Virus record (IMG/VR): IMGVR_UViG_3300016665_000180
Location: 1 to 29,572 of that record
Strand: one strand, 5' to 3'
Origin: a virus
Taxonomy: Duplodnaviria > Caudoviricetes
DNA length: 29,572 nucleotides
This document shows, one piece after another, positions 1-29,572 of this stretch; position 1 is the stretch's first letter, and the number at the start of each line of letters is the position of its first letter. A program made the translations under genes and the position numbers. The notes beneath the pieces were generated by a model. It did no database searches. It was not told the origin of the DNA and saw only the letters and a list, made by a program, of their open reading frames with translations.

Positions 1-449
1 GCCGCCTTCGCCGCCCTCGCCGCCGCCCGCGCCACCGCCGCCGCCTCGGCGGTGCGCTCCGTGGTCATGCGCCGCCATTCCAAGCCATAACCCCGCTCAT
101 CCGCCAGCGGCTGGAGCGTCGGCAGCACGGTGCCCCACACCCAGTCGAGGATGAGCGCCAGACGCTCCTGCTCATGCTCGCGCCCGGTGCCCGCTGCGAG
201 GGGGAGCAGCGACTTCCATCGCGGCGAGTTGCGCATCTCGTCGGGCATCGCGTCTTGGACGCCGATGATCCAGCGACCGATGACCTCCGACATGCAGTCG
301 GGGATGTCGTCCGTCAGCCGCCCACTGAGGGCGAGGTTGATGGCGGCGATTGAGCACGCTGAGTGCTCGTTGCCGAGGCCGACAGGCAGGGTCATGCCGT
401 CGAGTTTTGCCGCAATCGCGGCCTGCTGTTCAGCGGTGATAGTGGTCAT
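1..449 (-). CDS. Hypothetical phage protein with Ala-rich low-complexity C-terminal part (runs off the left edge)
   Basis: Not in the ORF track because it is truncated. Manual translation from ATG 449: MTTITAEQQAAIAAKLDGMTLPVGLGNEHSACSIAAINLALSGRLTDDIPDCMSEVIGRWIIGVQDAMP...RTAEAAAVARAAARAAKA. The start overlaps the stop of 446..640 (ATGA coupling). Confidence 0.8.
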   Translation of the reverse strand, partial: MTTITAEQQAAIAAKLDGMTLPVGLGNEHSACSIAAINLALSGRLTDDIPDCMSEVIGRWIIGVQDAMPDEMRNSPRWKSLLPLAAGTGREHEQERLALILDWVWGTVLPTLQPLADERGYGLEWRRMTTERTAEAAAVARAAARAAKA

Positions 450-640
450 ACCCATCCCCCCGCCACCACCAGCACCACGACGGCCACAGCCGCCACCAGG
501 GCGATGGATATGCCAAGGTCTTGCAGCACGACGCGCACCATGTCGTGCTGCGGAGGGTCGTCGTCCGCACCAGCGATACCGCAGGCGTGCGGGCACGGGC
601 ACGGCAGGCGGCCCTGGTCGCAGGGGCCGGCGCAGTTCAT
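446..640 (-). CDS. Small Cys-rich membrane protein (64 aa)
   Basis: N-terminal CAGPCDQGRLPCPCPHAC and a C-terminal hydrophobic helix; ATGA overlaps at both ends; AAGGAG RBS. Confidence 0.7.
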   Translation of the reverse strand: MNCAGPCDQGRLPCPCPHACGIAGADDDPPQHDMVRVVLQDLGISIALVAAVAVVVLVVAGGWV

Positions 641-828
641 TGCGTGATCTCCTTCATCAGTTCGACGCGCTCGCGGGCGGCGCGCAGCATGGTGTAACGC
701 TGGTGCAAGCGCTCAAGGATGCGAACGCGCTTATGGACGCGGCGTTCGGCTTCAAGAAGCTCCAGCACTTCGGCTTCGGTCTTGGCGCTCAGGTGTTCGT
801 TGAGCCACCTCCAGTTGGGTTTGATCAT
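637..828 (-). CDS. Hypothetical small helical phage protein (63 aa)
   Basis: ORF track; ATGA-coupled to both neighbours; GGAG RBS. Confidence 0.75.
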   Translation of the reverse strand: MIKPNWRWLNEHLSAKTEAEVLELLEAERRVHKRVRILERLHQRYTMLRAARERVELMKEITQ

Positions 829-968
829 GTCGTCTGCTCCACGCGCTTCTCCAGCGCAGCTATCTGTGCCTCAAGACGGTCTACCCGTCGCTGCGCCTCG
901 TTGAGCGCCTTGCGCGCCAGCCGCAACTCGGCCAGCGCAACCTTCAGTCTCTCGGACCACTTGTTCAC
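825..968 (-). CDS. Small coiled-coil protein (47 aa)
   Basis: Below the ORF-track cutoff. GTG at 968 overlaps the helicase stop (GTGA); MNKWSERLKVALAELRLARKALNEAQRRVDRLEAQIAALEKRVEQTT; its stop overlaps ATG 828 and it fills the gap exactly. Confidence 0.7.
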   Translation of the reverse strand: MNKWSERLKVALAELRLARKALNEAQRRVDRLEAQIAALEKRVEQTT

Positions 969-2239
969 TTCAGCGCCTCCACAGCAAGCTCGGCCATCGA
1001 CCGCTTCTCCTTCAGCGCCGACATGATCTTCTCGTCAATCGTGCCGCGCGTCATCAGTACATACACCCATACGTCGTGCTGCTGGCCGCTGCGGTGCAGC
1101 CGACCAATGGCCTGCTCGTAAAGCTCCAGCGACCACGGCAACGACAGGAAGACGATGTGATGCCCGCCCGCCTGGAGGTTCAGCCCGTGGCCGGCGCTCT
1201 TGGGATGCAGCGCCAGCAGCCGCACGCGCCCGGCGTTCCAGTCCTCCAGCGCCTCGGGCCCGCGGACGTGCGGGTAGCGCCGATTCAGCTCCTCGCGCTC
1301 CTCGATGTAGTTGTAGAAGACAATGGTGTTGGCGCCTTGGTTCTCGGCCAGGATGTCGTCCAGCATCTCGAACTTGTGGTACGACAGCCAACGCGGCGAA
1401 GGCGTGTAGATGAACCCGGCCGCCATCTGTTGCAGCTTCTGCGTGACCACGCCGGCCGACTGCGCGATGGCCGCCGCGTCGGGGAACTCGACCACAAAGT
1501 TCTTCTTCATCTGGTCGTACTCGCGCATCTCCATCTCGCAGACCATCGGCACGATGTGAAGCTCGCGGTCGGTGCTCGCGCCCTCCAGCAAGAAGGTGGC
1601 CGGCTGGATGCGCTGCATAACCACCTCCAGCGCGCCAGGCAGCGGCGTCCAATCGTTGAAGTCGCGGTTCAGGCAGAAGAAGTGCTGCTGCAGGAACGCG
1701 CCCTTGCTGCGGCCGAGAAGTTTCTGGTCCACGATCTTGCACTGGCCGAAGACATCCTCCAGGCCGTTGCTGGTGAACGAGCCGGTCAGGCCCCACCGGA
1801 TGTCGATGTGCTTGATGGCCTTCTCCAGCGCCTTGAACCGCTTGCCGCTCGGGTCTTTGAGGCGCGTCAGTTCGTCGAATACGACGCCGGTGAAGTCGCT
1901 CAGATCAAGATCAGCGAGCCACTGGATGTTGTCGTAGTTCGTCACCACCACGTCGGCATCGCGGTCGTACAGCGCCGCCAGGCGCCTGCTGGGTGTGCCC
2001 ACGGCGACCGCCAGCGACAGGTCAGGCGTCCACTTCTTCGCCTCGACCGACCAGACGTGCTCGGCTACGCGCAGCGGCGCAAGGACGAGCCAGCGGATTG
2101 AGTGGTTCTGCGCCATGTCGCGCATGGCCGTGAGCGTGATCGCCGTCTTACCTGAGCCAACCGGCGCCAGCACCAGCGCGCGGTCGCGCGCGTACAAGAA
2201 GTCAGCGGCTTTCTCTTGTACTGGACGCAATGAAAGCAT
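965..2239 (-). CDS. SNF2-family (SF2) phage DNA helicase
   Basis: Walker A APVGSGKT, Walker B VVFDE, motif III LTGS, C-terminal HPKSAGHGLNLQ and QAIGRLHRSGQ. Start reassigned to ATG 2239 on the basis of an AAGGAGG RBS 6 nt upstream. Confidence 0.92.
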   Translation of the reverse strand: MLSLRPVQEKAADFLYARDRALVLAPVGSGKTAITLTAMRDMAQNHSIRWLVLAPLRVAEHVWSVEAKKWTPDLSLAVAVGTPSRRLAALYDRDADVVVTNYDNIQWLADLDLSDFTGVVFDELTRLKDPSGKRFKALEKAIKHIDIRWGLTGSFTSNGLEDVFGQCKIVDQKLLGRSKGAFLQQHFFCLNRDFNDWTPLPGALEVVMQRIQPATFLLEGASTDRELHIVPMVCEMEMREYDQMKKNFVVEFPDAAAIAQSAGVVTQKLQQMAAGFIYTPSPRWLSYHKFEMLDDILAENQGANTIVFYNYIEEREELNRRYPHVRGPEALEDWNAGRVRLLALHPKSAGHGLNLQAGGHHIVFLSLPWSLELYEQAIGRLHRSGQQHDVWVYVLMTRGTIDEKIMSALKEKRSMAELAVEALK

Positions 2240-2495
2240 CGACATCCTCCTTCGTCCAGACGATTGCGTAGTTGCACCCGAGCGCTTTGATGTCCTCGGC
2301 AAAAAAGCGTTGCAGCGGCGACAGCCGGCCGCCGATCTTCTTCACCTCGACGAACCAGACGCGCCCGCCCGGCAGCACCACGAGCCGGTCGGCCACGCCC
2401 CTGTTCGTAGGCGACACGAACTTGTAGGCCCGCCCGCCAGCGTCTTTGACCCGACGCACCAGGTGGCGCTCGATGTCGCTTTCTGAAATTTGCAT
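2202..2495 (-). CDS. VRR-NUC domain nuclease (Holliday-junction-resolvase-like)
   Basis: ESDIERHL...YKFVSP..RGVADR...WFVEVK..GGRLSPLQ pattern (PD-(D/E)xK); next to the SNF2 helicase, as is usual in this module; start at ATG 2495. Confidence 0.9.
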   Translation of the reverse strand: MQISESDIERHLVRRVKDAGGRAYKFVSPTNRGVADRLVVLPGGRVWFVEVKKIGGRLSPLQRFFAEDIKALGCNYAIVWTKEDVDAFIASSTRESR

Positions 2496-2524
2496 GGACG
2501 AGACTCTGCCACAGAAAAAAGTTC

Positions 2525-2552
2525 TTGACAACCCCTTGGGCCGAGATAAGAT
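2525..2552 (+). promoter_or_regulatory. Sigma70-type promoter of the replication operon
   Basis: TTGACA (2525-2530), 16 nt, TAAGAT (2547-2552), preceded by an A-tract, within the divergent intergenic gap. Confidence 0.7.
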
Positions 2553-2580
2553 GGCGGCTCGATCAACCAAGGAGCAAACT

Positions 2581-2757
2581 GTGAAGATCGAGTTCAGTGA
2601 AGACGACATCAAGGACATCATCATCGAGCGTGCTCGCGCCCTGTGCCCCGCCGTCGAGTGGGAGACGGTGGAGCTCGACATCGGCTACGGCACGATCCGC
2701 AAGGCGGTCGTGGGTGAGCGCCAGCCGCGCCCGGCGCTGGAGGTGGTCAATGGCTGA
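2581..2757 (+). CDS. Small hypothetical protein (58 aa), first gene of the replication operon
   Basis: GTG at 2581 after AAGGAG; MKIEFSEDDIKDIIIERARALCPAVEWETVELDIGYG...; overlaps the start of the next gene. Confidence 0.7.
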   Translation: MKIEFSEDDIKDIIIERARALCPAVEWETVELDIGYGTIRKAVVGERQPRPALEVVNG

Positions 2758-3859
2758 CCACAGCAAGATCGTTGGCGGCTCGACCGCCAAGCGCGTCATC
2801 AACTGCCCCGGCAGCGTGGTGCTGGTGCAGCGGATGCCGCCGCAGGTCGAGAGCAAGTACGCGGCCGAAGGGACGATGCTGCACGCGGCCATCGAAGACC
2901 TGCTCGCGGACGGTGAGATGGGCGACGTGATCGCCAAGCACTGCCTGAGCGACGAGCAGCGCGACAAGCTGCAATACTGCCTTGACGCGCTGGACGAGAT
3001 CGACCCCGAGCAGCGCATGACCTTCGTGCAGGAGCAGCGGGTGGAGTTCACCTCGTTGCCGGGCGTGTTCGGCCACGCCGACATGATCGGGCGGCTGGGC
3101 AAGCGCGCCGTCGTGCTGGACTGGAAGTTCGGCGACGGCGTGATCGTCGAGGCCGAAGAGAGCGAGCAAGGGATGTTCTACGCTGCTGCGGCGATGGAGA
3201 CGCCTGCGGTCGAGTGGGCGTTCAAGGACGCGACCGAGATCGAGATCGTCATCGTGCAGCCGCCCGCCGTGCGGCGCTGGGTCACGACGCCCAAGCGCGT
3301 GGCTGAGTTCAAGCGTGACCTCGACCGCGCGGTGGCGCTCTCAAAGCGCCCCGACGCGCCGATGGCCATGGGCGACCATTGCCGTTGGTGTACCGCCAAG
3401 CCGATCTGCCCGCTGATGACGGGCGAGATCGAGCGCATGGAGCACAAGGCGCTCGCGGCCATGTCGCCCGAAGACCTTGGCCGCGCGCTGGCGCTGGCCG
3501 AGCGGCTGGAGGGCTTCATCGAGGAGGCGCGCAAGCTCGCCTTCGCGCGGCTGGAGAAGAGCCTGCCGGTGCCGGGGTACAAACTCGTGCCCAAGCGCGC
3601 CACGCGCAAGTGGGCGAACGAGGCGCAGGCGGCGCAGGCGCTGCTTGACATGGGGCTCAAGGAGTCCGATATTCGCAAGTCCGAACTACTGAGCCCGACT
3701 CAAGCCGAGACGGCGCTCAAGAAGAGCAAGCAGAAGCTGCCCGACGATCTCGTCGTGGCGGTTTCTTCTGGCAACACCATCGCACCGGAGAGCGATCCCC
3801 GGCCCGAGGTGGTGCTCATCGGCGAGCGGTTGAAAGCCGCTCTTTCTAGGGTCCAATGA
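2750..3859 (+). CDS. DUF2800 / Cas4-like PD-(D/E)xK exonuclease
   Basis: Starts MADHSKIVGGS; N-terminal CPGS, AEGTMLH, FGHAD...LDWKFG and HCRWC-x5-C (split 4-Cys Fe-S pattern); GGAGG RBS. Confidence 0.88.
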   Translation: MADHSKIVGGSTAKRVINCPGSVVLVQRMPPQVESKYAAEGTMLHAAIEDLLADGEMGDVIAKHCLSDEQRDKLQYCLDALDEIDPEQRMTFVQEQRVEFTSLPGVFGHADMIGRLGKRAVVLDWKFGDGVIVEAEESEQGMFYAAAAMETPAVEWAFKDATEIEIVIVQPPAVRRWVTTPKRVAEFKRDLDRAVALSKRPDAPMAMGDHCRWCTAKPICPLMTGEIERMEHKALAAMSPEDLGRALALAERLEGFIEEARKLAFARLEKSLPVPGYKLVPKRATRKWANEAQAAQALLDMGLKESDIRKSELLSPTQAETALKKSKQKLPDDLVVAVSSGNTIAPESDPRPEVVLIGERLKAALSRVQ

Positions 3860-3870
3860 AAGGTCCAATC

Positions 3871-4515
3871 GTGTCCAATCTTGCAGTGTTCTCTCAAGCG
3901 GGTCTGCCCGCAGTCGCCTCCCTTGCCACCGCGTTGCGATCCGTCGCGCCGGAAGTCGGTTCCATGACCGTCATCCTGAAGATGGACAAGACCGGGCACT
4001 GGGTCTTTGGGGCCGATCAGGAAGAAGTCGAGGACGACAGCCTCTGGGCCGTCAACCCGTTTTCTTTCCTGCACGGCTTCATCGCCTGGGGCGAAGGCGA
4101 GGTGCTGGGCGAGAAGATGGTCCCCGTCACGCAACCCCTGCCCGAGATGGAGCCGGCCCCGCCCGGCGCCAAGCGTGGCTGGGAGCCGCAGGTCGGATTC
4201 AGCCTGAAGTGCATCAGCGGCCAGGACGAAGGCATGGGAGCGCGCTACACGACCACTTCGGTCGGTGGCAAGCGTGCCGTGCAAGCGCTCGCGGTCGAGA
4301 TCGCAGGTCAGGTCGAGAAGGACCAGACCAAGCCCGTGCCTGTGGTCAGTCTGGCGAAAGACCACTATCAGCACAAGAGCTACGGGCGCGTCTACACGCC
4401 CGTGTTCAAGGTGCAGAAGTGGGTCGGCATGGAGGGCGACGCGCCCGCCGAGGCCGAAACGCCCGAGGCCGCGCCGGCCGAGGGGCCTCGTCGCCGCCGC
4501 CGCGTGGCGGCCTGA
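3871..4515 (+). CDS. Putative single-stranded DNA-binding / recombination protein
   Basis: Sits between the exonuclease and the polymerase, the usual SSB slot; aromatic beta-rich core (YQHKSYGRVYTPVF) and a disordered tail. GTG 3871 follows GAAAGG; alternative start ATG 3856. Function inferred from position. Confidence 0.6.
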   Translation: MSNLAVFSQAGLPAVASLATALRSVAPEVGSMTVILKMDKTGHWVFGADQEEVEDDSLWAVNPFSFLHGFIAWGEGEVLGEKMVPVTQPLPEMEPAPPGAKRGWEPQVGFSLKCISGQDEGMGARYTTTSVGGKRAVQALAVEIAGQVEKDQTKPVPVVSLAKDHYQHKSYGRVYTPVFKVQKWVGMEGDAPAEAETPEAAPAEGPRRRRRVAA

Positions 4516-4532
4516 TCTAACCTTGAGAGGGG

Positions 4533-4555
4533 CGGGGGCTACGGCCCCCGTTTTT
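4533..4555 (+). terminator. Intrinsic terminator-like hairpin between the SSB and polymerase genes
   Basis: CGGGGGC-TACG-GCCCCCG followed by TTTTT. Confidence 0.75.
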
Positions 4556-6536
4556 GTCTGTGATCTGGATTGATTTCGAGACGCGCTCCGAGTGCGACCT
4601 ACCGGCGCGCGGCGCATACAACTACGCGCAAGACCCCAGCACGAAGGTGCTGTGCATGGCGTGGGCGCTGGACGACGGCGAGGTGGGAATTTGGGTGCCG
4701 GGCCAAGAATTTCCAAAAGTCGTGGCCGATGCCGTCGCAAACGGCGACACCATCATGGCCCACAACGCCGCGTTCGAGCGCCTGATCTGGTCCTACGTCC
4801 TCGGGCCGGATCACGGCGTGCCGGTGCCGCGCCTGGAGCAGTTCTACTGCACCGCCGCCCAGGCCCGCGCCAACTGCGCGCCGGGCTCGCTGGAGGACGT
4901 GGGCCGGTTCGCTGGCGCGGACATGAAGAAGGACCACAGAGGCGCGGCGCTGGTGCGCAAGTGCAGCTGCCCGCCGTTCACGCACACCGAGCAGGACTTG
5001 CGGGACTTGTTCGCCTACTGCGCCCAGGACGTGCGGGCCATGCGCGCCGTGAGCCAGGCCATGCGGCCGCTGTCGGCGCAGGAGCTGGCCGACTACCACG
5101 TCAACGAGCGCATCAACGACCGCGGCGTGCTGGTGGACGTGGCGATCGCCAAGGCCGCGCAGCCCTACGCGGCGCAGGAACTGGAGGCCATCCAGCAGGA
5201 GGTGGCCGAGATCACCGAGGGCGAGATCACGAGCGTGCGCTCGCCCAAGATGCGAGCGTGGGTCTGGGACCGCGTAGGCCCGCAGGCGCGCGGCCTGATG
5301 ACGACCTACAAAGACGGAGAGCAAAAGCAGTCCATCGACAAGTCCGTCCGTGCCGCGCTGCTTATCTTAGCAGAGGAGAACGCTGATGAAGTGCCCGCTC
5401 ACGTTGCGGATGTCATCCAGTGCGCGGACGACCTGTGGGCCTCGTCGGTCGCCAAGTTCAAGCGTATGGCCGACCTTGCGGATGTCGAAGATCATCGTGT
5501 CCGCGGGGCGTTCGTGTTCGCTGGTGGCGCGGCCACGGGCCGAGCGTCGAGCTATGGTTTACAGGTCCACAACTTCGCCCGCAAGACCGCCAAAGACCCG
5601 GCCGCTGTCCGTCATGCGATGGTCCGCGGTCATCAGATCGTCCCGGCCTTCGGCAAGCGCGTCACCGACGTGCTGAAGGGAATGCTGCGCCCGGCCCTGA
5701 TTCCGGCGCCTGGCAAGCAGTTCGTCGTGGCCGACTGGAGCGCCATCGAGGGCCGCGTCAACCCGTGGCTGTCAGGCACGGGGCAGGGCAAGCTCGACGC
5801 CTTTGCGCGCGGTCTGGACGCCTACATCGTCAACGCTGCAGCGACCTTCGGCCGGCGCTACGAGGACATCCTGGCCGGTTACGAGGCCGAGGACGCGACC
5901 GCGACCGGCCAGCGTCAGATCGGCAAGGTGCAGGAGTTGGCGTGCGGCTTCGGCGGCAGCGTGGGCGCCTTCGCTGCGATGGGGCGCATCTACGGCGTCA
6001 ACCTGCCCGAGGCCGAGGCGAAACGCATGGTCAACGCCTGGCGCCGGGCGAACCCGTGGGCCGTGCGCTTCTGGTCTGACCTTGAGCGCGCCTACATGGC
6101 CGCCATGCGCCGCAAGGGGCAGGAGTTCAGCGCAGGCCGGATAACCTACTTCTTCGATGGGTTGCACCTCTGGTATGCGCTGCCGAGTGGGCGTATCCTC
6201 TGCTACCCCTACGCCCGCCTCGACGCTGATGGCATCAGCTACGCCAAAGCCTCATGGAAGCCCGCTGCTGATGCGAAAGAGTGGCCCCGCGCCCGCCTGT
6301 GGCCTGGCCTGGCGTGCGAGAACGTGGTGCAGGCCACCGCGCACTGTCTGCTGCGCGAGTCGCTGCGGCAACTCCCCGAGGCCGTCCTGCACGTCCACGA
6401 CGAAGTGGTCTGCGAGACGGACGACGCGGATCGAACGACTGAACTGATGAAGCGGGTCATGAAGAGCCCGCCGGCATGGGCGGCTGGGATGCCCTTGGAC
6501 ATTGGCATCAAGACGATGGAGAGATACGGCAAATGA
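4554..6536 (+). CDS. polA: Phage DNA polymerase family A with 3'-5' exonuclease domain
   Basis: Exo I IDFET, Exo II AHNAAFE, Exo III YCAQD; motif A VADWSAIEGR, motif B RQIGKVQELACGFGG, motif C HVHDE. Start is TTG 4554 or GTG 4560. Confidence 0.95.
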   Translation: MSVIWIDFETRSECDLPARGAYNYAQDPSTKVLCMAWALDDGEVGIWVPGQEFPKVVADAVANGDTIMAHNAAFERLIWSYVLGPDHGVPVPRLEQFYCTAAQARANCAPGSLEDVGRFAGADMKKDHRGAALVRKCSCPPFTHTEQDLRDLFAYCAQDVRAMRAVSQAMRPLSAQELADYHVNERINDRGVLVDVAIAKAAQPYAAQELEAIQQEVAEITEGEITSVRSPKMRAWVWDRVGPQARGLMTTYKDGEQKQSIDKSVRAALLILAEENADEVPAHVADVIQCADDLWASSVAKFKRMADLADVEDHRVRGAFVFAGGAATGRASSYGLQVHNFARKTAKDPAAVRHAMVRGHQIVPAFGKRVTDVLKGMLRPALIPAPGKQFVVADWSAIEGRVNPWLSGTGQGKLDAFARGLDAYIVNAAATFGRRYEDILAGYEAEDATATGQRQIGKVQELACGFGGSVGAFAAMGRIYGVNLPEAEAKRMVNAWRRANPWAVRFWSDLERAYMAAMRRKGQEFSAGRITYFFDGLHLWYALPSGRILCYPYARLDADGISYAKASWKPAADAKEWPRARLWPGLACENVVQATAHCLLRESLRQLPEAVLHVHDEVVCETDDADRTTELMKRVMKSPPAWAAGMPLDIGIKTMERYGK

Positions 6537-8845
6537 GCGAGTTCGTAGAGTGGCTGGCGGGGCTGGCCCCGGAGGGCGAGACGGCCTTGATCGTGCGGCA
6601 AAAGCCGCGCCTGGTGGACGGCGAGATTCAACTGCACCCGGACGGGGCGATCAAGGCCACTTGGCCGGCGTACCTGCCGACGCACCGCGTCAAGGATGGC
6701 GAGGCGTGGTACGGCAACACGGCGAGCTTCATCATCGACCGCTTCGAGGCCGGGCGCCCGAGCGCCAGCGCCGCGAACTGCGAGTATGTGCTGGTGATGG
6801 TGCTGGACGACGTGGGCACGAAGTCCAAGGAGCCGCCCCTGCCGCCGACGTGGGTGATGGAGTCGTCGCCGGGCAACTACCAGTGGGGCTACGCTTTCGA
6901 CGAGCAACCGACGAAGGCCGAGTACGGCGCGGCGATCCGCGCGATAGCCGAGGCGGGCTACACCGACCCGGGCGCCTGCAACCCGGTGCGCAACTTCCGC
7001 TTGCCCGGATCGGTCAACCTCAAGCCCGGCCGTGATGGCTTCGCCTCGCGCCTGGTGTCGTGGGACCGTTCGCGCGAGTACACGCTGGCCGAAATCTGCG
7101 CCGCATTGGGCGTGACCCCCGGCCCGGCCGATAGCAGCGGCCCCCGCGCGGTGCGCCTGGCCGATGATGGTGGCGACGACGTGGCCGCGTGGCTGTCCGG
7201 GCAGGGGCTGGTGCTGTCGCGCCCCAACGCGCAGGGCTGGATGGGCGTGGTCTGCCCGAACCACGCCGCGCACACGGACGGCAACCCCGAGGGCCGCTAC
7301 CTGCCCGCCTCGCGGTCGTTCTGCTGCCTGCACTCGCACTGCATCGACCACGACAGCGCCTGGTTCCTCGATTGGGTGGCTGCGCAGGGCGGGCCGAAGC
7401 ACACGCCCGGGCTGCGCGACGAGCTGCTCCAGCAGGCGATGGCCGCGACGGTCGGCAAGCTCGCGCCGCCCCCCGAGATGGCCGCGCAGACGGCGGCCGT
7501 GGTCGCCGAAGTCGAGCGGGCCGAGGCGGCCAGGACCGAGAAGGCCGACTGGTGGGACCGCTTCGCCTACATCGTGTCGGACGATGGGTACTTTGACCTA
7601 CGCGAGCGCCGGCAGTTCACCCGGACAAACTTCAATGCCTTGTTCCGGCACATCGGCTGCCGGTCGATCCACGGGAAGAATCCGAAAATCGAGGCCAGCG
7701 TCTGCTACGACGAACACCGCCAGGCCAAGGGCGGGAAGGTGCTCGACGGGATCGCCTACGCTCCGGGCGAGTCGGTGCTGGTGGCGCGCGGGACGGGCGT
7801 ATACGGGAACAAGTGGCGCGACGGCCGGCCGAACGTGGCGCGGGCCGAGGGCCGCGACGTGGGCCCGTGGCTGCGTCACGCCGAGCGAATGATTCCCGAT
7901 CCGGCCGAGCGCGAGCACGTCCTCGACGTGATGGCGTTCAAGCTGCAAAACCCCGAGGTCAAGATCAATCACGGGGTTTTGCACGCTGGCAAGCCCGGTA
8001 GCGGCAAGGATACGCTCTGGGCACCCTTCCTGTGGGCCGTGGGAGGCCCGGGGCGCGCGAACGTGTCCATTGTCCGAAACGAGGAGATCAATGCCCAGTG
8101 GGGATACGCCTTCGAGTCCGAGGTGCTGGTGCTCAACGAACTGCGCCAGGCCGAGGCGGCCGACCGTAGGGCGCTCGAGAACCGGCTCAAGCCCCTGCTA
8201 GCGGCGCCGCCGGACCTGATTACCGTGCAACGCAAGGGCCTGCACCCTTACGATGCGGCGAACCGGCTGCTCGTGGTGGCCTTCTCGAACGAGCGCGCCG
8301 CGATCACGCTGCCCTCTGATGATCGTCGATGGCTGGTGCTGTGGTCCGAGGCCGACATCATGCAGCCGGCCGCGGCGCGCGCGCTGTGGGCCTGGTATGA
8401 GGCGGGCGGGTACGAGGCGGTGGCCGCCTGGTTGCACGCGCGTGACATCAGCGGGTTCAATCCCGGCGCCGCGCCGATACTGACAGAGGCGAAGGCCATC
8501 ATGCAGGCCGCTGGCCTGTCGGCCGCCGAGGCGTGGCTTGTGGAGCAAATGCAGGGCCGCTACGGGCCGTTCGGGCGTGGGGTAGTGGGTGCCCCTTGGC
8601 AATCGCTTTGCGAGCGCCTGAGCGTGTCAGCGCCGGCCGGGGTCAAGCTGGTCGTGCCGGCGCTGTTCCATGCCTTCCGTGAGGCCGGATGGCGCGACCT
8701 AGGCCGCATCTATAGTGCAGAGTACCAGACCAAAAAGCACGCCTTCGCAGCCCCTGACTGGCAGGGGTCGAAAAGCGAGGCGCGCCGGCTGATCGAGCTG
8801 CCCGAGCCGAGCGCGGCCGAGATCATCGCGCGAGTGAAGGGCTAA
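6533..8845 (+). CDS. Primase-helicase (RepB-like primase + Cys/His cluster + SF3/DUF5906-like NTPase)
   Basis: VMVLDDVG and MESSPGNYQWGY (RepB-primase-like), CPNHAAH...CCLHSHC, Walker A GKPGSGKDT, LVLNE, SDDRRW. ATG 6533 overlaps the polymerase stop. Confidence 0.88.
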   Translation: MSEFVEWLAGLAPEGETALIVRQKPRLVDGEIQLHPDGAIKATWPAYLPTHRVKDGEAWYGNTASFIIDRFEAGRPSASAANCEYVLVMVLDDVGTKSKEPPLPPTWVMESSPGNYQWGYAFDEQPTKAEYGAAIRAIAEAGYTDPGACNPVRNFRLPGSVNLKPGRDGFASRLVSWDRSREYTLAEICAALGVTPGPADSSGPRAVRLADDGGDDVAAWLSGQGLVLSRPNAQGWMGVVCPNHAAHTDGNPEGRYLPASRSFCCLHSHCIDHDSAWFLDWVAAQGGPKHTPGLRDELLQQAMAATVGKLAPPPEMAAQTAAVVAEVERAEAARTEKADWWDRFAYIVSDDGYFDLRERRQFTRTNFNALFRHIGCRSIHGKNPKIEASVCYDEHRQAKGGKVLDGIAYAPGESVLVARGTGVYGNKWRDGRPNVARAEGRDVGPWLRHAERMIPDPAEREHVLDVMAFKLQNPEVKINHGVLHAGKPGSGKDTLWAPFLWAVGGPGRANVSIVRNEEINAQWGYAFESEVLVLNELRQAEAADRRALENRLKPLLAAPPDLITVQRKGLHPYDAANRLLVVAFSNERAAITLPSDDRRWLVLWSEADIMQPAAARALWAWYEAGGYEAVAAWLHARDISGFNPGAAPILTEAKAIMQAAGLSAAEAWLVEQMQGRYGPFGRGVVGAPWQSLCERLSVSAPAGVKLVVPALFHAFREAGWRDLGRIYSAEYQTKKHAFAAPDWQGSKSEARRLIELPEPSAAEIIARVKG

Positions 8846-8846
8846 G

Positions 8847-8880
8847 AAAAAGGCCCGCCAGGCATGAGCCGGGCGGGCCT
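8847..8880 (-). terminator. Intrinsic terminator for leftward transcription (possibly bidirectional)
   Basis: Minus strand AGGCCCGCCCGGC-TCAT-GCCTGGCGGGCCT followed by a T-run, at the convergence point with the primase gene. Confidence 0.85.
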
Positions 8881-8918
8881 GAAGGCGCGGGAGCGCCGTT
8901 GGAGAGGAGACAAACTGC
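8847..8918 (-). ncRNA. Candidate anti-Shine-Dalgarno small RNA (~72 nt)
   Basis: -10 TACAAT (8930-8925), then GCAGUUUGUCUCCUCUCCAAC, hairpin GGCGC-UCCC-GCGCC and the terminator. No ORF. The 5' arm is complementary to several phage RBS regions. The transcription start is inferred. Confidence 0.6.
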
Positions 8919-8951
8919 GCGGCTATTGTAGCCGGTTATAGCCCGGGAGGG

Positions 8952-9014
8952 CTATAGATCAAGCGCCACGATGAGAAGAAGGGTCGCCAGGGCGGCCAGG
9001 GCTGCGAAAATCAT
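8952..9014 (-). CDS. Very small hydrophobic peptide (20 aa)
   Basis: MIFAALAALATLLLIVALDL; TGATG coupling with the upstream ORF; GGGG RBS-like sequence. Confidence 0.5.
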   Translation of the reverse strand: MIFAALAALATLLLIVALDL

Positions 9015-9118
9015 CACCAGTCCCCCAGCAGACCCAGCAGGGTGACGGGCAGGGCGATCCACCAGGGCGTGAGGGTCCAGAGCACGGCCAGCGCGGCTAC
9101 GATGAGGATCAGGTTCAT
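9014..9118 (-). CDS. Small membrane peptide (34 aa)
   Basis: MNLILIVAALAVLWTLTPWWIALPVTLLGLLGDW; ATGA coupling with 9115..9318; GGAGG RBS. Confidence 0.6.
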   Translation of the reverse strand: MNLILIVAALAVLWTLTPWWIALPVTLLGLLGDW

Positions 9119-9318
9119 CGCCCGAACCTCCCGGCCGCCCAGTCACGCGCGGCCAGCTCGGACTCGCTCGCCAGCGGGGGCGCCTCGTCGATGGGGTAGT
9201 CGTCGTCATACTCGGCCGGTAGGGGTTCGTGCTCCCAGGGGTCTTGAGGGTCTATCGGCGCGCGACCCGTAGCGGCTGCGATGGCGGCCAGCGCGCCGTC
9301 GATGGTCAAGGGGGTCAT
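9115..9318 (-). CDS. Small acidic hypothetical protein (67 aa)
   Basis: ORF track; ATGA-coupled on both sides; acidic core EHEPLPAEYDDDYPIDE. Confidence 0.65.
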   Translation of the reverse strand: MTPLTIDGALAAIAAATGRAPIDPQDPWEHEPLPAEYDDDYPIDEAPPLASESELAARDWAAGRFGR

Positions 9319-9737
9319 TCTGCGCCCCCCTCGATAGTCTCGACACTGTCCACGCCCGCATAGACGGCCGCAGGCGCGTCGGGCAGGGGCGCGTAGAGGG
9401 CCAGAGGGTCTACATCGTCCGGGTATGCGGGCAGTTTGTTGCGCTGCGAGTTCAGCGCGAAGTAGCGCCGCACGTAGTCGGCCGTGGAGTCGATCCCGGG
9501 CGCGTACTTCGGGAATAGTCGGTTCTCCGACCGCGCCAAGCGCGTGCGCAGGGGCTTCATCGGCATCAGCAGCTTTGCGGCCGCGTCCGAGCCGGGCACG
9601 AGCTTGTAGGTGGCGCGGGTCCCGTCAGGGTAGGTGCGGCGGGTGATGGTTTGCATGGCATCAGTCTCCGAAAACTGGCGCGAGTGCGTGCGCGTGAGCA
9701 CGCCAGACTCGGCTCGGGCATATGTCACGTAGCGCAT
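9315..9737 (-). CDS. Hypothetical early protein (alternative in-frame start at 9656)
   Basis: ATG 9737 follows GAGAGAGAGG and ATG 9656 follows GGAGA; the stop overlaps the next start. Confidence 0.65.
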   Translation of the reverse strand: MRYVTYARAESGVLTRTHSRQFSETDAMQTITRRTYPDGTRATYKLVPGSDAAAKLLMPMKPLRTRLARSENRLFPKYAPGIDSTADYVRRYFALNSQRNKLPAYPDDVDPLALYAPLPDAPAAVYAGVDSVETIEGGAE

Positions 9738-9752
9738 GGTTTCCTCTCTCTC

Positions 9753-9914
9753 TCAGTAAGGCGCCGGCTCGGCCGGCAGGGGCGCCCGTGGCGCGCGCGG
9801 TAGGGGAATGCGCACGTCAACGGGCGGGGTAGGGTTGGATGGCTTGAGCGTGCCGAAGGGCCACCAGGCGGGCGTGCCCGGGGGCTTGGTGCCGTTGGGG
9901 AGTGTCGGACGCAT
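9753..9914 (-). CDS. Small Pro-rich protein with WWPF motif (53 aa)
   Basis: Manual translation MRPTLPNGTKPPGTPAWWPFGTLKPSNPTPPVDVRIPLPRAPRAPLPAEPAPY; GAGGG RBS; fills the gap between neighbours. Confidence 0.6.
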   Translation of the reverse strand: MRPTLPNGTKPPGTPAWWPFGTLKPSNPTPPVDVRIPLPRAPRAPLPAEPAPY

Positions 9915-9923
9915 CGTCGGCCC

Positions 9924-10380
9924 TCAGTACACGCAAATACCACGGGTGTAGCAGGATGCCGGGTCGGCGCCGGGCGGCACGTCACCGGGGCGCAGGATGT
10001 AGAGCGCTGCGCCGCGCGGGTCGGTTTGGATGTAGGTTTCAACCCTATTCGGCGCAGCGCGATCGGGCAGCATGACGACCGACATGGGGGGGGGGCTGGC
10101 GGTCGTTGCGCGCCGCTACGATGCGCCCCAGGCGCCGCAAGGCTCCGGTCTCACGGTCGGCCACGGGCCAGCGGCGCCCGCTGGCTTCACTGCGCCAGTA
10201 TGCGCGGCCTGTGGCGTCGTCGCGCTCGATGCAGCCGTGCTCGGTGCCGCACTCTAGTTCGTGCCAGCGGCGCAGGGTGCGCGAGACGCGGCGCAGGGCG
10301 GCGGCTTCGTCGATTGTGAAGCCGAGGGTCACAAGAGCGTTTTCCTGATGGGTCAAACGCTGACGTTCGGTTTTGTTCAT
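9924..10380 (-). pseudogene. Hypothetical early gene frameshifted at a G10/C10 homopolymer (151 aa if C9)
   Basis: Frame 1 reads MNKTERQRL...ARNDRQPPP and then stops at 10045. Removing one C at 10086-10095 continues MSVVMLPDRAAPNRVETYIQTDPRGAALYILRPGDVPPGADPASCYTRGICVY to TGA 9924. Confidence 0.7.
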
Positions 10381-10461
10381 GGTGCAGTCTCTCCGGGTTA
10401 TACGGGCCACGCTGGCGCCGCGTCACTGCGCCCGGAATGATTCAGGCGCAGGGGCTCGGGG

Positions 10462-10668
10462 TCACGGTTGCGGGCGGGTAGCGTACTGGACGGACCAGCT
10501 AATGAGCTCGTCAACGTGCGGCCCGGCGAGGATGCGCCCTTCCGCGTCGCGCATGACGCGCAAAAACCCGCCGGCCGGATAGGGCTCGTCGATCCAGGAT
10601 GCGACACCTTCGACGCGGGCGTGGTAAACGCAGCCCGCGCGGTTTTGGTACGTATAGTGGCAATTCAT
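10462..10668 (-). CDS. Hypothetical early protein (68 aa)
   Basis: ATG 10668 after CCGGAGAGACTGCGCT; MNCHYTYQNRAGCVYHARVEG... Confidence 0.65.
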   Translation of the reverse strand: MNCHYTYQNRAGCVYHARVEGVASWIDEPYPAGGFLRVMRDAEGRILAGPHVDELISWSVQYATRPQP

Positions 10669-10738
10669 AGCGCAGTCTCTCCGGGATTGGGAACGGGAAT
10701 TTTGGACAGTGTGCCGATGGTGCGCATCGGGGCGAACC

Positions 10739-10831
10739 CTATGCGCCCCACCAGGCAAAAAGCCACCAGGCCAGGCCGGCGCCGATGGCAACGGCCAGCG
10801 CGATATCTGCAAGGGTAGTACGGGGCCTCAC
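10739..10831 (-). CDS. Small single-TM membrane peptide (30 aa)
   Basis: GTG after GAGGGGG; MRPRTTLADIALAVAIGAGLAWWLFAWWGA. Confidence 0.6.
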   Translation of the reverse strand: MRPRTTLADIALAVAIGAGLAWWLFAWWGA

Positions 10832-10842
10832 GCTGTGCCCCC

Positions 10843-11187
10843 TCAAGCGTTACAGCATCCGCAGCATGGCGCGTCTTCGCAAAGCCCGCGCCTGTTCCGG
10901 TAGTACTCGCGACCGCCGGACGTCCAGACATCAGACACCCCACGGGCCAGGGAAGCGCGAAGATACCGGCCCGCGTGCGCGGCCGCATCGGGGTCCGCAT
11001 CGGCAAGCTCAGGATCTATGCTCCGGGCAAGCTTGAGGTCCGGGTCCGATGCTGGCGCATCGATCGGCGCGGCCGCACGGGCCACGAGATAGTATCGGCC
11101 GCGGCCGGCCGATGCGATAGTGTCGCCCGGGTTGATGCGGGCGCCCGTGCGCGCGCATAGGCCGGAGAAACGGGCAGGGAATGGCAT
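10843..11187 (-). CDS. Hypothetical protein with C-terminal CEDAPCCGCC metal-binding motif
   Basis: ORF track 10843..11217; start moved to ATG 11187 by spacing from the GGAGA RBS; ends YRNRRGLCEDAPCCGCCNA. Confidence 0.75.
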   Translation of the reverse strand: MPFPARFSGLCARTGARINPGDTIASAGRGRYYLVARAAAPIDAPASDPDLKLARSIDPELADADPDAAAHAGRYLRASLARGVSDVWTSGGREYYRNRRGLCEDAPCCGCCNA

Positions 11188-11256
11188 TTTCATATCTCCA
11201 ATGGTGCGGGGATGCACCCTATAGCCCGCGCGGCCGGCGGGCTAGCGGGTGAACCC

Positions 11257-11985
11257 TTACGCGGCCGCGGGTTGAAAATGTCGCGCCATGGCGCCATGCA
11301 CGATGATGGCTACGGATGCTTGCCCGGCTCCACGTGGCGCGCCGTCACAGGCCTTGCAGCTGATACACTGGCGCCGATCGCCCCCTTCCGGGCTTGCCGG
11401 GCAGACAATCTCGCGCGCACCCAATGATTCATCGGCCGCGCGCACGCGGAACGTGCGCCAGCCCATGGCGCGCGCCGTGTCGCGATCGGACGCGCTATCG
11501 GCACTGGCCATCACCATCGTGCGCAAACCGCGCGCGAACCATTGGCGCCACTGGTGAGTATAGCCCGTATGACCAGCCGCACGTCGAATCAAGGCGCGCC
11601 AATGGCGCGAAGGGATAGCGGCCGGGTCCCCGTAAGACCCGATGCGCACGGCGCGGCCTGCCAGCATGCGCGCGCCGTCCGTGGGCGACATGAGCGGGTA
11701 AGCGCCCCGGGTCCAAGCGCTGAAAACGGATGTAACGGATTTGGACACCTCCACGTAACACGTCCGCGCGCGGCCGGCGAGCTTGTCGCCGCGGTGGACA
11801 CAATCTCCGCATATGCTCACATCGTCACCCGATGCGATCGCATGCATCGGCGCCATGTCGGCGCGCAAGATGTAGGTTTGCACCATGTCGCCCGTCTTCA
11901 TGTTCGAAGACTTGAGCACGGCGATCCCGACGATCGGCGCGCCATCGATGGCCGATGGGCCATCATAAAAAACGAATCCACGCAT
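11257..11985 (-). CDS. Cys-rich radical-SAM-like / Gp88-like phage protein (242 aa)
   Basis: SSNMKTG, CGDC-x13-CY, RIGSYGDP, GYTHQW, MASAD, CPA...CISCKAC...IIVHG; GGAGAGG RBS. The family assignment is from recalled motif pattern, not from a search. Confidence 0.65.
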   Translation of the reverse strand: MRGFVFYDGPSAIDGAPIVGIAVLKSSNMKTGDMVQTYILRADMAPMHAIASGDDVSICGDCVHRGDKLAGRARTCYVEVSKSVTSVFSAWTRGAYPLMSPTDGARMLAGRAVRIGSYGDPAAIPSRHWRALIRRAAGHTGYTHQWRQWFARGLRTMVMASADSASDRDTARAMGWRTFRVRAADESLGAREIVCPASPEGGDRRQCISCKACDGAPRGAGQASVAIIVHGAMARHFQPAAA

Positions 11986-12033
11986 GTCTGATCCTCTCCG
12001 GGTTGCAGCGCTCACAATCAAGCGCATGGGTTC

Positions 12034-12061
12034 AATGTACAGAATTTCCGTACATCGTCAA
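12034..12061 (-). promoter_or_regulatory. Sigma70-type early promoter with an overlapping 21-bp palindrome
   Basis: Minus strand TTGACG (12061-12056), 16 nt, TACATT (12039-12034); palindrome ATGTACAGAA-T-TTCCGTACAT at 12035-12055. Confidence 0.7.
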
Positions 12062-12099
12062 AATGGCATAGCCTAATCCTGAGCGAAGTGTGGGGGCTT

Positions 12100-12540
12100 T
12101 GCGCGATCGAGGGTAGGCGACGCGGGGGCTGTCTGTAGGTGGCGAGGATAGGTGCCAGTTTGCGCCCCCCCTCCCCCTCTGGATTAGGTGCTAAAGGGTA
12201 GTTCTGCTATCTCTCTCTAAGTCAGAGATAAATATAAGAATATAAGCATATACTGATATATGGCAATATAGGGTGGCGCGATAGCGGTAGGTAGGGCCTA
12301 CAGCTACCTATCTACCTAAGCCGGGCGCCACGTCGCCCCCGCGCAGAAAGCATAGGCGATCGAGGGTAGTTGTGTCGGCACGCACCTAGCACCCCGCCCT
12401 GGATCGCCTATCCGCTAGGGGCACCGACCCTGCTAGGCGTTGCCTATATGACCTATACCGCCTATCCCCCGGCGGCAGGGGGCTAGCGCCTGTTAGCTGA
12501 GTGCCTAGATGACCTAGACCGCCTAGCCCCTGGCTGCACG
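12100..12540. other. Non-coding block with an AT-rich core and TAGG/CCTA iteron-like repeats (candidate origin or packaging-control region)
   Basis: AT-rich stretch ~12205-12270; dense TAGG/CCTA; exact 14-bp direct repeat at 12103 and 12356; ~41-bp imperfect direct repeat at 12441 and 12502; lies between the divergent early and late operons. Confidence 0.55.
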
Positions 12541-12601
12541 GGCGGTCGGCGGTCGGCGGTCGGCGGTCGGCGGTCGGCGGTCGGCGGTCGGCGGTCGGCG
12601 G
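12541..12601 (+). repeat. Perfect 7-bp tandem repeat (GGCGGTC)x8 plus a partial unit
   Basis: Read directly from the sequence. Confidence 0.95.
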
Positions 12602-12691
12602 GGGGTGCCCATCGACTGCAGCCAGGCAGTGTTCGATTTCGAAGGGATCGCAAAAAATTTTTCGTACTTCCCCACGCAAACAGCAATCCCG

Positions 12692-12697
12692 TATACT
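12692..12697 (+). promoter_or_regulatory. -10 element of a probable late promoter (leaderless terS transcript)
   Basis: TATACT 7 nt before ATG 12705; no SD; upstream A/T tract at 12652-12662; poor -35. Confidence 0.5.
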
Positions 12698-12704
12698 CGC
12701 GCGC

Positions 12705-13181
12705 ATGTTCAAGAGCCTGCCCTTGACAACGCGAGAAGTGCGCGCCACCGAAGCGGTGCTTAACCGCATCTACGACGCGGCGCGCAAAGGGCTCAAGGGC
12801 GATACGCTGGCGCTGGCCGCGGGGATGCTGCCGGTCGAGTACCGGCGCTTGCGCGAGTTGGACCCGATTGCGGAACTGGCCGAACAAAAAGGGCGCGCGG
12901 ACGGCGAGCTTGCCATGTCGAAGGTGCTGCACGACGCGGCCGACGCAGGCGACGCCAAGGCGGCGCTGGAAATCTTGAAGCACGCCCACGGCTGGGTCGC
13001 CAAGCAGCAGGTGCAGATCGATGTGGCGCAGCAGATCAGCATCACGGCGGCGCTAGACGCGGCGCAGCGGCGAGTTCAAATGGTCGAAGAGGTGACGGAT
13101 GCAAGAGCCGCGCTACTCAGCGGACCAGGAGCAGGGGCTGATGTCCCAGCTCTGGTCGCCGCTGATCGCCAACGACCCTGA
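12705..13181 (+). CDS. terS: Putative terminase small subunit
   Basis: Directly upstream of and overlapping terL; HTH-like N-terminus followed by helical segments (AALEILKHAHGW). Assigned by position. Confidence 0.7.
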   Translation: MFKSLPLTTREVRATEAVLNRIYDAARKGLKGDTLALAAGMLPVEYRRLRELDPIAELAEQKGRADGELAMSKVLHDAADAGDAKAALEILKHAHGWVAKQQVQIDVAQQISITAALDAAQRRVQMVEEVTDARAALLSGPGAGADVPALVAADRQRP

Positions 13182-14631
13182 GAAGTTCGTCCTGTTCGCG
13201 TTCCCGTGGGGCGAGCGCGGCACGCCGCTGGAGCGCCACAGAGGCCCGCGCGCCTGGCAGCGCCAGGTGCTGCGCGACATCCGCGACCACATCGCCAAGA
13301 ACGGCACGGTCACGGCCTACGAGGTGCTGCGCATGGCGATCGCCTCGGGGCGGGGCATCGGCAAGAGCGCGCTCGTGAGTTGGCTCGTGCTGTGGATGCT
13401 CACGACGCGCATCGGCGCATCGGTGCTGGTCAGCGCCAACTCCGAGGCGCAGCTCCGGTCGATCACATGGGCCGAGATCACGAAGTGGTTGGCGATGCTG
13501 ATCAACAGCCACTGGTGGGAGATCAGCGCCACACGCATCACGCCGGCCAAGTGGCTCGCGGAGATCGTGGAGCGCGATCTGAGGAAGGGCACCCGGTACT
13601 GGGGCGCGGAGGGGCGGCTGTGGTCGGAGGAGAACCCGGACGCCTACGCGGGCCTGCACAACGCTGACGGCGTGATGCTGGTATTTGACGAGGCCAGCGG
13701 CATACCGGATGTGATCTGGGACGTGAGCCAGGGCTTTTTCACGGAGAACACGCCGCACAGGTTCTGGCTGGCGTTCAGCAACCCGCGCCGGCCCACGGGG
13801 TATTTCTTCGAGTGCTTTAATGGCAAGCGCAACTTCTGGCGCACGCGCAACATTGACGCGCGCACGGTCGAAGACACGGACAAGTCGGTGTACGAGCAGA
13901 TCATCGAGGAGTACGGCGAGGACAGTCCGCAGGCTAAGATCGAGGTGTATGGGGAGTTTCCGACGGCCGGCGACGACCAGTTCATTAGTCCGGCGCTCGC
14001 CAACGCGGCCGGCGCGCGCCCGCGGTACAAAGACCCAGACGCGCCCATCATCCTTGGCGTTGATCCGGCCCGGGCTGGAGCAGACTCGACGGTGATCGCG
14101 GTACGCAAGGGGCGCGACCTCGTGGCAATCCGGCGCTACAGGGGCGACGACACGATGACGGTGGTGGGCCACGTCATCCAGGCCATAGAGGAGTTCAACC
14201 CGACGCTTACCGTCATCGACGAGGGTGGTTTGGGCTACGGCATTCTTGACCGGTTGACCGAACAGCGGTATAAGGTGCGTGGGGTAAACTTCGGCTGGAA
14301 GTCGAGCAAGCCCGTCATGTGGGGCAACAAGCGCGCCGAGATGTGGGGCGCGATGCGCGACTGGCTCAAAACGGCATCAATCCCGGACGACCGGCAGCTC
14401 AAGGCCGACCTGATAGGCCCGCGCGTCAAACCGGACAGCTCAGGTACGATCTTTTTGGAGAGCAAGAAGGACATGAAAGCGCGTGGACTGGCCTCGCCGG
14501 ATGCTGCGGACGCGATAGCGGTGACGTTCGCGTTCCCTGTCGCGTTCGACGGCGGCTATGCCGGCACGCCGGCGGCCAACGCGCGCTCCTACGCGGTGCC
14601 AACGCTCAACCATTGGGGAAAGAGGGCCTAG
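13099..14631 (+). CDS. terL: Terminase large subunit
   Basis: Walker A SGRGIGKS, Walker B MLVFDEASG, coupling motif SNP, RNase H-like nuclease LGVDPARAGADST, C-terminal SPDAADA. Confidence 0.95.
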   Translation: MQEPRYSADQEQGLMSQLWSPLIANDPEKFVLFAFPWGERGTPLERHRGPRAWQRQVLRDIRDHIAKNGTVTAYEVLRMAIASGRGIGKSALVSWLVLWMLTTRIGASVLVSANSEAQLRSITWAEITKWLAMLINSHWWEISATRITPAKWLAEIVERDLRKGTRYWGAEGRLWSEENPDAYAGLHNADGVMLVFDEASGIPDVIWDVSQGFFTENTPHRFWLAFSNPRRPTGYFFECFNGKRNFWRTRNIDARTVEDTDKSVYEQIIEEYGEDSPQAKIEVYGEFPTAGDDQFISPALANAAGARPRYKDPDAPIILGVDPARAGADSTVIAVRKGRDLVAIRRYRGDDTMTVVGHVIQAIEEFNPTLTVIDEGGLGYGILDRLTEQRYKVRGVNFGWKSSKPVMWGNKRAEMWGAMRDWLKTASIPDDRQLKADLIGPRVKPDSSGTIFLESKKDMKARGLASPDAADAIAVTFAFPVAFDGGYAGTPAANARSYAVPTLNHWGKRA

Positions 14632-14632
14632 C

Positions 14633-16975
14633 ATGGCGCGACCCACCAACGAGCAACGGCTCGCAAACGTCCACCATAGTGCGTTGACGTTATTCGACAA
14701 CATCCAGTCCGCGCTGCGAGATGAGCGGCTGCAGTGTCTTCAGGATCGGCGGTTCTATTCCATTGCCGGCGCGCAGTGGGAGGGGCCGCTGGAGGCCCAG
14801 TACGAGAACAAGCCCAAGTTCGAGGTCAACAAGATCGCGCTGGCCGTTCAGCGCATCTTCTCCGAGTACCGCAACAACCGCATCACCGTCGATTTCGTAT
14901 CCAAGGAGGGTGCGGAGTATGACGAGTTGGCCGATATCTGCGACGGGCTGTACCGCGCGGATGAGCAGGACTCGGTGGCCGAGGAGGCCTACGATAACGC
15001 CTTTGAGGAGGCTGTCGGCGGCGGGTTCGGGGCCTGGCGTTTGCGCACGGTCTACGAGAACGAGGACGACGATGAGGACGAGCGCCAGCGCATCCGCATC
15101 GAGCCGATCTTCGACGCGGACAGCAGCGTGTTCTTCGATCTGAACGCCAAGCGCCAGGACAAGAGCGACGCCAAGCACTGTTTCGTCATCTACTCCATGA
15201 CGCGCGAAGCGTACATGGCCGAGTGGAACGACGACCCGGCATCCTGGCCCAAAGAGGTACACCAGTACGAGTTCGACTGGCTGACGCCTGACGTAGTGTT
15301 CGTGGCCGAATACTACGCTGTCGAAGAGGTCAAGGAGCGCGTGCGGGTCTACCGCACGCTTGACGGCGAGGAAGAACGGTATGCGCAGTCCGACTTCGAC
15401 GCCGACGAAACGCTGGAGGCCACGCTGTCGGCCACGGGAGCCACGCTCGTGCGCGAGAAGCGCGTGGAGCGCAAGCGCGTCCACAAGTACATCATGTCGG
15501 GCAACGGCATCTTGGAGGACATGGGGTACATCGCCGGCAAGTGCATTCCGATCATCCCGGTCTACGGCAAGCGCTGGTTTGTGGACAACGTGGAGCGGTG
15601 CTGCGGCCATGTTCGTCTCGCCAAGGACGCGCAGCGGCTGAAGAACATGCAGCTTTCCAAGCTCGCTGAGATCAGCGCGCTGTCGAGCATCAAAAAGCCG
15701 ATCTTCACGCCTGAGCAGGTCGCGGGCCATCAGGAGATGTGGTCCAAGGACAACCTTGTGAACTACCCCTACCTGCTGGTCAACCCGATCTCCGGGCCTG
15801 ATGGCACGATGCAGGCCGGCGGGCCGGTAGGTTACACCGAGCCGCCAGATGTGCCGCCTGCGATGGCGGCGTTGCTTGCGCTGACCGAGCAGGACATCCG
15901 CGACGTACTGGGCAACCAGGAGCAGGGTGACAAGATCGTCAGCAACATCTCGGGGTCTGCCGTTGAGATGGTCCAGCAGAGGCTGGACATGCAGTCGTTC
16001 ATCTACATGAGCAACATGGCGAAGGCTATCCGTCGCTGTGGTCAGGTGTGGCTGTCGATGGCACGCGAGGTGTATGTCGAGCCCAAGCGCAAGATGAAGA
16101 CGCTCGGTCCGCAAGACGAACTTGGCAGCGTTGAACTCATGCAGCCCACTATCGGCGAAAGCGGCGAGATTGAGTACAAGGGCGATCTGAGCGAGGCCGA
16201 GTTCGATGTGGCCGTTGACGTTGGCCCGTCGTTCCGCAGCCAACGCGCATCCATCGTGCGTTCACTGTCGAACGTGCTAGCCGTGACGCAGGACCCTGAG
16301 ACGCAGAAGGTGCTGCTGTCGGCCATCTTGATGAACATGGAAGGCGAGGGGCTGGCCGACGTGCGGGAATTCTCGCGCAAGCAGCTTGTGCAGATGGGTG
16401 TGGTCAAGCCGACCGAAGAGGAAGCCGCAGCAATGGCCGAGGCCGCGCAGCAGCCCGACCCGAACGCGCAACTGCTGGCGGCTGCGGCCGAGGAGGCCCA
16501 AGCCAAGGCGACCAAGGCCAAGGCCGATGCGGTCAAGACGATGGCCGAGGTGGACCTCACCCGGGCCAAAACGGTCGAGACGCTGGAGAACGTTGGGCAG
16601 GCCGGTCAGGGCGTCACGCAGCCACTCGCCCCGCCCGACGAAAAAACCGCGTTGGAGATCGAAGCCATGCGCCTCGAAAACGAGATGCGCCGTCGCAAGG
16701 TCGAGAGCACCGACACGCAGATCGAGCAGCTGCGCGCCGAGCGCCAGGCCAATGACAGCATGGTGCAGGCGAGCCAGGCCATGCAGGAGGCCGTCGCCGG
16801 TCTGGGGCAGAGCGTGGCCGTGATCGGGGACGCGGTGGGCAAGATGTCCGAAGCCGTGGGCCAGTTTGCCGAGACGAGCCGCGCCAACACCGACAAGGCC
16901 ATCGCGGCGATCAGCCGGCCGAAGCGAGTGGTGCGCGAAAAGGGCCGCATCGCCCGCATCGAGACTGAGGAGTAA
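14633..16975 (+). CDS. P22-like portal protein with a long C-terminal coiled-coil extension
   Basis: Follows terL; GAQWEG, KPKFEVNK, AFEEAVGGGFGAWRL, IPIIPVYGKR, SNISG, DVAVDVGPS; 780 aa from ATG 14633. Confidence 0.92.
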   Translation: MARPTNEQRLANVHHSALTLFDNIQSALRDERLQCLQDRRFYSIAGAQWEGPLEAQYENKPKFEVNKIALAVQRIFSEYRNNRITVDFVSKEGAEYDELADICDGLYRADEQDSVAEEAYDNAFEEAVGGGFGAWRLRTVYENEDDDEDERQRIRIEPIFDADSSVFFDLNAKRQDKSDAKHCFVIYSMTREAYMAEWNDDPASWPKEVHQYEFDWLTPDVVFVAEYYAVEEVKERVRVYRTLDGEEERYAQSDFDADETLEATLSATGATLVREKRVERKRVHKYIMSGNGILEDMGYIAGKCIPIIPVYGKRWFVDNVERCCGHVRLAKDAQRLKNMQLSKLAEISALSSIKKPIFTPEQVAGHQEMWSKDNLVNYPYLLVNPISGPDGTMQAGGPVGYTEPPDVPPAMAALLALTEQDIRDVLGNQEQGDKIVSNISGSAVEMVQQRLDMQSFIYMSNMAKAIRRCGQVWLSMAREVYVEPKRKMKTLGPQDELGSVELMQPTIGESGEIEYKGDLSEAEFDVAVDVGPSFRSQRASIVRSLSNVLAVTQDPETQKVLLSAILMNMEGEGLADVREFSRKQLVQMGVVKPTEEEAAAMAEAAQQPDPNAQLLAAAAEEAQAKATKAKADAVKTMAEVDLTRAKTVETLENVGQAGQGVTQPLAPPDEKTALEIEAMRLENEMRRRKVESTDTQIEQLRAERQANDSMVQASQAMQEAVAGLGQSVAVIGDAVGKMSEAVGQFAETSRANTDKAIAAISRPKRVVREKGRIARIETEE

Positions 16976-16978
16976 GCG

Positions 16979-17428
16979 ATGGCCGACAATGTAGGTTATA
17001 CCCCAGGCACGGGCGCGGTCGTCGCCGCCGACGAGATCGCGGGCGTCCTGCACCAGCGGGTGAAACTCGGGATTGGCGAGGACGGAACGGCGGTCGATGT
17101 GTCGGCGTCGAACCCGATGCCGGTGTCCGTTGTCGGCGTGTCGGAGGAAGACCCGCTGCCGGTCCATGACGAGGCGGCGCATCTGCTGCTGACGCGGCTG
17201 CTCCAGTATCTGAACTCTCCCCAAGGTTACGACAAGTCGCTGCAACGCGCGCGGGTGTCGGCGGTGCTGGAGTCTGGGACGGTCACGACGGTTTTGACCG
17301 TGACAACTGTCACGACGGTTTCGAGCGTCACGAACATCGCCGCCGTCGGTGGATACTCTGCGCAGATGCAGATCATGGACACCAACCGCACCGCATGGGC
17401 GCAATGCGTGCGCGCCCGGATCACCTGA
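16979..17428 (+). CDS. Hypothetical (probably virion) protein, insert gene 1
   Basis: GAGGAG RBS; MADNVGYTPGTGAVVAADEIAGVLHQRVKL...; V/T tripeptide repeats TVTTVLTVTTVTTVSSVTNI. Confidence 0.75.
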   Translation: MADNVGYTPGTGAVVAADEIAGVLHQRVKLGIGEDGTAVDVSASNPMPVSVVGVSEEDPLPVHDEAAHLLLTRLLQYLNSPQGYDKSLQRARVSAVLESGTVTTVLTVTTVTTVSSVTNIAAVGGYSAQMQIMDTNRTAWAQCVRARIT

Positions 17429-17437
17429 GGATCGCTC

Positions 17438-19069
17438 ATGGCCAACACCTTCAAAAAAGTCATCGACCGCCTGCTGTGGGCACAGGTCGCTCCGCTGCCC
17501 AACGCGCACGCGGCGGCCGCGTGTGTGGCGTCCGATCTGCGCTCAGACATCTCGCGCAACCCGTTCGTGTATCAACTGGTGAGCGCGGCGATCCTCAACC
17601 GATTCAACATCGTCACGAAGGCGTCGGCGTTCACGCTCAACCCGGCGCTCGCTGGCACGTTCGGCGCAGGCGCGGCGATGGCCTTCGCGCCATCCTTCGG
17701 GCTCGTCGGAACCATCGCGGCCGGCGCGACGACGACGCGCGTCGTGCTGTCCACCGCGCTGCCGACGGCGGTGGGTCTGAATATGCTCGCCAACCGGGGC
17801 GGCTCCGGTGAGTATGGCTTCAAGCTGCGCATCATCGACAACGGCGCAGGCGGCTCTGGCAAGACCGCCGAGCGATACATCACCGGCAACACGGCCGGCA
17901 CGACGCCGACGATTGATGTGCTGTCATCGTTCGGCTTTACGCCTGTCAGCGGCTCGCGTTACGAGATCGTGGCGGGCCGAGTGTTCATGCTCGGCGCAGG
18001 CACGACGGCCGCGAACATCTGGCGCTCCTTCGAGGTCGCCAGCAACACGCTGTCCACGGGCCTGAGCACGACCGGCCTGCCGGCCACCATCGGCACGGAT
18101 TCGAGCCTCATGGTGCTGGACGAGCAGTACACCCCCTACGACTGCTCCCCCGGCGACGGGATGATCAAGGGGGCCTACAACTACGACACGGGCGTGGTGT
18201 CGCGCTATGCCCTGACAGCGACGGCGGCAGGCGCGTCGAGCCTGACTGGGCAGGCGACGCTGGGCGATGCGGTGGTGGCGGCGAACGAGTACCGCAACTT
18301 CCAGATTCGCATCGTTGAGGACACGGTAAACGTCACAGCGGTCGGTCAGCGGCGCATCATCGCCTCGCACACTGCCGGCCCGAGCCCGGTCTACACGCTC
18401 GGCACGGCCTGGACGGTGACGCCGAGCAGCAGCGCGAAGTTCGTGATCGAACTGCCCAATCTGGCCCTGCTGCGATCCTCGGCCACGACCACGATCTACA
18501 CCTACAACTACACCGACGCCACGATCAACAACGGCACGAACAGCATCGCCGCGAATGCGTGGAGCACGACCTACTTTGGTGCTGCGTCTGCAAATAACGG
18601 TGCTGGTGGTATGTGGGCTCCGTCGTGGGGTATTCAGCCTGACGCAGCGCGCAATGCACGGCAATCGTTCTGCTACTTCTTCGTGGGAGGCGGCACGGCA
18701 ACGCTGTCCGTTTTCGACATTGCAGGCGGCACGACGGGCGCATGGAGTAACGTGATCACCTACGACGGCTCTCCCGGCGCTTTGCCGGCCACGGGATCGG
18801 GTGGCTGCTACAGCCCTTTCGAGAACGAGGGCAGGATGTTCTACATGAACCTCTACGTCGCCAGCGCCGTGAACCAGATTTACCGCTTTGACGTGCAAAA
18901 CCGAGTGCTGTCTCCGTTTACGCCTACCGATTTCGTGCAAGCAGGTACGGCGGCACTCGGAAACCGTGTGGCTTGCTACGCCGCGCTGGACGGCAACGAC
19001 ACATACGATGTCGTGTTCTTGAACGCGCATCTTTCAACGGTCGCACAGGAACTGGTGGTGCTGGTATGA
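17438..19069 (+). CDS. Large beta-rich Gly/Thr/Ala protein (543 aa), possible beta-propeller/adhesin, insert gene 2
   Basis: GAGG RBS; kelch-like segments (e.g. FFVGGGTATLSVFDIAGGTTGAWS); two similar internal segments (FKLRIID...RYITGNTAG and FQIRIVE...RIIASHTAG). Confidence 0.75.
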   Translation: MANTFKKVIDRLLWAQVAPLPNAHAAAACVASDLRSDISRNPFVYQLVSAAILNRFNIVTKASAFTLNPALAGTFGAGAAMAFAPSFGLVGTIAAGATTTRVVLSTALPTAVGLNMLANRGGSGEYGFKLRIIDNGAGGSGKTAERYITGNTAGTTPTIDVLSSFGFTPVSGSRYEIVAGRVFMLGAGTTAANIWRSFEVASNTLSTGLSTTGLPATIGTDSSLMVLDEQYTPYDCSPGDGMIKGAYNYDTGVVSRYALTATAAGASSLTGQATLGDAVVAANEYRNFQIRIVEDTVNVTAVGQRRIIASHTAGPSPVYTLGTAWTVTPSSSAKFVIELPNLALLRSSATTTIYTYNYTDATINNGTNSIAANAWSTTYFGAASANNGAGGMWAPSWGIQPDAARNARQSFCYFFVGGGTATLSVFDIAGGTTGAWSNVITYDGSPGALPATGSGGCYSPFENEGRMFYMNLYVASAVNQIYRFDVQNRVLSPFTPTDFVQAGTAALGNRVACYAALDGNDTYDVVFLNAHLSTVAQELVVLV

Positions 19070-19227
19070 GCGTCGAAGACCTGATCCGGTTGATGGAGGC
19101 GCGGCTCGCGGCGCTGAACTCTGCTCGCGCATCTGCCGCCCAGGTGGGCGATCTCAACGAGGTCACGCGCCTGGACGCCGACATTGCCACCACGCAGATC
19201 ACGCTCGACCAACTGCGCACGCTGTAA
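19066..19227 (+). CDS. Small helical-hairpin protein (53 aa), insert gene 3
   Basis: ATGA overlap with the previous gene; MSVEDLIRLMEARLAALNSARASAAQVGDLNEVTRLDADIATTQITLDQLRTL. Confidence 0.7.
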   Translation: MSVEDLIRLMEARLAALNSARASAAQVGDLNEVTRLDADIATTQITLDQLRTL

Positions 19228-19230
19228 GCC

Positions 19231-19710
19231 GTGCTGCTGACGCTGCTTCAGTCGCGCGGCGGGCCAGTACCGCCGCCCCCGCCGCCGCCCTCTGGTGGAG
19301 GGTCTGGAACCGCCGCTGGCCAACGCAAGCAGGGCTGGACCCGCGAGCGGGCCATGCTGGAGGCGAGTCTTGCGCGCTTTGAGCAGGAGAGTCTGGGTCG
19401 CATCGCCCGCACGATGGCCGAGTCGGAGCGGCCGCAGGCCAGGCGCATCGCCCGAAAGCTCGTGGATTACACGGGCGAGATGGAGCAAATCCGCAGCCTA
19501 CAGCGAGAGATCGCCAAGCTCCAGTCCGCACAGGCCGAGCGCATCGCAGACACGCAGGCCAGGGCCGAACAGGAGCGCGAACTGCGCGCGGCCGCCGACG
19601 AGCTGCGCTCGCTGCTGCTGGATGAGGAAGACACCCTGCAGGCGCTTATGGCGTTGGAGGACATGGAGGCGCGGCACCTGCTTGGGGTGCTGGGCATCTC
19701 GGTGCATTGA
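19231..19710 (+). CDS. Coiled-coil protein with poly-Pro/Gly N-terminal linker, insert gene 4
   Basis: GTG 3 nt after the previous stop; MLLTLLQSRGGPVPPPPPPPSGGGSG...DEEDTLQALMAL. Confidence 0.7.
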   Translation: MLLTLLQSRGGPVPPPPPPPSGGGSGTAAGQRKQGWTRERAMLEASLARFEQESLGRIARTMAESERPQARRIARKLVDYTGEMEQIRSLQREIAKLQSAQAERIADTQARAEQERELRAAADELRSLLLDEEDTLQALMALEDMEARHLLGVLGISVH

Positions 19711-19776
19711 CACGGGACGGCGCGCCCCGCCCGCGCGCCAGGGTGACCGCCGACCCTGACAGGCGAGAGGGAAAGC

Positions 19777-20634
19777 ATGAGCACCGAAACCATCGAAGAG
19801 CAGCCCATCGCAGTCGAGGACGACGCCGGCGCCGGCGCGCCCGAGATGCCCGAGACGCCGGACGCGCCGGTTGAAGAGGGAGCGCCGGCAGAAGATGAAA
19901 TCGTCGTCCAGATCGGCGACGACGCGCCGCCGCCCGAAGAGGAAGAGCAGCGCGCCCCGGATTGGGTACGCGACCTGCGCAAGAGCCACCGCGAACTCGC
20001 CAAGCGCAACCGGGAACTTGAGGAGCAGGTCCGCGCCCAGCAGCCGGTGCAGGCCGCGCCGGCACTCGGCACGAAGCCGACCCTTGAGGGCTGCGACTAC
20101 GACGCCGACAAGTTCGAGACGGAACTGGCCGCCTGGTTCGACCGCAAGCGCAAGGCCGACGCCGAGCAGCAGCGCATCCAGCAGGAGCAGGAGCAGCAGC
20201 AACGCTCCTGGCAGGAGAAACTGAGCGGTTACGCGAAGGCCAAGTCCGAACTCAAGGTCAAGGACTACGACGACGCCGAGGCGCTGGTGCAGGAAACCAT
20301 GAACGTCACCCAGCAGGGCATCCTGCTGCAAGGGCTGGACAACCCCGCGCTCGTGGTCTACGCGCTGGGTAAGAACCCCAAGCGCGCCAAGGAACTCGCG
20401 TCGATCACCGATCCTGTCCGGTTCGCAGCAGCGGCCGGCAAACTGGAGGCAGCATTGAAAGTCACCAACCGCAAGCCCTCGGCCGCACCCGAGCGCGTGG
20501 TCAGCAACAACACCGCGCCCGTCAGTGGATCGGTGGACAGCAACCTGGATCGCCTGCGGGCCGAGGCCGAGCGCACGGGCGACTACACGAAGGTGATGGC
20601 TTACAAACGACAGGTCGCGGCGAAACGCAAGTAG
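19777..20634 (+). CDS. Capsid scaffolding protein
   Basis: Acidic disordered N-terminus, KPTLEGCDYD, coiled coils and a basic C-terminal tail (AERTGDYTKVMAYKRQ); directly before the coat gene. Confidence 0.85.
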   Translation: MSTETIEEQPIAVEDDAGAGAPEMPETPDAPVEEGAPAEDEIVVQIGDDAPPPEEEEQRAPDWVRDLRKSHRELAKRNRELEEQVRAQQPVQAAPALGTKPTLEGCDYDADKFETELAAWFDRKRKADAEQQRIQQEQEQQQRSWQEKLSGYAKAKSELKVKDYDDAEALVQETMNVTQQGILLQGLDNPALVVYALGKNPKRAKELASITDPVRFAAAAGKLEAALKVTNRKPSAAPERVVSNNTAPVSGSVDSNLDRLRAEAERTGDYTKVMAYKRQVAAKRK

Positions 20635-20637
20635 GGA

Positions 20638-20672
20638 TTGCACGGGGCCGAATTTGTGGTACATTCGGCCCC
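20638..20672 (+). promoter_or_regulatory. Promoter of the coat gene overlapped by a 10-bp inverted repeat
   Basis: TTGCAC, 16 nt, TGn-TACATT (20660-20665); inverted repeat GGGGCCGAAT (20644-20653) / ATTCGGCCCC (20663-20672). Confidence 0.6.
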
Positions 20673-20790
20673 AACTGGATTCGCCCACCTCACGGGCAGG
20701 CGCAGAACACGAGCGGCCGACCGGCTCTGACGGGTTGAGTAAGCAGGCGCGGGACACCCGCAATCGTTCACTCATCCGTCAGGAGCCATC

Positions 20791-22068
20791 ATGGCAAACA
20801 ACAGTTTTTCCAAGGAAGAGCGCGTTGCGTTCGAAGACCTCCTTGAGGGCTTCAACGACGCCCTCGTGCTGTCGCGCAACGTCTCCGTCTACCGCACCGA
20901 CGGCACGACGATGGAGCGCACCAACAACGTCATCTGGCGTCCGCAGCCGTACATCGCCCAATCGTTCTCGGGCATGGACCAGACGCTGAACTTCACCGCC
21001 TCCACGCAGCTCGCCGTGCCGGCAACGCTCGGCTTCCAGCGTTCGGTCCCCTGGATCATGGACGCAATGGAACTGCGAGACGCGCTGCAAGAAGGCCGTC
21101 TTGGCGATGCCGCGAAGCAGAAGCTCGCCTCCGACATCAACCTGGCCGTGATGAACGTGGCTGCTGGCCTGGGGTCGCTTGTGGTCCGCACGACCGGCGC
21201 GGCCGGCTCCTATGACGATGTTGCCGCGTGCGACACGATCATGAACGAGCAGGGTGTGCAGCAGTTCGACCGATATCTGGCGCTGTCGAGCCGCGACTAC
21301 AACGGCATGGCCGGCAATCTTGCCGTCGCCACCCGTTCGTTCGGCAACGGCATCAGCGACGAAGCCTATCGTCGCGGATTCGTGGGCAACGTGGCCGGGT
21401 TCATGACCTACAAGTTCGATTACGCCAACCGCATCCGTGCGGCGGCCGGTTCGGACCCGACCATCGACACGCAAGCCGCTGCTGCGAACTACTGGGTTCC
21501 GGTGGCGACCAGCGTGGCCGCGACGGGCGAATCGGCCAACGTCGACAACCGCTTCCAGACGATCACGCACTCGTCGGTGACGACCGAGCTGGCCGTGGGC
21601 GATGCGATCACGATCTCGGGTGTGAACGCGGTGCATCACATCACCAAGGCCGACACGGGCGAGCTCAAGACGTTCCGCATCGTCCAGCGCCTGACCGCCA
21701 CGACCTCGGTGATCACCCCGCCGATCATCAGCAACCAAGGCGGCAGCGATGCCGAGGCGCAGTACCAGAACTGCGTCGTGACCCCGAACGCTGCTGCCAC
21801 CATCGACCGCCTGAACGTGGACGCTGCGCCGATCAACTGCTTCTGGCAGAAGGACGCGCTGGAGCTGCTGCCGGGCCGCTACGCTGTGCCCAGCGATGCG
21901 GGCGTCGCCGTCATGCGCGCCACGACCGACCAGGGCATCGAACTCGTGATGCAGAAGCAGTACGACGTCAACACCATGAAGACGAAGTACCGCCTCGACA
22001 CGCTCTTCGGCGTGGTCAACAAGCAGCCCGAGATGAGCGGCATCCTGCTGTTCGGTCAGACCCCCTGA
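20791..22068 (+). CDS. Major capsid protein, P22 gp5 coat family
   Basis: 425 aa; MANNSFSKEERVAFE, IWRPQPYIA, AAKQKLASDIN, KYRLDTLFGV...PEMSGI; AGGAG RBS; follows the scaffold. Confidence 0.93.
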   Translation: MANNSFSKEERVAFEDLLEGFNDALVLSRNVSVYRTDGTTMERTNNVIWRPQPYIAQSFSGMDQTLNFTASTQLAVPATLGFQRSVPWIMDAMELRDALQEGRLGDAAKQKLASDINLAVMNVAAGLGSLVVRTTGAAGSYDDVAACDTIMNEQGVQQFDRYLALSSRDYNGMAGNLAVATRSFGNGISDEAYRRGFVGNVAGFMTYKFDYANRIRAAAGSDPTIDTQAAAANYWVPVATSVAATGESANVDNRFQTITHSSVTTELAVGDAITISGVNAVHHITKADTGELKTFRIVQRLTATTSVITPPIISNQGGSDAEAQYQNCVVTPNAAATIDRLNVDAAPINCFWQKDALELLPGRYAVPSDAGVAVMRATTDQGIELVMQKQYDVNTMKTKYRLDTLFGVVNKQPEMSGILLFGQTP

Positions 22069-22075
22069 TGACGCT

Positions 22076-22102
22076 GCGGGCCGGGTAACACCGGCCCGCG
22101 TT
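22076..22102 (+). terminator. GC hairpin after the coat gene (weak terminator or mRNA stabiliser)
   Basis: GCGGGCCGG-GTAACA-CCGGCCCGC with only a short T tail. Confidence 0.5.
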
Positions 22103-22130
22103 GCGCAAGCACATCGAAAGGAAACAGGCC

Positions 22131-22739
22131 ATGTCCTACTCCACCATCGCGCCGCAAGGCACCGCCGTCCTCACGCTGACCGCAGGCCAGAAGATCGCCC
22201 TGCAAACGCAAGGCGAAGCGAACGTCTTTCAGCAAGTCGGGTTCCCCAACTACCCGACCCAGGAAGACCTGATCCAGGCCGTCGTCAACACGACCTACAC
22301 CTCGGCCGCGTTCGCAAGCGGCGCAACGCTCGTGGTCAACGCCGGTGCCTTCCCGGTTTTCTACGACATCGGCACCGACCCCGTGGTGGGCTCCGATGGC
22401 AACTGGCAGCGCCAGGGCGATCCGACCGCCCTGAACGCTACCGGCAACCTGACCGTGGCGATGATCATGTCGGGCATCGTGACCAGCACGACCGCTGCGG
22501 CCGTGACTGCCACGCCTCCGACCGGCACGCTGATCGACGGCGCAACGCAGTTCGCCATCGGCGACTCGTTCGACTTCTCGGTGATCAACACGGGCGGTGC
22601 CAACGCCTTCACGATCTCCGTCGGTGGCGGTGTGGCCGGCATCACGCTGCTGGGCAACATGGCCGTTGCCGCGTCCAGTTCGGGCCGGTTCCGCGTGCGC
22701 AAGACGGCCGCTGCGACCTACACCATCTACCGCCTCTGA
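22131..22739 (+). CDS. Putative capsid decoration/accessory virion protein (202 aa)
   Basis: ATG 22131 after GAAAGGA; Thr/Ala/Gly-rich beta protein directly after the coat gene. Confidence 0.65.
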   Translation: MSYSTIAPQGTAVLTLTAGQKIALQTQGEANVFQQVGFPNYPTQEDLIQAVVNTTYTSAAFASGATLVVNAGAFPVFYDIGTDPVVGSDGNWQRQGDPTALNATGNLTVAMIMSGIVTSTTAAAVTATPPTGTLIDGATQFAIGDSFDFSVINTGGANAFTISVGGGVAGITLLGNMAVAASSSGRFRVRKTAAATYTIYRL

Positions 22740-22761
22740 TCGCAGTAAGCTGGGTATGACG

Positions 22762-22806
22762 CGCGGGCGGTTAGGGTTGGGAGTTCCCGGCCGCCGCCCG
22801 CGTTTT
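22762..22806 (+). terminator. Intrinsic terminator
   Basis: CGCGGGCGG...CCGCCCGCG followed by TTTT. Confidence 0.65.
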
Positions 22807-22825
22807 CACATCTGAGGAGCACACC

Positions 22826-23005
22826 GTGCCGCTGAAGAAGGGCTACTCGCAGAAGTCGATTTCCTCGAACATCTCGCGCGAGATGAAGAAGGGGATGCCG
22901 CAGAAGCAGGCCGTTGCCGTGGCGCTGTCCACCGCGCGTACCGCTGCGGCGAAGGCAGGCAAGCCGAGCAAGGGTCCGGGGCCGGCACCGAAGGGGCGCA
23001 AGTGA
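22826..23005 (+). CDS. Small highly basic protein (59 aa)
   Basis: Missed by the ORF track. GAGGAG RBS and GTG start; MPLKKGYSQKSISSNISREMKKGMPQKQAVAVALSTARTAAAKAGKPSKGPGPAPKGRK. Confidence 0.8.
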   Translation: MPLKKGYSQKSISSNISREMKKGMPQKQAVAVALSTARTAAAKAGKPSKGPGPAPKGRK

Positions 23006-23157
23006 AGGCGAAGCCCCCCGGCCTGTACGCCAACATCGCTGCCAAGCGCGAGCGCATCAAGGCCGGCAGCGGTGAGAAGATGCGCAAGCCTGGCGCAGCC
23101 GGCGCGCCGACCGCCAAGGCATTCCGCGAGTCGGCCAAGACCGCCAAGAAACGCTAA
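23002..23157 (+). CDS. Small highly basic protein (51 aa)
   Basis: Missed by the ORF track. GTGA coupling; MKAKPPGLYANIAAKRERIKAGSGEKMRKPGAAGAPTAKAFRESAKTAKKR. Confidence 0.8.
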   Translation: MKAKPPGLYANIAAKRERIKAGSGEKMRKPGAAGAPTAKAFRESAKTAKKR

Positions 23158-23163
23158 ACCTCC

Positions 23164-23607
23164 ATGCCTGCATTCCCTACCCTCGTCTACCGTGCGCCGG
23201 GCTCGTCGCAGCACTCGTCGGGCGGGCGCTACCGCTATCGGGGCGCCGAAGACCAGGCCGAATACGACGCGCTGCTGGCCGATGGCTGGCACGCGACGAT
23301 CCTGGAGGCTGTGGTGGCTGCGGGCGACCGCGCCTTCGTTCACAACCGCAAGCCGGCCGGGCTGTTGGCAAAGGCTCGGGCCAAGCTAGCCGCGCAGGCT
23401 CCGGCGGTCGAGGCCGTTGTGGGTGAGGTGGTAGAGCAGCTTGACGACAACGCGCCGCCGACCCGCGTGGAGATGGAAGACAAAGCCCGCGAGCTGGGCA
23501 TCAAGTTCGACGGGCGCACCTCGGATGCGCGATTGCTGGCGAAGATTGGAGAGGCGCTGCGTACCGCTGCGCCTGCCGTCGCGCCGCCTGACGACTACCC
23601 GATCTAA
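23164..23607 (+). CDS. Hypothetical protein with C-terminal HeH/LEM-like helical motif
   Basis: PTRVEMEDKARELGIKFDGRTSDARLLAKI; occupies the slot between the coat and gp4-like genes. Confidence 0.7.
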   Translation: MPAFPTLVYRAPGSSQHSSGGRYRYRGAEDQAEYDALLADGWHATILEAVVAAGDRAFVHNRKPAGLLAKARAKLAAQAPAVEAVVGEVVEQLDDNAPPTRVEMEDKARELGIKFDGRTSDARLLAKIGEALRTAAPAVAPPDDYPI

Positions 23608-23616
23608 GGGGGTGAC

Positions 23617-24099
23617 ATGGGCTACAGCAAGCGCCAGTTCGTGACCGGGGCCTTCGAGGAGATCGGCCTGGCGTCGTATGTCTTCGACCTCCAGCCGCAG
23701 GATCTGGAGACGGCGCTGCGCAGGCTTGATGCCATGATGGCCGAGTGGAATGGCAAGGGCATCCGGCTGGGCTACCCGCTGCCCGGCTCGCCCGAAGCCA
23801 GCGACATTGACGCCGAGAGCGGAGTGCCTGACAGCGCCAACGAGGCGATCATCACCAACCTCGCCATGCGCCTCGCGCCGGGGTTCGGCAAGACGCTCAA
23901 TGCTCTGACGGCAACGACCGCGAAGGCCGGCTACAACACCCTGCTTTCGCGTGCCGCGATGCCGCCACAGCAGCAGTTCCCGAGCACGCTGCCCAGTGGC
24001 GCTGGCTGGAAGTCCTGGCGCGACTATGGCGACCCCTTCGTTCGGCCCCCTGTGGACCGCGTGGCGGTCGGCGGCGACGGCAATCTGACCCTGGAGTGA
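23617..24099 (+). CDS. Head-tail adaptor, P22 gp4-like
   Basis: ALRRLDAMMAEW..KGIRLGY, AIITNLAMRLAPGFGK, LPSGAG; size and position match gp4. Confidence 0.85.
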   Translation: MGYSKRQFVTGAFEEIGLASYVFDLQPQDLETALRRLDAMMAEWNGKGIRLGYPLPGSPEASDIDAESGVPDSANEAIITNLAMRLAPGFGKTLNALTATTAKAGYNTLLSRAAMPPQQQFPSTLPSGAGWKSWRDYGDPFVRPPVDRVAVGGDGNLTLE

Positions 24100-24105
24100 T
24101 CCGAG

Positions 24106-24561
24106 ATGGCAACCATCAATCAACTGTCGCAGATGACTCAGGTAAGCGGGGCCGATCTGCTTCCGGTTTACAGCAGCACGAACGGCGATGCCCGCAAGCT
24201 CTCGATCTCGGCGCTGCTGTCGTACTTCCAGCAGGTGTTCGCCGCGCCGACGATGGCGACCAACGTCTACACGCCCGGGACCGGCTTCAACATCGCCGTG
24301 CCGACGCCCGTGGCTCAGCAGCAGTGGATGCTGCTCCAGCCGGCCGGCACGCTCGCCGCTGGAACCGTGACGCTGCCGCTGAACACCGCAACGCCGGACG
24401 GCACCGAAGTGCTCGTCACGACCCCGCAGATCATCACGACATTCACGCTCGCGCTCAACGGCGCAACGGCGGCCAATGGCGCACCGACCACGCTGGCCGC
24501 GAACGGTTTTTTCCGCATGAGGTTCGTGCAGTCGCAGAACTCGTGGTATCGCATCGCCTGA
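24106..24561 (+). CDS. Hypothetical virion protein (151 aa)
   Basis: Starts MATINQL; beta-rich, ends WYRIA; in the structural operon. Confidence 0.7.
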   Translation: MATINQLSQMTQVSGADLLPVYSSTNGDARKLSISALLSYFQQVFAAPTMATNVYTPGTGFNIAVPTPVAQQQWMLLQPAGTLAAGTVTLPLNTATPDGTEVLVTTPQIITTFTLALNGATAANGAPTTLAANGFFRMRFVQSQNSWYRIA

Positions 24562-24574
24562 CCGGAGACAGCCC

Positions 24575-24874
24575 ATGTCGTTCATCAACCAGTTCCGGCC
24601 GAACTACGGCAGCAACCAAGTCGTCACGCCCGCCGCCGCGTCGGCCAGCATCGTGATCCCCAGCCTCGACACCGCTGTGCGGCTCGTGAACACGGGCCTG
24701 AATGTCTGCTACGTCCGCATCGGCAACGTGGCCGACAGCGCCACGACGGCCGATCTGCCGGTGCGCGCCGGCAGCGAGGTGATCGTGCGCAAGTCGCGCG
24801 GCGATACGCACCTAGCCCACATCAGCGCGTCAGGCACGACGCTGAACGTGCAGACGGGCCTGGACGGCATCTGA
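24575..24874 (+). CDS. Hypothetical virion protein (99 aa)
   Basis: GGAG RBS; small beta-sandwich-like sequence. Confidence 0.7.
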   Translation: MSFINQFRPNYGSNQVVTPAAASASIVIPSLDTAVRLVNTGLNVCYVRIGNVADSATTADLPVRAGSEVIVRKSRGDTHLAHISASGTTLNVQTGLDGI

Positions 24875-24875
24875 C

Positions 24876-25157
24876 ATGGCGCGCGATCCGCGTCTGGAGA
24901 GGGTTGGCGTCGAGGGCTACAACAAGCCCCGGCGCACGCCTTCGCACCCGACGAAATCGCACGTCGTGGTCGCCAAGGAAGGCGATCAGGTCAAGACCAT
25001 TCGATTCGGGCAGCAGGGCGTCAGCGGCTCGCCCAGGCGCGAAGGCGAGAGTGCATCCGACAAGGCGCGGCGCGAGTCGTTCAAAGCCCGGCACGCCGAA
25101 AACATCGCCAAGGGCAAGATGTCGGCCGCCTATTGGGCGAACCGCGTGAAGTGGTGA
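24876..25157 (+). CDS. Small basic protein (93 aa)
   Basis: KTIRFGQQG...SFKARH...SAAYWANRVKW; tightly packed between neighbours. Confidence 0.75.
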   Translation: MARDPRLERVGVEGYNKPRRTPSHPTKSHVVVAKEGDQVKTIRFGQQGVSGSPRREGESASDKARRESFKARHAENIAKGKMSAAYWANRVKW

Positions 25158-25161
25158 CTCT

Positions 25162-26574
25162 GTGGCCCAGATCCCGATCCTCTCTGGCATCTACACCGAC
25201 CAGGCCGGCGACCTCCGCACGGCCTATCCGGTCAACCTGGTGCCTACGCCGAACGGCTCGGGCATCAGCGATGCCTACCTGCGCCCTGCTGACGGGCTGA
25301 TCGCCAACGGCACAGGCCCCGGCGTGGATCGGGGAGGCATCGAGTGGAACGGGGTCTGCTACCGGGTGATGGGCAGCAAGCTCGTCACGGTGGCCTCGAA
25401 TGGCGCAGTCACGGTGCTGGGCGATGTCGGCAATGATGGCCGACTCGTTACGATGGACTACTCGTTCGATTTGCTGGGCATCGCCTCGGCGGGTGGGCTG
25501 TGGTTCTGGAATCCAGCAACGAACGTGCTCGCGCAGAACACTGACCCCGACCTTGGCACGGTGCTTGATGTCGTGTGGGTCGATGGGTACTGGATGACCA
25601 CGGACGGCGAGTTCCTGGTGGTCACCGACCTGGGAAATCCGTTCGCGGTCAACCCGCTGAAGTACGGCTCCAGCGAGGCCGACCCCGATCCGGTGGTCGC
25701 GCTCGTCAAGCTGCGTAACGAGGTGGCGGCCATCAACCGGCACACCATCGAGATTTTCGAGAACATCGGCGGCGCTGGGTTTCCGTTCAACCGCATCGAC
25801 GGCGCGCAGATCCAGAAGGGCGCAATTGCCACGCACGCCGCGTGCATCTTCACCGACCAGATCGCATTCCTGGGCAGCGGGCGCAATGAGCAGCCCGGCA
25901 TCTTCCTCGGGGCCAACGCCTCGACGCAGAAAATCTCCACGCAGGAGATCGACGAACTGCTGGCGACCTACACCGAGGCGCAGCTGGAGTCGGTGAAGCT
26001 GGAGGCGCGCAACGACCGCTCCCACCAGCACCTTTACGTCCACCTCCCCGACCGCACCATCGTGTTCGACGCGGCGGCCTCGCAGGACTTGCAGCAATTC
26101 ATCTGGTTCACGCTCACCAGCAGCATCGTCGGCTTCCAGCAGTACCGGGCGCGCAACATCGTCTGGTGCTACGACCGCTGGCTGGTGGGCGACCCGACGA
26201 GCAACGCAGTCGGCTACATCACGCAGGACCGCAGCGACCATTACGGCCAGGCGGTGCGCTGGGAGTTCGGCACGATCATCATCTACAACGAGAGCAAGGG
26301 CGCGATCTTCAACTCGCTCGAACTGGTCGCGCTCACGGGCCGCATGGCTGTCGGAGCGGTGCCGAATATCTCGACCTCGTACAGCATCGACGGCATGACA
26401 TGGAGCCAGGATCGCGTCATCAGCGCCGGCGTTATCGGCAACACGCGCAAGCGCCTGCTGTGGATGCGGCAGGGGTTCATGCGCAATTGGCGCATCCAGC
26501 GCTTCCGGGGCACATCGGATGCGCATCTGTCGTTCGTGCGCCTTGAGGCGCAACTCGAACCGCTGATGACCTGA
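25162..26574 (+). CDS. Tail hub / DNA stabilisation protein, P22 gp10-like
   Basis: 470 aa, close to gp10 in size; beta-propeller-like repeats VVWVDGYW, YGSSEADPD, SIDGMTWS; downstream of the gp4-like gene. Confidence 0.88.
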   Translation: MAQIPILSGIYTDQAGDLRTAYPVNLVPTPNGSGISDAYLRPADGLIANGTGPGVDRGGIEWNGVCYRVMGSKLVTVASNGAVTVLGDVGNDGRLVTMDYSFDLLGIASAGGLWFWNPATNVLAQNTDPDLGTVLDVVWVDGYWMTTDGEFLVVTDLGNPFAVNPLKYGSSEADPDPVVALVKLRNEVAAINRHTIEIFENIGGAGFPFNRIDGAQIQKGAIATHAACIFTDQIAFLGSGRNEQPGIFLGANASTQKISTQEIDELLATYTEAQLESVKLEARNDRSHQHLYVHLPDRTIVFDAAASQDLQQFIWFTLTSSIVGFQQYRARNIVWCYDRWLVGDPTSNAVGYITQDRSDHYGQAVRWEFGTIIIYNESKGAIFNSLELVALTGRMAVGAVPNISTSYSIDGMTWSQDRVISAGVIGNTRKRLLWMRQGFMRNWRIQRFRGTSDAHLSFVRLEAQLEPLMT

Positions 26575-26575
26575 C

Positions 26576-27367
26576 ATGGCGACCTCGTCCCGCCGTCTCA
26601 GTCTCACGCGCGACCAACTCGCCGCGTTTCTGCGAGACCATGAGCAGATCAGGCAGTTCGAGCGCCTGTTCTCCACGGTCGATACCCTCGCGCCGGACTC
26701 CGTGAACGAGGTGAGCTACGCGGCAGGCTCGGCGCAGGCTGCGGCGGCCGAGGCCATCGGCCTGCTGACCGATCTGGCGCAGGACATGGCGACGAGCGTG
26801 GCCGCAGCAGAGGCGAAGGCGGTGCAGGCGCTCGGGGCGCTGCAAGCGTTGCAGCAGCAGGTCGATCTGCTGGCGACGGCCCCGCCGCCGCGCGAGTTCA
26901 AGCGCAGCCGGTACGGGTCGTTTCTCAGCACCGCAACGCAGACCGCCGCGGCGATCAACACCGCCTATGCGATGACGTTCAACACGACCGACCTGAGCAA
27001 CGGTGTACGGCTGCGTTCACCCAGCACCAGTGAGGTTGAGGTGGACACAGAGGGCGTCTACGACATCCAGTTCAGCGCGCAGCTGGACAACACCAGTGGC
27101 GGCAACCATCTGGCCTACATCTGGCTGCGGGTCAATGGCGCTGATGTTGCCAACAGCGCCAGCCAAGTGCGGCTGAAATCATCTGATGGCGAACTCGTCG
27201 CCGCGTGGAACTTCTTTTACCAGTTCAAGGCGCGCGACTATTTCGAGCTGATGTGGTCGGTGTCAGACACCAGCGTCGTCCTTGCGGCCGCTGCCGCCGC
27301 TGCGCCCGTGCCAGCCATCCCGAGCGTGATCCTCACGGTCAGTAACAACATCCAAGGAGTCCAGTAA
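26576..27367 (+). CDS. Tail needle/fibre-like protein: N-terminal coiled coil + C1q/BclA-like C-terminal knob
   Basis: Occupies the gp26 position; helical N-terminal half; C-terminal AMTFNTTDLSNGV...EGVYDIQFSAQL...PSVILTV. Confidence 0.65.
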   Translation: MATSSRRLSLTRDQLAAFLRDHEQIRQFERLFSTVDTLAPDSVNEVSYAAGSAQAAAAEAIGLLTDLAQDMATSVAAAEAKAVQALGALQALQQQVDLLATAPPPREFKRSRYGSFLSTATQTAAAINTAYAMTFNTTDLSNGVRLRSPSTSEVEVDTEGVYDIQFSAQLDNTSGGNHLAYIWLRVNGADVANSASQVRLKSSDGELVAAWNFFYQFKARDYFELMWSVSDTSVVLAAAAAAAPVPAIPSVILTVSNNIQGVQ

Positions 27368-27702
27368 TGGCCGTCACACCGAAAGTCCTGGTGCCGCCGC
27401 TCCAGATGCAGAACTCGCAGACCACGCAGTACACCGCGACGGCCGTGCGGGCAATCATCGACAAGGCGACGGTGACCAACACCGACACAGTCAACCGCAC
27501 GTTCTCGGTCAACCTCGTCACGAGCGGCGGGTCCGCTGGGAACTCGAACCTCGTGATCGACGACAAGACAATCGTCCCGGGCGAGACATATCTGTGCCCT
27601 GAACTGGTCGGCCAGGTGCTTGAGGTTGGCGGGTTCATCTCAACCATCGCCAGCGCGGCCACGGCGCTCACGCTGCGCATCAGTGGCAGGGAGATTTCCT
27701 GA
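27367..27702 (+). CDS. Hypothetical virion protein (111 aa)
   Basis: TAATG coupling and AAGGAG RBS; beta-rich. Confidence 0.75.
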   Translation: MAVTPKVLVPPLQMQNSQTTQYTATAVRAIIDKATVTNTDTVNRTFSVNLVTSGGSAGNSNLVIDDKTIVPGETYLCPELVGQVLEVGGFISTIASAATALTLRISGREIS

Positions 27703-27770
27703 TGGAGACTGATGGTGCTATGATCGGCGCCGCTGAGTCTGTCGGCGTCCAGCAGCCACCGGGAGGTGCG

Positions 27771-28217
27771 ATGCTGCGCGAAAACCTCGTTCAAGTGCTC
27801 CAACTGCCCAAGCCGGCAGTCGATTGGCTGTGCTCGCTCTACGAGGTGACCCAGACCTTCGATGACTTCGCCGACGGCGACGAGGTGCCGCGCGAGCGTC
27901 TGAACGCGCTCATCTGGGATGCGCTTGTCACGATGCCAAGCAACTCGTTTTTCGCGGCCAACGCGCCTGCGCTGCTGCCGGTGCTTGCCACGCAGATTCT
28001 GAAGTGGCAGGGCTCGGACGCCCGCGAGCGCGATGGGCACGCCGGCCCGGTGCCATTCGTGTGGCGCGCCGGGTTCTACGATGTCGTGCTGATGGCCGTG
28101 AACTTGTGCCACGGTACAGCCGTTGCACATGAGGCCGCGCCGCTGGTGGCGCAACTGTACGGCGAGCGACTGGAGGAGTATCTGGCCGAGTTCGCGCAGG
28201 GGGTGAATCATGCCTGA
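27771..28217 (+). CDS. Alpha-helical protein with a DDxxD motif (isoprenoid-synthase-like?)
   Basis: ATG 27771 after GGAGG (the ORF track starts at 27702); TQTFDDFADGD; predominantly helical pattern. Confidence 0.7.
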   Translation: MLRENLVQVLQLPKPAVDWLCSLYEVTQTFDDFADGDEVPRERLNALIWDALVTMPSNSFFAANAPALLPVLATQILKWQGSDARERDGHAGPVPFVWRAGFYDVVLMAVNLCHGTAVAHEAAPLVAQLYGERLEEYLAEFAQGVNHA

Positions 28218-28938
28218 TCCGGTAACCGGGTTAATCGTCGGCGGCACACAGCTCGTCGGCGGGGCCATCCAATCCCGCGCCGCTGGCAAAGCCGCAGGCC
28301 AGCAGGCCGACGCGGCGCAGGCCGGCATCGAGGAGCAGCGCCGGCAGTTCGACCGGCTGCAGGAGCTCCTCGCCCCCTACGTCGAAGCGGGTAAGCCCGC
28401 GCTTCAAGCGCAACAAGCACTGATTGGGTTGGGTGGAGAAGAAGCCCAACAGCAGGCGGTTGCCGGGTTGGAAGGCAGTCCGCTCTTCCAGGCGCTCGCG
28501 CGCCAGGGCGAGGAGGCCATGCTCCAGCAGGCCAGCGCCACAGGCGGGCTGCGGGGCGGGAACATCCAGGCCGCACTCGCGCAGTTCCGGCCTCAGATGC
28601 TCGCGCAGGCTATCGAGGAGCAGTACGGCCGCCTCGGCGGGCTGACCACGCTGGGCCAGCAGTCTGCGGCAGGCGTGGGTGCTGCGGGGACGCAGACGGG
28701 CGGGCAGATCGCCGGCCTGCTGGCGCAGCAGGGCGCGGCACGGGCTGGCGGCACGCTGGGGCGCGCCGCTCCGTTCGTGAACCTGTTTAACCTCCCGGCA
28801 CAGTTTCTAGGGATGCAGTACGGCATGGGCAAGACGCCTGGATTCGGGTCGCTGTTTGGGGGCACGCCGATTGGCGGCTCGACTGGTGCCGGCACGGTGA
28901 CGGGCGGCTCCGGGCTTCGGATGCCAGGAGGGGGCTGA
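28210..28938 (+). CDS. DNA ejection/pilot protein, P22 gp7-like
   Basis: Gly/Ala/Gln-rich; hydrophobic N-terminus, LAPYVEAG, ASATGGLRGGN; first of the ejection cluster. Confidence 0.8.
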   Translation: MPDPVTGLIVGGTQLVGGAIQSRAAGKAAGQQADAAQAGIEEQRRQFDRLQELLAPYVEAGKPALQAQQALIGLGGEEAQQQAVAGLEGSPLFQALARQGEEAMLQQASATGGLRGGNIQAALAQFRPQMLAQAIEEQYGRLGGLTTLGQQSAAGVGAAGTQTGGQIAGLLAQQGAARAGGTLGRAAPFVNLFNLPAQFLGMQYGMGKTPGFGSLFGGTPIGGSTGAGTVTGGSGLRMPGGG

Positions 28939-28939
28939 C

Positions 28940-29572
28940 ATGGCTATCGGCCCCATCGACTACACGATGCAGGTTCGTTCGCCTGCGGACGCATTCTTGC
29001 AGGCCGCCCAAGTCGGCGCGAACATCTCCCAATTGCAGATGCAGCGCGAGGCGATGCTTGCCAAAGCGCAGGAGGGCCAGCGCGCGGCAGTCGAAGCGAA
29101 GCGCCAACGCGATCTGCAAGAGGCGGCGCGGGCAGACTTCTTCGCCAACCCGCGCCCCACCTTGCGCGACGCGCTGCGGTTCGCGCAGACGCTGGACAAG
29201 GACCAGATCGCGGCGTTCAAGCCCTACATCGAGCGACTATCGGCTGACGAACAGCAGAGTCGTCTACGATTTGGTCTTGGAGTTCTGAGTGCGCTGGAGA
29301 GCGATCCGACTGTCGCGGCCAACATCCTGACCGAGCGCGCGGCAGCGGAGGAAAACGCGGGCAACACCGTCGATGCGGGCTTCTACCGCAACCTGGTGGA
29401 GTCGATCCGCAAAGGCGACCCTGCCTCCGCGTTCAAGGTCGCCACGACGCTTGTGGCTCCTTTGCCTGGCGCCAAGGAGGCGATGGAGGCTCGTGCTGCG
29501 GCGCGCGCATTGCCCGCAGGCGCGAAGATTCTCAGTTCTCAGGAGGCCGTCAAACTCGGTTTGCCTTCGGAG
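28940..29572 (+). CDS. DNA ejection protein, P22 gp20-like (truncated at the right edge)
   Basis: Open from ATG 28940 (GGAGG RBS) to the window end: MAIGPIDYTMQVRSPADAFLQAAQVG...; Ala/Gln-rich helical sequence after the gp7-like gene. Confidence 0.7.
   Translation, partial: MAIGPIDYTMQVRSPADAFLQAAQVGANISQLQMQREAMLAKAQEGQRAAVEAKRQRDLQEAARADFFANPRPTLRDALRFAQTLDKDQIAAFKPYIERLSADEQQSRLRFGLGVLSALESDPTVAANILTERAAAEENAGNTVDAGFYRNLVESIRKGDPASAFKVATTLVAPLPGAKEAMEARAAARALPAGAKILSSQEAVKLGLPSE

Follow-up and report, generated by a model that had tools for sequence, protein, structure and literature searches.

A predicted small RNA gene at the 3' end of a phage early operon, with the primase translation start as its most likely conserved target

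A short minus-strand unit lying between the primase stop codon (8845) and the stop codon of a converging 20-codon ORF is very probably a real RNA gene, and its most likely role is repression of translation of the phage's own pre-late genes, the conserved target being the primase start. Its sequence and predicted fold are conserved among relatives with covariation in the stems, relatives carry promoter-like hexamers in front of it, and its 5' arm shows a statistical fit to translation starts. We propose a trans-acting small RNA of about 70 nt, which would be either transcribed from a host-type promoter of its own or released by cleavage from the early mRNA's 3' end and which might use Hfq or RNase E. 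Its open CU-rich arm would base-pair in vivo over pre-late translation starts and block ribosome loading; across the family the target would be the primase start, and in this genome the lead genes of the early and replication operons are fitted by the arm as well. The repression would be timed as a brake on replication and early proteins, sparing the late genes.

The window (the whole stretch of DNA analysed, 29,572 nt, 65.8% GC) is an entire contig, from which about 10 kb of the phage genome is missing. The phage is uncultured. Its exonuclease, polymerase and primase genes form an operon on the plus strand, a cluster of small early genes on the minus strand converges with it, and late genes are present too; gene starts were taken throughout from our own simple gene caller. 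The closest annotated phage, MW202483, comes from a freshwater spring and shares 51% primase identity. In most relatives, down to 50% primase identity, a gene for a hydrophobic peptide of 19-24 aa, often with terminal LDL, closes the early operon; the 20-codon ORF of the window had no match in a Pfam scan. Inverted repeats that share a TAGCC/GGCTA core occur twice over the candidate promoter (8920-8956, neither found in relatives) and once upstream of early gene 11187 (11210-11256); they may be operators or processing hairpins. A hairpin with a T-run lies between the 3856-4515 gene and the polymerase gene (4525-4556), and several relatives have a comparable hairpin before the polymerase, whose called start in the window (4560) has no Shine-Dalgarno (SD) sequence.

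Table 1. Positions in the window of the predicted RNA unit, its neighbouring genes and its predicted targets
Feature	Position	Strand	Remarks
Predicted small RNA, 72 nt	8847-8918	-	Start inferred 7 nt past -10; fold prediction; layout conserved in relatives
Candidate -10 hexamer TACAAT	8925-8930	-	No clear -35; in loop of 6-bp inverted repeat (8934-8920)
CU-rich single-stranded arm, 21 nt	8898-8918	-	Opening cost 0.4 kcal/mol
Seed UGUCUCCUC	8904-8912	-	Identical to first 9 nt of RF02278 consensus
Middle hairpin GGCGC-UCCC-GCGCC	8884-8897	-	4 of 5 pairs altered on both sides across 21 aligned units
Intrinsic terminator	8847-8879	-	Stem 8879-8852, U-tract 8851-8847
Inverted repeat, 8 bp, TATAGCCC/GGGCTATA	8937-8956		Within insert absent from relatives
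20-codon hydrophobic ORF, last early gene	8952-9014	-	C-terminus LDL; conserved; in relatives its stop overlaps predicted promoter
Primase-helicase	6533-8845	+	RepB_primase, DUF5906 (Pfam); PHROG 1156
Primase translation start, predicted family-conserved target	6508-6544	+	Overlaps polymerase stop
Start of first called early gene (11985), strongest predicted target here	11974-12010	-	Pairing -24.9; -18.0 with opening costs
Start of first replication-operon gene (2581), second predicted target here	2556-2592	+	Pairing -18.6; -15.5 with opening costs
Start of early gene 10380, predicted target	10369-10405	-	Pairing -16.5
Start of early gene 10668, weaker predicted target	10657-10693	-	Pairing -16.5; -8.9 with opening costs; near copy of 10380 leader

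The strings on which the original prediction rested, from the TACAAT hexamer through the arm and the hairpin to the terminator, all lie where it had placed them, and the sRNA-like layout that it read from them (open arm, hairpin, terminator) is confirmed by fold prediction and kept in relatives. The 78-nt fold reaches -37 kcal/mol (z -4.7), equalled by 1 of 200 shuffles, and leaves the arm unpaired. The terminator is clear in the window; the promoter is strong in relatives and weak in the window, and a simple consensus scanner run over the window listed neither of the two. Relatives have TATAAT or TATAGT at the small gene's stop where the window has TATAGC, and the promoter in the window has probably moved, the T at the stop having been lost and an insert having brought TACAAT, a hexamer that also precedes two host genes of the Rfam family RF02278 (L226 and L237). 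Directly upstream of the seed, AG/UUU fits the RNase E motif RN/WUU given in PMC11722255. Judging from its sequence, the terminator would work for the minus strand; its plus side lacks a U-run, so that read-through of primase mRNA could occur. An A-run precedes the hairpin in 3 of 77 arm-bearing loci, as against 7 of 12 arm-less ones. A plus-strand ORF starting from CTG was considered as well, and its conservation across groups was not seen.

Relatives were gathered by primase searches, and the first set comprised 141 loci with both primase ends. An arm, defined as at least 12 nt between the small gene's stop and the terminator, was present in 77 of these and missing from 64; where it occurs, the layout of the unit is conserved, with compensatory changes in the stems. 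Across 21 aligned units (primases 50-100% identical) 87.5% of cells pair and 8 of 13 pairs are altered on both sides; none of 500 shuffles matched this, a count that is not a probability given related sequences and a structure taken from the window's fold, and slid alignments gave 38-51%. High-GC lineages share the layout of seed, hairpin, short linker and terminator with different middle stems, and the seeds of three groups of relatives (A, B and C) differ from that of the window. An exact scan of viral contigs for the 17-nt seed gave four matches, all in unrelated AT-rich context and none with an Rfam match, and blastn of the unit against 50,697 phage records gave short chance matches only.

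The promoter-like hexamer goes with the arm. Among 31 distinct contexts that have an anti-SD arm, 24 show TAnnnT spanning the stop of the small gene, compared with 0 of 17 arm-less and 0 of 18 short-arm contexts. Arm-less relatives often have TATAAA there, which is explained by the A-run of a two-way terminator or by an overlapping primase stop, and this leaves just two informative elements, the final T and the -35; a TTG spaced by 16-18 nt was found in 8/31 and 17/43 contexts against controls of 0.07 and 0.01, and also in 4 of 17 arm-less ones. A second, distant clade was fetched by primase alone and gave 60 loci with enough flank, of which 58 match a pattern requiring TATA[AG]T, with the seed downstream in all 58. 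TATAAT itself is present in 43 of 43 distinct contexts there, some of which swap Leu for Ile yet keep the hexamer (CTA and TTA make up 3 of the 61 Leu codons in the window's primase), and the seed core is constant while the primase ribosome-binding sites (RBSs) differ widely, a point against the primase target.

Five translation starts had been put forward as main targets of the arm, and the pairing strings quoted for them read in the window as written. When the 4-nt anti-SD core was held and the remainder of the arm shuffled, the strongest fits were those of 11985 (p 0.002) and 2581 (p 0.003), which also took first and second place among 46 called starts once opening energies were included (the order being 11985, 2581, 10380, 640, primase, 9737); these two are the lead genes behind promoter-like sites at 12061-12034 and 2525-2552. 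Genes 10380 and 10668 were upheld too (p 0.026 and 0.040), as two targets that are not independent because of a shared leader; this leader, CCCGGAGAG, is common to three early genes (10376-10399, 10664-10687 and 11994-12004). The fifth, 11187, proved weak (p 0.09), and its match of 9 in 10 needs two bases of the hairpin stem. For the pair of lesser matches at 9737 and 9656, the former stood (p 0.046) and the latter, an in-frame internal ATG of the 9737 ORF, did not (p 0.11). The string quoted for the polymerase (4525-4532) is not at that gene's called start, which pairs poorly (-8.0, p 0.81), and the RBS of the small ORF itself showed no fit (p 0.74). The primase had been listed as a minor match; its pairing held (p 0.024 at 6533), its minor rank did not, since throughout the family it is the primase start that goes with the arm. 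The duplex has 7+7 pairs on the two sides of a 2x4 loop and 2 further pairs at the end, with an energy of -19.9 kcal/mol (rank 3 of 39), and after opening costs the primase start in the window scores -10.6 (rank 5 of 46), duplex energies being computed without Hfq. G/C homopolymer runs at 10085-10096 and 12165-12178 yield falsely strong duplex scores, and the one near 10086, which may be an assembly or slippage site, breaks up the upstream part of the apparent 10380 ORF region. The pairing of 2581, 10380 and 10668 uses the arm's GCAG bases, which are present if the RNA starts at 8918; a processed end near 8914 would lack them and leave 11985 and the primase as targets.

Early and replication starts pair better with the arm than late starts do, as the prediction required (Mann-Whitney p 0.0013; -16.6 for 10 early, -17.9 for 6 replication and -13.7 for 18 late starts), whereas a generic anti-SD sequence, that of a 16S tail, does not separate the classes (-9.8 vs -9.5). 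One late start, that of the terminase at 13099, also passes the core-fixed shuffle (p 0.018), because the shuffle destroys the arm's second anti-SD stretch. The idea of one RNA acting on early and replication genes together holds as a bias in this genome and is not supported as a rule of the family: of 21 first-set representatives, the window alone had a significant best early target, and in the second clade 2 of 31 loci did. When early and replication RBSs were pooled, the sets fitted their cognate arms over foreign ones (p about 0.002, as against 0.36-0.50 for late sets), and leaving out the window and group B weakens the early-set signal to p 0.12-0.13. The first replication gene was rejected as a conserved target after relatives were read by eye: no match of its RBS to the cognate arm was seen there beyond the SD.

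What follows the arm across the family is the primase start. With curated starts in 17 groups, the residual of cognate arm against primase start was -1.98 kcal/mol (p 0.0006-0.0007), and among 17 automatically clustered gene families the primase start came out best (p 0.002, the next being 0.036); loci are redundant and related, which makes these p values optimistic. The covariation of seed and target that the original prediction had proposed as a check is seen at p 0.0006-0.002, and out of sample at p 0.016. The idea of a primase target came from the window and groups A and C, and without these discovery groups the first-set test gives p 0.20. Group C arms pair over 10-13 nt with the polymerase-primase junction, and in four variants they fit the last polymerase codons, which lie at the primase start; group B arms pair over 8-9 nt straight across the start codon; and the primase start ranks first in L196 (of 11 starts) and L198 (of 18). 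The fit is missing in D, L066 and L072, where the primase is preceded by a called or likely inserted gene, and also in L064, L068, L079/80, L133/141 and L140. Genes inserted at the polymerase junction were tried as targets in L001, L066 and L072 and paired weakly (-7.3, -13.4 and -7.5).

The second clade is a cleaner test of the primase target than the first set. Out of sample, the primase start ranked first in 20 of 54 loci and among the top three in 36, and under the core-preserving shuffle 20 of its 34 distinct pairs reached p<=0.05, as against 33 of 240 other starts. Arm type tracks primase start type over 35 pairs (p 0.016), as does the part of the arm that extends 5' of the shared seed, and a gene inserted before the primase often takes over both the junction and the best pairing. 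Group C arms and primase junctions are found in two separate clades of the primase tree (L042-L062 and L147-L158), each beside lineages with a terminator upstream of the primase, a pattern suggesting that either the primase body or its two flanks together were exchanged. Compared by eye, the A2 arm of L002, L019 and L041 is a 14/15 complement of the primase RBS of L007, which itself carries an A1 arm; arms and junctions seem to have been shuffled within the population.

The search of Rfam that had been recommended returned RF02278 at the unit, a resemblance not mentioned in the original prediction, at 24.2 bits against a gathering cut-off of 50. Relatives behave alike (28.1 bits in L196, 25.5 in L140), and in five relatives scanned whole either RF02278 or RF02837 matches the unit, always under the cut-off. 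RF02278 is the betaproteobacterial toxic sRNA family (ncS03/05/27/62, or BdhR1, of Burkholderia cenocepacia, with S17 of Bordetella pertussis closely related) and occurs in 37 of the 41 genomes that were sampled from one betaproteobacterial family. The unit shares with it the 5' seed, two hairpins with CU-rich unpaired parts, a short linker, a GC-rich terminator and a length of about 60-70 nt, and its double hairpin ending in an intrinsic terminator lies within the range of about 57-92 nt tabulated in PMC5688073. Host copies are built as -10, 5' hairpin, seed, hairpin, short UUC-type linker and terminator, the optional 5' hairpin and the -10 being further points of likeness. The family's 5' seed, UGUCUCCUCC, is matched in 9 of 10 nt in the window, unpaired, and in 10 of 10 in most second-clade units. 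RF02278 RNAs cover the ribosome-binding sites of many genes (PMC5688073, PMC11722255), in 55-80% of the interactions predicted in PMC5688073, and S17 is described in PMC11722255 as cut by RNase E to 67 nt, bound by Hfq and repressing transporters and a regulator. The unit differs in being phage-borne, in its low scores, in diverging seeds in groups A, B and C, in having phage starts as predicted targets, and in its first stem, which the family builds from the 3' end of the seed (UCCAC/GUGGA, loop of the CUCCUC type) and which in the window is GGCGC/GCGCC with the loop UCCC. It is thus a look-alike of RF02278 and not a member. RF02837 (anti-hemB, ncS04, of Burkholderia) likewise combines a CU-rich seed with hairpins and is the best Rfam match at the unit in three relatives, at 22-25 bits where the cut-off is 49.5; the window scores 14.5 bits. 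A plus-strand match to Bp2_287 (25 bits vs 70) was set aside, as it rests mostly on the terminator hairpin. In the literature searched, mostly open-access main texts, no report was found of a phage RF02278-like RNA or of an sRNA acting on a phage primase start.

Such likeness raises the alternative that the unit is a captured or converged copy of RF02278/S17/BdhR1 that mainly represses host uptake and metabolic genes with GGAGAC-type RBSs, its matches to phage starts being a by-product of a shared RBS style; we consider this unlikely, with a real if modest chance of being right. Beyond the shared seed and gene layout, a model built from phage units alone recovers 18 of 18 host RF02278 loci; the same model, however, scores unrelated reverse complements of a terminator plus RBS at up to 36 bits, so that homology is not proven. 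In 400 kb of one stand-in genome (G011, not an assigned host), GGAGAC stands at 15 of 185 called starts, 7 of the 15 belonging to solute-binding proteins, the class that S17 represses according to PMC11722255, and 4% of the 185 starts pair as well as the primase start does. A pattern scan without chance control also found RF02278-like seed-hairpin-terminator units in about 120 viral contigs (L238-L357; e.g. L272:107-168, L258, L284, L295). Only 14 of 84 distinct units among these had a primase match in the fetched DNA, and of 20 tested a single one passes the Rfam cut-off (L272, 50.3 bits, not primase-linked). Against mimicry of a host RNA stand the seeds of groups A, B and C, which differ from that of RF02278 and fit their own primase starts, and the second-clade extension that tracks the primase start beyond the seed.

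A second arrangement occurs among the relatives, in which a minus-strand terminator lies just upstream of the primase RBS (57 of 141 loci; e.g. L093:5679-5736, L105:3089-3144, L125:3072-3138, L127:2908-2966). A -10-like hexamer (TAAGAT, TAATAT or TATACT) on the minus strand of the first primase codons accompanies it in 40 of these 57 loci vs 2 of the 84 others, with a poor -35, and the whole is a candidate cis-antisense RNA over the primase start. The arm alone is present in 73 loci, the upstream terminator alone in 53, both in 4 and neither in 11. Mutual exclusion of the two was considered and is not significant by independent tree pairs (2.2 vs 0.5), the FastTree primase tree holding too few independent switches for such a test.

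The same upstream cassette is the basis of another explanation, rather improbable in our estimate, by which there is no regulatory RNA: the 3' end of the early operon would hold a terminator and the relic RBS cassette of a lost plus-strand gene, the reverse complement of which is CU-rich by construction. Read on the plus strand, the unit indeed runs as stop, A-run, hairpin, linker, GGAGA and spacer, as does the cassette before the primase in the 57 relatives; the arm's reverse complement ends in CAACTG where starts have CAAATG, the arm is missing in many relatives, and the -10 of the window lacks a -35. A relic would be expected to decay, yet the seed and the middle hairpin persist with covariation down to 50% primase identity, TATAAT at the stop is held only where an anti-SD arm is present, and the four variants of group C follow the polymerase's last codons.

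The prediction had also offered an RNA-based immunity or lysogeny repressor, similar to c4 of P1/P7, and this claim found no support; we hold it to be very improbable. The arm does fit the lead genes of both pre-late operons here, and the accompanying remark that no protein repressor is visible was correct: no integrase, repressor or antirepressor was found among 22 ORFs (Pfam) and 34 ORFs (PHROGs) of the incomplete contig. An integrase is likewise absent from the 49 annotated features of the complete relative MW202483, and the 21 genome matches are contigs in metagenome bins of mixed taxa, none of them shown to be a prophage; with about 10 kb of the genome missing, a carrier state is still conceivable. 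Like c4, for which PMC12197685 describes action in trans on a phage ribosome-binding region, the unit is predicted to be such a phage RNA; unlike c4, its predicted targets are the primase and lead genes instead of an antirepressor, it pairs through a 5' arm and not through loops, no lysogeny genes are seen beside it, and the Rfam C4 model gave no match up to E 10 in 8600-9200. The unit may be said to work like RF02278 and c4 and to belong to neither. VpdS of vibriophage VP882 and PreS of lambda are trans-acting phage sRNAs that affect replication (PMC12197685); they differ in coming from temperate phages and in promoting replication, PreS via host dnaN. Finally, it is hardly probable that the working molecule is instead a plus-strand one, the tail made by read-through of the primase mRNA, which would serve as decoy or sponge for either the host RF02278 sRNA or the minus-strand RNA. 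Of 77 arm-bearing loci, 74 have no plus-strand U-run after the hairpin, the tail has GGAGAGGAGACA and lacks a start codon, and phage anti-sRNAs are known (PMC12197685); against this, it is the minus strand that bears the promoter-like hexamer and the U-tract, and both are conserved together with the seed.

If the unit does repress the primase start, it bears on how small phages without a repressor or a polymerase of their own time replication. To our knowledge, few trans-acting sRNAs from phages without lysogeny genes are known. This one is a 70-nt candidate with named targets and natural compensatory variants, and it could be tested with reporters without a cultured phage. We offer, as a speculation that is unlikely to hold, that an RF02278 sRNA was taken over and rewired, so that one RNA throttles the phage primase in trans, replacing the apparent cis-antisense RNA of sister lineages, and also represses host uptake genes. 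Were this true, phage replication would be tied to a host starvation sRNA, as the primase start fits the host seed too, and the RF02278-like units in many unrelated viral contigs would represent a wide class of phage sRNA mimics. The predicted RNA connects an abundant freshwater phage family with a conserved host regulator, and it points to two alternative RNA solutions, one in cis and one in trans, to the control of primase within a single family.
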